Origin: a virus
Virus record (IMG/VR): IMGVR_UViG_3300036668_000173
Location: 23,313-87,312 of that record
DNA: 64,000 nt
Reading direction: 5' to 3' (one strand)
A program made the translations under genes and the position numbers. Position 1 is the stretch's first letter; each line of letters opens with the position of its first letter. The notes under the pieces are model-generated. The model was given only the letters and a program-made list of their open reading frames with translations. It was not told the DNA's origin and did no database searches. Shown here piece by piece: positions 1 to 64,000 of the stretch.

Positions 1-2
1 AC

Positions 3-1322
3 ACTGGTCTTTTTAAGTACCTCGAAGAGTTTGCTTACGCCAAGGGTAGAGACTACAAAATAGAGCTTGAGCACGACTCATATTATGGTTACCCAAATTC
101 TTGTGAAACCGAAATTGATATGGACTTTATTAATGGTCTTATCATTACATCAAACGGTGAAAAGATAGTTCCTAGAGACTATCAGTTACAAGCCGTACAG
201 CACGGTTTAATGAACCGCCAAGGGGTTCTTGTTTCACCTACAGGTTCGGGTAAGTCTCTCATCATTTACCTATTGATTCGTCATTACCTAAAGACTCACA
301 ATAAAAAGATTTTGATTGTCGTACCCTCTACCTCTTTGGTTCAACAGATGTATGGAGACTTTAAAGATTATTCATCATTGGATGAGTCTTTTGATGCCGA
401 CGAATCGTGTCACCTGATTTACGCTGGAAAAGAAAAACATAAAATAGATAAAAATATTGTCATCACTACATGGCAATCAATCTACCAGATGCAACCAAAA
501 TGGTTTTTACAGTTTGGTGCAGTGTTTGGGGACGAGTGCCACCTTTTCAAAGCTAAGTCACTAATCACTATTTTGACTAATCTAAAAGATGCCTCATATC
601 GATTTGGTACTACGGGTACGCTTTCTGGGGCGCTCACACATCAATTGGTTCTTGAAGGAATCTTTGGCCCTGCTCACTATGTCACGACAACAAAAAATTT
701 GATGGATTCAGGAGATCTTGCAAGCCTAAAAATTAATATTTTGTTACTCAAGTATGAACCAAAACATTGCATAGATATGAAGAAGGCAAAATATCAATCA
801 GAGATCAATTTCATCGTACAACACGAGCCCCGTAATAGGTTCATAACAAACCTTGCCCTAGACCTAGATGGGAATACATTAGTACTATTTCAGTATGTCG
901 AAAAACAGGGTAAGCCCTTGTTTAAACTTATATCGGAAAAGGCACATGAAAGAAGAAAAGTGTTTTATGTATCAGGCGAGACCCCTGTGGATGATAGAGA
1001 GGCGGTTAGGGGTATTGTTGAACAGGAGAAGAATTCTATTATCGTTGCATCATCGGGTGTGTTCTCGGCAGGTGTAAACATTAGGAATGTACACAACATT
1101 ATTTTTGCATCACCTTCAAAATCTCAAATCAAAGTTCTTCAATCTATTGGGCGTGGACTTCGAAAGTCAGACAACGGAAAAGAAACAGTACTATATGATA
1201 TAGCCGACGACCTACACCACTTATCCTACAAGAACCACACACTGAAACACTCTGGAGAAAGAATCAAAATATACTCTCGAGAAAAGTTTATATATAAGAT
1301 ATATGAGATAGAACTTAAATAG
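3..1322 (+). CDS. uvsW: UvsW-like SF2 DNA/RNA-DNA helicase (5' end lies outside the window)
   Basis: Frame is open from base 3. Motifs PRDYQ, SPTGSGKS (Walker A), DECH and QSIGRGLR; T4-like synteny upstream of gp55. Confidence 0.93.
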   Translation, partial: TGLFKYLEEFAYAKGRDYKIELEHDSYYGYPNSCETEIDMDFINGLIITSNGEKIVPRDYQLQAVQHGLMNRQGVLVSPTGSGKSLIIYLLIRHYLKTHNKKILIVVPSTSLVQQMYGDFKDYSSLDESFDADESCHLIYAGKEKHKIDKNIVITTWQSIYQMQPKWFLQFGAVFGDECHLFKAKSLITILTNLKDASYRFGTTGTLSGALTHQLVLEGIFGPAHYVTTTKNLMDSGDLASLKINILLLKYEPKHCIDMKKAKYQSEINFIVQHEPRNRFITNLALDLDGNTLVLFQYVEKQGKPLFKLISEKAHERRKVFYVSGETPVDDREAVRGIVEQEKNSIIVASSGVFSAGVNIRNVHNIIFASPSKSQIKVLQSIGRGLRKSDNGKETVLYDIADDLHHLSYKNHTLKHSGERIKIYSREKFIYKIYEIELK

Positions 1323-1331
1323 GATATAAAA

Positions 1332-1733
1332 ATGGATGAATTAGATGATGTAGACATTAGACAATTTAAATTGTCTTCTGGAGATGAAATTGTTGGAATG
1401 GTAAAAGCAGATGACCCAACATCAGTTACGGTCATGCAACCCTTAAAGTTAAACTCTTCAAATGATGAAGATTTTACTTCGTATTCTTTTGTAGAATGGA
1501 TACCCCTTAGCAAAGAACCTATCTGTGCTATTTCAAAGCTACACATCATAACTTTTGTAGAGTGCAACAACTTTATAAAAGAAAAGTATGTACGTATGTT
1601 CACTGATGAAAATGGTCGCACTTCTGTAGAAGACTTTATTGATCTTGATGCTAAGTGCAGTGACTCTGACTTTGATGATGAATATGACTTTGACTCTATC
1701 GAACCACCCACTAGCAAAGCTAAGTTACATTAA
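1332..1733 (+). CDS. Conserved T4-like hypothetical protein, Sm-like fold with acidic tail
   Basis: QFKLSSGDEIVG motif, AGGA SD, usual position between uvsW and gp55. Confidence 0.7.
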   Translation: MDELDDVDIRQFKLSSGDEIVGMVKADDPTSVTVMQPLKLNSSNDEDFTSYSFVEWIPLSKEPICAISKLHIITFVECNNFIKEKYVRMFTDENGRTSVEDFIDLDAKCSDSDFDDEYDFDSIEPPTSKAKLH

Positions 1734-1738
1734 CTTGT

Positions 1739-1800
1739 GTCCTATACTCTACCCCCGGCCACCGTAGATAGAGTTTATAGTAAAAATGAGGAGTTGTCAA
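1739..1800 (-). promoter_or_regulatory. Antisense sigma70-type promoter (TTGACA-17-TAAACT) followed by a G-rich element; copy 1 of a 44-bp repeat
   Basis: On the minus strand, TTGACA lies at 1800-1795 and TAAACT at 1777-1772. Bases 1739-1782 are the exact reverse complement of 42742-42785. Confidence 0.7.
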
Positions 1801-1885
1801 TACTTATTTTAAATTTATTTGATATTTTAAAATTATCATATTTGTGTTATAATTATGCAACATTTGAGGGGAAGAAAAATTTTAT

Positions 1886-2503
1886 ATGTCACACGAAGAA
1901 AAAACAAAAACAGAGTTAACTAAGGCAAAGGATAGCCCAAATTACGTCAACAATAAAGAGTTTGTTAGCGCAGTGGTGGAATATGTCGCCAAAGTCAATC
2001 AGGCAAAGAAAGACGAAAAGCCTATACCAATCGTTCCAGATTACCTAGCAATATGCTTTTTAAAGATCTCTGAGGGGCTATCCCACAAGCATAACTTCAT
2101 CAGGTATACCTATAGAGAAGAAATGGTAATGGATGGTGTAGAGACGTGTCTGAAGGGTATTACGATGTACGACATCAATGCTAAGACTCGAACAGGTTCG
2201 CCTAATGCCTTTGGCTATTTTACCCAGATTTGCTTCTGGTCGTTCCTTCGAAGAATCGCAAAAGAGAAGAAGCAACAAGACATCAAAATGAAGTTCATGT
2301 CCGAGTGTTTTATCGAAGACTTAGTTCAATTTGACGATCTGGACGATTTTGACTACAATGCCAACAAACCATTTTTAGATCACCTCTTAGAGCGCATTAA
2401 TCAAGTAAAAAATCATGACACTCAAATTAAAGAGTTTGGTAAAAAAATAAAAAAGAGTAAAAAGGAGATACCTCTTTCGATCCTTCAATTGTTTATGGAA
2501 TAA
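1886..2503 (+). CDS. gp55: Late-transcription sigma factor gp55
   Basis: Motifs NYVNNKEF, HNFIRYTYREEMVMDG and NAFGYFTQICFWSFLRRIAKEKKQ. Confidence 0.95.
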   Translation: MSHEEKTKTELTKAKDSPNYVNNKEFVSAVVEYVAKVNQAKKDEKPIPIVPDYLAICFLKISEGLSHKHNFIRYTYREEMVMDGVETCLKGITMYDINAKTRTGSPNAFGYFTQICFWSFLRRIAKEKKQQDIKMKFMSECFIEDLVQFDDLDDFDYNANKPFLDHLLERINQVKNHDTQIKEFGKKIKKSKKEIPLSILQLFME

Positions 2504-2510
2504 TTATATT

Positions 2511-3578
2511 ATGAAAATAGCGATTCTCAACGACACCCATTGTGGTGTTCGTAAGTCTGCAGATACGTTTATTAAATATCAGGAAAGGTTCTACACCGAG
2601 ATCTTTTTTCCTTATTTAAAAAAATACAGGATCAAACATATCTTGCATCTTGGTGATTACTATGACGATAGAAAGTCTTTAAACATCAAAGCGACCCGAG
2701 AGAATCGCAAACATTTTCTGGACGTGTTGATAAAAGACAAAATCAAGATGGATGTCATTTTGGGTAATCATGACGTTTTTTACAAGAACACTAACGCAGT
2801 GAATTCTATTACTGAACTATTAAACTTTTATCCTGATAACATTAGAATCATTGAAGAGCCTACGGTAGTGGAATATGAATCTCTAAAGATGGCTCTTATA
2901 CCGTGGATAAACAATCAAAACTATCATGAGACTCTAAAATTCATTGACTCGTGTGGCACAGATTGGATGGCAGGACATTTTGAGTTTAGTGGCTTTGAAA
3001 TGTCAAAGGGAAACATGAACCATCATGGTATGGAAGTGACCCCGTCATTTTCTAGATTTGAGTCCATTCTTTCTGGGCACTTTCATACTAAGTCTTCGAA
3101 GGGGAACATTCACTACCTCGGTGCTCAAATGGAATTTACTCAGATCGATTGTAATGATCAAAAATACTTTCACATCTTAGACACCGAGACCCGAGAGTTG
3201 GAGGCTATAAAAAATCCTTTGACCATATTTCAAACCATCATGTATGATGATACAAAGATGAACTACTTAAAAGAGTTTTACGTTTCTACGGTAAAGCAAA
3301 AGTTTGTCAGATTGATTGTAGTCAATAAAACTGATCAATCTAAGCTAGACGCTTTTGTGACAAAACTTCAAGAGTCAGAGCTATACGAATTGAAGATCGA
3401 CGAAACCTTTAATGAGTTCCGTGGGGAGAACGTGAGTGATGAAAATATTATAATTGAAGATACGGGTACTCTATTAGACACCTATGTCGATTCGGTAGAA
3501 ACTGATCTTGATAAAGAGAAAATTAAAACTGTGATGCGAGAATTGTATGCACAAGCCTGTAATGAGGAATTGACGTGA
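2511..3578 (+). CDS. gp47: Recombination endonuclease subunit gp47 (Mre11/SbcD-like)
   Basis: Metallophosphoesterase motifs DTHCG, HLGDYYD, GNHD and SGHFH; precedes gp46. Confidence 0.95.
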   Translation: MKIAILNDTHCGVRKSADTFIKYQERFYTEIFFPYLKKYRIKHILHLGDYYDDRKSLNIKATRENRKHFLDVLIKDKIKMDVILGNHDVFYKNTNAVNSITELLNFYPDNIRIIEEPTVVEYESLKMALIPWINNQNYHETLKFIDSCGTDWMAGHFEFSGFEMSKGNMNHHGMEVTPSFSRFESILSGHFHTKSSKGNIHYLGAQMEFTQIDCNDQKYFHILDTETRELEAIKNPLTIFQTIMYDDTKMNYLKEFYVSTVKQKFVRLIVVNKTDQSKLDAFVTKLQESELYELKIDETFNEFRGENVSDENIIIEDTGTLLDTYVDSVETDLDKEKIKTVMRELYAQACNEELT

Positions 3579-5293
3579 TCATATTTAAGAAAATATCATG
3601 GATGAACTTTCTGTCTACAGGAAACAATCCTACAGAGATACAACTAGATCGTTCACCTACCACACTGATCGTAGGAAAAAATGGTACTGGTAAATCTACA
3701 CTATTAGACGCCCTCTCATTTGTTTTGTTTGGTAAGGCACACCGAAACGTCAATAAGAATCAATTGATTAACTCAATCAATGGTAAGGGTGCGCTCGTCA
3801 CAATAGATTTTACGATTGGCAACCAAGACTTTAAAATTGTCCGTGGAATTAAGCCAAACATTTTTGAGATCTACAGAAACGATAGTTTAGTCGATCAGAC
3901 TTCACAATCTAGAGACTACCAGAAACACCTAGAGCAAAATATTCTTAAATTAAATCACAAGTCCTTTCATCAGATCGTGGTCTTAGGCTCCTCTTCGTTT
4001 GTTCCCTTTATGCAGTTGCCCTTGGCGTCGAGACGTGAAATCATTGAAGACCTTTTGGACATTCAAATATTTTCTAAGATGAATGCAATCCTTAAAGAAA
4101 AAATGAGCATAGTGAAATCAGAGATTGTTGACATCAACCATACAATCTCTTTGGTAAAAGAGAAAATTGATATGCAGAAAAAGTATATCACCGACATAAC
4201 ACAAATGACTTCTGATCAGGTAGAGGTCAAGAAGAAAAAGATAACTGAGATCTCAGAAGAAATCGAAGAATTAAATATAGACATTAAAACCTACAAGGAA
4301 TCTTTGAGTGGTGAGGACTCGTCCTTATCAGAAAAGGTTAAGGATCTTGTTGGAACTAAAATTAAGTTGATTGGGTATGAAGGACAGTTTAAGCAACAGA
4401 TCAATAAGTTAGTAGCCGACACTAAATTCTATGAGACTAACGATAACTGTCCTACGTGCACTCAAGCAATTTCATTGGAGATTAAATCTGAGCAGTTGGA
4501 GAGCGCAAAATCAAATGCAAAAGAGTTGGCTTCGGCAATTGAAAAGAGTAAAGAAAAGACCATTAAGTTAGACGAACAAATCGCACGATTAAATGAACAA
4601 CTAGATATTTCAAAAAAGACACGCTCTGAGATATCTTTTACTCAGTCTACTATCACTAGACTTCAAAAACAGATTACAGATCTAAACACTGAAATCACTG
4701 AAATGACTGGCTCGACAAATGATTTGAGTAAGGCACGAAGCGACTACGACGATCTTATAGAAGAGAGTGGCGTTTTGGTTGACAGAAAGTCTTCGGTGAC
4801 CGATACGAAAAGCTATTATGAATTGTCTCAAGAAATGTTAAAGGATACAGGGATCAAAACTAAGATCATTAAGGAGTATATTCCTGTCATGAATCAGTTG
4901 ATAAATAGTTACTTGGGTATCCTTGACTTTTTTGTTTCGTTCAATCTTGACGAGAACTTTAATGAAGTGATCAGATCTAGGCATCGTGACGACTTCAATT
5001 ATGCTTCGTTCTCTGAAGGTGAAAAGCAAAGAATTAATTTGGCTTTGTTGTTCACATGGCGACAGGTGGCACGAATGAAAAATTCAACGTCAACTAATTT
5101 GCTTTTGTTAGACGAAGTATTTGATGCTTCGATTGACGAGGCTGGCGTCGAGAATCTTATGAAAATTTTAGACACTTTGGACTCTGACACAAACGTCTTT
5201 GTTATCTCACACAAGGGTGAAATATTAGACGATAAGTTTAGATCAAAGATAGAATTTGTGAAGCACCACAACTTTTCTGAAATGGTGGTATAA
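3575..5293 (+). CDS. gp46: Recombination ATPase gp46 (Rad50/SbcC-like)
   Basis: GKNGTGKS, CPTC zinc hook within a coiled coil, FSEGE signature, LLLLDE. Confidence 0.95.
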   Translation: MIIFKKISWMNFLSTGNNPTEIQLDRSPTTLIVGKNGTGKSTLLDALSFVLFGKAHRNVNKNQLINSINGKGALVTIDFTIGNQDFKIVRGIKPNIFEIYRNDSLVDQTSQSRDYQKHLEQNILKLNHKSFHQIVVLGSSSFVPFMQLPLASRREIIEDLLDIQIFSKMNAILKEKMSIVKSEIVDINHTISLVKEKIDMQKKYITDITQMTSDQVEVKKKKITEISEEIEELNIDIKTYKESLSGEDSSLSEKVKDLVGTKIKLIGYEGQFKQQINKLVADTKFYETNDNCPTCTQAISLEIKSEQLESAKSNAKELASAIEKSKEKTIKLDEQIARLNEQLDISKKTRSEISFTQSTITRLQKQITDLNTEITEMTGSTNDLSKARSDYDDLIEESGVLVDRKSSVTDTKSYYELSQEMLKDTGIKTKIIKEYIPVMNQLINSYLGILDFFVSFNLDENFNEVIRSRHRDDFNYASFSEGEKQRINLALLFTWRQVARMKNSTSTNLLLLDEVFDASIDEAGVENLMKILDTLDSDTNVFVISHKGEILDDKFRSKIEFVKHHNFSEMVV

Positions 5294-5319
5294 TTTTCAG
5301 AATTAAAAGGCGTACATAA

Positions 5320-7392
5320 ATGAAATCAAAATCTTTACTGGCTAAACTCCTATCCAAAGAAAATATAATTGTTCATCAAGGAAACTATGAAACCGCATTC
5401 TTTGATCTAGAACAAAGAATTCTAGGCTTGCCCCTATGGGAAGAGTTTACGAGCGACACGACAGATCTTCTTATTGGTCATGAGGTGGGTCACGCCCTTC
5501 ATACACCAATAGAAGGTCTTCATTCTTTCTTAGACGCAGAAAACAAGATCCCTAAGTCCTTTATGAATATCATCGAAGATATTCGAATCGAGAAGCTCAT
5601 ACAACGAGATTACATAGGATTGGTTCCGTGCTTTAAGCGTGGGTACAAGGCTCTACACGAAAGAGACTTTTTTAAGATTGCCGATAAAGACGTACAAAAA
5701 ATGTCTTTTATGAATCGTCTAAATCTTAAATCTAAATTAAGGGATGATATAGTAGTAGAGTTTTCTGAAGAAGAGCAACCTTACTTAAAAATGGCAATGG
5801 CAGTAGAAACGTGGGACGACGTGGTACGCGCATGCGAAGGTATTTATAATTACCTTAAGTCAAAGCAAGATGAAAATGAACGTCCAGAATCACCTAAAAC
5901 TAAAGGTGAAGAATTAGACTCTAAACCATTTAATGATACCCAAGAGTCTACTAGTGGAGAATATACGCTAGGCAATGATCAGTGCGACGACCTAGAATCA
6001 GACGGTTCATCTGGAACGGAGCTAGAAGAAGAGATAGGCTCAGACGACGAACTAGAAGACGAGATGGATACCTCAACAGACGAAAACTTTCGAGAAAGTG
6101 AAAGGGAGATGTCTGTCAAATCGCCCAATGATAATATTCCATTAGTGATTCATTCGCCCACAGATAAACAAGTTGATGAAATCATAGTTCGAAACGAAGC
6201 CGTAATTGCACAACGAAATTCTATTTTAAAAGAGTTGATTGAAAATAAAGAGTTCTCAGAGTACAGAACCTTTTTAGACGAAACTAATAAGATTGTTAAG
6301 GTTATGGTTCGAGAATTTGAAATGCGAAAATGTGCATACCAACACTCGAGAGCAAAGACTTCTAAAAGTGGTACATTAAATTTAAAGAAACTTCATGAGT
6401 ATAAATTTTCAGAAGACATCTTTAATTCTATTACCACATTAGCCAACGTCAAGAGTCATGGCATGATAATGTTGATGGATCGTTCGTATTCTATGCATGA
6501 AATTTTGCACGAAGTGGCAAGACAAACTATAACCTTGGCCATGTTTTGTAGAAAGGCGAATATCCCATTCGAGGTGTATACTTTTGCGTCTTTTGGTCGT
6601 TCGGCTATTCCAGAGCCGACCATTATTCCTTATCACCTTGATGTAAAAAATGTAGGAATAGTCGAAGTATTGTCGTCAAGATTTAACAAAAAAGAATTTG
6701 AGCTCGCCTGTAAAAGTCTTTTTCTTGTTACTAATGGCAATACAAAATTTGAAAAGTCAGATTTAGATTCTATGGGAGGTACTCCGTTAAACGAAGCGTT
6801 GTTGGCAGTTCCAAAAATTATTAAAGATTTTAAGAAAAAGTATAACACCCAAAAGTTGTCGTTCACTTTGCTAAGTGACGGAGAAGGATCTACATTTAAT
6901 TATTATGACAACCAAAAGGAATCGAAACATTTAGCGTCTGGCTTTTATAAAAATGACACGTATTTAAATTTTGATTCTGGAAATAAGCTAATTAAAATTG
7001 ATCCATCTAATAACTATAGTCAGTTCAAGTATCAAATTGTCAAAATAATTAAGGATATGGGAGTCAATACCATATGTTATTATTTGTCACAAGATTCAGT
7101 GGATTACTCGTCAAAGATAGGAGAGATAAACGATTCTTATGCTAGTAAAATATTCGATGACGCCAAAAAAATGATGGAATCTCAAAAATTTGTATCATAT
7201 GAAAATCTTAAGGGGTTTAATAAATTTTTTATACTTAAGTCGAGCATGAATATATTAGATACAAATGTTGGCGATTTTGATGTGTTGAAGGGATATTCGA
7301 CTAAGGGGATCAGCAACGCATTTAAAAAATATTCATCTAAGGTCAAATTGAATCGTCTTTTTGCTGTACAATACGTGAAAACAATTTCTTAA
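5320..7392 (+). CDS. CobT-like protein: N-terminal HExxH peptidase-like domain, acidic linker, C-terminal VWA domain
   Basis: GHEVGHAL, NIIEDIRIE, MIDAS-like DRSYSM, GGTPL and LSDGE; adjacent to a CobS-like ATPase. Confidence 0.8.
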   Translation: MKSKSLLAKLLSKENIIVHQGNYETAFFDLEQRILGLPLWEEFTSDTTDLLIGHEVGHALHTPIEGLHSFLDAENKIPKSFMNIIEDIRIEKLIQRDYIGLVPCFKRGYKALHERDFFKIADKDVQKMSFMNRLNLKSKLRDDIVVEFSEEEQPYLKMAMAVETWDDVVRACEGIYNYLKSKQDENERPESPKTKGEELDSKPFNDTQESTSGEYTLGNDQCDDLESDGSSGTELEEEIGSDDELEDEMDTSTDENFRESEREMSVKSPNDNIPLVIHSPTDKQVDEIIVRNEAVIAQRNSILKELIENKEFSEYRTFLDETNKIVKVMVREFEMRKCAYQHSRAKTSKSGTLNLKKLHEYKFSEDIFNSITTLANVKSHGMIMLMDRSYSMHEILHEVARQTITLAMFCRKANIPFEVYTFASFGRSAIPEPTIIPYHLDVKNVGIVEVLSSRFNKKEFELACKSLFLVTNGNTKFEKSDLDSMGGTPLNEALLAVPKIIKDFKKKYNTQKLSFTLLSDGEGSTFNYYDNQKESKHLASGFYKNDTYLNFDSGNKLIKIDPSNNYSQFKYQIVKIIKDMGVNTICYYLSQDSVDYSSKIGEINDSYASKIFDDAKKMMESQKFVSYENLKGFNKFFILKSSMNILDTNVGDFDVLKGYSTKGISNAFKKYSSKVKLNRLFAVQYVKTIS

Positions 7393-7412
7393 TTTTTAGA
7401 GTAAACTACATC

Positions 7413-8321
7413 ATGAATTTAAATGAAGCTATCGCCACACCATATGTACCGATCAAAGATCCTTGTTTTATAAAATGGGGTCATTGTTTAGACGTCGAAA
7501 AAATTATCAAGTCCACATTGTTTTATCCGACCTTCATTACAGGACATTCGGGCAATGGTAAGACCATAATGGTCGAACAAAGTTGTGCTAACCTAGGTCG
7601 AGAATATATACGTATACAGGTCAGTCCAGAAACCGATGAAGACGATTTGATTGGTGGCTTTAGATTGATTGACGGTAATACCGTTTTCGTAAAGGGTCCA
7701 GTTGTCAATGCAATGGAGTTGGGCGCAATACTTTTGATTGATGAAATCGATCGTGGGTCAAATAAAATAATGTGCCTTCAAGGAATACTCGAAGGTAAGG
7801 GTGTTCTGATAAAAAAGACGGGAGAGTTGGTACATCCAAAAAAAGGGTTTAACATTATTGCCACGGCTAACACAAAAGGTCAGGGTTCTGATGATGGTAA
7901 GTTCATATCGGCAATCATCATGGACGAAGCATTCTTAGAACGCTTTGTGATAACATTTGAGCAACCATATCCTTCTATGGCAATAGAGAAGAAAATTCTA
8001 TTAACTCATATGGAAAAATATGGGGTGAAGGACGTTGCATTTTCGGAATCCCTAACACATTGGGCAGATACCATAAGAAAGACATTTGCAGACGGTGGAG
8101 TTGACGACATTATTACGACTAGACGCCTTTGCCATATCATACAAACCTATTCTCTTTTCGATGACCGCAATAAGGCAATTAAGCTGTGCGTGAATCGATT
8201 CGAAAGTGACGTAAAAGATGCATTCTTAGATCTTTATAAAAAGATAGATGACTCCATCAAACCTACCCAAACCAATAACACTATAGGAGATGAAATAGAT
8301 GCGCTTTTATCAGGAAGCTAA
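7413..8321 (+). CDS. cobS: CobS-like MoxR AAA+ ATPase
   Basis: GHSGNGKT, LLIDEIDRG, ATANTKGQG and DEAFLERF. Confidence 0.88.
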   Translation: MNLNEAIATPYVPIKDPCFIKWGHCLDVEKIIKSTLFYPTFITGHSGNGKTIMVEQSCANLGREYIRIQVSPETDEDDLIGGFRLIDGNTVFVKGPVVNAMELGAILLIDEIDRGSNKIMCLQGILEGKGVLIKKTGELVHPKKGFNIIATANTKGQGSDDGKFISAIIMDEAFLERFVITFEQPYPSMAIEKKILLTHMEKYGVKDVAFSESLTHWADTIRKTFADGGVDDIITTRRLCHIIQTYSLFDDRNKAIKLCVNRFESDVKDAFLDLYKKIDDSIKPTQTNNTIGDEIDALLSGS

Positions 8322-8646
8322 AGAGCAACCTACTGAAGAGGTGCTTGGTGTAAAGCATGACCAAGATAAGCCAGACTACACCCTTGTTCCTTACAAGGCT
8401 TTAGATGAAGTCGTAAAGGTATTGACCTATGGATCAAAGAAGTATTCAAGAGATAACTGGAGGCATGTCGACCCTAAACGATATGAAGCCGCGATGATGC
8501 GACATTTTTCAAAGTACATGCAAGGAGAGCCTATAGACCCTGAGACTGGATACCATCATATTGCACACATGGCATGTTCGGTATTATTTTTATTAGAAAA
8601 TGAATTGAAAAAAGATGCACAAGAACCAAAAAGTGGTGTATACTAG
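8299..8646 (+). CDS. dATP/dGTP diphosphohydrolase-domain protein (DUF5664-like)
   Basis: GVKHDQDKP, VLTYGSKKY..DNW, RH and DPETGYHHIAH pattern. Confidence 0.75.
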   Translation: MRFYQEAKEQPTEEVLGVKHDQDKPDYTLVPYKALDEVVKVLTYGSKKYSRDNWRHVDPKRYEAAMMRHFSKYMQGEPIDPETGYHHIAHMACSVLFLLENELKKDAQEPKSGVY

Positions 8647-8681
8647 TACACTTTATTTAAAAATGTGAAGGATATAATATT

Positions 8682-9362
8682 ATGAAGCTTTCCCCAAAAA
8701 CAGTAAACCTATTAAAAAACTTTGCTTCGATCCAACCTAACATGTTATTTGTTAAGGGTAACAGCCAACAGACGATGGCAGAGCTTGGCAACATCGTGTG
8801 TGAAGCCGAGATTGAAGAAGACTTTTCTCAAGAATTTGGCATTTCGGATTTATCAGAATTCCTGTCGGTGTTCGGTATGTTTCAGTCGCCCGAGTTGTCG
8901 TTTGATGATTCCATGACTTCTGTAAATTTTAAGGAAGGAAATCGATCAGTAAAATATTTTGTGTCTGATCCTAGTATCATTACTTCACCCAAAAAGAAGG
9001 TAAAAATTCCAGACGTGGCACTGAGCTTCACCCTCACGGCAGAAGACTTATTGACTTTAAGGAAAGCGTCCTCTGCACTAAAAGTGGAGCACATGGTAAT
9101 CACTAAAGCGACCGATAGCACAATTTCGGTAAAAATGACAGACATCGATGACGTCACATCAAATGCTTTTAATCTTGAGCTTTCAAGTGATAAAATGCCC
9201 GAAGAAGATTTTAAATTTATATATAGAATCTCTAACCTTAAAGTACTTTCGGGTGACTATGTAGTAGAAATCTCATCTAAGAGAGTAACAAAATTAACAG
9301 ATAGCACACAAAACCTTGTGTACTTTATTTCATTAGAAATTGAATCAACCTACGGAGAGTAA
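8682..9362 (+). CDS. gp45: Sliding clamp gp45
   Basis: MKLSPKTVNLLKNFASIQ, FGISDLSEFL, NLKVLSGDY. Confidence 0.93.
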   Translation: MKLSPKTVNLLKNFASIQPNMLFVKGNSQQTMAELGNIVCEAEIEEDFSQEFGISDLSEFLSVFGMFQSPELSFDDSMTSVNFKEGNRSVKYFVSDPSIITSPKKKVKIPDVALSFTLTAEDLLTLRKASSALKVEHMVITKATDSTISVKMTDIDDVTSNAFNLELSSDKMPEEDFKFIYRISNLKVLSGDYVVEISSKRVTKLTDSTQNLVYFISLEIESTYGE

Positions 9363-9366
9363 AACT

Positions 9367-9603
9367 ATGACAAACGAAACAACCCCAAACCCACAATTAA
9401 ACATCAACGATATTCAGGCAACCGTACAAGTCATTGACGTAGTCACCAAGCGTGGTGCCTTTGAAGGTGCAGAATTAGAAGCCGTAGGTAGCCTTCGTAA
9501 TCGCTTTGCGACATTTTTAAATGCCAATGCACCTGAAAAGCAAGAGCAAATTCCAGAGTCTGCTGGAGACACTGCACAACTCTTAAATGAATCAAAGGAC
9601 TAA
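9367..9603 (+). CDS. Conserved hypothetical protein
   Basis: GGAGAG SD before the ATG at 9367; IDVVTKRGAF..EL..VG motif. Confidence 0.65.
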   Translation: MTNETTPNPQLNINDIQATVQVIDVVTKRGAFEGAELEAVGSLRNRFATFLNANAPEKQEQIPESAGDTAQLLNESKD

Positions 9604-9610
9604 TTAGATC

Positions 9611-9781
9611 ATGCAACTTCTTAAAAGAGTTATGCAAAAAAACGAAAAAGACGGAAGTTTTGAATTGCTTGTGGCTCTTGCGATTAACTCTGCAGAGTTG
9701 CAGAATCAGCTATCGACCGATAAAGATGCCTTTTATAATATCGGAAAAGAATTTGTTAATGTTATCACGGAGATAAAGTAA
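9611..9781 (+). CDS. Small hypothetical protein (56 aa, below the ORF-track cutoff)
   Basis: Open frame MQLLKRVMQKNEKDGSFELL...ITEIK; its stop overlaps the next ATG (TAATG). Confidence 0.5.
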   Translation: MQLLKRVMQKNEKDGSFELLVALAINSAELQNQLSTDKDAFYNIGKEFVNVITEIK

Positions 9782-10044
9782 TGTCTATAAATGTTGTTGT
9801 GCCCTCTTCGCCAGAAGATCGTGCTAGAATTCAATCAGCACTAAGTGAAATTTCTAATGCAATGACTCGCATTGAGTCAGAGCGAGCCTACATCAAAGAG
9901 TCCTTAGAAATGTTAGAAGAAAGTTTCGAGCTACCTAAAAAATATATGCGAAAGGTCGCGCTCGTGTATCATAAGCAAAATCTTAATGAAGTTCGAAATG
10001 AGTTTTCTGATGTAGAAGACATTTACAATGCAGTAACATCTTAA
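9781..10044 (+). CDS. T4 DsbA-like dsDNA-binding protein
   Basis: 87 aa; helical pattern IKE...ELPKKYMRKVALVYHKQN...EDIY resembles T4 DsbA. Confidence 0.65.
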   Translation: MSINVVVPSSPEDRARIQSALSEISNAMTRIESERAYIKESLEMLEESFELPKKYMRKVALVYHKQNLNEVRNEFSDVEDIYNAVTS

Positions 10045-10058
10045 AGGAGTATTACCTC

Positions 10059-10262
10059 ATGGACAGTTTAGTTAAAAACAGTTTAATTATTATTTTTGCC
10101 CTAGGATTTTTAGTCTTTGCGCCAATCCTAACGATCATGTCATTAAATCAGCTATTTGATCTTGGTATCACAATTACCTTCTGGTCATGGGCTTCTGTGG
10201 TTTGGTTAAACATGACAGTTCTTGGTGGATTGTCTGCTTCAATAAAACACTTAAAAAAGTAG
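10059..10262 (+). CDS. Small membrane protein
   Basis: AGGAG SD; two hydrophobic segments. Confidence 0.65.
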   Translation: MDSLVKNSLIIIFALGFLVFAPILTIMSLNQLFDLGITITFWSWASVVWLNMTVLGGLSASIKHLKK

Positions 10263-10317
10263 TACAATAGTAAAATTATTTAATTGAAAACTTTATATCA
10301 TGGGGGGTATCTAATAT

Positions 10318-11259
10318 ATGTCTAATGAATTTTTATGGGTAGAAAAGTACAGACCTCAAACAGTTTCTGAGTGTATTTTACCTAAGTCAATAAAATCTAC
10401 TTTTTCTTCTATTCTTAAAAGTGGTGAGATACCCAACATGTTATTTACGGGTACTGCAGGAGTGGGTAAGACTACGATTGCTAGAGCCCTTTGTAATGAG
10501 CTTGGTCTTGATTACATCATAATCAATGGTTCCGAAGAGGGCAACATTGATACGCTTCGAGGCAAGATAAAACATTTTGCGTCTACCATATCTCTATCGG
10601 GTAGTGGGTACAAGGTTGTCATTCTGGATGAAGCCGACTATCTAAATGCAAACTCTTTTCAACCCGCGCTTCGTGGATTCATAGAAGAGTACTCAAAGAA
10701 CTGTAGGTTCATCCTTACCTGTAATTTTAAGAATCGTATCATTGAGCCATTGCATTCTCGTTGTTCTACCCACGAATTTAATATTCCAAATTCAGAAAAG
10801 CCTAAGTTAGCTTCAGAGTTTTTCAAGAGGTTAACAGGTATTTTAGAAAAGGAATCAGTACAGTTTGAACCAAGAGCTTTGGCAACACTGATCGAACGAT
10901 TCTTTCCTGATTGGCGTCGGGTTCTTAATGAGTGCCAACGGTATTCAATCAGTGGGTCGATTGATGCAGGAATTCTTGTAAACTTATCTGACACGAATGT
11001 TGATGTCCTAATGACTTCGTTAAAGGATAAAGACTTTAAGACAATGCGAAAATGGGTAGTCGACAATATCGATACAGACCCACAAATCATTTTTAGAAAA
11101 GTATATGATACGATGACCGATTTTGTTGCACCTGCTTCGGTTCCTCAGATGGTTTTAATCATTGCAGACTATCAATACAAAAATGCATTCGTTGCCGATC
11201 GAGAAATTAATACGGTCGCCTTTATGACAGAGTTGATGGCTAACATGGAGTGGAAATGA
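10318..11259 (+). CDS. gp44: Clamp loader large subunit gp44
   Basis: LWVEKYRP, GTAGVGKT, ILDEADYL and SRC motifs. Confidence 0.96.
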   Translation: MSNEFLWVEKYRPQTVSECILPKSIKSTFSSILKSGEIPNMLFTGTAGVGKTTIARALCNELGLDYIIINGSEEGNIDTLRGKIKHFASTISLSGSGYKVVILDEADYLNANSFQPALRGFIEEYSKNCRFILTCNFKNRIIEPLHSRCSTHEFNIPNSEKPKLASEFFKRLTGILEKESVQFEPRALATLIERFFPDWRRVLNECQRYSISGSIDAGILVNLSDTNVDVLMTSLKDKDFKTMRKWVVDNIDTDPQIIFRKVYDTMTDFVAPASVPQMVLIIADYQYKNAFVADREINTVAFMTELMANMEWK

Positions 11260-11843
11260 AAACTAACCCTATAATTTTTGATTTTGAGACTCTAGGGACT
11301 GATGTCAATAAATGTGTAGTATTGTGTATGGGCATTCTTCAGTTTGACGACACACGGCTTAATTCTAATAACCCTTACACCTACGAAGAGTTATTGAATC
11401 TTGGTGTTCTAATTAAGTTTGACGTCTCTTTACAAGTCAATAAGTACGGAAGAAAAATAGATCCTCAAAGTGTCGATTGGTGGTCAGAACAATCTAAAGA
11501 GTCAAGGAAGATTCTTACCCCAACAAAGTCTGATGTGTCAATTGATACATTACATGGCATTCTCTGTGCTTACGATCAACCAAGGAAGATATATACTAGA
11601 GGTAGTAATTTTGATCCCCTTATTTTAGATTCTTTGATGCTCGACACCAAAAAAAGTAATCCGTTTGATTGGTGGAATTTTAGAGATACTCGTTCTCTAA
11701 TTGAAGGTTTGTCGTATGGATCTGGTTTGAAACATAATTATATACCCGAAGAATTGGAAGGTAAAATTGTGGCACATAACCCAATACACGATATCGCATT
11801 AGATGTCATAAGGATTCAACAACTAGCAAGACTTATGTTATAA
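11256..11843 (+). CDS. dexA: DexA-like DEDDh 3'-5' exonuclease
   Basis: FDFETLG, RGSNFD, RDTRS and HNPIHDIALD. Confidence 0.8.
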   Translation: MKTNPIIFDFETLGTDVNKCVVLCMGILQFDDTRLNSNNPYTYEELLNLGVLIKFDVSLQVNKYGRKIDPQSVDWWSEQSKESRKILTPTKSDVSIDTLHGILCAYDQPRKIYTRGSNFDPLILDSLMLDTKKSNPFDWWNFRDTRSLIEGLSYGSGLKHNYIPEELEGKIVAHNPIHDIALDVIRIQQLARLML

Positions 11844-11844
11844 T

Positions 11845-12138
11845 ATGCTAATTACTTCAATTAGACGTACCACAAACTGGATCAAATATGATTTTAGCTC
11901 TCATCCTATTCGTTTTCTCATTGAGTTGTGCGCTTGGGGCATATCAATTGCTTGTAGCATTACGATGGCAGTCACCGTCCCGAACCCGCCATTACTTATT
12001 TTATATCCTATCTGGATTATTGGTTGTTCAATGTATCTCTGGTCTGCTCATACTCGCAAATCTTTTGGAATGTTCGCGAACTACATGTTACTTGTCATTA
12101 TAGATTCGGTTGGTTTAATTAGAATGGTGGTCTTATGA
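11845..12138 (+). CDS. Small membrane protein (about 3 TM segments)
   Basis: Hydrophobic segments; coupled to neighbouring genes. Confidence 0.65.
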   Translation: MLITSIRRTTNWIKYDFSSHPIRFLIELCAWGISIACSITMAVTVPNPPLLILYPIWIIGCSMYLWSAHTRKSFGMFANYMLLVIIDSVGLIRMVVL

Positions 12139-12515
12139 ATCCTTATGAATATGTTAAATCTATCAATCAAACAAAAGAAAACATTATGGTCGATGACGAG
12201 TCCGAGAAAGGCTACAATTCGTATATTGTAAATCGAAGCCTGTCATATTTTAATGACACTGTTATGTTTGCCAATGAAATGAATGTAAATCATCAATTAG
12301 ACAATCGACTAAAGTATGAGTTTCTATTAGGGACTATTCGTAAGAAGGCTAGGTTCTCTAAATGGATAAAGCCCGACACCGAAGAGTCTCTAAACATAAT
12401 CAAAGAGTGTTACGGATATAGTAACGAAAAGGCTCTTCAAGTGTTAAATTTATTGTCTGTCGAACAAATAGGACAGATCAAAAGACGACTATCGAAGGGT
12501 GGTCGGACTCCTTAA
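12135..12515 (+). CDS. gp62: Clamp loader small subunit gp62
   Basis: YIVNRSLSYFNDT..FANEMN, RKKARFSKW, YGYSNEKA and C-terminal KGG. Confidence 0.93.
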   Translation: MNPYEYVKSINQTKENIMVDDESEKGYNSYIVNRSLSYFNDTVMFANEMNVNHQLDNRLKYEFLLGTIRKKARFSKWIKPDTEESLNIIKECYGYSNEKALQVLNLLSVEQIGQIKRRLSKGGRTP

Positions 12516-12595
12516 AGTTTTTAGATGTTGATCAGTTTACCCTCTACTGACCAACTGTTAAATGTGTAAGAGGGAATTCATGGAGTTATAATATA

Positions 12596-12781
12596 ATGTC
12601 TCATAAAGAAAAAATCGCAAAGTACTTAACAAAAAAAGAACAGACTATTCGTCAACTTAGTAGCTTGTTGAGTATCAAAGAAAATGCGGTTCGTTCGCGT
12701 GTAGCCGAGCTTCGACAAGACGGCATGAGTATCGAAACAATCACTACGAAGAGTGGCAAGACTGCATACAAGATGTCGTAA
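12596..12781 (+). CDS. Small winged-helix DNA-binding protein
   Basis: TIRQLSSLLSIKENAVRSRVAELRQDG helix-turn-helix pattern; GGAG SD. Confidence 0.7.
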   Translation: MSHKEKIAKYLTKKEQTIRQLSSLLSIKENAVRSRVAELRQDGMSIETITTKSGKTAYKMS

Positions 12782-12800
12782 TACAAATCTTTGATGTCCT

Positions 12801-12856
12801 ATAACAAAGATAGTGCGTGAGTATAAATACTTTCATACTATCTTTGTTATTTTTTT
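12801..12856 (+). promoter_or_regulatory. Hairpin plus U-tract with a T4 late promoter (TATAAATA, 12822-12829) in its loop
   Basis: Perfect 14-bp stem 12801-12814/12837-12850 followed by a T run. Confidence 0.75.
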
Positions 12857-12868
12857 AAGTGAGGTTAT

Positions 12869-14479
12869 ATGAATTGTCCAGAATGCCAGAGTGAAAATGT
12901 TCACGGAAATGGTTTCAGAAATACCACGCAGGGTAGAACAAAACGATACCGATGTATGGGTTGTGGTAAAGGTTTTTCGCTACCTTCAGATCTTACAGGA
13001 GATAATGAAGATCTTGGTGCCTATGATGAGACCTATGTTCGAGAAAAAGAATGGTTAGAAGAAAAGATTAAGAACCATCGTAAATTCGTCATAACTTCGG
13101 CTCAGTCGAACACCGACACGAACGAGAAATTTTTAAAGTCTTTGCTTACTTTTTGCAAGCATAACAAGGCACAACTTTTAGTCATTCCGATTAAGTATAG
13201 AAATCCAACATCAGCAGAAGACGAAAGTAATTATACATGGAGCACTTCGCTTCAGGACTACATGATCGAAAACAATTTTAAATTGCATCCAAATCTTAAG
13301 GTCTTAGGCGCATTGAAAATAAATGCAACTGCAGAAAATCCTATGACGGGTCTAGATCCCATTTCAAAGGGAGACTCTGTAATCATTGGGCATAACCAAT
13401 TACAAATGAAAACGCTTGCGGTGCAACAAAGCGACTTCCCTGTCATCATGTCTTCGACAGGAACCGTGTCCGAAAAAGATTATTCAATTTCTAAAATGGG
13501 TTACAAGGCTCAGTTCAACCATTCATTTTCGGCTGTACTTGTCGAGCTACCACCACTAAATGCAAAAGATGATAATGACGTGTTTCATATTAGGCATTTA
13601 AATTTTGATGGTCGTGGGTTCTTTGACTTGTCGTATTACTATTTGCCTACTAAGGCAACCAAAGACGTCTCTAGTGTAGAAGCAATTGTTACGGGCGACG
13701 AACATGCATTGTTTACAGATCCAGTAGTTAAGTCGGTGACCTATATGTCACAGGACTCAATTGTAAAAACTTTGAAGCCTAAATTTATTGTTCGTCATGA
13801 TGTGCTTGATTGTTATACGGTAAGCCACCACCACAGACATTCGGTGTTTACTCAGTATGCAAAATATAAATGTGGTATGAATAAGATCGAAGACGAGTTG
13901 AATTTAACCATTCAGTACATAAAGGAAACAAGTCCAATATTGGCAACAAATTTAATTGTTCCTTCTAATCACAATGATCACTTGACGAGGTGGTTAAACG
14001 AGACGGATCCAAAGTATGAGCCATGGAATGCTGTGTTATACCACAAACTCATGTACCGTATGTTGGAACATACTAATATCGATTCGTCGGGTACGGTTCA
14101 TCCAAATCCGTTTGAGCTTTATTGTGGACACAGTTTTAAAAATTCGGGGAATAAGGTAGAGTTTTTGAGTCGAAACACTTCATACAAAATCAAAGAAATT
14201 GAAATTGGTTTACATGGTGATAAGGGCCAGAATGGGTCGCGTGGGTCTAGAAAACAGTTGTCTACGTTACCATCAAAGACGATTATAGGACACTCTCACA
14301 GCCCTGGGATCGAAAAAGGTTGCTACCAAGTAGGTACGTCCTCCTACCTTAAATTAGAGTACACGTCTGGGCCCTCCTCTTGGCTTCACACACATTGTCT
14401 GATCTACTCGAACGGTAAGAGACAACTTATCAATATTATTCGAGGAAAGTGGCGAGGGGATTCTAAGATTCACAAGTGA
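12869..14479 (+). CDS. Zn-ribbon plus calcineurin-like metallo-nuclease, T5 A1 (DNA transfer protein)-like
   Basis: N-terminal CPEC...CMGC; FVITSAQSNT; GDEH, HDVLD, SNHNDH, LHGD and GHSHSP motifs. Confidence 0.6.
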   Translation: MNCPECQSENVHGNGFRNTTQGRTKRYRCMGCGKGFSLPSDLTGDNEDLGAYDETYVREKEWLEEKIKNHRKFVITSAQSNTDTNEKFLKSLLTFCKHNKAQLLVIPIKYRNPTSAEDESNYTWSTSLQDYMIENNFKLHPNLKVLGALKINATAENPMTGLDPISKGDSVIIGHNQLQMKTLAVQQSDFPVIMSSTGTVSEKDYSISKMGYKAQFNHSFSAVLVELPPLNAKDDNDVFHIRHLNFDGRGFFDLSYYYLPTKATKDVSSVEAIVTGDEHALFTDPVVKSVTYMSQDSIVKTLKPKFIVRHDVLDCYTVSHHHRHSVFTQYAKYKCGMNKIEDELNLTIQYIKETSPILATNLIVPSNHNDHLTRWLNETDPKYEPWNAVLYHKLMYRMLEHTNIDSSGTVHPNPFELYCGHSFKNSGNKVEFLSRNTSYKIKEIEIGLHGDKGQNGSRGSRKQLSTLPSKTIIGHSHSPGIEKGCYQVGTSSYLKLEYTSGPSSWLHTHCLIYSNGKRQLINIIRGKWRGDSKIHK

Positions 14480-14544
14480 CCTCTAAAATCATTCTTTTAT
14501 AAATAACATATATTATTGTTATTGCATCATAAAGGAATATTAAA

Positions 14545-14973
14545 ATGAGTGAATTTGTAAATCAATCAGAGCCCGTTGTATGGGATCCCTCTATGATGTT
14601 AGAGGTGATCCTAAACGAACCCGATGACTTTTTAAAAGTCCGAGAAACCTTAACACGGATTGGGGTCGCATCAAGAAAAGATAATACTCTATTTCAGTCG
14701 TGTCATATACTACACAAGCAAGGTCGATACTTTATCGTACACTTCAAGGAAATGTTTTTACTTGATGGTAAACCTTCTAATTTAGTAAAAAATGATCTTC
14801 AGAGGCGAGACACCATTATAACGTTACTATCCGACTGGGGTTTGATAACTGTTTTAGAAAATGGTCGAGATCTAGATTGTGCCCCACTAAGACAAATCAA
14901 AGTACTTTCGTTTAAAGAAAAGGAAAACTGGTTGTTGTCCCCAAAATATAATATTGGGAATTCGGATCGATAG
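14545..14973 (+). CDS. regA: Translational repressor RegA
   Basis: DDFLKVRETLTRIGVAS and LFQSCHILHKQGRYFIVHFKE; TATAAATA at 14498-14505. Confidence 0.96.
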   Translation: MSEFVNQSEPVVWDPSMMLEVILNEPDDFLKVRETLTRIGVASRKDNTLFQSCHILHKQGRYFIVHFKEMFLLDGKPSNLVKNDLQRRDTIITLLSDWGLITVLENGRDLDCAPLRQIKVLSFKEKENWLLSPKYNIGNSDR

Positions 14974-14979
14974 AATACA

Positions 14980-15834
14980 ATGACTCATATTCGTGGGATG
15001 TTGGGTCTTGGTGATAGCATATACCAAAGAGCCTTTATAAAAAAGATGGATCATGAAGTATATCTCGAAACACCATGGCCACAACTCTATGAAGACCTAT
15101 CTAATGTAAAATTTGTTTTACCCTCTAGAAGCCTAAGAACCCAAGATAAAAATGTAACGTCTTACTGGGTCGAATGGGAAGTTCCTCCAGAGATATGTAA
15201 CACGATACGAGTCAATTATAGAGATATCAGTAAATCAGAAAAAAGTATAATTCAGGCAATGTCTGAATGTTTCGATGTAGGAGTGCCAGAATCTTTTGAC
15301 CTACCCGACTTCACAGACGAATGTTCATGGGTTAAGACTCTAGGAGATTTTGCCTTAGTGCGACCAGTGACCGAAAGGAAAGAGTGGTACAACACGTCAC
15401 GAAATCCTAGACCCGAGTACGTAGAGCAGTCTGTTAACGCTCTAAGAGAAATGGGTGTGACCATTGTTTCTGTTGCAGATCTAAAGGATTCTGAAGAGTG
15501 GTTGGTAGGAAAAGATATAAACGCAGATTTTAAGTTTCATGCTGGACAACTGACCGTAAAGGAAATGATGGCTTTGACACAATCAGCATCCTATGTTATA
15601 GGTGGTGTTGGTTGGATAGTCCCAGCTTCGTTGGCATACAAAAGTAATGCATGGATTATTTTGGGTGGACAAGGTGGACTTAACTCCCCACAGAAGTTGG
15701 TAGATAAATTTTTGACTCCAGCCTTAAATTTTGTTGAGCCAGATAAATACTGTTTATGCTCTGGCATGACACACAATTGTAAAAAGGAAATTAGTAATTA
15801 TGAGCAAAAATTTACCAACTGGCTACGAAGATGA
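14980..15834 (+). CDS. Putative GT-B glycosyltransferase (GT9/heptosyltransferase-like)
   Basis: N-terminal GLGD, LETPWP, and a C-terminal LTQSASYVIGGVGW nucleotide-sugar-binding-like segment. Confidence 0.6.
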   Translation: MTHIRGMLGLGDSIYQRAFIKKMDHEVYLETPWPQLYEDLSNVKFVLPSRSLRTQDKNVTSYWVEWEVPPEICNTIRVNYRDISKSEKSIIQAMSECFDVGVPESFDLPDFTDECSWVKTLGDFALVRPVTERKEWYNTSRNPRPEYVEQSVNALREMGVTIVSVADLKDSEEWLVGKDINADFKFHAGQLTVKEMMALTQSASYVIGGVGWIVPASLAYKSNAWIILGGQGGLNSPQKLVDKFLTPALNFVEPDKYCLCSGMTHNCKKEISNYEQKFTNWLRR

Positions 15835-16414
15835 ATTTATCTGGTACCCTGACCTACAGATGGGATATCACCCAAGAGATCCGATTGACTATGATGGCGA
15901 TTATTGGGACAAGTACCTTAAGTACGACAAATCAGATATGGGAGTCGAGCTTACACGAGCACGTTTAGATTTAGTTAAGCGACACAGTAAAAGTGCCGAT
16001 ATAATTGACATTGGTATCGGTGGTGGTTTATTTGTTAGTGAAATGAATTGCTATGGGTTTGACGTAAACGAACGCGCTAATCAATGGTTGCATTCCAATA
16101 ATAGATTTAAAAATCCGTACCAAGACCGAGCACATTCTATCACCTGTTGGGATTCGATTGAGCATGTTCCCGACCCTACCACACTATTGAAAAATGTTGA
16201 CAAGTGGTTCTTTGCCTCTATACCAATTTTTCAATCACCAGAGACAGTTAAAGATTCTAAACACTACCGACCTGGGGAACACATATGGTACTTCACCCAT
16301 GAAGGTTTCATTGCATGGGCAGGTCGTCATGGCTTTGAACTAGTCGAATGGAATGATCAAGAAACTTTACTGGGTCGCGAAGATATTCGCTCATACGCAT
16401 TCAAGAGAGTATAA
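15800..16414 (+). CDS. Class I SAM-dependent methyltransferase
   Basis: IDIGIGGG, YGFDVN, WDSIEHV and EHIWYF. Confidence 0.8.
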   Translation: MSKNLPTGYEDEFIWYPDLQMGYHPRDPIDYDGDYWDKYLKYDKSDMGVELTRARLDLVKRHSKSADIIDIGIGGGLFVSEMNCYGFDVNERANQWLHSNNRFKNPYQDRAHSITCWDSIEHVPDPTTLLKNVDKWFFASIPIFQSPETVKDSKHYRPGEHIWYFTHEGFIAWAGRHGFELVEWNDQETLLGREDIRSYAFKRV

Positions 16415-16422
16415 ATAAAAGT

Positions 16423-16635
16423 ATGTTATCATTCAAAGAATACGAAGAAATATTACAAGAGGCTTCATATGCTGGAAATATCGGCATCATGGAGTTGGTA
16501 AAATTTTATAAACAGGCAGACCCTAAGACTATTGCTAAGGTTAAAGATCTCATCGCATCAAAGAAGAACAAAGAGGCGTGGGACATAATCCAAAAAGTGA
16601 CTGGGGTAACTCTTCACAAGTCTGCTTTTGCATAG
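16423..16635 (+). CDS. Small late protein with a capsid-targeting-like N-terminus
   Basis: MLSFKEYEEILQE; TATAAATA at 16410-16417, 5 nt before the ATG. Confidence 0.7.
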   Translation: MLSFKEYEEILQEASYAGNIGIMELVKFYKQADPKTIAKVKDLIASKKNKEAWDIIQKVTGVTLHKSAFA

Positions 16636-16767
16636 GTTTCTACTACCTTAGGAACGTAAAGCCGACACTACGATAAGGTGTCCCTGTATTCGGTAAGCAG
16701 GAAACCCGATATGCCTAATGGATATCGATTATTTTAAATTAAAACTCGCTTAATAGGAGCATTCACA
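16636..16767 (+). promoter_or_regulatory. Structured hsp20 leader ending in a ROSE-like RNA thermometer hairpin
   Basis: CTC-G-CT-TAAT-AG-GAG pairs the SD with a bulged G; several further hairpins lie upstream. Confidence 0.6.
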
Positions 16768-17283
16768 ATGCAAAACACTTTTAACAACTCAGTAAAAGAC
16801 TTCGAGAAATTCTTCATTGGTTATGATGGCTATGCCCATCACTTGACAAAACTTCATCAAGACTTAACCAAGAACGCACCAAACTATCCCCCATACAATA
16901 TCAAAAAGATTGGCGAAAACACTTATACCATTGAACTAGCCGTTGCAGGTTTTAACAAGCAACAACTAGAAATTCATATCGATGGCGATAAACTTTCGGT
17001 CAAGGGAAATATTGACAAGTCCGAATCTTCTGGTACTATGTTATATGAAGGTATCGCGAACCGAGCGTTCACTCGGGCATTTGCCTTAAATGATAATGTC
17101 GTTGTAAAAAACGCAGGGTTGTTTAATGGTATGTTAAAAATCATGCTTGAACAAATTATTCCAGAAAAGAATAAGTCATATAAAATTGACATTCAAGATG
17201 ACGAGCCTCAATCTGTTTCTGAGTTTGCTTCGGGTAACATTCATCGTACAGGTGAACAGGTATTCGGTCCAGGCTCTAATTAA
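16768..17283 (+). CDS. hsp20: Small heat shock protein Hsp20 (IbpA-like)
   Basis: NYPPYNI, IELAVAGF, GIANRAFTRAF and NGMLKI. Confidence 0.93.
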   Translation: MQNTFNNSVKDFEKFFIGYDGYAHHLTKLHQDLTKNAPNYPPYNIKKIGENTYTIELAVAGFNKQQLEIHIDGDKLSVKGNIDKSESSGTMLYEGIANRAFTRAFALNDNVVVKNAGLFNGMLKIMLEQIIPEKNKSYKIDIQDDEPQSVSEFASGNIHRTGEQVFGPGSN

Positions 17284-17300
17284 TATACCGTATTGAAATG

Positions 17301-17328
17301 AATGGCGGGTCGCATTGGCTCGCCATGT
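17301..17328 (+). terminator. GC-rich hairpin after hsp20
   Basis: ATGGCGGGTC/GGCTCGCCAT stem; weak U tail. Confidence 0.45.
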
Positions 17329-17350
17329 TACACTTATAGGATTATAAATC

Positions 17351-17644
17351 ATGAGCAATATTAAATTACTACGACTTAACTCGGGCGAAGAACTGATTGC
17401 CTCGATCACAGAAAATGAAAGCGGCGACTACCTTGCAAAAGATATCACGGTGCTGATCCCAACACAATCAAATACTCTAGGGCTTGCCCCATTCATGCCT
17501 TACTCGATCATTCCAGAAGTTGGCATCACATTCAAAGAAAAGGACATCATGTTCTTTACCAAGCCAATCGATGACCTTTTGACAAAATATAATGAAATGT
17601 TTAAAAAGATTGTTACGCCACCCGAGAAAAGGATAATCCTTTAA
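17351..17644 (+). CDS. Conserved T4-like hypothetical protein (Sm-like)
   Basis: IKLLRLNSGEELIA motif; usual position between hsp20 and gp43. Confidence 0.7.
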   Translation: MSNIKLLRLNSGEELIASITENESGDYLAKDITVLIPTQSNTLGLAPFMPYSIIPEVGITFKEKDIMFFTKPIDDLLTKYNEMFKKIVTPPEKRIIL

Positions 17645-17695
17645 GGTTGTTTTTGTGGTAAAATGATTGACAATTTTTATGATGGGGAGTTAGAC

Positions 17696-20224
17696 TTGAA
17701 AGAATTTTACACGAGCGTTAATAGATTTGGTAATAGTATTTTGTATCGGGGTTACGATTCTAGTGGTCTACCTGTTACACGAAAGGATAAATTTTCACCA
17801 ACACTATACCTTCGTTCAGATGTCGAAACTCCCCATCGAACTTTAGAAGGGCACTTTGTCAAGCCTAAGAAATTTGAGACCATGAAGGACGCTAAAAACT
17901 TCATAGAGACTTATGGCGAAGTTGATAACATTACGGTGTACGGAAATACAAACTACATCACCCAATACATACACTCAAAATTTCCAGACGATATCGGGCA
18001 CTTCGACCGAAGTCTTGTGAATGTGGGTACGTTAGATTTAGAAATGTACTCGGGTGAAGGGTTTCCATATCCTGACCAAGCCAAACATCCTATATTGTCT
18101 ATGGGGTTGAAGTTGAGTAAAACCGATACCTACTATGTGTGGGGTATGCAAGATTATGATGTGTCTGATCCAGAGATTGCTCAATGTAATATAGTCTACA
18201 CAAAATGCGAAGACGAAGTGAAAATGTTATTGAACTTCCTCGACTTCTGGAATTCACCAGAAAATACTCCAGATATTCTTACTGGCTGGCACACAAAACT
18301 ATTTGATATCACATACCTAGTTAATAGGGTGTTTGGACTTCTTGGCGAAGACGCAGTAAAGAAGTTGTCGCCATTCGGTATTGTGAGCGAGCGCAAGGTC
18401 AAGACACAACACGGAACTTCTGAAGCCTACGAATTGTATGGAATACAACAACTAGACTACATGGAATTGTTTCAGAAGTTTGGCGTTCTTGAGTACGGCC
18501 CACAAGAGAACTTTAAGCTTGATAACATATCCAACGTGGTTCTGGGAGCAAACAAGTTATCATTTGATGAAGTGTCATCCCTTCACGAACTGTATGAAAG
18601 TAATTTTCAGAAATTTATAACCTATATGATACGAGACGTAGAGCTTGTCGATCGTATGGAAAAACAATTAGGATATATTACGTTAGCAATGACAATGGGG
18701 TTTCGTGGTGGCGTAAACTTTGTTGACGTGTTTGGCACGACTGCAATCTGGGAATCTATTATTTTTAGAAACCTTGCAAGCAAAAATATCGTTACTCCAC
18801 CAAGCAATAATAATGTAAAGGTACCATATGCAGGAGGATACGTAAAGGATCCTAAGGTCGGTCTGCATCGGTGGGTTGTTTCTTTTGACTTGAACTCACT
18901 ATATCCAAATATTATTGCCCAGTGGAACATTTCACCCGAAACAATAAGTGACTCTCTAGGGGGCGGATCCTTTGGGGTAGAGGCTTGCTTAAATGGCATG
19001 ATGGAAGAACAAGACCCTAATTTTGCCATAGCCATTAATGGAGTCAGATTCTCTAGAGACAAGCAGGGATTCATGCCCGAGATCATTGTAAATTATTATA
19101 ATGACCGAGTTAGCATTCGTGGCAAAATGATAACCCTAAAGAAAGAGTTAGAGTTAGTAGAATCAACTGATACACAAAAGAGGTCTCAGTTAGATCAAGA
19201 GATTAAGAGTCTGAACACCCAACAGTTGTCCATCAAGTTGTTATTGAACTCTCTTTATGGTGCATGTGGAACCCCATACTTTAAATACTTTGATCTCAGA
19301 ATTGCCGAGGCGATTACTCTTACTGGTCAATTGGTCATTCAATGGACTGAAAAAGAAATCAATAAGGCTATCAATAAAATTCTTGAGACTAATAATATAG
19401 ACTATGTGGTTGCCATGGACACGGACTCGATATACCTTAACATGGGCCCGATCGTAGACAAATTTAACCCACAAAACCCAGTAGACTTTTTAGACAAGAT
19501 TTGTGGAACTACCTTTCAGAAAATTCTCGACAATACCTACAAGGACATTTTTAAAAAGTTTAATTGCTTTGATTCGAGAATGAAAATGAAGCGGGAGTCC
19601 ATAGCCGATACAGGAATCTGGACAGCAAAGAAGAGATACATTTTAAATGTGTTGGACAACGAAGGCGTTCGGTACGCAGAGCCACAATTAAAGATTATGG
19701 GCATCGAGGCAATCAAGTCTTCGACTCCTGCAGAATGTAGAAGGGCTCTAAAAGAACTATTCAAGGTCATCATTCAGGGCTCAGAGTTGAATAGTCAAAA
19801 ATTCATACAAAACTTCAAGACAGAATTTATGGCATTGAGTCCCGAAGAGGTTTCTTTTCCAAGAGGCGTGAACGAACTAAAAAAGTATAAGGACAAGACT
19901 ACCATATTTAAGAAGGGAACTCCGATCAACTCGAGAGGGTCTCTGTTATACAATCATCACATCAAGAAAAACTCTTTGGATAAAAAGTACAATGAAATTC
20001 AGGTCGGAGAAAAGATAAAATTTTGTTATCTTAAAACTCCTAACCCTATAAAGCAAAACGTCATTGCCTACCCTGATTTTTTACCACCCGAACTAAATTT
20101 GCATAAGTACGTAGACTATGAAACACAATTTCAAAAGACTTTTGTTAAACCCATACAACCAATATTTGATGCCATTGGTTGGAAGGTTAAGAGGACAGTA
20201 TCTCTAGAGGATTTTTTCGAGTAG
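17696..20224 (+). CDS. gp43: Family B DNA polymerase gp43
   Basis: ExoI LDLE, SFDLNSLYP, KLLLNSLYG, MDTDS and KKRY. Probable TTG start after a GGGGAG SD (ORF track starts at 17663). Confidence 0.96.
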   Translation: MKEFYTSVNRFGNSILYRGYDSSGLPVTRKDKFSPTLYLRSDVETPHRTLEGHFVKPKKFETMKDAKNFIETYGEVDNITVYGNTNYITQYIHSKFPDDIGHFDRSLVNVGTLDLEMYSGEGFPYPDQAKHPILSMGLKLSKTDTYYVWGMQDYDVSDPEIAQCNIVYTKCEDEVKMLLNFLDFWNSPENTPDILTGWHTKLFDITYLVNRVFGLLGEDAVKKLSPFGIVSERKVKTQHGTSEAYELYGIQQLDYMELFQKFGVLEYGPQENFKLDNISNVVLGANKLSFDEVSSLHELYESNFQKFITYMIRDVELVDRMEKQLGYITLAMTMGFRGGVNFVDVFGTTAIWESIIFRNLASKNIVTPPSNNNVKVPYAGGYVKDPKVGLHRWVVSFDLNSLYPNIIAQWNISPETISDSLGGGSFGVEACLNGMMEEQDPNFAIAINGVRFSRDKQGFMPEIIVNYYNDRVSIRGKMITLKKELELVESTDTQKRSQLDQEIKSLNTQQLSIKLLLNSLYGACGTPYFKYFDLRIAEAITLTGQLVIQWTEKEINKAINKILETNNIDYVVAMDTDSIYLNMGPIVDKFNPQNPVDFLDKICGTTFQKILDNTYKDIFKKFNCFDSRMKMKRESIADTGIWTAKKRYILNVLDNEGVRYAEPQLKIMGIEAIKSSTPAECRRALKELFKVIIQGSELNSQKFIQNFKTEFMALSPEEVSFPRGVNELKKYKDKTTIFKKGTPINSRGSLLYNHHIKKNSLDKKYNEIQVGEKIKFCYLKTPNPIKQNVIAYPDFLPPELNLHKYVDYETQFQKTFVKPIQPIFDAIGWKVKRTVSLEDFFE

Positions 20225-20268
20225 TGTTATAATAGTTTAAATTTAAATTTTGATAGGCACTCTACATT

Positions 20269-21225
20269 ATGATTCAATTGACAATATTTAAAAATCTTTA
20301 TGATAACAAAACAGAAAAGGGAATGACTCTAAAGTCTTTTGATGATTTTGAGAACCTATTAATTTCTTTGTCTTCAGAAAAAAAGAAAAGCAAAAAGGAT
20401 TCTAACCTAATCTCACCAGCCTGTTATCTCGAAGGCACAGACAAAAGGCGTAATGACAACGTAACCTATTGGGGTGGTTGGGGCGCTATGGACGTAGACG
20501 ACCATGATTTTGACCCAAACAATTTAGAAGAACAACTAAAGGATCGATATGGTAAATATCGTTATGTTGTTTATTCTACGGCATCCAGCACACTTGAAAA
20601 ACCAAAGTTTAGGCTAATATTTGCTTTGACCGAAAATGTTTTAGTAAATGACATTAAACCATTTTGGTATGCCCTCAATCAAAAGATTGAAAAGATTGGT
20701 GACGAGCAGACAAAGGACTTGTCTCGAATGTATTACATACCCGCGCAATATGAGGGGGCAAACAATTTCATTTTTAGTAATCAAGGGGACTACCTAGACC
20801 CAAAAACTTTAATAAAAGAATTCCCTTATCCATTTGATGTCGTAGATCCAAAGAAAGGTTTTGTCGACCGACTACCCGAATCTATAAAAGAACGAGTGTA
20901 CGAGTACAAGAAGAACACCCTGACAAAAAAGGATGATGTTGTATGGAGCAGTTATAGAAACTGTCCTTTTGTCAATCAGAAACTTATTGAGAATTATAGG
21001 AATATATCTGGCGTGGATAATTCTGGTCGATACGCTATGATCTATAAAATTATTGTTTCGATTGCATTGAGTGCCATAAAAAATCAATATGCCATAGACT
21101 CTTATCAGATTATTGACCTTATCCGAGAGCTTGATGCCGAGACAGGGAATAGGTATAAGAAAAGAAAATTAGAGGTTGAAGTGGATCGTGCCCTAGAGTA
21201 TGCCTACAAGAATATAGGAAATTGA
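20269..21225 (+). CDS. Putative archaeo-eukaryotic primase/prim-pol-like protein
   Basis: RRNDNV, MDVDD (DxD), YSTASS...PKFRLIF and KDLSRMYYIP; helical C-terminal domain. Confidence 0.65.
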   Translation: MIQLTIFKNLYDNKTEKGMTLKSFDDFENLLISLSSEKKKSKKDSNLISPACYLEGTDKRRNDNVTYWGGWGAMDVDDHDFDPNNLEEQLKDRYGKYRYVVYSTASSTLEKPKFRLIFALTENVLVNDIKPFWYALNQKIEKIGDEQTKDLSRMYYIPAQYEGANNFIFSNQGDYLDPKTLIKEFPYPFDVVDPKKGFVDRLPESIKERVYEYKKNTLTKKDDVVWSSYRNCPFVNQKLIENYRNISGVDNSGRYAMIYKIIVSIALSAIKNQYAIDSYQIIDLIRELDAETGNRYKKRKLEVEVDRALEYAYKNIGN

Positions 21226-21228
21226 ACA

Positions 21229-21687
21229 ATGGGAAAATTTACAGATCAAAAATGGATCGATCGTTACCTAGGGTTAGCCCGAGAAGTGTCTACGTGGTCA
21301 AAGGATCCGTCGCGTAAGATTGGTGCAGTCGCGGTGTCGGCTACAGGCCAGGTGTTGTCTACTGGTTACAATGGGTTCCCTAAGGGCATCATAGATTTAA
21401 AAGAAAGGTACGATGATAGACCAACTAAGTATAGGTATGTTGTTCATGCCGAAATGAATTGTATCTATAATGCAACCTATAACGGAACGTCTCTTTATGG
21501 TTCTTCTATGTTTGTGTGGGGTCTTCCAATTTGCTCAGAGTGTGCAAAGGGATTGATACAAGTAGGCATTAAAAACCTCTATTGGAAAAGTGGTGAAGAA
21601 AGTGTACCAGTTTCGTGGGTAGAGTCTTTTGAATTCACAAAAGAACTTTTAGACGAAGCAGGTATTTTTATAGATCAAGTGGTATAA
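21229..21687 (+). CDS. cd: dCMP deaminase
   Basis: SKDPSRKIGAV, GYNGFP, HAEMN and PICSECAK zinc motifs. Confidence 0.92.
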   Translation: MGKFTDQKWIDRYLGLAREVSTWSKDPSRKIGAVAVSATGQVLSTGYNGFPKGIIDLKERYDDRPTKYRYVVHAEMNCIYNATYNGTSLYGSSMFVWGLPICSECAKGLIQVGIKNLYWKSGEESVPVSWVESFEFTKELLDEAGIFIDQVV

Positions 21688-21720
21688 TGTACCACCTCAA
21701 TTATTATGGAGAAACAAATT

Positions 21721-22824
21721 ATGTCGTTGATGGATAAACTTAAAAAGAACTCTACTATCAAAGACGCTTCGATTTTGTCGACGTCTAAGTTTTTTACAAA
21801 AAAGGATATGATAAGCACATCAATTCCTGCCCTGAACGTTGCGCTTTCGGGTAGGCTTGATGGTGGCTACGTCCCTGGGGTTACCCTCTTCTGTGGGCCC
21901 TCAAAACATTTCAAATCCATGTTCTCGCTCATAATGGCAAAGTCCTACATGGACAAATACCCAGACTCGGTTATGCTTTTTTATGACTGTGAGTTCGGAA
22001 CCCCTTTAGCCTATTTTGAATCTTTGCAGATCGATACATCAAGGATTATTCACGTTCCTATTATGAACATGGAAGAATTCAAATTTGATGTCATCAAGCA
22101 GTTAGAGAACATTGCTCGCGGTGACAAGGTGGTCATTGTTGTAGACTCACTTGGTAATATGTCTAGCAAAAAAGAAATGGACGATGCGATTGACGGAAAA
22201 TCTGTTATTGACATGTCACGAGCCAAGCAGATGAAATCAATTTTCCGTATGATTACTCCATACTTAACACGGTTAGACATTCCTTTGATTGCAGTAAATC
22301 ACATTTATATGGAACAGGGTTTATATCCAAAGGCAATCATTTCGGGTGGCACAGGAATTTATTTAAGCTCAGACAATATTTTTATTCTGGGTCGACAACA
22401 GGAAAAGGAAGGAACCGAAGTCGCGGGGTATAACTTTATCATCAATGTAGAAAAATCAAGACACGTTCGTGAAAAGTCTAAGATTCCAATTACGGTCATG
22501 TTCGAAGGTGGTCTTTCACGTTGGTCTGGTCTCATTGAAATGGCTCTAGAATCTGGTCATGTTATCAAGCCATCCAATGGTTGGTACTCAAAGGTCAACG
22601 TCGAAACAGGAGAAGTAGAAGAGAAGAAGTACCGATTAAAAGATACAGACACAAAAGATTTTTGGATGTCTATTCTTATGACAAAGTCTTTTCAAGAGTG
22701 GGTCAAAACGAACTATCAGATATCTGGTGCTCAGATGATGAAAGATGACGACATCGATAAACACCTAGCAGAAATTGAGGACGATGAGGATGAAGATATT
22801 TTAAGAGAGGAAACAGAGGCATGA
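21721..22824 (+). CDS. uvsX: UvsX RecA-like recombinase
   Basis: GPSKHFKS, YDCEFG, DSLGNM, DMSRAK and SGGTG. Confidence 0.95.
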   Translation: MSLMDKLKKNSTIKDASILSTSKFFTKKDMISTSIPALNVALSGRLDGGYVPGVTLFCGPSKHFKSMFSLIMAKSYMDKYPDSVMLFYDCEFGTPLAYFESLQIDTSRIIHVPIMNMEEFKFDVIKQLENIARGDKVVIVVDSLGNMSSKKEMDDAIDGKSVIDMSRAKQMKSIFRMITPYLTRLDIPLIAVNHIYMEQGLYPKAIISGGTGIYLSSDNIFILGRQQEKEGTEVAGYNFIINVEKSRHVREKSKIPITVMFEGGLSRWSGLIEMALESGHVIKPSNGWYSKVNVETGEVEEKKYRLKDTDTKDFWMSILMTKSFQEWVKTNYQISGAQMMKDDDIDKHLAEIEDDEDEDILREETEA

Positions 22825-23189
22825 TCACCAACGCAGACTATATTTTTGTTGAACGAAATCCTGATGAGACGAGCTATGTTAAGTTAACAGGTGAGTCCCC
22901 ATGGAATGGTACTGTTTTTCAGTACGGTAAATTAGCTTTGCACGAAAACATTGAAGCAGATTTTATGGAATTGAGTTTCACGTATAATGTTATAGAATCA
23001 CCTCTTCGAAAAGAAATGTTAGAAGAAGACGTTAACTTTAAAAATTATATCGGTGAAGTTCTAGGGCATATTATCGATGATGCAGTAAACACAGGAGAGT
23101 ATCAGATTGGAACACGAGACAACAAATCAACAAGCCCAACACGCGACACAACTTCAGGAGCTAATCTTAAAGAATCTGATAACGAATGA
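22821..23189 (+). CDS. gp40-like protein (head vertex assembly chaperone position)
   Basis: Lies between uvsX and gp41 as in T4; QYGKL...LSFTYNV...FKNYIGEVL pattern. Confidence 0.5.
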   Translation: MITNADYIFVERNPDETSYVKLTGESPWNGTVFQYGKLALHENIEADFMELSFTYNVIESPLRKEMLEEDVNFKNYIGEVLGHIIDDAVNTGEYQIGTRDNKSTSPTRDTTSGANLKESDNE

Positions 23190-24501
23190 AACCTTCACCC
23201 GAAGAGTTATTCCGTTTTTGAATCGTGAATACTTTGATTCGTCATACGGAGAAGTATTTAAAGAGGTTGTTAAGTTTGTAGACAAGTACAATAAACTACC
23301 TACACCCGAATCATTAACAGTAGAGCTTTCGGAGTCTGCTTCAAATGAAGTAATGAGTTTGGTTAAATTAATATCTCAGCCACAAGAGGTTGCCTGTGAT
23401 ACCGAATGGTTGATTGACTCCACAGAAAAGTGGTGTCAAGACAAGGCGATTTATTTAGCCATCATGGAATCTATCTCTATCATTGATGGAACACACAAGA
23501 CTTTAGCCAAGACCGCTTTACCAGATCTTCTGAGCAATGCTCTTGGCGTTTCCTTTGATTCAAATATCGGACATGACTACATTAAGGACTCGAGCGCTCG
23601 GTATGACTACTATCACCGAACCGAGTCGAGAGTTCCATTTGATCTAGATTACTTCAATAAAATTACAAAGGGTGGTTTGCCTAACAAGACATTGAATATT
23701 ATATTAGCGTCGACAGGCGTAGGTAAGAGTTTGTTCATGACCCATACATCTGCTTCGGCTCTTATGGATGGTCGAAACGTTTTGTACCTTACCATGGAAA
23801 TGTCCGAAGAGAAAATTGCCGAACGCATTGACGCAAACCTTATGAACGTGCCACTAGATTCGTTAGAGGGCATGACACGTGACACCTTCAAAACCAAGAT
23901 TGATAAAATTGCTCAGAGAAATATCGGTAAGCTAATCATCAAAGAGTACCCTACAGGATCTGCTCATGTAGGACACTTTCGGGCATTGCTCAATGAACTC
24001 AAGATGAAGAAAAAGTTTGTGCCCCATATAATCATGATCGACTATTTAAATATTTGCTCGTCTTCAAGGATGAAGGGCATGGGTGGTGCCATTAATTCAT
24101 ATGCATACATCAAATCAATCTCAGAAGAAATACGAGGGCTTGCAGTAGAGTTTGATGTCCCTATCCTTACCGCGACCCAATCCAATCGAGACGGTTTGTC
24201 TAATACTGATGTCGATCTGAGCAATACCAGCGATAGTTTTGGAACCCCTATGTCAGCAGATTTAATGTTTGCTCTCATTTCAACCGAAGAGCTAGAAGGT
24301 ATGGGTCAAATCATGGTCAAGCAATTAAAGAATCGATACAATGACCTATCAAAGCATAAGCGTTTCGTGATCGGTGTGGATCGTGCCAAGATGAAACTGT
24401 ATGACGTAGAGACTTCTGCTCAAACTCTTGTACAAGATACACCGAGTTATGATAACTCCCCGAAGTCCTCAAACGATAAATTTTCAGGATTCAAAGTATG
24501 A
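23107..24501 (+). CDS. gp41: Replicative DnaB-like helicase gp41
   Basis: ASTGVGKS, TMEMSEEKIAERIDA, IDYLNIC and KQLKNRY. Confidence 0.96.
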   Translation: MEHETTNQQAQHATQLQELILKNLITNETFTRRVIPFLNREYFDSSYGEVFKEVVKFVDKYNKLPTPESLTVELSESASNEVMSLVKLISQPQEVACDTEWLIDSTEKWCQDKAIYLAIMESISIIDGTHKTLAKTALPDLLSNALGVSFDSNIGHDYIKDSSARYDYYHRTESRVPFDLDYFNKITKGGLPNKTLNIILASTGVGKSLFMTHTSASALMDGRNVLYLTMEMSEEKIAERIDANLMNVPLDSLEGMTRDTFKTKIDKIAQRNIGKLIIKEYPTGSAHVGHFRALLNELKMKKKFVPHIIMIDYLNICSSSRMKGMGGAINSYAYIKSISEEIRGLAVEFDVPILTATQSNRDGLSNTDVDLSNTSDSFGTPMSADLMFALISTEELEGMGQIMVKQLKNRYNDLSKHKRFVIGVDRAKMKLYDVETSAQTLVQDTPSYDNSPKSSNDKFSGFKV

Positions 24502-24884
24502 ACAAGACCTATACTCGAACTATAAGTAAGGATGGTAGCATCTCTTTGCCTAAAAAGGTAGTCAAGCTATTAAGAGTAAAACCTAATGATCAAATTAAGT
24601 TTGTGGATAACATGGATGGTAGTCTTATGCTTATGAGTGATTTTTTGATGGAAGATGGATATGTAGAAATATCTAAATTGGAAAGTGGGGACATGAAAAG
24701 ATATGCAAGACTCTATATTTGCAAATCAAAAGATCACTATATTGTAGATATGTACGAAAATAGTAGGCTAACATATTCTAGAAAGATTTCTGGTACGCAC
24801 ACTCAAAACTATGTAGAAGACTGTGCTGAAAATTGGATTTTAAAATGTGGAGAATTTAAAAATGAAAGTAATGATACAAAATAA
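24498..24884 (+). CDS. AbrB-like N-terminal domain fused to a conserved hypothetical domain
   Basis: ISKDGSISLPKKVVKLLRVKPNDQIKF swapped-hairpin pattern; C-terminal VEDCAENW. Confidence 0.55.
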   Translation: MNKTYTRTISKDGSISLPKKVVKLLRVKPNDQIKFVDNMDGSLMLMSDFLMEDGYVEISKLESGDMKRYARLYICKSKDHYIVDMYENSRLTYSRKISGTHTQNYVEDCAENWILKCGEFKNESNDTK

Positions 24885-25041
24885 TTCAGGATACAGTTTA
24901 AGCGTGTCTAAAGAAAAGACTAAAGTCGATATGTTTGAAATTGTTTTTCATCGAACCGTGTTGGGAGAAGACCCAAGAACCAATACTTTTTATTTTACCG
25001 AAAATCAATTGAAAACCCTTTCCGAGGTACTGATGAAATGA
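24862..25041 (+). CDS. Hypothetical protein
   Basis: GGAG SD; overlaps the thyX start. Confidence 0.55.
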   Translation: MKVMIQNNSGYSLSVSKEKTKVDMFEIVFHRTVLGEDPRTNTFYFTENQLKTLSEVLMK

Positions 25042-25709
25042 AAGTAAAACTTGTATCGTACTCACAACCAACAGAAGATTTTATCGGCGATGGGCTAACC
25101 AACTTACAAGACTTAGTTGCATATTGTGCAAGGGTGTCTAATCCCTCTAATCAACTGAACAAGGACACCAATGAAAAATTGATCAAGTATCTTATTAAGA
25201 ATAAGCATTGGAGCCCACTCGAGATGGTTTCTGTTTGCATGGAAGTCGAAACAACTCGAGATATTGCCAGACAGTTTTTGCGGCATAGATCCTTCTCTTT
25301 TCAGGAATTTAGCCAAAGATATGCAGATCCTACCAAAGACTTGGATTTTGTGATTCGAGAAGTTCGATTACAGGATACTACGAATAGACAAAACTCTATT
25401 GGTATAGATCTTCAAACTGACGACGGTAGAAGGCTTTCATGGATGTTCGAGGCTCAACAACTAAAGGTTATTGAAGCCGCGAAAACTGCCTACGCTTGGG
25501 CGATCGAAAACGGCATTGCCAAGGAACAGGCTCGAGCAGTTTTACCAGAAGGCTTGACCGTTTCGCGCATGTACGTGAATGGTACCCTTAGGTCTTGGAT
25601 CCACTACTGTGAGCTTAGGTCTGCTAATGGTACACAGTTAGAACACATCGAGATCGCCAAGGCATGTAGTGAGGTCATCGCCAAGGTGTTTCCCCTGATC
25701 AACGAATAA
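25038..25709 (+). CDS. thyX: Flavin-dependent thymidylate synthase ThyX
   Basis: RHRSFSFQEFSQRY signature, HWSPLE and EQARAVLP. Confidence 0.96.
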   Translation: MKVKLVSYSQPTEDFIGDGLTNLQDLVAYCARVSNPSNQLNKDTNEKLIKYLIKNKHWSPLEMVSVCMEVETTRDIARQFLRHRSFSFQEFSQRYADPTKDLDFVIREVRLQDTTNRQNSIGIDLQTDDGRRLSWMFEAQQLKVIEAAKTAYAWAIENGIAKEQARAVLPEGLTVSRMYVNGTLRSWIHYCELRSANGTQLEHIEIAKACSEVIAKVFPLINE

Positions 25710-25728
25710 GGACAAACGCCCGTTGTTC

Positions 25729-25772
25729 ATCTACACACAAGGTATAAAAAATAGTATACCTTGTGTGTAGAT
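25729..25772. repeat. Perfect 18-bp inverted repeat with an 8-nt loop
   Basis: ATCTACACACAAGGTATA / TATACCTTGTGTGTAGAT; no U tract on either strand. Confidence 0.9.
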
Positions 25773-25817
25773 TCGTGTACAATTAACGTATAGATAACCA
25801 AACATATAAATATACAC

Positions 25818-26831
25818 ATGAAAACCTTTAAATCCTTCCTAGCCGAGCAAGTCAAAATTTCTACCAGAGAACAGGTAGAATCAATCATTGCTTCGTATAA
25901 AAACGCCAGCGAGATATTGAATCCTGACTATCAGAATTTAGCTCAGAGAGCAAATAACATATTGTCAAGATATTCGGAATTGGCTAAAAAACCTGTATGG
26001 GATTATTTCAGAGATCTACGTCAATATGACGAGGTCACTGATTTAGACTATGGATGGGGTATTGGTTTATCTTTAAATGGTTTGTCGACCTTCGAGAAAA
26101 AATTAGATAAAATTAAAAAGACGAAATACCCAGCCGAAGTAAGTGGCGTTGTAAAAAAAATTGTTTCTGTTGCCGATAATATCTTGAGCGATTGGAAACA
26201 AATCTCTATTGACATGAAAGCCTTAAAGCTCAAAGTCGTAAAGGTTACTGTAAAGCGTCAACAAGAAAAAGAAGTCAAGACAGAAATACTTAAAGGTAAG
26301 TTTCGTGATTCTTCTTCCTTGATAAAAGTACTCGAGAGTCATTTAGAAGAGTATAAGGAAAGGGCTAGAACAGAGTCTACGAAATTTGTTAAATCTAAGC
26401 TCGATGCGCTGGCCGCAAAAAATTGGGATTTAAGTGTCGTGGCACCTCGACCAAATAGTAATAATTCGAGAGAAGAATATATGAGAGCAATTGCTCGTAG
26501 ATCTATCTATGAGTTATTGACTGATTCAAAAGATAAAACGCCACGATCCACATCAGATGTTCGTGTAGTTCGCGAATTGGGTGTTGCTAAATATATCAAA
26601 GATAGCGTAGACGGAGCCGAGCAAAGCTATCGGGAGTTTATGCAAAAGATGATCGAGAAAATTGGCAAGCCAGTTGTAACTGCGAAGTTTTTGGGTAACA
26701 TCTGGACAGGTTCAGTTCTTGATGTCGTAACAAACGATGGCGAAAGTCAGCGCTGGAACACTAAGATGATCATTAACTTTTCAAAGTATCAGAAGATGTT
26801 TAATCAGTTTCCTACAACCAGAAAAAAATAA
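25818..26831 (+). CDS. Putative internal virion protein with a capsid-targeting sequence
   Basis: MKTFKSFLAE resembles T4 IPII/IPIII MKTYQEFIAE; TATAAATA at 25805-25812. Confidence 0.7.
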   Translation: MKTFKSFLAEQVKISTREQVESIIASYKNASEILNPDYQNLAQRANNILSRYSELAKKPVWDYFRDLRQYDEVTDLDYGWGIGLSLNGLSTFEKKLDKIKKTKYPAEVSGVVKKIVSVADNILSDWKQISIDMKALKLKVVKVTVKRQQEKEVKTEILKGKFRDSSSLIKVLESHLEEYKERARTESTKFVKSKLDALAAKNWDLSVVAPRPNSNNSREEYMRAIARRSIYELLTDSKDKTPRSTSDVRVVRELGVAKYIKDSVDGAEQSYREFMQKMIEKIGKPVVTAKFLGNIWTGSVLDVVTNDGESQRWNTKMIINFSKYQKMFNQFPTTRKK

Positions 26832-26849
26832 TAAAATAAGGGTTTTAAC

Positions 26850-27581
26850 ATGTTAGATATAATTTCGTTTTCTTCTTTTGTGGCATTGCAGGAGGGTGTA
26901 GTAAACCCTGCAATGCTTGGCGATAAAGATATACAAAAATTAGATAAAATGTTAAAGAACCCTAGGGCAAGTGAAATAGAAAAAAGAGACTCCTTGGCTA
27001 GTATACATGCCAAATATTTGCCCCTGATTACAAGTGTGATGAATAAGTTCCAATCTCAGGTCAAACGAGAAATGGGAAACCTACCAAAGGTAAAGTTTTT
27101 AGCAGGAACCAAGCCCTTCGAGTCTCTTATATCTAAAGTGATTTCCCGAGGAAAGAAAATATCAGAGATAAACGACCTAGTTCGTGGGGCAGTTCTATTT
27201 GACACCAAGGAACAAGCAGACGCCTTTGTTAAGAATTTCACTAGGAGAAACTCCTCTAATGTGGTAGAATATGAAGTGAAGGATAAGGGTTCAGACACTA
27301 CGTATGGTTATTTTGGTTCTCACCATATAGGGCTCAATATTGATGGTATAATTGTTGAGCTACAAGTGATGACCCGAAAGCTTTGGAATTACAAAGGCTC
27401 GGCACACGTTATTTACAACAATACCCGAGAAAAAAAGGGAGGCCCTAATAAGTTTGACATTTCTCAGTCTAAGAAAATCTTTGCTTTAGGGAATCGTCCC
27501 GGCTATGTAAAAGATGATTGGGATTTAAGTGAGCTAGAAGTTATTCTGGAAACTAACGATGAAGCACCGTTTCGATATTGA
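26850..27581 (+). CDS. RelA/SpoT-family small alarmone synthetase-like nucleotidyltransferase
   Basis: KPFESLISK, INDLVRG, GYFGSHH, ELQVMT and AHVIY match Syn1-Syn5-like motifs. Confidence 0.75.
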   Translation: MLDIISFSSFVALQEGVVNPAMLGDKDIQKLDKMLKNPRASEIEKRDSLASIHAKYLPLITSVMNKFQSQVKREMGNLPKVKFLAGTKPFESLISKVISRGKKISEINDLVRGAVLFDTKEQADAFVKNFTRRNSSNVVEYEVKDKGSDTTYGYFGSHHIGLNIDGIIVELQVMTRKLWNYKGSAHVIYNNTREKKGGPNKFDISQSKKIFALGNRPGYVKDDWDLSELEVILETNDEAPFRY

Positions 27582-27942
27582 TAAATTAAGTTATGTTGCC
27601 GAATTTGTCGGTGATCATGAGTTCATATTTTATGTAGATGTGGTTGAGTCAAAAATAAACCCCTATGTTATGTCTAAGGAGTGTTTAAGTTTTGGAGATG
27701 TGTCTCCCTTAAAGATTTTTAGTAAGATTGACTCTAAGGATGTCTTTAAGATTAAAAGTCACTTGGCTAAATTTATAGATAGCGTCTTAAGTCGATATGA
27801 TCCTTATTACTTCTTCTATCGAGCAAACGAGGATCATAAGCGCTCGGTGTACTACAAATTCGGTCTTTACATTGCAAAAAAATACGGCTATAATATGTAT
27901 GTAGATGACGTATTGGGTAAATTTAGTTTTTATAAGAGTTAA
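27559..27942 (+). CDS. Hypothetical protein
   Basis: 127-aa ORF overlapping the synthetase stop. Confidence 0.55.
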   Translation: MKHRFDIDKLSYVAEFVGDHEFIFYVDVVESKINPYVMSKECLSFGDVSPLKIFSKIDSKDVFKIKSHLAKFIDSVLSRYDPYYFFYRANEDHKRSVYYKFGLYIAKKYGYNMYVDDVLGKFSFYKS

Positions 27943-27944
27943 AT

Positions 27945-28388
27945 ATGAATGTTCATGTGACTGGTGGGAACAAACTTCAAAAAGAAATTGCTCGTCAATT
28001 ATGCGAATTCTTCAAGGCTAAGTACCTCAGTAAGTTCAAAACAATACGGATAGACATTTCTATTGAAAAAAATCTAGCCGAAGATTGTGGCTGTGATGGA
28101 GCTTGTACGCCCATTGGTGGAAATCGTGGTCGAGAGTTTGAAATAGAAATTGATCGTGATTTGTCTTTGATTCAGTTTATGAAAACATTAACGCATGAGC
28201 TTACTCATGTTCGTCAATATGTGACAGGCGATATGGTAGAGGTCAAAGGTAAAGAGCCGAAGACGTTATGGAAAGGAAAGGACTACTCTAAGGTTTCGTA
28301 TTCAAAGCAACCATGGGAGCGTCAGGCGTTTCGACTTCAAGAAAGTTTGTACCTAGAATTTTTAGCGAGTACTCCGTCAATCAAATAA
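27945..28388 (+). CDS. Putative zincin metallopeptidase (HExxH)
   Basis: TLTHELTHVRQY and QPWERQA. Confidence 0.75.
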   Translation: MNVHVTGGNKLQKEIARQLCEFFKAKYLSKFKTIRIDISIEKNLAEDCGCDGACTPIGGNRGREFEIEIDRDLSLIQFMKTLTHELTHVRQYVTGDMVEVKGKEPKTLWKGKDYSKVSYSKQPWERQAFRLQESLYLEFLASTPSIK

Positions 28389-28451
28389 AATTTCACTAAG
28401 AGACTAAGGTCAAAAGTGATAACTTTGTTTTTATAAGGAATAATTTTTGTT

Positions 28452-28931
28452 ATGAATATACCCCACCTTGAGAACGTCGCCAAAGAAATAGCGAAGTCTC
28501 GTCATTCTGGAATGGTTGACTTGTTAGGCGTAGACTATTTCTCTGGTCATCTAACATCAGTTGCCAATGGCGTTTTAGGTGACTCAATTCTTGTGGCAAT
28601 CGCATATCTTCACGATGTAATAGAAGACACTGATATTTCACCCGCCAACCTCTCTAATGTATTAATAGCCTCATCCGATAATATGTATGACGCATCTATC
28701 GTCAAGGATGTTGTCGATGCTGTCGTGGCTATGTCTAAGGTTTCAGGTGAGACCTATAACGAATACTTAGCGCGTGTCGCCTCTAATCCTTTATCAGTAA
28801 AAGTTAAGATAGCAGATATTATGAATAACATGGACGAATCACGTGGAATTATTTCTGATCACAAATTCGTTAGCAGAAGAGTTAAGTACTCGGACGCATT
28901 AGTCTATCTACGTGGAATCGACTCGCAATAG
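28452..28931 (+). CDS. HD-domain (p)ppNpp hydrolase, SpoT/Mesh1 small alarmone hydrolase-like
   Basis: A...H.G..D..G..Y..H, LHDVIEDT and VKIADIMNN. Confidence 0.8.
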   Translation: MNIPHLENVAKEIAKSRHSGMVDLLGVDYFSGHLTSVANGVLGDSILVAIAYLHDVIEDTDISPANLSNVLIASSDNMYDASIVKDVVDAVVAMSKVSGETYNEYLARVASNPLSVKVKIADIMNNMDESRGIISDHKFVSRRVKYSDALVYLRGIDSQ

Positions 28932-28940
28932 GATTTAAAT

Positions 28941-29510
28941 ATGTTATTAAAACTGAGAATTTTATATAATTTATCTTTCATGTTGGTCTTGTTTGTGTTT
29001 TTATCGGTGGCAACTTACTCTATGATAAGACCAACTCCTCCTCAGGTTTTCAATGTTTCTAGTATTCAAACCTTTGATGCCCTTCCCTTGGTCACTGAAG
29101 TTATATACTATAAAAGGGATCCAATAAAAATCACAAAAAAAGACCTTGATTGCCTCGAAAAGAACATATACTACGAGGCAGGTGTAGAGAATAGAAATGG
29201 TAAGATCGCAGTTGCTCAGGTGACCTATAATCGCCTAAAGTCTGGGAAATGGGGGGACACCTTTTGTAAGGTGATATATGCGCCACATCAATTTTCTTGG
29301 ACTAAACAGCGTAAAAAGGAAAAGCCCAAAGGTGCGTTATGGGAAGAAAGTAAATCAGTCGCGAAAGAGTTCGTGAACGGAATCCGTATACAATCCCTTA
29401 AAAACTCCATACACTATCATGCCACATGGATAGATGAGCCTCACTGGGCAGATGAAGAAAGAATAGTTAAGACCATTGGTCAACACGTCTTTTACAGTCA
29501 AATACGTTAG
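28941..29510 (+). CDS. SleB-like cell wall hydrolase (Hydrolase_2) with an N-terminal TM anchor
   Basis: CLEKNIYYEA, AVAQVTYNR, QFSW, HYHA and IGQHVFY. Confidence 0.9.
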   Translation: MLLKLRILYNLSFMLVLFVFLSVATYSMIRPTPPQVFNVSSIQTFDALPLVTEVIYYKRDPIKITKKDLDCLEKNIYYEAGVENRNGKIAVAQVTYNRLKSGKWGDTFCKVIYAPHQFSWTKQRKKEKPKGALWEESKSVAKEFVNGIRIQSLKNSIHYHATWIDEPHWADEERIVKTIGQHVFYSQIR

Positions 29511-29636
29511 TACTAGTCGAAATAAATACTACTCAAAAGTTTATTTTATATAAATATAAGTAATTGAATATAAACTTGTAACAGGCCGAGGCATATAAAT
29601 TTTCGCCTCACTCCTAATGGGAAAGTATAAACTAGT

Positions 29637-30020
29637 ATGAAAACATTTAAAGAATTTTCGTTGGACGAACAACTATCAACCCAATCAAGGTTGAAGAAAA
29701 AGCAGTCGTTACGAAGAAATAAAGCTAAAATAAAACTAGGAAAACTAAGAGCATCAAGGAAGCTTGCATCTCAGGACGTGATCGCAAAACGCGCCAGACG
29801 TGCCGCGAGAGCCTTTATGTTCAAGAGACTAGTAAAAGGTAAAACAAAAAACGAGTTGCCTTACTCATCACGTCAGACATATGAGAAAATCATAGATCGT
29901 CGCAAGGGCGCCGTAGATAAATTAGCAAAACGCCTTATCCCTAAAATTAGAAAAGCCGAGATGCAACGTAAGTTAAATCGTCGTCAGGCTCAAAGTGGGA
30001 GCGTCGCCAAAAATGATTAA
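29637..30020 (+). CDS. Highly basic late protein with a capsid-targeting sequence
   Basis: MKTFKEF matches the T4 IPI start; Lys/Arg rich; TATAAATA at 29549-29556. Confidence 0.75.
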   Translation: MKTFKEFSLDEQLSTQSRLKKKQSLRRNKAKIKLGKLRASRKLASQDVIAKRARRAARAFMFKRLVKGKTKNELPYSSRQTYEKIIDRRKGAVDKLAKRLIPKIRKAEMQRKLNRRQAQSGSVAKND

Positions 30021-31212
30021 ATCCTTTTCGGACTACCTACAAGAATCATCACGTGAAATTACGATCGTGCGTGGCGCATTTAATCCACCCATAGAAGATC
30101 ATGAAAAACTTTTCGAAGCCGCCTCTAAGCTATCGGGTGGTGGAAAGTATCGCATACATGCAACAAAACTATCAGGAACCCCTAAGGCTCCTTTGGTGTA
30201 TGAAAATAAAATAAAGTACATGAGGAAAATGTTCCCACGACATGCCAGAGCTATCGTGTTAGATTCGCATACCTCGGTTCAATCCATTCTGTCTGATTTG
30301 TATAGTGAAGGTTATACGAAAGTTAACATTGTCACAGAGTCAAAAGATTCTAGGTCATACGAAGCGATGATCTCTAATTCAAATAGAAAAGAGACAAGAC
30401 ACGGGTTCTATAGTTTTTTACCTTCGGACATTCAGATCGTTTCTGTTCAGATGAACGAATCAAAAATTAAAAATATAACCGAATCTGTTGAGACCGAAAG
30501 CTTTCAAGATTTCTGTTCACTTCTACCTTCAACATTCAAAGAATCAAAAGACCTATACAATGACGTTCGTGTAGGCATGGGACTTTTACCCATGAAAGAT
30601 TTTAGAACTCACCTACGACTAGAAACTGTTTCGGATGTACGCGAATCGTATATCATGGGAAATTTATTTAATATCGGTGATGAAGTGGTGATCAAAGAGT
30701 CTAATAAAATCGGTAAGGTTGCGCTCTTAGGATCAAATTATGTTTTGATCGAAATGTCAGACGGTTCTAAGGTTCGTAAGTGGTTGGAGTCCATAGAACG
30801 AGTCGGAGAGTATGACGAATACGAAGAGATCAACGAGGCTTGGTTTAAAGATCTTTTAGATAAAGTGTCTAAGGTCACCAACCGTGGTGGGTATCGAGAA
30901 GCATCAAAAATTCTAAAGATGGTTGTTGACAAAAAGAAAAAAGATGGAACTTTAAAACATCCGACTGGTTATTATGCAATGAGAATTGCAAAACAGTTCA
31001 AGGGTAACATAAACCCACAAGAATTGTTAAAGATGATCAGCGAAGAAGAAGAGCGTCCTGTGGGAACTACAGGAGTATTGAAAACTGCAGACTACAAAAT
31101 TTCACCTACTACGGGTCGAAAGGTTCGCGCACACACCATCAATTTGAATAGAAAAGTAATTAAACCATCGACGAAGATAGAATCATTTTCTTCGTTCAAC
31201 ACAAAACAATAA
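30013..31212 (+). CDS. Cytidyltransferase-like (HIGH-superfamily) protein of T4-like phages
   Basis: GAFNPPIEDHEKL degenerate HIGH motif, PL.YE.KIKYMRKMFP and IGDEV; N-terminal MIKSFSDYLQE. Confidence 0.7.
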   Translation: MIKSFSDYLQESSREITIVRGAFNPPIEDHEKLFEAASKLSGGGKYRIHATKLSGTPKAPLVYENKIKYMRKMFPRHARAIVLDSHTSVQSILSDLYSEGYTKVNIVTESKDSRSYEAMISNSNRKETRHGFYSFLPSDIQIVSVQMNESKIKNITESVETESFQDFCSLLPSTFKESKDLYNDVRVGMGLLPMKDFRTHLRLETVSDVRESYIMGNLFNIGDEVVIKESNKIGKVALLGSNYVLIEMSDGSKVRKWLESIERVGEYDEYEEINEAWFKDLLDKVSKVTNRGGYREASKILKMVVDKKKKDGTLKHPTGYYAMRIAKQFKGNINPQELLKMISEEEERPVGTTGVLKTADYKISPTTGRKVRAHTINLNRKVIKPSTKIESFSSFNTKQ

Positions 31213-31230
31213 AAATAAGGAAGTTAAGTA

Positions 31231-32196
31231 ATGGACTTTTTCAAACTTAGAAACGAAGAACTCGGAAAGCATAACGAGGTCGGTACTCCAGAGGTGGTGG
31301 CAAAATTTAAGCGTGGTACCCCAGGGCAACTCTCTTCTCCCCCTGCTCGTCAACCCGCGCGTCGTGGTGACAAGCTCAATACAAAAATGGGTAACTATAC
31401 TAAAATTACACAAAAAGAAATTGGCGTAAAGAATAGTTTCTCTGAAGAGAAGAAGGATCCTTGTTGGAAAGGCTACAAGGCAATTGGCATGAAGAAGAAG
31501 GGTGGTAAGTCTGTTCCTAACTGTGTTCCTGTCAAAGAGTATGTCGACGCAGATCTGAGTGAATCTATCATTCAAGAAATGCAGGGTGCCAACATGGATA
31601 CTCGACAAGTTCATTCGCATTTAAAAAAGGGTGGCTGGTCTCTTACTCGAACTAGTGGTGGACATGACGTTTTTACACACCCAGATTCTGAGAATCATAT
31701 TTCGGTGCCCCGTCACAAGCAACTAAAGGCTCCTTTGATTTTAGGAATTTTAAAGACAGCAAAAACCGCCAAACCGTCTAAGCCCACCAAACCCATTGAA
31801 GAGGCTAAAAAGGCGCCTAGTTATAATTTATACCATAAAGATTTTTCGGGCGCCATGCAACATGCATATGATCATGCAAAAACAAAGTACGGCATAACAA
31901 TTCATCCAGATGAGATTGATAACAAAGTTGCCATAGGCCCAAAAAAACCATCAAGTGGAAAAACAAATTCATATAGATTAAAGGGCGACAAGGGGACTAT
32001 ACAAGTTCAGGTGGCAAACCTCGATAATAAAAGATATGAACTAAACATGTACAAAGAATCATTGGACAAGAAAGCGAATGTCGGAGATTATGTTTCGGAC
32101 TTCAAAAAATCAGATGCTCCACAGTTCAAGGGAAAGACTAAGAAAGAACGTCAGAAAATGGCAGTCGCGGCATTTTACTCTTCTAAGAAAGGGTAA
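31231..32196 (+). CDS. Modular virion-associated protein containing a HicA-like RNase domain
   Basis: LKKGGWSLTRTSGGHDVFTHP..HISVPRH..L...LILGILKTA; also CWKGY..VPNCV and DFKKSDAPQFKGK modules. Confidence 0.7.
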   Translation: MDFFKLRNEELGKHNEVGTPEVVAKFKRGTPGQLSSPPARQPARRGDKLNTKMGNYTKITQKEIGVKNSFSEEKKDPCWKGYKAIGMKKKGGKSVPNCVPVKEYVDADLSESIIQEMQGANMDTRQVHSHLKKGGWSLTRTSGGHDVFTHPDSENHISVPRHKQLKAPLILGILKTAKTAKPSKPTKPIEEAKKAPSYNLYHKDFSGAMQHAYDHAKTKYGITIHPDEIDNKVAIGPKKPSSGKTNSYRLKGDKGTIQVQVANLDNKRYELNMYKESLDKKANVGDYVSDFKKSDAPQFKGKTKKERQKMAVAAFYSSKKG

Positions 32197-32260
32197 TACC
32201 ATATTATGGCTCAGTATAATAAATATATACAGAATATATTCAACAATAAGGAATGCAATA

Positions 32261-32629
32261 ATGCCGTCAATATCAAATACCACAACTAGAACACAGTTGC
32301 AGGACTTGGAAAGAAAAATGGATCAACATATGACTCAAGCAAAAAACTCTGAGGGACGTATGCATCGTATTGAGGATAAGTTGGATCAGTTAGCCGAGGC
32401 GGTTATTTCTATTGCGCGAGCAGAAGAGAAAATTGCAATCCTAATGCAAGATACTAAAGATATAAAATTTTCATTGGCAGATACATCACACAGGATACAA
32501 CAAGTCGAGTTAGCCGCTCGTTCTAATGAATCAGATCTAAAGATACTAAACAAGTTCTTCTGGCTAATAGCAACAACATCAATAACACTGGCTGGGACTG
32601 CGATCCTCATGGCCGTAGAAATTTTTTAA
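32261..32629 (+). CDS. Coiled-coil protein with a C-terminal TM segment (holin/XhlA-like architecture)
   Basis: RIEDKLDQLAEAVISIARAEEKI heptads followed by a hydrophobic tail. Confidence 0.6.
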   Translation: MPSISNTTTRTQLQDLERKMDQHMTQAKNSEGRMHRIEDKLDQLAEAVISIARAEEKIAILMQDTKDIKFSLADTSHRIQQVELAARSNESDLKILNKFFWLIATTSITLAGTAILMAVEIF

Positions 32630-32644
32630 AGGAATAAATTCAAA

Positions 32645-34468
32645 ATGATGCAAGACGAAAAAACAAAAACCATAGCCGAAGCATACAAAACCATGAAGGA
32701 AGCCATCGAGATTGTTGCTCCTACTAAGTCTAAGGCTTCTTCGACCATGAAGAAAGACGACGGTGATGAAGACGACTATCGCGACGGTGACGAAGACTGC
32801 GAAGGCAACACCAAAGACCTAAAAGTAAAACAAAAGGGTAAAAAAGTTGTCAATGAGTTGTCAAAAAAGACTCTTGGTAATTATTCAAAAAGTGCTACAT
32901 ATGATTTAGTATCAAGATCAATTGCTCTTGGAAGTGCCTCTAGAGGTGACTCAGAAAAAGAGAAAGCCGATGCAAAACGTTTTGCAAATAAAATCCCTAA
33001 ACGATATAAAGGTATCAACAAGGTAACTGATCGTCTAACCAAAGAAGCATTTGATAAAGTTAAACCTGAAATGAAAACGAAAGATTTAGGGTATGTAAAT
33101 ATAGGTGGTGCTAGAGTCAAAGACACTCCAGAAGATAGATTAAAACATCATCAAAAAACGTTTCCGAATGCCAAAACATTACCTAAAGCTAATGAAGAAT
33201 TAACAGGCGGTCAGAAAAAGATCGACAAGAACAAGAATGGCAAACTTGACGCTCAGGATTTTAAGATGCTTCGTAAAGAAGATACTGTAAACGAATTGTC
33301 AAAAAAGACTCTTGGATCTTACATTAAGAAGGCATCAGACTCTTCTGCCTATGATGCAAACATGCAAGGATACAAGTCAGGGCTGAATCATTCAAAATTT
33401 AACAATTCAGAAGTTGGTAAGGTCGAGAAGAAACGCTCTAGTGGTATTTCAAAAGCAATTGGTCGTTTAACCCAAGAAGATACCGAACAGTTAGACGAGT
33501 TATCTAAAGACACTTTGAAGTCGTATATTAAAAAAGGCACTAGGTCTGCAAATAGCCTCAGCAAGAGAGCAGACAAGTCATACGACAAATCGCGTTACGC
33601 CTTTGCTCCTTCGTCTATTGACAAGCATGCAGAGAATTCGGCAAAATATGATGCAGATTCCAACAAGCGAAGAGTCGGGGTAGATAAAGCAAAGGGTCGT
33701 TTAACCCAAGAAGATACCGAGCAGTTAGATGAGTTGTCGAAAAAGACTCTTGTATCTTTTATTAAAGCTCGTGATAATGATTCAACTAAAATTAACGATT
33801 ATGATAAAAGAAACAAAAGAAACAAAGGTGTTCAGACAGCTATAAATAAGTATTTGCAAAAAGATAAAAACAAAGCGATGATGACCAAAGAAGATACCGA
33901 GCAGTACGATCACGTAGAAGAGTCTTTGTCTGGGCCACAGGATCGTGAATGGATAGAAAAGATGGAAAGACACGAACGTCTACACGCCTATCACAAGCGT
34001 ATGGGCAACCACGACGAAGCCGCGAAACACAAAGCGGAAGTCACTAAGCTCGAACGACACAAGGAAGAGTCTAATATGAAAGAATGGACAAATGAATATC
34101 AATGGAATTGGGATGCAATCTCAGAAGCTTCTGAGAACGAAATTGACGATTTGATTGAGCAAATGAATGACGAAGAGTACGAGTCTTTTGTTGCAGAGTT
34201 TGATGAGTTGCAAGAAGGTAATAATATGTATCAGGCGTCGACTAATAGTAGACAACCTATGGACGCGAATGGTCGAGAGAAATTAAAGCCACGCGCTCAG
34301 GCAGATGCCGCGTTCTATGACGAGCACGAAAGAAATAAGACCGTGGTAGATTACCCAGGCAAGGTGAAGCCTACAAACAAGGTTCAAAGACAAGCAAAAG
34401 TTCGTGGTGGTGAAAACCGTAATCCCGAGCCCATGAAAACTTTGTCGGACTTCCGAAAGGGCGTATAA
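32645..34468 (+). CDS. Repeat-containing charged protein, putative internal head polyprotein
   Basis: Four ELSK(K/D)TL.(S/N)(Y/F).K repeats, RLT(K/Q)E linkers and an EF-hand-like DKNKNGKLDAQDF. Confidence 0.75.
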   Translation: MMQDEKTKTIAEAYKTMKEAIEIVAPTKSKASSTMKKDDGDEDDYRDGDEDCEGNTKDLKVKQKGKKVVNELSKKTLGNYSKSATYDLVSRSIALGSASRGDSEKEKADAKRFANKIPKRYKGINKVTDRLTKEAFDKVKPEMKTKDLGYVNIGGARVKDTPEDRLKHHQKTFPNAKTLPKANEELTGGQKKIDKNKNGKLDAQDFKMLRKEDTVNELSKKTLGSYIKKASDSSAYDANMQGYKSGLNHSKFNNSEVGKVEKKRSSGISKAIGRLTQEDTEQLDELSKDTLKSYIKKGTRSANSLSKRADKSYDKSRYAFAPSSIDKHAENSAKYDADSNKRRVGVDKAKGRLTQEDTEQLDELSKKTLVSFIKARDNDSTKINDYDKRNKRNKGVQTAINKYLQKDKNKAMMTKEDTEQYDHVEESLSGPQDREWIEKMERHERLHAYHKRMGNHDEAAKHKAEVTKLERHKEESNMKEWTNEYQWNWDAISEASENEIDDLIEQMNDEEYESFVAEFDELQEGNNMYQASTNSRQPMDANGREKLKPRAQADAAFYDEHERNKTVVDYPGKVKPTNKVQRQAKVRGGENRNPEPMKTLSDFRKGV

Positions 34469-34492
34469 GACAGTAATCTGATTGTGTAGATC

Positions 34493-34558
34493 TTAATCCT
34501 CTACCTTGGTCGTAATAAATAAAGCTATAACGACTAATACTTTAAGGTAGAGGATTAA
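34493..34558 (+). promoter_or_regulatory. SD-sequestering hairpin with a late-promoter variant (AATAAATA, 34514-34521) in the loop
   Basis: Perfect 15-bp stem TTAATCCTCTACCTT / AAGGTAGAGGATTAA covering the GAGG of the 34562 gene. Confidence 0.75.
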
Positions 34559-34561
34559 TTT

Positions 34562-34930
34562 ATGCATTTGTTTGATGAATTGAATGAAGAGAATTTTTTA
34601 TTGTTCGCTTCTAAAAACTATAAGAACCCACAGTGTACAAACATACAAGAATTTTATGATGACGTGTATCGATTTAAGTACATCAAAAAACTATTAAGAC
34701 GATACGAAAAGAACGGTGATCTACAAGAAAGGCTAATTCTAAATCATATGTTAATTTTGTATAACGTCTTTGATATAGAAAGCGCCAACAAGATGATGTT
34801 CTATAAGATCAACTCTGAACACTGGCCAGCTCTAAAAACGTTTTTAATTTATTTGAACTTTATCAAAGAGAACGAATATGTTGAAATTCCTCTCGAAAAC
34901 CAAGTTGTTGATGCCCTAAGGAAATTGTAA
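34562..34930 (+). CDS. Conserved T4-like hypothetical protein
   Basis: NFLLFA.KNY.NPQC...EF.DD..RFKYIK.L and ERLILNH motifs. Confidence 0.8.
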   Translation: MHLFDELNEENFLLFASKNYKNPQCTNIQEFYDDVYRFKYIKKLLRRYEKNGDLQERLILNHMLILYNVFDIESANKMMFYKINSEHWPALKTFLIYLNFIKENEYVEIPLENQVVDALRKL

Positions 34931-35511
34931 TGGGAATTCTCACCCAAGCCGCAGACACCTACTACGCCTACAGATTTTTACGCCTTCTCACCACGCCATG
35001 GAAAGAGACGGATGCATTCGAGCAAGGGGTCATAGATGATAATGGTAAGCTATTGATCAAGCCATCTAAGTTTACGACAAAGGAACAAAAAAATTCGTAC
35101 ACCTACTTTAATCGATTGGTGTTTAACATTAAGAGGTTATTGGAAAAAGCGCCTGGGTCTAATAAACTAGGCTCCTACATCGCCGCCCTATACCTGATCA
35201 GAGAAGAACTTGGCTTATCAGATTCTCACGTCCAAAGTATAGCCAAAAAAATGAACCTAGAACTTTCTGAAAACCTTACAGAATCATGGTACGTTTCCAA
35301 AGACTCCCGTCTTGAGGTAGGAACCTATACACTAACCACGGACATCGCCTCTTCACTAACAGGTGATATCGTAGGGACTTCGGGTAGTCGAGTAGTCGTC
35401 AAAGAATCAGTTCTACCAATCGACTACATTTTAGATCGTCCGATATACCCTGTCACGCACGGAATAACAAAACAAATTTTATACATAACACCTACGGATT
35501 TAATGAGATGA
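34930..35511 (+). CDS. Conserved T4-like hypothetical protein
   Basis: YRFLRLLTTPW, GVIDDNG and RLVFNIKRL motifs. Confidence 0.8.
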   Translation: MGILTQAADTYYAYRFLRLLTTPWKETDAFEQGVIDDNGKLLIKPSKFTTKEQKNSYTYFNRLVFNIKRLLEKAPGSNKLGSYIAALYLIREELGLSDSHVQSIAKKMNLELSENLTESWYVSKDSRLEVGTYTLTTDIASSLTGDIVGTSGSRVVVKESVLPIDYILDRPIYPVTHGITKQILYITPTDLMR

Positions 35512-35681
35512 AAATAAAAAGCTACAAAGAATTTCAAAAAGAAGAAGCGCCTGTAAATTCAACGGGTGGAGCAATCGACATGAATCCTACAGGGAAAAAG
35601 TCTAGACTCTTTAACAAAATGGATCGTCGGTCAAGGTGGGATGTTAAGAATTTGTATAATCGAGCCCGAGGGTTAAAGTGA
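35508..35681 (+). CDS. Small protein with a capsid-targeting-like N-terminus (57 aa, below the ORF-track cutoff)
   Basis: MKIKSYKEFQKEE-APVNSTGG; overlaps the upstream stop (ATGA) and the downstream start (GTGA). Confidence 0.65.
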   Translation: MKIKSYKEFQKEEAPVNSTGGAIDMNPTGKKSRLFNKMDRRSRWDVKNLYNRARGLK

Positions 35682-36535
35682 TGCGCGTGTTGACCGTCCC
35701 AGGCATTGGGGATATTCATTGGGTTATGCTCAAGATGCAATCGTGGATCGAAAAAAATTGTCCAAACGAAAAACCCGAAATATGGATATGGAACTTCGAC
35801 GGTCGACCAAGATCCGAAGAATTCGTTAGGCGCATACCCTTTGTTAAATTTGGTGGCTATTTAAATGAATCCGTAGAAATAGATAAAAGAAAACTCCATC
35901 AATCCTATCACAAGGGAAGTTGGTCAGAAGCCTTTAACTTTCACGGATTCGACTGTTACCTTTGTGTAAACGGTGAACTACGTGTTGGGCAAAAGATGGA
36001 TAACATTTTGTCTAAGTATAAAACAAATTGGGACTATCCCATAAATCTTAAGGGCATACCTAGTAGTAAAATAAAAGAACCCTACATCATATTTTATTTT
36101 TCGGATCACGGTATGTTCAGAAAATGGGTCGAGCACATGCCTGTAGAGACCATACAACATTTTCTATCGACCATAAAGGGGTACAGACTCATCCTAACAG
36201 GATCAGAATGGGACTTTCCCTTTAACGAAAAAATAAAGGGCGACAACATAGAGAATATGTGTGGAGAGACTTCCCTTGATGATCTGTTGTCCCTGATTGT
36301 ACATGCAAATGCATTTGTTGGTTGGTGTGGGGGAAACACGATCATATCACCACACCTAGGAACACCTACACTAATGTTGTGGTCAAATCACTTTAACCAC
36401 AAAAGGTTTCAGACTAATTGGGTCAAGCCAGAAAATATTGGTACGCTGTACAGACTTATGAACGTCGAAGATATAACCGAAAAAAGATTCACTCAAAATT
36501 TAAACAAGTTATTAGAAGTTAAGGCTAAGAAGTAA
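35678..36535 (+). CDS. Putative GT9-like glycosyltransferase
   Basis: PGIGDIHW and NMCGETSLDDLLSLIVHANAFVGWCGGNTIISPHLGTPT, a heptosyltransferase-like C-terminus. Confidence 0.7.
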   Translation: MMRVLTVPGIGDIHWVMLKMQSWIEKNCPNEKPEIWIWNFDGRPRSEEFVRRIPFVKFGGYLNESVEIDKRKLHQSYHKGSWSEAFNFHGFDCYLCVNGELRVGQKMDNILSKYKTNWDYPINLKGIPSSKIKEPYIIFYFSDHGMFRKWVEHMPVETIQHFLSTIKGYRLILTGSEWDFPFNEKIKGDNIENMCGETSLDDLLSLIVHANAFVGWCGGNTIISPHLGTPTLMLWSNHFNHKRFQTNWVKPENIGTLYRLMNVEDITEKRFTQNLNKLLEVKAKK

Positions 36536-36620
36536 AAATACTGGATGCTATATAAGTTATAATACGAGATTAGCGTAAACGATTTTTGTCATTTTAAAAG
36601 AAATAATTGGAGAGTGAATT

Positions 36621-38921
36621 TTGAACATCAATATTACCAAGCGAGACGGTCGTCTAGAACCTTTCAATCTAGACAAAATTCATAAGGTGTTAGAGTGGGC
36701 GACCGAAGGGATTGCCAACGTTTCGATTTCGGAGATCGAACTAAAGGCTAACATCCAGTTGTTTGATAGCATTCCTGCATATGACATTCATGAGTTGTTG
36801 ATCAAATCTTCTGCAGAGTTAATCTCAGAACACACGCCGAACTACCAGTACGTAGCCTCGAGACTAGTCAACTACAAACTCCGAAAAGAGGTATACGGAA
36901 AATACGAACCCGACACATTACTAGACGTTGTTCGCGCAAACGTCAAGCGTGGCGTATATGATTCAGCCATCGTTAATAAGTTTAGTATGACCGAATGGAT
37001 TGCCCTAAATGGCATGATCAAACACGAACGTGACGATACCTTTACATATGTTGGTATGGAACAACTTCGTGGGAAATATTTGGTTCAGGATCGCTTGACC
37101 AAGACCCCATATGAAACGCCTCAAATTTTGTATGCCATGGTTGCTACGACTCTCTTTGCAGATTATCCAGTTGACACTAGGATGAAGTGGATTAAAGATT
37201 ACTATGATGCCATTTCACAATTCTATATCTCTTTACCTACACCTGTTATGGCTGGAGTTCGGACACCTACTAGACAATTCTCTTCGTGTGTGTTAATTGA
37301 GTCGGGAGATTCTCTAGACTCTATCAATTCTACTTCAACGTCAATTGTTCGATATGTATCAAAGAAGGCTGGTATCGGAATTGGTGTCGGTGCCATCCGA
37401 GCCTTGGGTTCACGCATTGGAGACGGGTCAGTTGTTCATACTGGTTTGGTTCCATTCTTAAAACATTTCCAATCTGCGGTGTCGAGTTGTTCACAGGGTG
37501 GCGTGAGAAATGGCGCCGCGACAATCTATATACCAATTTGGCACCTCGAGTTTGAAGACTTAGTTGTATTAAAAAACAACAAGGGAACCGAAGAGAATCG
37601 AGTTCGCCAAATGGACTATGCATTCCAATTTAACAAATTGATGTATGAACGTTTGTTGACGGGTGGAGACATCACACTATTTTCACCTAGTGATGTTCCT
37701 AATCTATTTGAGTCGTTTTATTCTGATCAGAATAAATTTAGACACTTGTATGAAAAATACGAAAATGATCCGAGCATACGAAAAAAGACTATGAGCGCCA
37801 TCGATGTGTTTAGTAAATTTTTAACCGAAAGAAAAGAGACGGGTCGAATCTACTTAATGAATGTCGATCACGCAAATGATCATGGTGCATTTATTCCTGA
37901 ACTTGCGCCTATTAGACAATCTAATTTGTGTACCGAAATTAATCTTCCCACCAAGCCATTGAATTCTGCAGACGATCCTGATGGTGAAATTGCCTTGTGT
38001 ACCCTTTCGGCTATCAATTGGGGTTTGATCAATCAGCCAACAGATTTTGAAAAATACTGTACTCTATCAGTTCGAGCCCTTGATGCGTTGTTAGATTACC
38101 AAGATTATCCAGTACTTGCGGCTAAGACCTCGACAATGAACCGAAGACCACTAGGGATTGGGATTATTAATCTAGCCTATTTCTTAGCCAAGCGCGGGTT
38201 GAAGTACGACAAAAATTCTTTAGAAACCATTAATAGTTTTGCCGAAGCATGGTCGTACTATTTAATCAAAGCCTCTGCAGACCTAGCAGAAGAGTTTGGA
38301 GCAATACCTCTAAATGGAGAAACCAAATACGGTTCAGGAATTTTACCCATTGATACATACAAAAAGGATGTGGACGGATTAATTCCCCATGTAGAAAATA
38401 TGCCATGGCAATCTCTAAGGGATCAATTGAAGAGAACAGGTATTAGAAATTCGACGCTAATGGCGCTTATGCCGGCCGAGACTTCTGCCCAATTGTCGAA
38501 CTCTACAAATGGCATAGAACCACCTAGGGCTCTGGTTTCGTATAAGCAATCTAAGGATGGTGTCATGCCTCAGGTTGTCCCGGGGTATCATCATTTGAAA
38601 AATAAATACGACTTGTTATGGGATCAAAAAACACCCGAAGGGTATTTACAAATTTGTGCAGTATTACAAAAGTACATTGATCAAGGAATTTCAGTCAACA
38701 CCTCATACAACCCAGAGCATTTCGAAGACTCAAAAATTCCTATGTCTCAGTTGATCAAAGATGTTGTCACCTTCTATAAATATGGTGGGAAGCAATTGTA
38801 CTATTCTAATACTCATGACGAGTCTGGAGAAATTAAGATTTATGGAAATAAACTCGATAAAGTAATATACGACGAAATAGGAAACAGTGGTGAAAATGAT
38901 TGTGACAGTTGCAAAATTTAA
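36621..38921 (+). CDS. nrdA: Ribonucleotide reductase class Ia alpha subunit
   Basis: ATP cone (TKRDG), QFSSCVL, QSNLCTEI and C-terminal CDSC. Confidence 0.97.
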   Translation: MNINITKRDGRLEPFNLDKIHKVLEWATEGIANVSISEIELKANIQLFDSIPAYDIHELLIKSSAELISEHTPNYQYVASRLVNYKLRKEVYGKYEPDTLLDVVRANVKRGVYDSAIVNKFSMTEWIALNGMIKHERDDTFTYVGMEQLRGKYLVQDRLTKTPYETPQILYAMVATTLFADYPVDTRMKWIKDYYDAISQFYISLPTPVMAGVRTPTRQFSSCVLIESGDSLDSINSTSTSIVRYVSKKAGIGIGVGAIRALGSRIGDGSVVHTGLVPFLKHFQSAVSSCSQGGVRNGAATIYIPIWHLEFEDLVVLKNNKGTEENRVRQMDYAFQFNKLMYERLLTGGDITLFSPSDVPNLFESFYSDQNKFRHLYEKYENDPSIRKKTMSAIDVFSKFLTERKETGRIYLMNVDHANDHGAFIPELAPIRQSNLCTEINLPTKPLNSADDPDGEIALCTLSAINWGLINQPTDFEKYCTLSVRALDALLDYQDYPVLAAKTSTMNRRPLGIGIINLAYFLAKRGLKYDKNSLETINSFAEAWSYYLIKASADLAEEFGAIPLNGETKYGSGILPIDTYKKDVDGLIPHVENMPWQSLRDQLKRTGIRNSTLMALMPAETSAQLSNSTNGIEPPRALVSYKQSKDGVMPQVVPGYHHLKNKYDLLWDQKTPEGYLQICAVLQKYIDQGISVNTSYNPEHFEDSKIPMSQLIKDVVTFYKYGGKQLYYSNTHDESGEIKIYGNKLDKVIYDEIGNSGENDCDSCKI

Positions 38922-38933
38922 GGGTTAAGAATA

Positions 38934-40061
38934 ATGTCTAGTTCAGTTTTTAAAAAGAAGAAAAAGAGTCATCTTGAATCGAAAATGTTTTTCGATGGCT
39001 CTGTCGACGTTGCTCGATATGATGTAGTCAAGTATCCGATATTTGACAAACTTACCGACAAGTCTTTGGGTTTCTTTTGGAGACCCGAAGAGGTTGATAT
39101 CACAAAAGACAAATCTGATTTTCATCGGATGACTCCACATGAACAACACATTTTTACTTCTAATTTAAAGAGACAAATTCTGTTGGATTCGGTTCAGGGA
39201 AGAGGGCCCACCGAAGCCCTACTTCCTGTTATATCAATTCCCGAATTAGAACCTTTGATCACGACATGGGCATTTATGGAAACGATACACTCGCGTTCCT
39301 ATACTCATATCATACGAAATCTTTATGCAGATCCTTCGGTTGTCTTTGATAATATGTTAGACGTCAAGGAGATTTTAGATTGTGCTAAGGACATTTCAAA
39401 ATACTATGACGACTTTATTTCTTACTCAAAATGGTATGATTTGCTTGGAGTCGGAACGCATACGGTCAACGGTGATACGGTGACAGTGTCGATGAAGGAG
39501 TTGAAGAAAAAGCTTTGGTTGATGATGAATTCTATAAATGTGTTAGAAGGCGTTAGGTTCTATATCTCTTTTGCGTGTTCATGGGCATATGCCGAACTAA
39601 AGAAAATGGAAGGCAACGCTAAAATTATTAAATTTATTGCTCGTGATGAAAATATTCACCTTGCAACAAGTCAAACTATACTCAAGACTTTGCCCAAGGA
39701 TGATGCAGATTACGAGAAAATACGAATCGAGTGTGAGCCTGAAGTACTAGAGATGTTTGTTAACGCAGTCGAGCAAGAAAAGCAATGGGCAGAATACCTA
39801 TTCAAAGACGGTTCGATGATTGGTTTAAATAAGAAATTATTGTCTGACTATATAGAATGGATTGCAACAAAACGAATGAAGTCTTTAGGCATCACGTCGC
39901 CTTATGTTGTTTCACAATCAAACCCTTTACCATGGACTGATAAATGGATTGGTGGTGGATCGGTTCAGGTGGCACCCCAAGAAACACAAATTTCTTCTTA
40001 TGTTTTGGGTGGCGTGAAACAAGACGTTTCTTCTGACACAATGAAAGGACTATCCCTATGA
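38934..40061 (+). CDS. nrdB: Ribonucleotide reductase class Ia beta subunit
   Basis: FFWRPEE, ETIHSRSY, LEGVRFY, RDENIH and VAPQE. Confidence 0.97.
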   Translation: MSSSVFKKKKKSHLESKMFFDGSVDVARYDVVKYPIFDKLTDKSLGFFWRPEEVDITKDKSDFHRMTPHEQHIFTSNLKRQILLDSVQGRGPTEALLPVISIPELEPLITTWAFMETIHSRSYTHIIRNLYADPSVVFDNMLDVKEILDCAKDISKYYDDFISYSKWYDLLGVGTHTVNGDTVTVSMKELKKKLWLMMNSINVLEGVRFYISFACSWAYAELKKMEGNAKIIKFIARDENIHLATSQTILKTLPKDDADYEKIRIECEPEVLEMFVNAVEQEKQWAEYLFKDGSMIGLNKKLLSDYIEWIATKRMKSLGITSPYVVSQSNPLPWTDKWIGGGSVQVAPQETQISSYVLGGVKQDVSSDTMKGLSL

Positions 40062-40336
40062 GCGTTACGGTTTATACGTTAGACAATTGTGGCTACTGCA
40101 AAGTCGCCAAAGAGTTATTAAAATTTAAAGATGTAGTGTATACCGAAGTACATGTACCACAAGATTTTTCGACAAGAGATTTTATGACTAAATTTCCTAA
40201 AATCAAAACCTTTCCCTTAATTATAGAAAATGAGGGAGAGGTTATTATCGGAGGATTTACGGATTTACAAGAGTGGTTACTTAAAAAAGAAAAAACAAAA
40301 ACTTTAACCGATGAAATAAAAGGACTAACCCTATGA
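40058..40336 (+). CDS. nrdC: Glutaredoxin
   Basis: CGYC, TFP and IGGF. Confidence 0.9.
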   Translation: MSVTVYTLDNCGYCKVAKELLKFKDVVYTEVHVPQDFSTRDFMTKFPKIKTFPLIIENEGEVIIGGFTDLQEWLLKKEKTKTLTDEIKGLTL

Positions 40337-40503
40337 TAGAATGTTTTGCATGTGGTACGAACTTTGAAATTAAATTCGAAGACGAAGACACAAAATTAAA
40401 TTATTGCCCCCACTGTGGTGAAGAGTCGGTTGACGAGATCATCATAGAAGATATTCAGGACATCGACGAATATTTTTATGAGGACGAAGACATTGATAAA
40501 TAA
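40333..40503 (+). CDS. Small Zn-ribbon protein with an acidic tail (56 aa)
   Basis: CFAC...YCPHCG; ATGA overlap with the glutaredoxin stop. Confidence 0.7.
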   Translation: MIECFACGTNFEIKFEDEDTKLNYCPHCGEESVDEIIIEDIQDIDEYFYEDEDIDK

Positions 40504-40529
40504 TTCCATGAAGATCAATATGGAGTTAT

Positions 40530-40961
40530 TTGGAAATGTGGCTATACGAAAATAAAGAATACAACCCTACCGAGCTAGACCCCAAAGTAGTGTATGGGTT
40601 TGTGTACTTGATTGAGAACACACAAACCCATAAAAAATACATAGGTAAGAAGTTCCTATTTTCTTCTAAGACAAAACAGGTCAAGGGAAAAAAGAAGCGG
40701 GTCAAGGTTGAATCGGATTGGAGAACCTATTACGGGTCTTCTGAATCTCTTTGTGAGGATGTAAAATTGTTTGGGGTCGAGAACTTTAAGAGAACAATAC
40801 TTCATCTTTGCGTTACCAAGGCCGAATGTGGTTACCTAGAAGCCAAAGAGCAATTTGATCGAAATGTATTATTGTCCGAAGACTATTACAACTCTTGGAT
40901 CATGGTCAGAGTTAGAAAGGCACACATTAAAAGATTACACATGCCCACAAATGAAGTATAA
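40530..40961 (+). CDS. GIY-YIG-family endonuclease
   Basis: GFVYLIEN...KKYIGKK and WRTYYGSS. Confidence 0.8.
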   Translation: MEMWLYENKEYNPTELDPKVVYGFVYLIENTQTHKKYIGKKFLFSSKTKQVKGKKKRVKVESDWRTYYGSSESLCEDVKLFGVENFKRTILHLCVTKAECGYLEAKEQFDRNVLLSEDYYNSWIMVRVRKAHIKRLHMPTNEV

Positions 40962-40991
40962 TAATATATTAATGAAAAGGTGAAATGAAAA

Positions 40992-41858
40992 ATGTTTATT
41001 ATTGATTATAGTGCCATATCGGTATCGGCTGTGTTAAGTCAAAAACTCGACGTCGACGAAAAGCTTATACGTCATGCGATCCTAAATTCTGTTAGATCGT
41101 ACCACAAGATGTTTCATCGTGAATATGGTGAATTGGTTATTGCATGCGATTCAAAGTCCGAGTCATGGAGACGTGAGCAATTCCCTGAGTACAAATACAA
41201 AAGACGTGAGAAGAAAAAAGAGTCTTCTACAATTGATTGGGGTGAATTGTATCGAATCACTACCCAAGTAAAAGAAGAGTTGCGGGAAACTTTTAAACAC
41301 TATAAAGTTATTCAAGTAGAAGGCGCCGAGGCGGATGACATTATCGGAACCCTAGTGTATGGTACTCAGGAATTTGGGCACCATGAACCTGTTATGATTG
41401 TTTCGGCTGATAAGGACTTCATTCAACTTCATCGGTTTAAAAACGTCAAGCAATATTCTACGAACACCAAAAAACTAGTCATAGAAAAGGATCCCGTAAG
41501 ATTTTTACAGGAACAAATCTTTAGAGGCGACTCAGGGGACGGAGTTCCGAGCATCCTTTCGCCCGATGATATTTTTGTAAAAGGTACTCGTCAATCCCCT
41601 ATTACTCAAAAAAAGATAGACTCATGGTTAGAGAACCGTCACGACCTAAAGAATCATTTGGGAGAAGAGATATATAAGAACTACTGCCGTAATGAGTCTA
41701 TGATTGACCTATCAAAAATTCCCGAAGTAGTAAAACAGAAAATTATAAATACGTATAGTAGTACACCTACACTTGAAGCGAATGCGAACCAGATACTAAC
41801 ATATCTTGTAAAAAATCGTTGTAAATTATTAACTGAATGTATTGGAGATTTTTACTAA
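40992..41858 (+). CDS. rnh: T4-type RNase H (5'-3' FEN-family exonuclease)
   Basis: WRR..FPEYK..R, EADDIIG, SADKDFIQL and GDSGDGVP. Confidence 0.93.
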   Translation: MFIIDYSAISVSAVLSQKLDVDEKLIRHAILNSVRSYHKMFHREYGELVIACDSKSESWRREQFPEYKYKRREKKKESSTIDWGELYRITTQVKEELRETFKHYKVIQVEGAEADDIIGTLVYGTQEFGHHEPVMIVSADKDFIQLHRFKNVKQYSTNTKKLVIEKDPVRFLQEQIFRGDSGDGVPSILSPDDIFVKGTRQSPITQKKIDSWLENRHDLKNHLGEEIYKNYCRNESMIDLSKIPEVVKQKIINTYSSTPTLEANANQILTYLVKNRCKLLTECIGDFY

Positions 41859-42301
41859 TGGCTATAAACAAAGTGAGCAGTTATAACATTGATGAAATTC
41901 TACATAAAGTAGAATCACAAAAAACAAAAGAAGACAAGGTCAAGGCGTTACGCGCCTACAATACTTTGGCTCTAAGAAATATCCTTAAGGGTGCCCTAGA
42001 CGACGAAATTGTTTTTACCCTACCCGAGGGAGAGCCCCCTTTTCGTAAAGCAAATCAGCATACCCCTTATTCAAATCTGAAAAAGCAGTCGATTAAGTTT
42101 AAGTATTTTGTTGTGGGTGGCGCTGGAGAGAAGCTTTCAAAGCTAAAGGTCGAGTCCATGTTTATCAAGGTACTTGAGGCCATACCACCCTCAGAGGCTC
42201 GGGTGGCGATCCTGATGAAGGACAAGCAGTTACATACAGAGTACCCTTCAATCACTAAGGAGATCGTCGTAGAGGCGTTCCCAGGGTTGATTGAGGGGTA
42301 G
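41858..42301 (+). CDS. Conserved T4-like hypothetical protein
   Basis: FTLPEGEPP, ESMFI..LE..PSEA and AFPGLI; TATAAATA upstream within rnh. Confidence 0.75.
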   Translation: MAINKVSSYNIDEILHKVESQKTKEDKVKALRAYNTLALRNILKGALDDEIVFTLPEGEPPFRKANQHTPYSNLKKQSIKFKYFVVGGAGEKLSKLKVESMFIKVLEAIPPSEARVAILMKDKQLHTEYPSITKEIVVEAFPGLIEG

Positions 42302-42394
42302 TCCCCACTAACAATAACAATAAGGCGTTGTCCAATCGTGTCAACCCAACGTAGTATGAGTATTATAATAATAACAGCCTCATACAATTATGAA

Positions 42395-42450
42395 CCCCTT
42401 ACCTACCTAGCCACTTCAAAAGAGTGGTTGGGCTTGTGAGGGGCTTTTTT
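42395..42450 (+). terminator. Long interrupted hairpin with a U6 tail
   Basis: CCCCTTAC/GTGAGGGG and CCTAGCCACT/AGTGGTTGGG stems followed by TTTTTT. Confidence 0.7.
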
Positions 42451-42538
42451 ATGCCCTAGGAGACCCCATAGAATAGCTTATATACCCATTATATGATGAT
42501 AGTCCTATCTCAAACTTACTAAATACGGAGCAACACAA

Positions 42539-42712
42539 ATGTATGGTTCAGACATAGAAAGACTCAAAAGAGACTCAAACGAAATTAGAAATCACGTTAA
42601 GAGAGTCGAAAAAAATGGAAATATGACCCTATCCTATAAGTTAAGACGAAAATATGAGTATCTAAATAGCTATATAGAAGAGTTGTCTAAAACCAACTTT
42701 TCTCAAAATTAA
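42539..42712 (+). CDS. Small helical hypothetical protein (57 aa)
   Basis: GGAG SD, ACTAAATA upstream, open frame MYGSDIERLKRD. Confidence 0.6.
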   Translation: MYGSDIERLKRDSNEIRNHVKRVEKNGNMTLSYKLRRKYEYLNSYIEELSKTNFSQN

Positions 42713-42723
42713 TCAAATATATG

Positions 42724-42789
42724 TTGACAGTCCTATACAAATACTATAAACTCTATCTACGGTGGCCGGGGGTAGAGTATAGGACTGTC
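42724..42789 (+). promoter_or_regulatory. Sigma70-type promoter (TTGACA-17-TAAACT) plus G-rich element; copy 2 of the 44-bp repeat
   Basis: TTGACA at 42724-42729 and TAAACT at 42747-42752; additional 13-bp inverted repeat 42726-42738/42777-42789. Confidence 0.72.
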
Positions 42790-42822
42790 CCCATTACATT
42801 ATAAAAACATTAGGGAATTGAA

Positions 42823-43665
42823 ATGAAAATAGCAATATGTAGTGACGTTCACTTAGAGTTTGGACAACTTGAATTGAAGAACACAGAGAATGCCGAGGTT
42901 CTGATTTTGTCGGGTGATATTTGTGTTGCATCAGACCTGATGTACAATGATATGGACTCGCCTTTAAGAAGCAGTAAGTCTAATACCTATCATGAATTCT
43001 TTCAGTCGGTCTGCTCAGAATTTCCTAAAGTTATTTATATCATGGGTAATCACGAGCACTATCACGGTGACTTTGCCTATTCGTGTGACATCTTAAGGGA
43101 TCGTCTAGATTATATAGAAAACTTACACATTCTTGACGAAGACACTTTACGGATCGGTGACGTTACGTTCATTGGTGGTACTCTATGGACAGACATGAAT
43201 GGGGAAGATTTTACTACAGCCTGTTATGTTGCTCGTATGATGAATGATTTTAGGGTTGTCAAAAATTCTAATAATTTGGTGACTACTCAATACTCTTCAG
43301 AATTAGTTTCATCTAGGTTTACCCCTAATGACGCAGTCATTTCACACAAGAGCATGTTAAAGTTAATTGATTCGACTATTAAGAAAAATCCTGAAAATAA
43401 GTTTGTGGTGGTAGGGCATCATGCGCCTAGTAAATTATCAACCCATCCTAGATACAAAGAAGATGTCGAAATGAATGGCGGTTATTCTTCGGATCTTGAT
43501 TTTTTTATCGAAGACCATCCCCAAATTTTATGTTGGACTCATGGTCATACTCATGAGCCCTTTGACTATTTCATAGGTTCTACTAGAATTGTTTGTAATC
43601 CACGTGGATATATAAATCATGAAGAGAGAGCAGATTTCTTCGAATTGAAGTTCATTGACGTATAA
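42823..43665 (+). CDS. Calcineurin-like metallophosphoesterase
   Basis: SDVHLE, LSGDI, GNHEHY, HHAPS, HGHTH and NPRGY. Confidence 0.9.
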   Translation: MKIAICSDVHLEFGQLELKNTENAEVLILSGDICVASDLMYNDMDSPLRSSKSNTYHEFFQSVCSEFPKVIYIMGNHEHYHGDFAYSCDILRDRLDYIENLHILDEDTLRIGDVTFIGGTLWTDMNGEDFTTACYVARMMNDFRVVKNSNNLVTTQYSSELVSSRFTPNDAVISHKSMLKLIDSTIKKNPENKFVVVGHHAPSKLSTHPRYKEDVEMNGGYSSDLDFFIEDHPQILCWTHGHTHEPFDYFIGSTRIVCNPRGYINHEERADFFELKFIDV

Positions 43666-43673
43666 GGAATACA

Positions 43674-43907
43674 ATGCCTACCTATAGATTTAAAGACACT
43701 AACACGAGCGAAGAATTTGATTTGTTTATGAGCATATCAAAAAGAGAACAATACGTGTTAGATAATCCTACGCATGAGGCGGTTATCACGAGTTCGATAC
43801 CCCTTGTCTATGACCCTGGCACGAACCTAAAAATCGACGACGGGTTCCGTGAGGTTCTTTCTCACATCAAACACCGCTACAAAATCAACTCCATCAAGTC
43901 ATACTGA
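43674..43907 (+). CDS. FmdB-like small protein lacking the Cys ligands
   Basis: MPTYRFKDTNT.EEF and GFREVL..IK. Confidence 0.65.
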   Translation: MPTYRFKDTNTSEEFDLFMSISKREQYVLDNPTHEAVITSSIPLVYDPGTNLKIDDGFREVLSHIKHRYKINSIKSY

Positions 43908-43913
43908 GGTCAG

Positions 43914-44636
43914 ATGAAAACGACACCCACATTCAAAGCCACCCCTAAGGTTAGCCCAAATAGTAAGGTCAGGCTCGAATCTCTATCAAAATTCGAACCC
44001 ATATCAGACAAACAAAGAGATGTGGTCAAAGAGTACAAGAAGGGAAACAACCTTGTTCTTTCGGGTTCGGCGGGGACAGGGAAAACATTTCTGGCAATTT
44101 CTATGGCGCTCGAAGATGTCCTAGACAAAAACACAAACTATGATAAATTGATCATCATTAGGTCTATTGTACCGACTCGAGACATTGGCTTTTTGCCTGG
44201 GGATGAAGAGGAGAAGAAAGAAGTCTACACCGCCCCCTATCGCGCAATCATCCGAGAAATCTGCTCTAATGATTCTGGCGCATGGGCAAAACTAATTTCT
44301 ACCGAAGAACTACAATTCATGTCAACTTCGTTCATTCGTGGTATTACTATTTCAAATGCGGTAATTGTAGTAGACGAAGCACAGAACTGTAATTCGCACG
44401 AGTTAGATTCTATCATTACTCGTATGGGTAGAAATTGTAAAATTATATTTTCGGGTGATTACTATCAATCCGACTTCACAAAGGAAAATGAGAAGAAAGG
44501 TGTGTTACAATTCTTTGAGATTCTAAAACAACTGAATCGATTTAGTTACATCGAATTCACTTGGCGAGACATCATTCGTTCTGACATAGTCCGAGACTAT
44601 ATTATGTCAAAAGAAATGATGAAAATTAACTTTTAA
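43914..44636 (+). CDS. phoH: PhoH-like ATPase
   Basis: GSAGTGKT, IGFLPG, FIRG, VDEAQN and GDYYQSD. Confidence 0.95.
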   Translation: MKTTPTFKATPKVSPNSKVRLESLSKFEPISDKQRDVVKEYKKGNNLVLSGSAGTGKTFLAISMALEDVLDKNTNYDKLIIIRSIVPTRDIGFLPGDEEEKKEVYTAPYRAIIREICSNDSGAWAKLISTEELQFMSTSFIRGITISNAVIVVDEAQNCNSHELDSIITRMGRNCKIIFSGDYYQSDFTKENEKKGVLQFFEILKQLNRFSYIEFTWRDIIRSDIVRDYIMSKEMMKINF

Positions 44637-45005
44637 CTTAACATAAAATATCATGGCAAAATTCAAACGATTCGACCCACAAAACAAAAAAGCGCGTCAA
44701 GACAAATACTTTGGTGCATCCAAGGAAAAGAAGTCAGACAAGCTAACACATCATGCAATGACTGAAATTAAACGTCGACAACAAGAGGTCAACGAAAGCC
44801 TCTTGACTTTTAATTGATGACAGAGGCAAGTCAAAAATATCTGTGTGATAGAAATTTAGAGGTGTGTTGCGAATCTGCATGCACCAAAGAACACATAGTA
44901 TCTTACATAAAATACTTAGAAGATGAGGTCAAAAGTCTCAGAGAACTTCTGGGAGATCGTAATTGATATAAATAGAATAAAGTATATTCTAAAGGAACTA
45001 ACAAG

Positions 45006-45896
45006 ATGTTATCATTTTCCGATTACCTAATGACCGAAGAGAAAATTCCTCTTCGAGAAGATTATTTGTCTGAGCAACACGACATACTCCTAGAGAAACT
45101 AATTACTCTAGGTGGAAAGGCATACCCGAAGTACGGTAACATCGTCATCATGGCGGGTGGCGCAGGGTCGGGTAAGGGGTTCGTTAAGAACAAATTACTA
45201 GGTATGGAAGGATACAGTTTTGACGTAGACGAATTGAAAAAGTTGGCGGTGGCAACCCCAATGATTCAACAAAAAATTGCCAAAGAGTTAGGCGTCGATA
45301 TTAAGGCTTTGGGCGCAAACATGAGAGACTCTAAAAATGTTGCAAAGCTACACGAAATCATCAACGACTACCTAAAGTTAGATGAAAAACGTTTGGCAAC
45401 ACTTTACACCTCTATCCTTACTGCACCCGAGGATCGTAAACCAAATATAATTTTTGATGTAACCCTTAAGAGTTTTTCTAAACTAATGTCGATCACTCGT
45501 CAGGTAAAGAACTTAGGATATGATAATAAAAACATTCATATCGTATGGGTAGTTAATGATGTCGAGGTTGCTATGTCTCAAAATAAAAATCGGGATCGTT
45601 TAGTGGCTACGGACATCTTTATTACCACACATGAGGGCGCAAGTCAAACAATGAACTATATTGTTAGTCTAGGTAAAAAACTGACCGAGTACATGGATGG
45701 TGATATTGTCTTTGCCTTCAACAAAGCAAAGGTCGATTCTACTATTGCCAAGTCAGATTCTGGTGGCATGTATGTCAAGGATGCAAATTTCTTTTATGTC
45801 AAAAAGTCTGGACAACAAGTCATGAGCCCGTCGAACATTTCAAAAGACCTAATCGCAAAAATTAAATCTTATGTACCCAAAACAAGAACTTGGTAA
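45006..45896 (+). CDS. P-loop kinase (zeta-toxin/AAA_33-like) with a capsid-targeting-like N-terminus
   Basis: MAGGAGSGKG, FDVD, IIFDVT and NKNRDR lid; MLSFSDYLMTEE; TATAAATA at 44967-44974. Confidence 0.7.
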   Translation: MLSFSDYLMTEEKIPLREDYLSEQHDILLEKLITLGGKAYPKYGNIVIMAGGAGSGKGFVKNKLLGMEGYSFDVDELKKLAVATPMIQQKIAKELGVDIKALGANMRDSKNVAKLHEIINDYLKLDEKRLATLYTSILTAPEDRKPNIIFDVTLKSFSKLMSITRQVKNLGYDNKNIHIVWVVNDVEVAMSQNKNRDRLVATDIFITTHEGASQTMNYIVSLGKKLTEYMDGDIVFAFNKAKVDSTIAKSDSGGMYVKDANFFYVKKSGQQVMSPSNISKDLIAKIKSYVPKTRTW

Positions 45897-45958
45897 TTTT
45901 TGTGCACAAACATTAAAAGTAGTGTATACTTAATAATTCTCTTTATGATGGAAATCAA

Positions 45959-46315
45959 ATGAAAAGCAACCAAAGACGTAATAAAGAAACCATGTTAGGG
46001 GTTTATGAGTACTTGAATTTTATTAAACAGAACTATGCTGATTGGGCTAAGAGTAGAAATGAGGATCCAGAGATCTATGAAAGTATGGTTAAGGACTTTA
46101 ATTCTTCTTTGGCTACGTATCGAGCACCTCAAGTAGTTAGAATTATTTCACGTGGCGCGGTTCACTCTATGGTCGTAATGAAAGAAGCTAGTAAGGTAAA
46201 GCGAGGTGATATTGTTGCTCCAATAAATTCAACAACACCACACATGGGATTCTCACACGGAAATGTGTTAATCAACAAATACAACTCTAATATTACGTGG
46301 GCAGGTCTACAATGA
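45959..46315 (+). CDS. Hypothetical protein
   Basis: ORF following an extended -10-like GTGTATACT. Confidence 0.6.
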   Translation: MKSNQRRNKETMLGVYEYLNFIKQNYADWAKSRNEDPEIYESMVKDFNSSLATYRAPQVVRIISRGAVHSMVVMKEASKVKRGDIVAPINSTTPHMGFSHGNVLINKYNSNITWAGLQ

Positions 46316-46830
46316 AAATAGATGTTAGCGATTATCGAGAATTAAGGGTTTCTACCTTTTCTCATAAATTTACAAGAGCTCCTAATTGGGTCTTTGTCGC
46401 ATCTCTAAAGATTGAGAGCGCATTAGATCATGTATACGGAACCTACTACTTTGTTATGGATTTTCTGGTTCCTAGACGTAAAGTCTCTGTTGTCGTAGAA
46501 GATCATGACGTATACAACACAACAGAAACCTTAGCGATTATTATTGTTCCTACTCTTATTAAGTCTCTCGAAAACTACGATAATTATCGTTCGGTTGATA
46601 ATGTAGATTTACCCGAGGAGTTACGCTCAAAGGGTCAACGTGTTACAGAATTTACATCAGATGGTTTAGAGAATCCTTTATTTAGAAAGCGTTGGGAATG
46701 GGTTATTTCTGAGATTACTTCGGCATTCTCTGCTTTCGATGATGACTCATTGAGTCGAGATAAACCAAATAGTCCTAGAGTTAAAAATGGTCTTCGATTA
46801 TTTTCAAAGTACTTTTCAAGAATGACCTAA
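46312..46830 (+). CDS. Hypothetical protein
   Basis: RWEWVISEI..AF and NGLRLF.KYF pattern seen in phage proteins. Confidence 0.6.
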   Translation: MKIDVSDYRELRVSTFSHKFTRAPNWVFVASLKIESALDHVYGTYYFVMDFLVPRRKVSVVVEDHDVYNTTETLAIIIVPTLIKSLENYDNYRSVDNVDLPEELRSKGQRVTEFTSDGLENPLFRKRWEWVISEITSAFSAFDDDSLSRDKPNSPRVKNGLRLFSKYFSRMT

Positions 46831-46839
46831 GGGGTTTGT

Positions 46840-47130
46840 ATGACAAAAGATGATTTTGTTTTTTACATTTCGGCTTATGCCTATGAATATGATATTAAGT
46901 ACACCCAAATAGATTTTGGGTATTTAGAACAAGATGAGAAATCAGTATTTCGTACTGTGGCTCAAAGAGTAGTTGATCATTTAGGAAAAACTCTCACATC
47001 CGAAGATATGGAAAATATGATAAACGGTGATGATTATAAACGTTTATATGATTTTGTAAAGGCTACCATCATACTCGTAAAAGTTTATGTCGAGACAAAA
47101 TTAAAACTTGTAAAAGAATGTGGAAACTAA
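46840..47130 (+). CDS. Hypothetical protein
   Basis: ORF with GGGG SD. Confidence 0.55.
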   Translation: MTKDDFVFYISAYAYEYDIKYTQIDFGYLEQDEKSVFRTVAQRVVDHLGKTLTSEDMENMINGDDYKRLYDFVKATIILVKVYVETKLKLVKECGN

Positions 47131-47454
47131 CGGAGAATTAAATTATGATTTTATTTAAGGCGATTTGGGTTTTACTTTCTATAGCCTTCGGGTTGACCTT
47201 TTTGGTTTTAATGTTGAACTTTATCACATCATGAAAAAGGGCTTAATCGACATTTTATCGGATTCTGAAGTAGAGTCCCAGAAGTTTATTGAGTCTTTGT
47301 CTGTTCAAGAAATTGACACCTATACCCTAAGAAAAGCTTTTGCGACAGGTTACCTTTATGCCAAACTACAAGATATTCCTGAATTGAAATCACTATACGA
47401 TTAAACAAAAGCGTGGTACAATTAGATTTAGTCAACATTAATAGGAGCATTAAG

Positions 47455-47619
47455 ATGGAAGATTATTATTATGACTTCGCCGCTCAAGAAGAATCTGAAC
47501 GCGATATGGAAAAATTCTTAGAGTGGAAATTGTCTGGTAAGGTTGGTGGTAGTATTCCTGTTCTATCTGCCTCTACAAAAGAAGCCTTAGACGCTATGAA
47601 CGCACCACCAAGTCCTTAA
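47455..47619 (+). CDS. Small early hypothetical protein
   Basis: GTGGTACAAT promoter, AGGAG SD, followed by a terminator. Confidence 0.55.
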   Translation: MEDYYYDFAAQEESERDMEKFLEWKLSGKVGGSIPVLSASTKEALDAMNAPPSP

Positions 47620-47634
47620 TTTTGAATCACTAAT

Positions 47635-47668
47635 AAAGACCCCAATCTAACACGTTGGGGTCTTTTTT
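47635..47668 (+). terminator. Intrinsic terminator
   Basis: AAAGACCCCAA / TTGGGGTCTTT stem followed by a T run. Confidence 0.8.
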
Positions 47669-47715
47669 CGTGTATAATATATATGTAGTATGTTGATGTG
47701 GTTGTCGGAGAAATT

Positions 47716-48207
47716 ATGGTTTATTATTTTGATATGGATGGTGTTCTTGCTGATTGGGTAGGTGGTTTTGAATCTATGTTCCCTAAGGTTAGTTATGCGG
47801 ATTTTGGTTCTTTACCTGATATACACCGTGATGATTTTCGCTCTTGGATTGATAGCGATCCTAATTTTTATGCTGACTTGGTACCATTTGATCATGTCTT
47901 AGATGTAGTTCGTAAATTGGTCAGTGATGGTCATCGGGTCGAGATTCTTTCTTCGGTCGGTGAAGAGTTTCCTGATCTAATCATTGCAAAAAAACTAGAT
48001 TGGGTTGCTCGTCACTTGGGTTCGGATATGGTTTGTAACTTTGTAAATAAGAGCAGTGAGAAGGCTCGATATGCTCATCCTGATGCAATACTGTTCGATG
48101 ATCGAGTTAAGAGTATTGATCCATTCTCTAAGGCTGGTGGAATTGGTGTCTTGTATGATGGTCGTAGCGACGTAGATCTTAGTAGTGTAATCGACTCGAT
48201 TTTGTGA
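47716..48207 (+). CDS. HAD-family 5'(3')-deoxyribonucleotidase (NT5C-like)
   Basis: YFDMDGVLAD, ILSS, K..W and LFDD. Confidence 0.85.
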   Translation: MVYYFDMDGVLADWVGGFESMFPKVSYADFGSLPDIHRDDFRSWIDSDPNFYADLVPFDHVLDVVRKLVSDGHRVEILSSVGEEFPDLIIAKKLDWVARHLGSDMVCNFVNKSSEKARYAHPDAILFDDRVKSIDPFSKAGGIGVLYDGRSDVDLSSVIDSIL

Positions 48208-48232
48208 TATAATAAATCATAGGAGACAGGAA

Positions 48233-48484
48233 ATGAGCAAAATTACCAAAACACACAAAGTAGCCAAGGCAATTCGAGTCGGACAAAACATCATTTTCAA
48301 TGAGAAATTAGCCGATGGTCGTAGGTCTCTGAAAGTATATGGCTGGAAAACCAAAGAGTACGACTTGGCTAAACGTCTTCTTGAGTCTATGGGTTGTGAT
48401 GTTAAGATGGTAAAAAGTAGAAAGTTCGACCCACATGCATGTCGAGTTGTCAACAACATTCGCTTGTATGTGTCCGAGAATTAA
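48233..48484 (+). CDS. Hypothetical protein
   Basis: AGGAG SD; basic ORF. Confidence 0.6.
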   Translation: MSKITKTHKVAKAIRVGQNIIFNEKLADGRRSLKVYGWKTKEYDLAKRLLESMGCDVKMVKSRKFDPHACRVVNNIRLYVSEN

Positions 48485-48501
48485 AATGGAGGATTAAAGT
48501 T

Positions 48502-49806
48502 GTGGGTTATTATCTAGATTTAGCGCAAGGGGCATACGAACAGTATGCCCATTTTACACAGTCAAACCAGTTCCTAGGAGCCGCGGTAGCGGCTTTTGTC
48601 TTAGGCATCGTGGGTTACCTTGCCCGAGATGTTCCTAGGAGCATATACGCATGGGTGAAGCGTCAGGTGACCGTTAGTTTCGAGTTGCCCTTTGATGGAC
48701 AATGGCAGAACCAACAAATGTTCACTCAGTTAACGAATTGGTTTCATACCCATTCTAATGACTGGTTTTCTCGTTCCTTTTCCATTACTCAGTTCGAAGA
48801 AGACGATAGAATGTTTTTTGAAACAGGTAGCGAATCGGACGTATCCCACAAAATCATTTCGGGATCTGGTACCCATTGGGTTAGGTATGAAGGAAAATTT
48901 TACTGGTACTCTATTGAAATAGAGAAGGTTGGTTCTTCTTCGGCTAGTAACATTACCAAAAAGTCTTTGTCTGTCAAGACCTTAGGTATATCCACAAAAA
49001 AGCTACAAGCCCTCATCAAGATGATCGTTGGTGAAATTTCTCTAAAAGAATTTAAGCTGTACAGGTACCGTAATAATTATTGGGAAAGTACCTATGCATT
49101 CCCAAGACCTTTGGAATCGGTTATCACGAACCATACGATAAAGGAAGACGTAGTAGGGCATATCCAAAAGTTTATGGACTCTAGAAGTCGTTATATAGAG
49201 CTTGGTATAAATTATAAGTTATCCTTTCTCTTCTCTGGCGACCCTGGGACTGGAAAAACCAGCCTCGTGAAAGCCATTGCCTCTCACTATTGTATGAATC
49301 TATGTGTTCTGAACGTATCGGGTAGAGACGACGACGCCATTCAAAGTGCAATAGATAATATACCCAAAAGAGCTATTTTATTACTCGAAGACATTGATTG
49401 TGCCTCTGATTCGTTTTTGAGTCGAGAAGATAAGGAAGGAACCGTAAAGGAATCTAAAGAGACCACAGCGTTAAAGCCAAGGTCATCTACCTTATCAGGT
49501 ATTTTAAATTTGTTGGATGGCGTGAATACTCCTGACTCTTTAATCATAATGATGACGACAAACTATCCTGATAGGATCGACTCGGCAATTTTACGTAAAG
49601 GTCGTACTGATCATCATGTGGTATTAACGTCTTTGGATGATAAATCTATTCGAAAGTATGCTAGTCATGCATATGGTGGGAAGAGAATAGGGTACGATGG
49701 GAATTTGAAAGATATTAAGGGTTGTGATTTACAAGGTTTGATTTTTGAAAATGAAAACATTAAAGACTTTGAGTTAGCACTAATAGAAGCTCAAAAACTT
49801 AACTAG
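48502..49806 (+). CDS. BCS1-like membrane-anchored AAA ATPase
   Basis: N-terminal TM, RPLESV, GDPGTGKTS, LLEDID, TLSGILNLLDG and TTNYPDRIDSAILRKGRTD; GTG start after GGAGG. Confidence 0.82.
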   Translation: MGYYLDLAQGAYEQYAHFTQSNQFLGAAVAAFVLGIVGYLARDVPRSIYAWVKRQVTVSFELPFDGQWQNQQMFTQLTNWFHTHSNDWFSRSFSITQFEEDDRMFFETGSESDVSHKIISGSGTHWVRYEGKFYWYSIEIEKVGSSSASNITKKSLSVKTLGISTKKLQALIKMIVGEISLKEFKLYRYRNNYWESTYAFPRPLESVITNHTIKEDVVGHIQKFMDSRSRYIELGINYKLSFLFSGDPGTGKTSLVKAIASHYCMNLCVLNVSGRDDDAIQSAIDNIPKRAILLLEDIDCASDSFLSREDKEGTVKESKETTALKPRSSTLSGILNLLDGVNTPDSLIIMMTTNYPDRIDSAILRKGRTDHHVVLTSLDDKSIRKYASHAYGGKRIGYDGNLKDIKGCDLQGLIFENENIKDFELALIEAQKLN

Positions 49807-49829
49807 AATATATACGATGGAGAACTGTT

Positions 49830-50855
49830 ATGCGTAAACTTGCAAGTATTAGAACAATTGAAGCCATTCTTCCAATTGAAGGGGCAGACGCCATTGAGGT
49901 GGCTAAGATCGGTGGCTGGAAAGTTGTCACCCAGAAAGGCATTTATAAAGAAGGCGACGTAGCAATTTTTTGTGAGATCGATTCTTGGATTCCTCATGAA
50001 CTTGCCCCATTTTTATCAAAGGGTAAAGAGCCCCGTGAATTCAATGGCGTAAAAGGCGAACGTCTGCGTACCATTAGATTACGTGGTCAATTATCTCAGG
50101 GTCTTTTGTTATCGTTGTCGTCCCTTGAAAATATTTTGTCAGAAACATGGGAAGATGGTACTGATGTTACCGAGTTTTTAGGTATTCAGAAATGGGAAAT
50201 GCCAGTCAATGCCCAACTTCAAGGCGAGGCAAAAGGAAACTTTCCTTCTCAAATTCCCAAGACAGACTCTGAGAGAGTACAGAATTTATCAGCCTCGCTC
50301 ATTACAGGTTTATACAAGAATAAAGAACGTTTTGAAGTTACTGAAAAGTTAGAAGGTTCGTCAATGACCTGTTATTTACTTGATGGCGTATTTGGTGTAT
50401 GTTCGCGTAATATAGACTTGAAAGAAACAGAAGGTAATACGTTTTGGAAAGTTGCACGTCGTGAAAAGATTGAAGAAAAAATGCGAGTTGAGTTTGAACA
50501 CTTCGAAGGTGTTGCTATTCAAGGGGAATTAATCGGGCCTGGGATTCAAGGCAATTATTATAACTTACCTGATCACGAGTTCTATGTTTTTGATATTTTT
50601 GACTGTGACGAACAAGAATATTTAAAATCTTCTGAAAGAGAATGTATTATAGAAGCCATTGATTTAAAGCACGTACCTGTTATAAAACATAGTTTTGCTT
50701 TGCCATTTCCATCGGTAGATCATTTATTAGAGATGGCAGAAGGCTCCTCTGAATTAAATGATAAGATTACTCGAGAAGGCATTGTTTTTAAATTAGTCAA
50801 TGGGTCATTTAGTTTCAAGGCTGTATCTAACAAATATTTAATGGGTGAAAAGTAA
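49830..50855 (+). CDS. RNA ligase, DRB0094/Rnl5 family
   Basis: RKLASI, PIEGADAIE, LRGQLSQGL, TEKLEGSS (motif I), QGEL, REGIV and FKAVSN. Confidence 0.9.
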   Translation: MRKLASIRTIEAILPIEGADAIEVAKIGGWKVVTQKGIYKEGDVAIFCEIDSWIPHELAPFLSKGKEPREFNGVKGERLRTIRLRGQLSQGLLLSLSSLENILSETWEDGTDVTEFLGIQKWEMPVNAQLQGEAKGNFPSQIPKTDSERVQNLSASLITGLYKNKERFEVTEKLEGSSMTCYLLDGVFGVCSRNIDLKETEGNTFWKVARREKIEEKMRVEFEHFEGVAIQGELIGPGIQGNYYNLPDHEFYVFDIFDCDEQEYLKSSERECIIEAIDLKHVPVIKHSFALPFPSVDHLLEMAEGSSELNDKITREGIVFKLVNGSFSFKAVSNKYLMGEK

Positions 50856-51163
50856 TGACTAAAAAAGAAACTTTATTCAGGCTCTTGTATCAGTCAAAGC
50901 TAGACCGAGAAATATACTCGGATTCAATACCTTCTGATTTATCTGATGTGTTCTTAAATGGGTATACAGATTCCCTTCATAAGGATTACTCTGAATTACT
51001 CAACGCATTCTTTGGTCCTCATACACAATCTATAGAATGGTTTCTTTATGAATGGGAGCCTGGATACGAAGTAGGAATTGGTGGTGGTGTTGTTACTAAG
51101 ATACATAACATTGATGAGTATGTATCTTTTCTTAACACATTTGAAAACTTTGGAGTTGAATAA
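50855..51163 (+). CDS. Hypothetical protein, paralog A
   Basis: Highly similar to 53436-53741 at both DNA and protein level. Confidence 0.7.
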   Translation: MTKKETLFRLLYQSKLDREIYSDSIPSDLSDVFLNGYTDSLHKDYSELLNAFFGPHTQSIEWFLYEWEPGYEVGIGGGVVTKIHNIDEYVSFLNTFENFGVE

Positions 51164-51169
51164 ACTTAC

Positions 51170-51724
51170 ATGGATGAACAAAAGTACAGAGCGTTGGTTT
51201 GTGGTGGAAGAGAGTATTCCAATCAAGCTAAGATGTTTAGACTCTTAGATGTACTCAAAGAGTGTGAGCCAAACTTATTAATCATTCATGGGGGAGCAAA
51301 GGGTGCCGACTCATTGGGTGGTCAGTGGGCGTTAGATCGTGGCGTAGAGGTTCTTGTATTCCCTGCGGATTGGGATCAATACGGAAGAGGGGCAGGGTTT
51401 ATACGAAATGCACAAATGTTAAAAGAAGGGAAGCCCAATTTAGTTGTTGCCTTTTCTGGTGGAAGAGGGACAGAACATATGATTCAGTCCTCGGAGAAGG
51501 CAGGTGTAGAAGTAGTTGTTGTTCGAGAAATAAATTATCAACCTGTTGAAATAAAACTATGGTGTGATGAGGTACTTGAAAAATGCTTTGGATTGCCAAA
51601 GGCTGAAGCATGGTGGGACTCGAATAACAAGGCATTCAACAACCGACCACCGATCGAGGCTTTTAAAAAGGATCTAGAGGGTGTAGTGACGTATCTACAG
51701 AAACACATTGGTGGGTTGTGGTAA
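51170..51724 (+). CDS. YspA/DUF2493-type SLOG domain fused to an Xre/MbcA/ParS-like C-terminal domain
   Basis: LVCGGR, IHGGAKGAD, AGFIRN.QM and GGRGT; C-terminal FG..KAEAWW...NKAF..RPP...V..YL. Confidence 0.72.
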   Translation: MDEQKYRALVCGGREYSNQAKMFRLLDVLKECEPNLLIIHGGAKGADSLGGQWALDRGVEVLVFPADWDQYGRGAGFIRNAQMLKEGKPNLVVAFSGGRGTEHMIQSSEKAGVEVVVVREINYQPVEIKLWCDEVLEKCFGLPKAEAWWDSNNKAFNNRPPIEAFKKDLEGVVTYLQKHIGGLW

Positions 51725-51778
51725 TAAAACGGTTGGTGTATAATTGGTGTATGTCCTAATTTTTTATTGGAAACCATT

Positions 51779-52084
51779 ATGTCCTTTGCTCCTGATAATG
51801 TCTGCTTTGTCACTGGTGACAGTTCGATACTTGGATCGTTTCATGAAGTAGAATTTGGAAATTTCTTTGAGTTCTCTAAGAACAAAGATGAAGGAATTCC
51901 TCACTTAAGTGAGTATCCTCATAGAGTTTGGGTTACTACTCCTCGTGAAGGAATCGATCACGGATTTCGCTATGCGATCGTGAAAAAGACAGTCGCCTAC
52001 ATTGTAGTAGACGAAGACGATTACGGTGTTCCAGTTGTAGAGAAATGGAAATTGAAAAATAAGAATGATTATATTGCACCATAA
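51779..52084 (+). CDS. Hypothetical protein, paralog B
   Basis: Near-identical to 54424-54729; preceded by GTGTATAAT. Confidence 0.75.
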   Translation: MSFAPDNVCFVTGDSSILGSFHEVEFGNFFEFSKNKDEGIPHLSEYPHRVWVTTPREGIDHGFRYAIVKKTVAYIVVDEDDYGVPVVEKWKLKNKNDYIAP

Positions 52085-52107
52085 TCATTTTAACTTTGAG
52101 GAGATGT

Positions 52108-52608
52108 ATGGAAACGCCTAAGATAAAGCCCAAGTGTTATCAGTTGATCGGTCTGCCTGGGGTAGGTAAAACCACTTGGGTCAAGAACTATCGAAAGAAA
52201 GTCGGCTCAACTTTTGCATACATATCCACCGACAAATATATTGAGTCATATGCAAGGAAATTTAAGAGCACTTACAACACAGTGTTTGAAGATGTCATCG
52301 GGGATGCGCTTCGTGTGATGGTAGAAGAAGTCGTCGAAGCTCGTAGAAAAAATAAAGATATCGTATGGGATCAGACAAGTACCACAGTACAATCAAGAAA
52401 AAAGAAATTCGAAATGTTACCAGACTATGAGCACATCGCCGTGTGCATATTAAAGCCTGATGACGAAGAACATCAAAGAAGATTGAACAGTAGGGAGGGA
52501 AAAATTATACCACCACGCATAATTAGTGACATGTCCGAAGGTTTTGTTTTTCCGTCTGAAAACGAAGGGTTCACCAAAATATGGGTCGTTGCGCCATTCC
52601 ATGAATAA
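52108..52608 (+). CDS. P-loop polynucleotide-kinase-like protein (AAA_33)
   Basis: GLPGVGKTT, ISTD, WDQTS and RR..SR.GK.IP. Confidence 0.85.
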   Translation: METPKIKPKCYQLIGLPGVGKTTWVKNYRKKVGSTFAYISTDKYIESYARKFKSTYNTVFEDVIGDALRVMVEEVVEARRKNKDIVWDQTSTTVQSRKKKFEMLPDYEHIAVCILKPDDEEHQRRLNSREGKIIPPRIISDMSEGFVFPSENEGFTKIWVVAPFHE

Positions 52609-52801
52609 GAATACCCCCATAAAACTAACTGTCGCCATTGGCGATAAACGCCTTGATGCTTTCATGGAAAATACAGACGAAGAAAGCATAAAGGAACTCA
52701 TCGATCTATTGTGCCTAGAGATTCTAGAAAAAGATCAGGGCTCACAAGAAAGTGATAATTTACAACATCAATCAAAAAACATTGACCAAAAGGGTACCTA
52801 G
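52601..52801 (+). CDS. Hypothetical protein
   Basis: Overlaps the kinase stop. Confidence 0.45.
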   Translation: MNKNTPIKLTVAIGDKRLDAFMENTDEESIKELIDLLCLEILEKDQGSQESDNLQHQSKNIDQKGT

Positions 52802-52862
52802 GTTCACTGTTTTGGGTTATAATTAATTGTAGTTAATTCATATAACTTTAAAGGAAGTATAA

Positions 52863-53135
52863 ATGAATAAGTCGATTAAGCTAAATTTTTACTCGGATCC
52901 CGGTCACGGTTGGGTCAAAATCTTAAAATCTCGTCTTGTTGAATTAGGTATCGCTGATTCGATCTCTTCATATTCATATGAGCGCGGTGATTGGGCTTAT
53001 CTCGAAGAAGACTGCGACTACTCACGATTACATAATGCATTTTTAAAGGTCGGTGTTGCGATGGAGTTACGTCACTTCAACGCCAATAAATATTCAAAAA
53101 TTCGTAGCTACAACAGCTACAAAAAACCAGTTTAA
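52863..53135 (+). CDS. Conserved hypothetical protein
   Basis: DPGHGW and YLEEDCD motifs; early promoter GGTTATAAT upstream. Confidence 0.7.
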   Translation: MNKSIKLNFYSDPGHGWVKILKSRLVELGIADSISSYSYERGDWAYLEEDCDYSRLHNAFLKVGVAMELRHFNANKYSKIRSYNSYKKPV

Positions 53136-53146
53136 GGAAAACTAAA

Positions 53147-53443
53147 ATGGATAACTTCAAAAAATTAATTTCGGATATTCAGAACGGTACATTGTTCAAT
53201 GAGTCCTTAGACTCAAATAAATTAATCGATCTTGGTCTTGCGATTAAGTTTCGTCAAAAAATGATTGACGAGGCTAAGGACGATAGCTTAGGCATTGGCG
53301 ATAATGTTAATTGGTACTCCAAAAAAGACGATAAGAATCGTACTGGTTTTGTTGTGTCTAAGACTGCGAAAGTTGCGACAGTTCGAACCATACAGGGTGT
53401 TGTCAAAGTGTCAATTTCTTTGTTGACAAAAATCGATGACTGA
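53147..53443 (+). CDS. Hypothetical protein with an SH3/KOW-like C-terminus
   Basis: LGIGDNVNW...TGFV.....VATV. Confidence 0.6.
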   Translation: MDNFKKLISDIQNGTLFNESLDSNKLIDLGLAIKFRQKMIDEAKDDSLGIGDNVNWYSKKDDKNRTGFVVSKTAKVATVRTIQGVVKVSISLLTKIDD

Positions 53444-53741
53444 AAAAGAAACTCTCTTTAGGCTCTTATATGAGTCTAAAGTTGCCAGAAACAAATACTC
53501 AGATTCAATACCCTATGATTTATCTGGGGTATTCTTAAATGAGTATACAGATTCCCTTCATAGTGATTACTCTGCCTTACTCAAGGCATTCTTCGGTTCT
53601 CATACACAATCTATAGAATGGTTTCTTTATGAGTGGAAGTCTGGTTACGAAGTAGGAATTGATGGCGTTAACACCAAAATACATAACATTGATGAGTATG
53701 TATCTTTTCTTAAAACATTTGAAAACTTTGGAGTTGAATAA
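53436..53741 (+). CDS. Hypothetical protein, paralog A'
   Basis: Duplicate of 50855-51163. Confidence 0.7.
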   Translation: MTEKETLFRLLYESKVARNKYSDSIPYDLSGVFLNEYTDSLHSDYSALLKAFFGSHTQSIEWFLYEWKSGYEVGIDGVNTKIHNIDEYVSFLKTFENFGVE

Positions 53742-53909
53742 ACATGATTGATAAATTTGGAATACCATCATGAAATGGTTAGCGTTAATTAGCTCAATAT
53801 TATTAGCAGTCACCTTCATAACAACTGACATGAGCGTCAACCCACAATTATCCTTCTCGTCATTGTCTGGTGCGATATGGGCTTTACTATATGCATTTAA
53901 GGAATCGAA

Positions 53910-54341
53910 ATGAAATTATACATCGATACCGAGTTCAATGATTTTAGAGGAGAGTTAATCTCCATGGCATTAGTTGCAGATGATGGTACTGAGTTCTATG
54001 AAGTACTTGAATGCAAAGAGCCTACTGAATGGGTCGCAACAAATGTCATGCCAATTCTTGAAAAAAGTCCACTCGGAAAACTTGAATTTCAATTAAAGTT
54101 ACAAAACTTCCTAAGTGAGTTTGACTCTGTTCATATCATCGCAGACTGGCCAGAAGATCTTAAACATTTTTGCGAATCCTTGATACTTGGTCCAGGAATG
54201 AAGATGAGTCATCCTACCATCACTATGGCTATTTGTCCATGGTTATCATCTAATGGAAGTCTAGCACCACATAACGCTCTTTATGATGCTCGTGCCATAA
54301 TGATGGACGACCTTGAAAATACTTATCGTCATATGAAATAA
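53910..54341 (+). CDS. DEDDh 3'-5' exoribonuclease (Rv2179c/DUF5051-like)
   Basis: YIDTEFN, LISMALV and HNALYDARA. Confidence 0.82.
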   Translation: MKLYIDTEFNDFRGELISMALVADDGTEFYEVLECKEPTEWVATNVMPILEKSPLGKLEFQLKLQNFLSEFDSVHIIADWPEDLKHFCESLILGPGMKMSHPTITMAICPWLSSNGSLAPHNALYDARAIMMDDLENTYRHMK

Positions 54342-54423
54342 ATTCACCAATTATTTACTTTTCTGAAAAAATAGGTTATAATTACTGTATTACCTTTATA
54401 ATAACCTTTCTCTGGAATTTATT

Positions 54424-54729
54424 ATGTCCTTTGCTCCTGAAAATGTTTACTTTGTTACTGGCGACAGTTCGATACTTGGATCGTTTAATGAAGTAGAATG
54501 CGGCAATTTCTTTGAGTTCTCAAAGAACAAAGATGAAGGAATTCCTCACTTCTCTGACTATCCTCATAGAGTTTGGGTCACTACTCCACGCAAAGGAATT
54601 GATCACGGGTTTCGTTATGCGATCGTGAAAAAGACCGTTGCCTATATCGTAGTAGATGAAGACGAGAACGGTCTTCCAGTTGTAGAGAAATGGAAATTGA
54701 AAAATAAGAATGATTATATTGCACCATGA
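54424..54729 (+). CDS. Hypothetical protein, paralog B'
   Basis: Duplicate of 51779-52084; TTTACT-17-TATAAT early promoter upstream. Confidence 0.75.
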   Translation: MSFAPENVYFVTGDSSILGSFNEVECGNFFEFSKNKDEGIPHFSDYPHRVWVTTPRKGIDHGFRYAIVKKTVAYIVVDEDENGLPVVEKWKLKNKNDYIAP

Positions 54730-55271
54730 AAAATACCATTGCTTCTATTCTGATTCTGATTAGCGCAACAGGTTGTGCTGCGAACTCCAAGACATTCTTT
54801 ATCACTCCTGTTATTACCTCATCTATCAACTCTACGATAATTTCAGGAGTCGTGGTAGATGTTATTCCTATACCAGAAACACTGTATACGCCTGTACGAA
54901 ATAAGACGTGTATCAATACTCAAGTTCCTGTATATGGCAATACTTCTGCTTCAAATGGAATTATCGCAGTGACGGCTTTCATTACCAATATTGTTTCACC
55001 TGGCAATACCGCTGTCGCAGTTTCTAATGGTTCGGCAATTACAGAACGTGTTACGGGTTATACCGTGACCGAGTTGACTAATCAGAATAATATCGTAGGA
55101 TATCGCACTGTACCTGAGTGTCGAATAGTCGAAAGCGTTATTCAGTCTACGGTCATAAATTCATATAGAGTAGTAATAAGGGTTGGAGAACAAGATCTAA
55201 TGTTCATAACAACTAAGCAATATTATATTAGCCAAGATGTATCGATTGACGTTAACAGGAATTTATTATGA
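54726..55271 (+). CDS. Putative lipoprotein (YcfJ/glycine-zipper-like), paralog C
   Basis: Signal peptide with ATGC lipobox; similar to 58617-59177. Confidence 0.65.
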   Translation: MKNTIASILILISATGCAANSKTFFITPVITSSINSTIISGVVVDVIPIPETLYTPVRNKTCINTQVPVYGNTSASNGIIAVTAFITNIVSPGNTAVAVSNGSAITERVTGYTVTELTNQNNIVGYRTVPECRIVESVIQSTVINSYRVVIRVGEQDLMFITTKQYYISQDVSIDVNRNLL

Positions 55272-55483
55272 GATTAAAGGCAAAAACAAGTGACTTGGCA
55301 GGGTACACAATACCATCATCAGTTGCCGAAGGTATTACTCGAGAAGTGCTTGCAGAGCATAGATTTATGCTAACTGAGAAGTTGATGAGATCGGAAGAAG
55401 GAGAATGGATGCATCAGTCAGATGTTGAACTATATAAAAGAATCATAAACTCAATCGATACACTTCTTAATGAATACATGTAA
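55268..55483 (+). CDS. Hypothetical protein
   Basis: ATGA overlap; AGGA SD. Confidence 0.55.
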   Translation: MRLKAKTSDLAGYTIPSSVAEGITREVLAEHRFMLTEKLMRSEEGEWMHQSDVELYKRIINSIDTLLNEYM

Positions 55484-55517
55484 TAACCAAAAAAACAACT
55501 AAGGAATCTTTTTAAAC

Positions 55518-55955
55518 ATGAATAATAAATTTACTCTCGACCAAGAACTCGTAAAACAATCGGCCACTGATCTGGTCGGTCAATGTCATATGTTGGCAAA
55601 GTCTTCTGGTTGGTGGAATGGTCTTAATAGTGGTATGGATTTAACCTTTGACTATGAGGCAACTCGACAGGGATTGATTGAGCCATCTAAGAATATCGGG
55701 GAACTCCTTTGCTTGGTTCATTCGGAAGTATCCGAAGCCATGGAAGGTGCGCGTAAAAAGATGATGGACGATAAGTTACCACACCGTTCGATGTTAGAGG
55801 TAGAGTTAGCCGACGCACTTATTCGTATCTTTGACATGGCAGGCGGATTAAATCTCGACGTCGCTGGGGCGATTGCCGAAAAACTAGTGTACAATGCAAG
55901 TCGTGCAGATCACAAACCTTCTAACCGCTCTAAGGCGGGTGGTAAGGCATTCTAA
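55518..55955 (+). CDS. MazG-like NTP pyrophosphohydrolase
   Basis: LVHSEVSEAMEG, EVELADALIRIFD and EK..YN..R.DH. Confidence 0.85.
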   Translation: MNNKFTLDQELVKQSATDLVGQCHMLAKSSGWWNGLNSGMDLTFDYEATRQGLIEPSKNIGELLCLVHSEVSEAMEGARKKMMDDKLPHRSMLEVELADALIRIFDMAGGLNLDVAGAIAEKLVYNASRADHKPSNRSKAGGKAF

Positions 55956-55976
55956 TTTAATAGGAAACAATATATT

Positions 55977-56399
55977 ATGGAAAATACATATAGCCGATTC
56001 GATTTTGAACAACAGATTCTGAGGTGTTGGGGCATCATTGACGACCTTAGAGAAATTAAAAGTAGTGTAGAAGGCGATAAAGGATCAGAGAACTTTGTAT
56101 CCTATCTAGATAGTCTTTGCGTATTGTATGAGTTGAAGTTTAGCGAATTATTCAGGCAGTTTGAGTTATCAATAGAAAAACCTTTTGCCCATACCATTTT
56201 CATCTGCGCTGGTAATATCATACAATATGATGCCTATGTTAAACAGTTTCGAGACGTTTCGCCATTTAGATTTTTGAATTGGCCTGATCAAATCAGAGGT
56301 ACGGTCAATCCTATTGTTCATTACATTGGAACGTATGAACATAGAAAGGACATTGCAGAAATAAGAGATATGGTTAAAACTTCAACTAGAACATCTTGA
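55977..56399 (+). CDS. Hypothetical protein
   Basis: RFDFEQQI..CW.I.DDL...YELKF..LF motif. Confidence 0.6.
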   Translation: MENTYSRFDFEQQILRCWGIIDDLREIKSSVEGDKGSENFVSYLDSLCVLYELKFSELFRQFELSIEKPFAHTIFICAGNIIQYDAYVKQFRDVSPFRFLNWPDQIRGTVNPIVHYIGTYEHRKDIAEIRDMVKTSTRTS

Positions 56400-56400
56400 T

Positions 56401-56613
56401 ATGAGATACTATACCCATGAAGAGTTTGATAGCATCAAGTCTCATATCATTACTCAATCAGAGGAAGATATTCGTAACGATTATTATCCATACTGGTATG
56501 GGAAGATGTGCGGTAAGTTCGGCAAGGAATGTGTAGACACCAACTACACATTCGAAGACTGCCTAGATGACTATAAAATTGTTACGTTTGCATTGGAGAT
56601 AAAAAATGTTTGA
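56401..56613 (+). CDS. Hypothetical protein
   Basis: SEEDIR..YYPYW...M...CLDD. Confidence 0.6.
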   Translation: MRYYTHEEFDSIKSHIITQSEEDIRNDYYPYWYGKMCGKFGKECVDTNYTFEDCLDDYKIVTFALEIKNV

Positions 56614-56788
56614 AATAGTGATTGTAATTTGTTTAGTATTAGCTCTAATTATTTGGGTATACGGTGGTTTCTTTCTACTAGAACACATATACAAGGACTG
56701 GCAAATATTTGGCACTGCAGCGTTATTTGTATTTAGTACTGGTGCGATATTTGCTGTTTTAGTATCTTACGCAATTAATCTATTTTAG
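56606..56788 (+). CDS. Small membrane protein (2 TM)
   Basis: GGAG SD; hydrophobic. Confidence 0.55.
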   Translation: MFEIVIVICLVLALIIWVYGGFFLLEHIYKDWQIFGTAALFVFSTGAIFAVLVSYAINLF

Positions 56789-56798
56789 GGATTATATT

Positions 56799-57122
56799 AT
56801 GACATCATCAAAAGACGATACTATGAATAAACTGTTTGAAGAAGGTCAAAAGATTTCAAAAATGATGGAAGAGGTTAAGAACGAATATGAAGCCAAGAAC
56901 GAAGACTGGTGGAAGAATCTTTCATATGAAGATAGATGTCATGCTTTCTATGCAGTCACTAAGCGTATATTTCAAGGTGAAATTATAGAAGAGGCATCAT
57001 ACCGAAAAGTGTTGTATGACATTTTTGGCTTTGGACCAGAAATGTATCTTGCTGGTATGGATTCTGGTTACATGGAAATTCATAATTCAATCGTATCACG
57101 TTATGCCAAAGTAAAGGACTAA
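56799..57122 (+). CDS. Conserved hypothetical protein
   Basis: SYRKVLYDIFGFGPEMY..GMDSGY.EIHN. Confidence 0.65.
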   Translation: MTSSKDDTMNKLFEEGQKISKMMEEVKNEYEAKNEDWWKNLSYEDRCHAFYAVTKRIFQGEIIEEASYRKVLYDIFGFGPEMYLAGMDSGYMEIHNSIVSRYAKVKD

Positions 57123-57126
57123 TGAG

Positions 57127-57849
57127 ATGGAATACACATACCTGATTCAAAAGAATTTTATGCGAAAAGAGCAACGTGCTATTGAGCAAGGAACAGAGTA
57201 TGATGTAATCAAGATGGAAGTAAATTATCCAGAGTTAGAAAGAATACTGAGCAAAAAGTTTGTAGTCCCTGTTGGAACAGTTGAATTTACTCAACGGTAC
57301 TGCGAATTAAATGGGTTTGAGTTACCAGACAACATCAGTTATCCCGACTCCTTAAATAAGTACTTAGATCGGTATGTTTGGAAGATACCCTTCAATCTCG
57401 CTCGGAGTAACGAATTTGTAAAACCTGTCAAGACAAAACAGTTCACGGGTTGTATCAAATCTCAACTCACCGAACAAGTAGATGCAGAAGAAATGGTATG
57501 GGTATCCGAACCAGTTGAATTTCTTTGTGAGTATAGGTACTATATCATTGATGGTAAGGTAGTGGGGTATTCTCAATATGATGATGGAGAGCATCCTAAT
57601 GAGCCTGATATCCAAGTAGTAAAAGATATGGTATCAGACTATGTTGACGCTCCAATAGGTTATACTATTGACGTTGGTATAGATTCTAGTGGCAGAACTA
57701 TTTTGGTCGAAGTAAATGATGGTTGGGCTCTTGGGCTGTATCCTTGGGGTAATATGAGTAATCGCGATTATGTCGAGCTGATAACTCGTCGTTGGATGCA
57801 GATTATACAAAATGAAAAGTGGTCAAAAGAAAAATTTGAAAAGGAATAA
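57127..57849 (+). CDS. ATP-grasp protein (R2K/DUF4343-like)
   Basis: PVGTVEF, FVKP..TK.FTG, EYRYYI, YTIDVG and LVEVNDGWALGLY. Confidence 0.82.
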   Translation: MEYTYLIQKNFMRKEQRAIEQGTEYDVIKMEVNYPELERILSKKFVVPVGTVEFTQRYCELNGFELPDNISYPDSLNKYLDRYVWKIPFNLARSNEFVKPVKTKQFTGCIKSQLTEQVDAEEMVWVSEPVEFLCEYRYYIIDGKVVGYSQYDDGEHPNEPDIQVVKDMVSDYVDAPIGYTIDVGIDSSGRTILVEVNDGWALGLYPWGNMSNRDYVELITRRWMQIIQNEKWSKEKFEKE

Positions 57850-57850
57850 T

Positions 57851-58036
57851 ATGAAAGCATTTTTATCTACAACTTCGAGCGGTTCTGAATTCATTGAGAT
57901 ACAGTATCATTCTCCCTTTTCAGGCCAACCCCGTACCATCGTATTGGCATACGACAAGGATGAAAACGGAGATAACGTTTTTGTTTTGAACAATGAAGTC
58001 TTAGGCGACTTACTCGATATTATGAACGATTGCTAA
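57851..58036 (+). CDS. Hypothetical protein
   Basis: AAGGA SD. Confidence 0.5.
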   Translation: MKAFLSTTSSGSEFIEIQYHSPFSGQPRTIVLAYDKDENGDNVFVLNNEVLGDLLDIMNDC

Positions 58037-58132
58037 TAATATGAATACTTATTTAGATGGCGAAGATGCAAATCAGTTTATAATTGCTCCAATGAAGAAT
58101 GGTGAAGAAAGTGTTATTAAAAAGGTTACTAT

Positions 58133-58420
58133 ATGAACGATAGACTAAAAGAGCTTGCAATACAGTCAGGCTTGTTATATAGAATTAATGCCAAAAGTAA
58201 GAAGACGAAAAGGAAAAAGCGGTCACTAAAATTGTTTGCTAAATTAATTGTATCAGAATGTTTTATAGCTTCAATGAAAACGTCTAATGGGTTCATTGAT
58301 CCATCTAGATTAGTTTCTATGATTGAATCGAGAATTGGAATTAAACCTTCACCTACATCGAATGATGGAGTTGACGAAAGAAGATATCAAAACACTTCGG
58401 TGTTGAGTGATAAATGTTAA
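58133..58420 (+). CDS. Hypothetical protein
   Basis: MNDRLKELA..A/SG...FA.LIV.EC pattern. Confidence 0.6.
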   Translation: MNDRLKELAIQSGLLYRINAKSKKTKRKKRSLKLFAKLIVSECFIASMKTSNGFIDPSRLVSMIESRIGIKPSPTSNDGVDERRYQNTSVLSDKC

Positions 58421-58597
58421 AGAAGATTTGGCATGTTTGGGCAAAGGCTCTTGGTGAAAAGACGGGTAAGACAAACACCGAAGCCGATCTTGTTGCCCTT
58501 ATAAGAACTGTTATAATACTGTTATAATACTGTTATAATACTGTTATATCTAATAACAAATGCGTTCATAGTATCTGGCGTCATACGGCATTGGTAA
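58414..58597 (+). pseudogene. Small membrane protein gene broken by expansion of an 11-bp tandem repeat
   Basis: WAKALGEK...IRTVIILL then stop; removing two repeat units restores YLITNAFIVSGVIRHW. Confidence 0.7.
58507..58548 (+). repeat. 11-bp tandem repeat ACTGTTATAAT x3.8
   Basis: Read directly from the sequence. Confidence 0.95.
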
Positions 58598-58616
58598 TTT
58601 TAAAGGAAAAAGTAAA

Positions 58617-59177
58617 ATGAAAAAGGCATTGTTTATTCTATGTGCTACCGTTTTGGTTAGTGGTTGTTCTTCTGCACCTAAGGCAATGAACGTCATTAAC
58701 GTGGTGAACAATCAAACCTACATTAGCTCCAACTCTAGTTTAATTGGGGGAGTAGTAGTGGGCGTTCAAGGAGTCTATACCACAAAATATACTCCTGTTA
58801 GAACAAAGACGTGTGTAGATCGCGAAGTTCCTATCTATGGGGCGTCTAGGGCGTCTAATGTCATTATAGGGGTAGGGGCAGTGTTGGGTACGCTTGTTGC
58901 CCCAGGGTCGTCCTCGGTCTTAGTCTACAGTGGTTCTACTATTGTCGAGCGAGTATCGGGCGAAACCGTTACCGAAATCATTAACCCTAATCAAAACATT
59001 GTGGGCTACAAAAAAGTACCCGAGTGTCGTATTGAGGAAACCGTAGTTCAGGAACAGGTCATTGGATCCTACACCGTCGTAGTTCGACTTGGTGGGCAAG
59101 ATCTAGTATTTTCGACACCAAGAAAATATGTTGTGGGTCAACAAGTTGTCATTGACGTGAATCGAAATCTGTTATAA
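58617..59177 (+). CDS. Putative lipoprotein, paralog C'
   Basis: VSGC lipobox; shares YTPVR.KTC, VPECRI and IDVNRNLL with 54726-55271. Confidence 0.7.
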   Translation: MKKALFILCATVLVSGCSSAPKAMNVINVVNNQTYISSNSSLIGGVVVGVQGVYTTKYTPVRTKTCVDREVPIYGASRASNVIIGVGAVLGTLVAPGSSSVLVYSGSTIVERVSGETVTEIINPNQNIVGYKKVPECRIEETVVQEQVIGSYTVVVRLGGQDLVFSTPRKYVVGQQVVIDVNRNLL

Positions 59178-59388
59178 AATGCTTAAAATTTTAGGAGAAC
59201 ATTTTGAAAATTTACCTCAATCGTGAGCAATTAACTACTTTGAATCGGATAGTCGAACACTTTACCGAAGTCAATGAATTTTTAATAGAGGCGCCTACTA
59301 ACCCAACACCTAAAATAGGTCAGGGGTTAACGGTCAGTTTTAATTTGTATAATACAATTACGTCAACCATTGAATTAAATTAAAAATC

Positions 59389-59952
59389 ATGAAAACTTAT
59401 TTAACAAGTGATCTACACTTTGGTCATAAAAACATTTTTAACTTTTGTCCTGATACCCGCTCTCGATACAAAAATGATGGGGTAGAAGATCTTGACTATA
59501 TGGCCGAGTCGATGATATCCGAATGGAATGATACCGTAGAACAAAATGACCTAGTCTACATTCTAGGTGATATTGCATTTTTACCTTCACAGTCTGCAAT
59601 AAAAATCATGAGGCGATTGAATGGCAAAAAGATTCTTATTGCAGGTAATCATGATAAGAAGACAATCAAAGATCCTGTCTTTCGTTCCTGCTTTGAGTCT
59701 ATCCATGACTATTTAGAAGTCAACTACGACGGCACAAAAATCGTAATGTGTCACTATCCTATCTATGATCACAATGGGGCGGGTAGGGGCTCCCTGATGC
59801 TCCATGGGCACCGTCACGGAAAGCCACATAACATTGAGGGTAAGATTATGGACGTGGGCTATGATGCCACAGGCGAGATCGTGATGGACATAGAGCGCAT
59901 CATTAATAAACTGAGTCATGTCCCCCACATGTACCATAATGATCCAAGATGA
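59389..59952 (+). CDS. Calcineurin-like metallophosphoesterase
   Basis: SDLHFGH, LGD, GNHD, CHYP, LHGH.HG and DVG.D. Confidence 0.9.
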   Translation: MKTYLTSDLHFGHKNIFNFCPDTRSRYKNDGVEDLDYMAESMISEWNDTVEQNDLVYILGDIAFLPSQSAIKIMRRLNGKKILIAGNHDKKTIKDPVFRSCFESIHDYLEVNYDGTKIVMCHYPIYDHNGAGRGSLMLHGHRHGKPHNIEGKIMDVGYDATGEIVMDIERIINKLSHVPHMYHNDPR

Positions 59953-60139
59953 GTCTCACTTACCTGTATCTGAGCAGTCTCTGGTCTTTAGGTTAAAGAG
60001 GCGAGCAGAGATCAGGAGACAAATATCAACACGTAAAAGTGTTCAAGAGGGCATCAGGGATCGCTTGGCAGATTTGTTGGACGAAGCCGCATCCGAAATA
60101 ATCAGACTACAAAAGGACGAAGCAGATGACCGAAAGTGA
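59939..60139 (+). CDS. Conserved hypothetical protein
   Basis: LVFRLKRRAEIRRQISTRKSVQEG..DRLADLL.EAA.EI. Confidence 0.65.
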   Translation: MIQDESHLPVSEQSLVFRLKRRAEIRRQISTRKSVQEGIRDRLADLLDEAASEIIRLQKDEADDRK

Positions 60140-60365
60140 AATTAAAGTGCTTATTGAATGGGATCAAATTCGAAAAATCATATTGTCTGAGCTTAGTGTC
60201 GATCGAGACTTTTTGATGAGTGATCTTAGACGACATCAAAAAAAGGATAGCGCCAATCAGCCAGAGGTCTTTTTTCCCGATAAAGAAAAGGACGTCAAAG
60301 AAATCAAAAAATACATAAAGGCTTTCTCTAGGGTTATCAAGTATTATGACGAGAATCCACCGTGA
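60126..60365 (+). CDS. Hypothetical protein
   Basis: Overlapping ORF. Confidence 0.55.
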   Translation: MTESEIKVLIEWDQIRKIILSELSVDRDFLMSDLRRHQKKDSANQPEVFFPDKEKDVKEIKKYIKAFSRVIKYYDENPP

Positions 60366-60664
60366 TGAGCGGCGAAGACTTAGTCAAGTTTTTGGTTTTG
60401 TTGCGTGAGACAGGCGGTCTTGATTTGTATTGGAAGAACCGCATCACCGAGGTGATAAAAAAACTAGGAGGGTGACTTACTATGTTTCTAATTTACGTGT
60501 TTGTGTTTTCGGTTGCATCAATGGTGATTTGTATAATATCTTCTATCATTTACAATGGCGGTGTTGTTTTTAAACAAAACCCTTAATTATTACTTTTCTC
60601 CTATAAAAATTGTGATATACTATTTTTGTTGAGTTGTTAAACAGTAAAAAAAGGAAGACACATC

Positions 60665-61030
60665 ATGAAAGTATCTACTCGCTCCATGCCTTATCTTACT
60701 CAAGAAAACATTAATCTAATGATTGATCAAGCAAAATCCGCGGCAAGTATCGCGGCGACAGATTATCTGAACAATAATCTAGGTGGTCGTGACACAGGAT
60801 CTTGTGGCTTTGCTTGGGTTAATTTGCCTAATATTCACGGAAACTCAAAGCTTGCTAAGATGTTAAAGAATGCAGGTCTTCGTCGTGACTATAGGGGTTC
60901 ATTTCAAATTTGGAATCCTGCTCAGGTCGGGGCTCAAAACATAGACGTATTGTTTTCGGGTGCTCTAGCGGCAGAAGCTGTTTTGTGCTCATATGGCTTT
61001 GAAGCCTATGCAGGTAGTCGCGTAGATTAA
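60665..61030 (+). CDS. Conserved early hypothetical protein
   Basis: CGFAWV...Q......GA.A...L...G..AYAGSR.D; promoter GTGATATACT and AAGGA SD. Confidence 0.7.
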   Translation: MKVSTRSMPYLTQENINLMIDQAKSAASIAATDYLNNNLGGRDTGSCGFAWVNLPNIHGNSKLAKMLKNAGLRRDYRGSFQIWNPAQVGAQNIDVLFSGALAAEAVLCSYGFEAYAGSRVD

Positions 61031-61069
61031 AATTGTGTGGTATACTTGATTTTTATAGGGAAACACAAA

Positions 61070-61288
61070 ATGTTTACAGTAACAGAGTTCGTTAGTTATG
61101 TTGAGAGTTTTTACGGTGAAAATGGAATTTATCCCTTCACCAACTTAAAAACACGTGATATCACAATAGCCGTTAATGGCTACATCGGGTCATTGGGTGA
61201 AGAAGAGTTCTGCGCCGATAGCGTGGATCGTGAGCGTGTTCGTGATATCTTATTAAAAACTTTTTACTGTGAGTCGTTTAGTAATTAA
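61070..61288 (+). CDS. Hypothetical protein
   Basis: F.SYV.SFYG.NGIY and DSVDRERVRD. Confidence 0.65.
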   Translation: MFTVTEFVSYVESFYGENGIYPFTNLKTRDITIAVNGYIGSLGEEEFCADSVDRERVRDILLKTFYCESFSN

Positions 61289-61329
61289 GTTCTTCACCAG
61301 ATGATATGTGCCAACAACTAGGACGTAAA

Positions 61330-61521
61330 ATGAAACCTCAAACAAGTATTAGTTCTTTAGTTAAGGTTCTTCTTGAAAAAAAAAGAGATCCTTTCTATAT
61401 TTTGGGCTATGTTGAAGCTCTATATGAGCGAAGAATTTGTAGATTGTCGCCAAAGCAACAGGCGGAATTGTCTCAAGACATAGAAGAAACAATTGATTAT
61501 ATAAACAAGGGAGTTGTATAA
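61330..61521 (+). CDS. Hypothetical protein
   Basis: AGGA SD. Confidence 0.5.
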   Translation: MKPQTSISSLVKVLLEKKRDPFYILGYVEALYERRICRLSPKQQAELSQDIEETIDYINKGVV

Positions 61522-61522
61522 C

Positions 61523-61990
61523 ATGGCAACACGATCAACTATTGCATTAGAATTAGCCGACGGTTCAATTAAGCAAGTGTACTGTCATTGGGATGGCTAT
61601 ATTTCTAATAACGGTGTTATCTTATTTAATCATTACTCGGATCCAAAAAAATTAGAGACCTTACTTGATATGAGTGATATTAGCTCTTTGGGTAAAGATA
61701 TTGGGGTCAAGCATCCATTTTCGTTTGTTGAAGCTGGAGTCTCTGTAGATAGTTTCCACAAATTATATGACGATATGACTACATTTTATGGTCGTGATCG
61801 TGAAGAAAAAAATATTCGTCCTGTTCGAGTCTTTGAGAACTTTAAAGATTATCTTGCAAAAAACGATAGTGAAGAGTATAACTATATTTTACGCTCGGAT
61901 GGTGAGTGGTACGTAGACTCTGGTCGTGGTCATGTGTCATTGTGGGCACAAATAAAATTAATAGAAGTGTTCGAAACCGCTTCGGCATAA
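61523..61990 (+). CDS. Conserved early hypothetical protein
   Basis: MATRSTI, VYCHWDGY, FYGRDR.E and EEYNY. Confidence 0.75.
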   Translation: MATRSTIALELADGSIKQVYCHWDGYISNNGVILFNHYSDPKKLETLLDMSDISSLGKDIGVKHPFSFVEAGVSVDSFHKLYDDMTTFYGRDREEKNIRPVRVFENFKDYLAKNDSEEYNYILRSDGEWYVDSGRGHVSLWAQIKLIEVFETASA

Positions 61991-61993
61991 ACT

Positions 61994-62045
61994 AGAACGG
62001 TGATCCGATGAATAAACTGTTACTTGGGATCACCGTTCTTTTTTT
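61994..62045 (+). terminator. Intrinsic terminator
   Basis: AGAACGGTGATCC / GGATCACCGTTCT stem followed by a T run. Confidence 0.8.
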
Positions 62046-62178
62046 CATTGGGTTCATTTGGACTGTAACCCTTGTCATGATCATAGGTTGAGGTATGACC
62101 CCCATAAAATAACTTTACTCTTTTCATAGAAGGCACTATAATTACTGTATTGAAGTTAATTGATACTAGGAAAACGAA

Positions 62179-62964
62179 ATGGAAATGAAAGCACTCTATG
62201 GGTTTATCTCTACTGGCGACAAAGTGGCTTTGTATACATTAAGAATTATGTATGAAGTTCCCGTTAGAACTGAGTTCGGTATTAGTTGGATCATGGAAGA
62301 GCATTATATTCGAAACTTATCGAACGACAAAGATAAGGCTCTCGAGAAGGCTAACTTGTTGTTATCTGATATGGGTTTATCATTAAAGGGTGATCCATCA
62401 TTTGACTTGAACGAAATTAAGCGTCGAAGCTCAGAGGCTCTTGAGAGCGAGCGCGACGCGCTCGCTAAGAAAACTGCCGAGATTAAGGCAGAAGCCGAAA
62501 AAGTCTTTGTCGAGGCTTGTGGTAAGAACGTTTTTTTAGTCGGTAAGCATATCGGCTTTACGCCAGAAGATGTCTACTCAAAAGATCCCAGCTATATACT
62601 TTGGTTAAACGGTATGGAAATAGAGTCAGAGATTTTAAATAAGTTTGACGTCAATGTTAAAATCGCCAAAGATTTTGTCGTGAAAAACGATATAAAAGGT
62701 CCAACCTTTGTTGGCGAGGTCGGTGAGAAAATAACATTAAATTTGACCTTGATTAAATCATACGCTCTTATTGGTTATTTTCGTTCTATTGTATTTACAT
62801 GTAAGACACCAGAAAACAATATTGTTAAGTTCTTTAGTACAGCTAAAGGATTTCTTGCATTAGAGGATGGCGATTCTTTTAGTGTAGTTGGTACAGTAAA
62901 AAGTCACAATGACTACAGTGGTAGAAAATCTACATCAATTAATCGCCCTAAGATGGCAAAATAA
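62179..62964 (+). CDS. Hypothetical protein with a C-terminal OB-fold-like domain
   Basis: FVGEVGEK...GTVKSH.DY.G.K.T.INRPK; TTTACT-17-TATAAT early promoter upstream. Confidence 0.65.
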   Translation: MEMKALYGFISTGDKVALYTLRIMYEVPVRTEFGISWIMEEHYIRNLSNDKDKALEKANLLLSDMGLSLKGDPSFDLNEIKRRSSEALESERDALAKKTAEIKAEAEKVFVEACGKNVFLVGKHIGFTPEDVYSKDPSYILWLNGMEIESEILNKFDVNVKIAKDFVVKNDIKGPTFVGEVGEKITLNLTLIKSYALIGYFRSIVFTCKTPENNIVKFFSTAKGFLALEDGDSFSVVGTVKSHNDYSGRKSTSINRPKMAK

Positions 62965-63090
62965 AGGGTCGCAAAGGCTATGACCGATATATCCCTATTC
63001 GGTTATCCTCAAACAGGCGAGTACGGCGAAATTCCGTATCATAAAAATTTGTTTACACTTAGTCGAGTAAACAAAGCTCAATCAAGACTT
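62964..63090 (+). repeat. Copy 1 of an exact direct repeat of at least 127 bp; structured-RNA candidate
   Basis: Identical to 63874-64000. Confidence 0.9.
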
Positions 63091-63227
63091 GAGGACAGTC
63101 GTCCAATAACCAGAAGACAATATGGGGCTTGTTTAGGGACAGGCACTATATTTGAGATGGATACATGAGTCGCGTTGCGATAAACTTTAAGTAGAGATGT
63201 ATTCTTCTCAAATATAGTAAATAGCTG

Positions 63228-63290
63228 TTGACAAATAGTAAAAAGTAAGTTATAATGGTTGTATAGTAAGAAATCGTTCTTTAAAAATTT
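63228..63290 (+). promoter_or_regulatory. Consensus sigma70 promoter plus boxA-like antitermination site for the tRNA operon
   Basis: TTGACA at 63228-63233, 17-nt spacer, TATAAT at 63251-63256, then CGTTCTTTAAAA. Confidence 0.85.
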
Positions 63291-63292
63291 AT

Positions 63293-63367
63293 GTCCCTAT
63301 AGATTATCGGTTAGATCATCACCCTTTCACGGTGGAGAGCCCAGTTCGATTCTGGGTGGGGACGCCA
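63293..63367 (+). tRNA. tRNA-Glu (anticodon TTC) with encoded CCA
   Basis: Acceptor stem GTCCCTA/TGGGGAC, anticodon loop CTTTCAC, T-loop TTCGATT. Confidence 0.93.
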
Positions 63368-63481
63368 TATTTAAGTACATTCGTTGATCGGTGAGCAACA
63401 CAAATTGCAGATCCGCAAATGTCGATGAGTTTGGTACTCGCAGTTTAAGACGGTTCGATTCCGTAGTGTACTTTAATATGG
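63365..63481 (+). ncRNA. Long-stem element enclosing multiple hairpins, including a T-loop
   Basis: CCATATTTAAGTACATT / AGTGTACTTTAATATGG stem; internal ACGG-TTCGATT-CCGT. Confidence 0.55.
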
Positions 63482-63571
63482 TTTCTGATTGCCAATACAT
63501 GAAAGGCGTTCAACGCTGAGTACTTGTGGAGGATAGTGTCTGAGACATTGGCCCGAAGGACGGGAACAAGG

Positions 63572-63687
63572 TACCATATTGAAGTGCATTACATGACGCC
63601 TCGGCGAAGGGATTCTAGAAGCCCAGTAGCGATTAATAATTAAACATGTAGATGGGTTCGCATGGTGTAGTGTGCTTCAATATGGTA
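63572..63687 (+). ncRNA. Second long-stem element with related arms and a different interior
   Basis: 22-bp stem TACCATATTGAAGTGCATTACA / TGTAGTGTGCTTCAATATGGTA including G-U pairs. Confidence 0.55.
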
Positions 63688-63873
63688 TCAACGAAGACGA
63701 CAGGTCAGCATTATCAAATTCGATGAGGTATAACATGATTGTAAATTCTTATAACCACCCACGGGGCACCATTTGCATTGCACTAATGTACATAGGATGG
63801 CAACGAGCTTTTAAAATAGACAATCAGCACCACTATAAAGAGTTTACAGGGTGCTTTAGTATCATATAGAATT

Positions 63874-64000
63874 AAGGGTCGCAAAGGCTATGACCGATAT
63901 ATCCCTATTCGGTTATCCTCAAACAGGCGAGTACGGCGAAATTCCGTATCATAAAAATTTGTTTACACTTAGTCGAGTAAACAAAGCTCAATCAAGACTT
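63874..64000 (+). repeat. Copy 2 of the direct repeat (runs off the window end)
   Basis: Identical to 62964-63090, offset 910 bp. Confidence 0.9.

Follow-up and report, generated by a model that had tools for sequence, protein, structure and literature searches.

Here we describe a locus in which a gene for an enzyme of RelA/SpoT-homolog (RSH) synthetase fold, headed by a leader that resembles a T4-type capsid-targeting sequence (CTS), is followed by a conserved partner gene and by a gene for an HD-domain hydrolase. The window, by which we mean the whole 64,000-nt stretch that was analysed, covers positions 23,313 to 87,312 of IMG/VR record IMGVR_UViG_3300036668_000173, an 87-kb fragment; its source is a T4-like lytic phage with a gp21-type prohead protease. 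ORFs are named below by their first position, and the features are as follows.

25805..25812, + strand: TATAAATA, T4-type late-promoter-like motif 5 nt upstream of the ATG of ORF 25818; putative promoter and candidate start of the module's transcription unit
25818..26831, + strand: 337-aa ORF of unknown function, first gene of the unit; canonical CTS-like N-terminus MKTFKSFLAEQ; phrog_4687 (unknown function), E 9e-26
26850..27581, + strand: RSH synthetase-fold enzyme, 243 aa (Pfam, profile, predicted structure); candidate (p)ppApp synthetase (adenosine 3'-pyrophosphokinase)
26850..26894, + strand: CTS-like leader, codons 1-15 of the synthetase (F7, F10, L13-Q-E15; family consensus); putative propeptide
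27559..27942, + strand: conserved untagged partner, 127 aa, distant DUF6934-like alpha/beta fold; candidate synthetase inhibitor (immunity), from linkage and a model
27866..27894, + strand: sigma-70-like promoter match TTTACA-17-TATAAT, 11/12, the best of the region; upstream of ORF 27945 and the hydrolase
27945..28388, + strand: HExxH ORF, 147 aa, motif HELTH; phrog_10499
28452..28931, + strand: Aph1-type small alarmone hydrolase, HD domain, 159 aa, untagged (7smg; phrog_990, E 2.3e-32); candidate (p)ppApp hydrolase

The layout given by the first-pass annotation, with a hypothetical gene and an HExxH gene standing between synthetase and hydrolase, was confirmed for all four ORFs (26850-27581, 27559-27942, 27945-28388 and 28452-28931, all on the + strand). 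ORF 25818 ends 18 nt upstream of the synthetase gene, and the start of ORF 27559 overlaps the end of ORF 26850-27581 by 23 nt. What that annotation had observed is confirmed, and its interpretation, a virion-delivered synthetase that reprograms the host at entry and is switched off by the hydrolase or by the overlapping ORF, is partly supported. The HExxH ORF lies physically inside the module and was rejected as a conserved member of it, jackhmmer having returned no relative in 17 related loci.

Megablast of positions 26000-30000 against phage records gave no match, nor did NCBIfam and PADLOC for the synthetase, partner ORF 27559 or the HExxH ORF; for the hydrolase the two yielded no more than a weak TIGR00691 match. 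The synthetase family comprises about 390 sequence clusters and is almost confined to large T4-like phages and phage contigs, a scan of 185,579 prokaryote species genomes having returned a single locus with the patterns used. Sinorhizobium phages phiM12 and phiN3 are cultured carriers. RelA/SpoT goes unmentioned in the phiM9 paper, and Sinorhizobium phages are absent from three supplementary files of PMC7229694, other supplements of which may list them. The counts given below refer to 168 family representatives (tag, fusions), to a 107-sequence alignment and profile, and to 25 related contigs (neighbourhood), among which L006/L007 and L008/L009 are near-identical pairs.

The synthetase, its donor site and its likely product

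The Syn-like motifs that had been read in ORF 26850 by eye are present (G86-T-K88, K88..S92..S95-K96, D109-L-V-R-G, G153-Y-x-G-S-H158, E170-L-Q..T175 and H186-x-I-Y189) and are not a product of chance. Pfam RelA_SpoT (PF04607) matches the protein at E 1.2e-5 with 26.0 bits, just below the 27-bit cut-off, and reaches 27.4 bits for 26850 in a six-frame search of its own genome, a borderline score against that cut-off; relatives score up to 42.8 bits. The 107-sequence family profile matches solved RSH synthetases at E 2.8e-7 to 6e-3, most closely the (p)ppGpp synthetases Mtb Rel (2.8e-7) and SAS 3l9d (6.7e-7), with Tas1 a marginal match (0.0059). The predicted structure of 26850 (pLDDT 87.2, low over residues 1-18) gave 51 Foldseek matches at E<=0.001, nearly all of those listed being RSH enzymes. 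With VIA it matches CapRel 7ztb (Z 15.3, rmsd 3.4, 204 residues aligned), SAS1 5ded (Z 14.6, rmsd 3.2, 167 aligned), CapRel 9erv (Z 14.4) and Tas1 6ox6 (Z 12.8, rmsd 2.9, 163 aligned); CapRel, SAS1, RelP and Tas1 together span Z 12.8-15.3, rmsd 2.8-3.8 and 161-206 residues, rows that differ by 1-2 Z units being close to tied, and the CapRel entries align 204-206 residues, N-terminal helices included. Pfam (borderline), the family profile and the structure all confirm the RSH synthetase fold. PHROG 7625 ('head morphogenesis', 504 positions) weakly matches the C-terminal part of the synthetase (E 2.6e-4), and Pfam found no MuF or PAAR delivery domain in 26850.

We mapped the active site by means of HMMER alignments and the FaRel2 residue list. 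The catalytic set, comprising K88/S92/K96 (syn1), D109 (syn2), Y154 (G-loop, syn3) and E170/Q172 (syn4), is invariant or nearly so in the 107 sequences, and the invariant positions include K88, K96, D109, K144, G153, G156, H159, E170, H186 and Y189. The canonical donor-site arginines (syn1 R-x-K, syn2 G-x-R, syn4 Q-x-R) are not kept. The replacement of the syn1 Arg, suspected earlier from the GTK of this one protein, is real and family-wide, that column holding Arg in only 11 of the 107 sequences (D 41, G 19, N 16); five residues after the catalytic Asp the syn2 column has no Arg at all (Ala 90), and the syn4 column likewise has none (Met 100). An Arg stands three residues after the catalytic Asp (R112, in D109-L-V-R112-G-A) in 97 of 107. 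Apk2 has 'RYT' in syn2 where RSH enzymes have 'AVR' (PMC12226406), and R112 fits the former and not the latter if the register is taken from the described three-for-three substitution. In syn3 (G156-S-H158-H159) the invariant Gly agrees with Apk2, whereas the Asn of Apk2 ('GxN') is replaced by His, and syn4 (V-M) is neither of the Apk type 'YH' nor of the RSH type 'IR'. The donor site, where three canonical arginines are missing, is non-canonical, in line with the earlier suggestion that the substrate may be so, and the family adds a synthetase subfamily in which all three are re-arranged. Net charge and pI were uninformative as a means of telling a tRNA from a nucleotide acceptor, charge in the family ranging from -7 to +7.

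The SAH-type motifs pointed out in ORF 28452 (H54-D..E58-D59 and K119-I-A-D...N126) are also present beyond chance, phmmer matching this protein to the (p)ppApp hydrolase Aph1 (PDB 7smg) at E 3.4e-12. Its HD catalytic residues (H33, H54-D55, E58-D59, D122, N126) are kept in all 15 linked or fused relatives aligned. The Aph1 signature D24, R96, D116, R119, K133, Y134 is found complete in 28452, as D23, R108, D128, R131, K145, Y146, and all six residues are present in L001, L015, P0081, P0086, P0128 and P0138 as well; three or four of the six are present in L012, L014, P0048 and P0154, and L017 and P0127 carry Arg at the first position (Aph1 D24), as in ppGpp hydrolases. Most of the linked or fused hydrolases share with 28452 the D at the D24 position and the R at the R119 position, and mutating these two residues is described as letting Aph1 cut ppGpp (PMC10083569). 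By its sequence, 28452 is an Aph1-type small alarmone hydrolase and a candidate for (p)ppApp. Because the hydrolase has the full Aph1 signature and the synthetase the Apk-type syn2 Arg, (p)ppApp appears to be the likeliest product of 26850, ahead of ppGpp or pyrophosphorylated tRNA.

The same residues bear on the other two products. The tRNA-acting FaRel2 has G93/R95 in syn2 and keeps the canonical donor-site arginines R64 and R95 (PMC11782079), whereas the 26850 family has neither and carries the shifted Arg of the Apk type. We consider it unlikely that the enzyme is a tRNA 3'-CCA pyrophosphokinase like CapRel, FaRel2 and PhRel2, injected or made to stop host translation, with the HD enzyme removing pyrophosphate from A76. 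Such an activity would agree with the top structural match being the tRNA pyrophosphokinase CapRel and not Tas1, with the neutralisation of tRNA-targeting toxSAS by stand-alone phage SAHs in Table 1 of PMC7229694, and with an adenine-specific hydrolase signature, which also fits a terminal adenosine; but the antitoxins of the published tRNA-targeting toxSAS, as presented in PMC11782079, act through a pZFD that blocks the donor site, a domain not seen here. The net charge of the family is moreover not uniformly basic (-7 to +7), and the invariant K144, K182 and R193 and H186 could form the acceptor phosphate patch of alarmone synthetases. Quite improbable is a (p)ppGpp synthetase that induces a stringent-like state, stopping rRNA and host transcription until the hydrolase resets it: the family lacks the arginines that guanosine pyrophosphokinases have in syn2 and syn4, and 28452 and most linked or fused hydrolases keep the D24/R119-type residues that exclude ppGpp in Aph1, even though the family retains the RSH fold, the G-loop Y154 and, in an S-x-H-like syn3, an invariant H159, the best profile matches are the two (p)ppGpp synthetases named above, and L017 and P0127 have their Arg at the D24 position.

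Linkage with the hydrolase and the partner

The first-pass annotation had named a lack of co-occurrence of the two genes in relatives among the grounds for refutation, and co-occurrence was found: an HD gene lies within the flank of the synthetase gene in 8 of 25 contigs, and single-chain HD-synthetase fusions, in both orders and scattered over the tree, make up 10 of the 168 representatives. Of the 10 relatives' records without an adjacent HD gene (synthetase-bearing records alone were counted), 6 have an HD relative elsewhere, as do 5 of the 6 among them whose completeness is 90% or more; G006, a complete relative, gave none at E<=0.001. Judged by neighbourhood and repeated gene fusion, the two enzymes are functionally linked.

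At least one of partner and HD gene stands beside the synthetase gene in 21 of the 25 contigs, the partner being the more constant companion. It adjoins the synthetase gene in 18 of 25, in three orientations (downstream on the same strand; downstream and convergent, with stops overlapping by 4 nt; upstream), and this conserved companionship is consistent with the earlier proposal that overlapping ORF 27559 may be an off-switch. Its model (pLDDT 87) returned nothing from the PDB at E<=0.001 with Foldseek, and its best VIA-align matches among 48,161 chains, the C-terminal halves of GNAT acetyltransferases, reached Z 7.1, in a range that the tool calls common. A likeness to Tis1 was not detected, either among the VIA matches listed or by Foldseek at E<=0.001. 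Leads to DUF6934 come from the ESM Atlas (TM 0.74) and from Pfam, which matches 3 of 15 members (best E 0.004); the family is mostly basic. From its tight linkage, ORF 27559 is the best candidate for a protein inhibitor of the synthetase, and it may represent a new, DUF6934-like immunity family.

The capsid-targeting-like leader and predicted late expression

In the T4 CTS, residues 4 and 7 serve targeting and residues 8 and 10 direct processing (L/I-x-E), as described in PMC9026906. The consensus N-terminus of the synthetase family is MxxFxxFxxxxLxE, with E15 in at least 90% of the 107 sequences. A regular expression for the tag matches about half of the family (89 of 168 members) at the N-terminus, and 1, 1, 5 and 8 members at four internal offsets, so that the pattern is some 10-90 times commoner at the N-terminus; it is present in 12 of 20 locus synthetase ORFs. 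The earlier description of the synthetase as tagged is accordingly good for the family and needs qualifying for 26850, whose own leader (F7-x-x-F10-V-A-L13-Q-E15) is slightly off register, with two residues more than its closest relatives and, relative to the T4 CTS, a 3-residue N-terminal extension and a 2-residue insertion. Canonical CTS-like leaders occur in many relatives and in window ORFs 25818 and 29637, and several further enzymes of this genome start with this tag, downstream of late-promoter motifs.

The tag is absent from the partner (0/15) and from stand-alone HD hydrolases (0/6), so the hydrolase was correctly called untagged. Six of seven HD-first fusions are without it; two fusions, P0138 and P0147, are tagged, so that the hydrolase would be delivered too there, at odds with an antidote that stays behind. 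The gp21-type prohead protease is encoded in the window's own record (PF03420, E 1.2e-40, G000:C1:17307-17756) and PF03420 was found in 5/5 relatives' records tested, six of six with the window's record; a protease of this type may cleave the leader after E15. Among the listings and passages covered, a literature search found no CTS-tagged or virion-packaged alarmone synthetase in T4-like phages.

On the + strand of the window TATAAATA has nine sites, of which four are followed within 100 nt by a tagged ORF (16423, 25818, 29637, 45006). Of 20 loci, 12 have ATAAATA in the 60 nt before the synthetase start, compared with 1.2% of all 60-nt windows there (binomial 1e-18); in the window the late-promoter motif precedes the first gene of the unit (25818), not the synthetase directly, and no terminator-like site was found on the + strand between 24800 and 32390. 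With only 5 nt between TATAAATA and the ATG of 25818, the mRNA would be leaderless or the motif no promoter at all. Sigma-70-like sites in the region are at chance level (23 found, 22.1 expected), and because of this total the site at 27866..27894 is only a lead for the hydrolase being expressed separately (early).

About half of the family is without the tag pattern, HD-first fusions are mostly untagged, and 26850's own tag is off register. The enzyme might then remain unpackaged, its N-terminus being a shared gene-start cassette or having another role, and the three genes might form a late intracellular module of toxin-antitoxin or superinfection-exclusion type, for which PMC7229694 offers parallels in the FaRel operon (a toxSAS with protein antitoxin and SAH) and in phage PhRel/Gp29, which acts in superinfection inhibition. 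We give this little credence, as the tag is so much commoner at the N-terminus than internally and has at its end the L/I-x-E of gp21-type cleavage, the protease gene is present in all six records checked, several other enzymes of the genome carry the same tag behind late-promoter motifs, and the family is nearly confined to phages.

A proposed injected synthetase and its known counterparts

As a whole, the locus is best explained as encoding a late-made, CTS-loaded and injected (p)ppApp synthetase with two untagged antidotes, a reading to which we assign a probability of about 0.5. Together with its DNA the phage probably injects an enzyme that makes a toxic nucleotide, the antidotes being reserved for the producing cell. 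The phage-specific RSH pyrophosphokinase 26850 would be made late and loaded into the prohead core by its T4-type leader; once the prohead protease had cut this leader off behind L-x-E, the mature enzyme would enter the next host along with the ejected DNA. With ATP as donor, it would there pyrophosphorylate an adenosine nucleotide at the 3'-OH, and the resulting (p)ppApp synthesis would drain ATP and block purine synthesis, acting as a pre-made host shut-off or anti-defence effector. The two untagged genes would protect the producing cell or turn the incoming enzyme off, ORF 27559 as a presumed stoichiometric inhibitor and the Aph1-type hydrolase 28452 by degrading the product. A drain of ATP would harm the phage as well.

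Injected phage proteins work ahead of any phage gene being read, and we know of few that are understood beyond T4 Alt and IPI. The (p)ppApp synthetases known to us so far are type VI secretion effectors, toxin-antitoxin toxins and MuF-fused proteins of temperate phages. If the injected-synthetase reading is true, a family of about 390 clusters with a capsid-loading tag and two kinds of antidote extends alarmone warfare to lytic phages, and the case is experimentally tractable because the Sinorhizobium phages phiM12 and phiN3 are cultured and the T4 CTS system is well understood. The arrangement also points to a role of the CTS resembling that of the trafficking domain in polymorphic toxins. 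More tentatively, and with considerable doubt, T4-like phages may use this leader as the trafficking module of a polymorphic-toxin system, with a common tag, interchangeable toxin-type enzymes in the head and untagged immunity genes left in the producer; in this genome the enzymes so loaded would be the Apk-like alarmone synthetase, a kinase resembling Zeta toxin and a protein resembling nucleotidyltransferases; the injected synthetase would then give a burst of (p)ppApp before phage gene expression, shutting purine/ATP metabolism or starving ATP-dependent defences, until the DUF6934-like immunity family and the Aph1-type hydrolase end it.

The module is best read as a lytic-phage, tag-delivered counterpart, with a new partner family, of the MuF-Apk2/IapK/Aph1 toxin-immunity clusters described for temperate phages (Bacteroides caccae, Streptococcus pneumoniae, Mannheimia, Pasteurella; PMC10083569, PMC12226406). 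In clusters of Apk2, IapK/Tis1-like and Aph1 genes the structural immunity gene is never, or hardly ever, missing and the hydrolase at times is, and delivery of the MuF-fused synthetase is itself put forward as a hypothesis (both PMC10083569). Common to the two are a phage RSH-type synthetase joined to a head-associated delivery element, a small partner followed by an Aph1-type hydrolase, the six signature residues of 28452 and the shifted syn2 Arg. In contrast to those clusters, the present one has a leader of about 15 residues and no MuF domain, a T4-like lytic carrier, a partner that is DUF6934-like and not detectably Tis1-like, a different syn3 and syn4, and hydrolase fusions.

The leader itself recalls the T4 internal proteins IPI, IPII, IPIII and Alt (PMC9026906), with which the phage shares a short N-terminal leader, a gp21-type protease gene and several unrelated leader-bearing proteins, Alt being a precedent for an injected enzyme; none of these is an RSH enzyme, however, and packaging and processing are here predicted, with insertions in 26850's own leader. 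The FaRel operon (SAH ATfaRel - FaRel - AT2faRel; PMC7229694, PMC11782079) likewise sets both a hydrolase (PbcSpo/Aph1-like) and a protein antitoxin beside a (p)ppApp-producing synthetase, roles for which the genes here are candidates, but FaRel, as these sources present it, is a cytoplasmic enzyme of bacteria that lacks a delivery tag and whose antitoxin is Tis1-like plus pZFD. Tas1/Apk1-Tis1 (PDB 6ox6, Z 12.8) is a delivered (p)ppApp synthetase whose immunity protein is kept in the producer, as we infer for 26850, although that system uses PAAR/T6SS delivery and Tis1 immunity and has no hydrolase. CapRel/FaRel2 (PDB 7ztb, 8pu4) share the toxSYNTH core and give the best structural match (Z 15.3), and differ in their canonical donor-site Arg, pZFD antitoxins, tRNA acceptor and bacterial anti-phage defence role.

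Outline of the module and its closest described relative

The module can be described as a probable leader-delivered counterpart, in a lytic T4-like phage, of the MuF-Apk2/IapK/Aph1 systems. Among described systems it comes nearest to the Apk2-IapK/BcTis1-Aph1 cluster of temperate phages, whose (p)ppApp synthetase is a fusion with the minor head protein MuF; all Apk2 clusters examined had a structural immunity protein, the Aph1 hydrolase is at times absent, and each of the two protects partially alone and fully together with the other (PMC10083569; PMC12226406). The genes found here follow the same general pattern: a synthetase apparently directed to the head, a small partner that is nearly always there, and an Aph1-type hydrolase that may be missing. 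Unlike those systems, the present one belongs to a lytic T4-like phage and carries a leader in place of MuF, and its partner family is new; its donor site is re-arranged.

The window's parent virus record comprises 87,312 bases, with a completeness estimate of 48%. All large ORFs lie on the + strand. T4-like gene content includes a DnaB/gp41-type helicase and ThyX (Pfam), and a gp21-type prohead protease (PF03420, E 1.2e-40) is encoded outside the window in the same record. Four ORFs follow in succession:

26850-27581 (+): synthetase ORF, 243 aa
27559-27942 (+): partner ORF, 127 aa, with a 23-nt overlap with the synthetase ORF
27945-28388 (+): HExxH ORF, 147 aa
28452-28931 (+): hydrolase (HD) ORF, 159 aa

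The first-pass observation is confirmed: every motif quoted for this region in that annotation was found at its place in the window. Directly 3' of the hydrolase lies a cell-wall hydrolase ORF (28941-29510, +; Pfam Hydrolase_2, E 9e-24) with a hydrophobic stretch at its N-terminus.

The synthetase family and its donor site

Pfam RelA_SpoT scored 26.0 bits against a cut-off of 27 (E 1.2e-5) on the ORF 26850 protein and 27.4 bits, just above that cut-off, in a six-frame genome search. The protein matched PHROG 37685 (unknown function) at 4e-45 and, weakly, the C-terminal part of PHROG 7625 ('head morphogenesis'). A word-index search found 24 relatives (alignment A1), and with an exhaustive profile search the number rose to 387 representative clusters at E<=0.001, of which 150 reached E<=1e-30. 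Solved RSH (RelA/SpoT homolog) synthetases were matched by the 107-sequence profile (alignment A3), namely Mtb Rel (2.8e-7), the SAS 3l9d (6.7e-7) and Tas1 (0.0059), and the AlphaFold model (pLDDT 87.2, pTM 0.80) aligned with CapRel (Z 15.3, rmsd 3.4, 204 residues), SAS1 (Z 14.6), RelP (13.6-13.7) and Tas1 (12.8). Taken together, the profile matches and structure alignments identify ORF 26850 as an RSH-fold enzyme. Residues K88, K96, D109, K144, G153, G156, H159, E170, H186 and Y189 are invariant in the family and argue for a catalytically active synthetase.

GenBank entries for homologues in Sinorhizobium phages phiM12, phiM19 and phiN3 and in Paraglaciecola Antarctic GD virus 1 bear the label 'RelA/SpoT family protein'. 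The phiM12 homologue (gp230) is followed by a hypothetical 131-aa gene, which corresponds, in position only, to the partner in the phiN3 locus (L005). Desulfovibrio phage 7757 is a further cultured carrier. SAS and SAH genes of phages are described in PMC7229694, and Sinorhizobium phages do not appear in three of its supplementary files. Longer family members (L012 5515-6549, encoding P0118; P0041, P0060/61, P0079, P0098 and P0100) carry an N-terminal DUF3008 or DUF5661, or 150-400 residues of unknown family; in L012, some 150 additional residues stand between the tag and the synthetase domain. In two related-locus contigs (L015 5959-6647; L041 4992-5698) the synthetase is split into two overlapping ORFs, a frameshift or sequencing error, with partner and hydrolase intact alongside.

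Family columns were placed by HMMER alignments on the FaRel2 residues R64, K66, S70, K74, R77, D90, G93, R95, E145, Q147 and Y128, as listed in an excerpt of PMC11782079. The Lys-Ser-Lys helix, catalytic Asp, Glu/Gln pair and G-loop Tyr are retained, and the three canonical donor-site arginines are not retained across the 107 sequences: the syn1 column has Arg in 11/107, the syn2 +5 column has Arg in 0/107 (Ala in 90), and the syn4 column has Met in 100/107. A new Arg, R112, appears at +3 from the Asp in 97/107. The first-pass remark that the Syn1 Arg is replaced ('GTK') is therefore right, and it belongs to a wider pattern.

Apk2 (p)ppApp synthetases differ from guanosine pyrophosphokinases in having 'RYT' for 'AVR' at syn2, 'GxN' for 'SxH' at syn3 and 'YH' for 'IR' at syn4 (PMC12226406). 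By sequence, R112-G-A of the window synthetase matches the Apk2 arrangement at syn2, and its syn3 (G-S-H-H) and syn4 (V-M) are intermediate. That syn3 and syn4 are not clearly Apk-like, and that CapRel is the top structural match of the model, count against an adenosine 3'-pyrophosphokinase; the rival readings are that the enzyme makes (p)ppGpp or pyrophosphorylates tRNA-CCA. In favour of the adenosine reading are the syn2 arrangement and the character of the hydrolase. ORF 28452 had no Pfam match at E<=0.1, matched PHROG 990 (metal-dependent phosphohydrolase) at 2.3e-32, and matched the solved (p)ppApp hydrolase Aph1 (7smg) at E 3.4e-12, with Rel hydrolase domains behind at ~3e-6. Six residues mark (p)ppApp-specific hydrolases (D24, R96, D116, R119, K133 and Y134), and Aph1 with D24R and R119A gains ppGpp cleavage (PMC10083569). 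All six are retained in ORF 28452, as D23, R108, D128, R131, K145 and Y146 (HMMER alignment to 7smg). For jumbo phages, PMC7824862 mentions HD 'alarmone phosphodiesterases'.

Linkage, fusions and the partner

Related loci came from three scans, yielding 17 viral contigs, 22 viral contigs (7 new) and 1 MAG contig from 185,579 prokaryote species genomes, and neighbours were sought by local iterative and profile searches of all ORFs >=50 aa in 25 contigs. Two pairs of contigs, L006/L007 and L008/L009, are nearly identical, so the counts are not fully independent. In 18/25 contigs the synthetase gene directly adjoins a relative of ORF 27559, which lies either upstream or downstream; downstream copies run in the same direction as the synthetase gene or else converge on it with a 4-nt overlap of the stop codons. 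Adjacency retained despite such rearrangement points to a functional pair.

Co-occurrence of synthetase and hydrolase in relatives, a question raised by the first-pass annotation, is found both as neighbours and as fusions. An HD relative lies inside the fetched flank in 8/25 contigs (L001, L012, L014, L015, L017 (weak), L028, L041 and L043), and HD-synthetase fusions account for 10/168 family proteins (7 HD-first, 3 HD-last), in at least 7 separate places by leaf order of a midpoint-rooted FastTree. Where no HD gene adjoins, an HD relative occurs elsewhere in 6/10 relatives' records, and in 5 of the 6 such records with >=90% completeness, both as raw counts. No HD relative was found in the record of one complete relative, which counts against the proposed mechanism. 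Partner and/or HD relatives are present in 21/25 contigs; of the 4 with neither, L016 and L038 stop right after the synthetase match and L036 stops 770 bases further on, which leaves L035 as the one contig with full flanks. In L035 (4430-4873, -) and L036 (4297-4725, -), two relatives lacking both partner and hydrolase, an ORF divergent to the synthetase gene has a CTS-like leader and two H-x-T motifs resembling 2H phosphoesterases, and matches Pfam tRNA_lig_CPD weakly (E 4e-4 and 8e-3). The HExxH ORF 27945 had no relative in the related loci and was rejected as a conserved module member.

The partner was modelled confidently (pLDDT 87.4). Foldseek returned nothing at E<=0.001; the highest VIA-align score, Z 7.1 to C-terminal halves of GNAT acetyltransferases, is of a size described as common for that program; and ESM Atlas leads were DUF6934-containing clusters, mostly viral (TM 0.74), with weak Pfam DUF6934 matches in 3/15 partners (best E 0.004). 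Most partners are basic. Given these results, likeness of the modelled partner to Tis1/IapK is not demonstrable, and the want of a clear match among solved structures counts against the proposal.

Capsid-targeting-like leaders, probable late expression and proposed mechanism

Internal proteins of T4 bear N-terminal capsid targeting sequences (CTS) of 10-19 residues, in which residues 4 and 7 are important for targeting and residues 8 and 10 for gp21 processing, and which may be a general loading route for various proteins in T4-like phages (PMC9026906). Many family members share the N-terminus M-K-[ST]-F-x-x-[FY]-[LIV]-x-E, and the consensus of the 107 sequences is MxxFxxFxxxxLxE, with Glu in >=90%. 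A loose pattern (aromatic-x-x-aromatic, then [LIVM]-x-E, starting within the first 13 residues) occurs in 89/168 members, compared with 1, 1, 5 and 8 for readings of these proteins that begin at internal offsets 40, 80, 120 and 160. In the loci it marks 12/20 synthetase ORFs, 0/15 partners and 0/6 stand-alone hydrolases. The leader of the window synthetase, MLDIISFSSFVALQE followed by G, has the aromatic pair and LQE with two additional residues between; its two closest relatives have canonical spacing. The model shows little order over residues 1-18. A member of the prohead protease family is encoded in the window's record, and likewise in 5/5 relatives' records tested. Canonical leaders elsewhere in the window's genome occur in the following ORFs:

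16423-16635 (+): ORF 16423
25818-26831 (+): ORF 25818
29637-30020 (+): 127-aa, very basic tagged protein (MKTFKEFSLDEQ), in one unit with ORF 29995
29995-31212 (+): 405 aa, PHROG 395 'cytidyltransferase' (E 2e-34), tag after an internal Met (MIKSFSDYLQES)
45006-45896 (+): 296 aa, CTS-like leader MLSFSDYLMTEE

The motif TATAAATA, the T4 late-promoter consensus, occurs nine times on the + strand of the window and 11 times on both strands (6.3 expected), and four of the nine lie <=100 nt upstream of the tagged ORFs 16423, 25818, 29637 and 45006. ORF 25818 is separated from the synthetase gene downstream by 18 nt, and a search for + strand terminator-like sites gave none up to 32390. Among the related loci, 12/20 have ATAAATA <=60 nt upstream of the synthetase start, against 1.2% of all 60-nt windows in those loci (binomial 1e-18). 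For both ORF 25818 and ORF 16423 the distance from the end of TATAAATA to the ATG is exactly 5 nt, so that either the message would be leaderless or the motif would not act as promoter there; the common spacing suggests either leaderless late transcripts or a gene-start cassette that is conserved. Two further features flank the genes:

25720-25775: long inverted repeat (terminator-like hairpin) that adjoins the end of thyX and precedes the late-promoter-like motif
27866-27894: the region's best sigma-70-like match (11 of 12), upstream of the HExxH ORF and hydrolase

The second is only a lead, since such sites are about as numerous as expected by chance.

Since the outline is that of Apk2-IapK/BcTis1-Aph1, we propose a tag-loaded, ejected adenosine 3'-pyrophosphokinase. 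The enzyme would be made late in infection, loaded by its tag, processed by the protease and ejected; in the producing cell the untagged partner would restrain its activity and the untagged hydrolase would mop up, and both could also terminate the burst in the newly infected cell. The rival reading is an unpackaged intracellular module: about half of the family is without the tag pattern, and most HD-first fusions bear no tag. The tagged fusions P0138 and P0147 count against the proposal as well. Tag enrichment and the protease gene speak for loading. The first-pass interpretation, a virion-delivered synthetase acting at entry and countered by the hydrolase or the overlapping ORF, is largely supported in silico as far as the observed folds, motifs, linkage, fusions, tag enrichment, protease gene and promoter motifs go; that the enzyme is packaged and cleaved, what it makes, its toxicity and inhibition, and any benefit to the phage are inferred. 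Literature searches gave, among the listings and passages covered, no account of an alarmone synthetase that is CTS-tagged or packaged by a T4-like phage.

The unit of ORFs 29637 and 29995 is accompanied by TATAAATA at 29549-29556, and ORF 45006 by the same motif at 44967-44974. In ORF 45006, Pfam Zeta_toxin marks a kinase domain (E 5.5e-7, 29.7 bits against a cut-off of 22.3); this is a second toxin-type enzyme and a candidate for capsid loading. Further toxin-antitoxin-like parts of the phage are an internal HicA_toxin domain in a 321-aa ORF (31231-32196, +; E 3.4e-10) and a MazE/AbrB-type antitoxin domain in one of 128 aa (24498-24884, +; E 7.6e-6).
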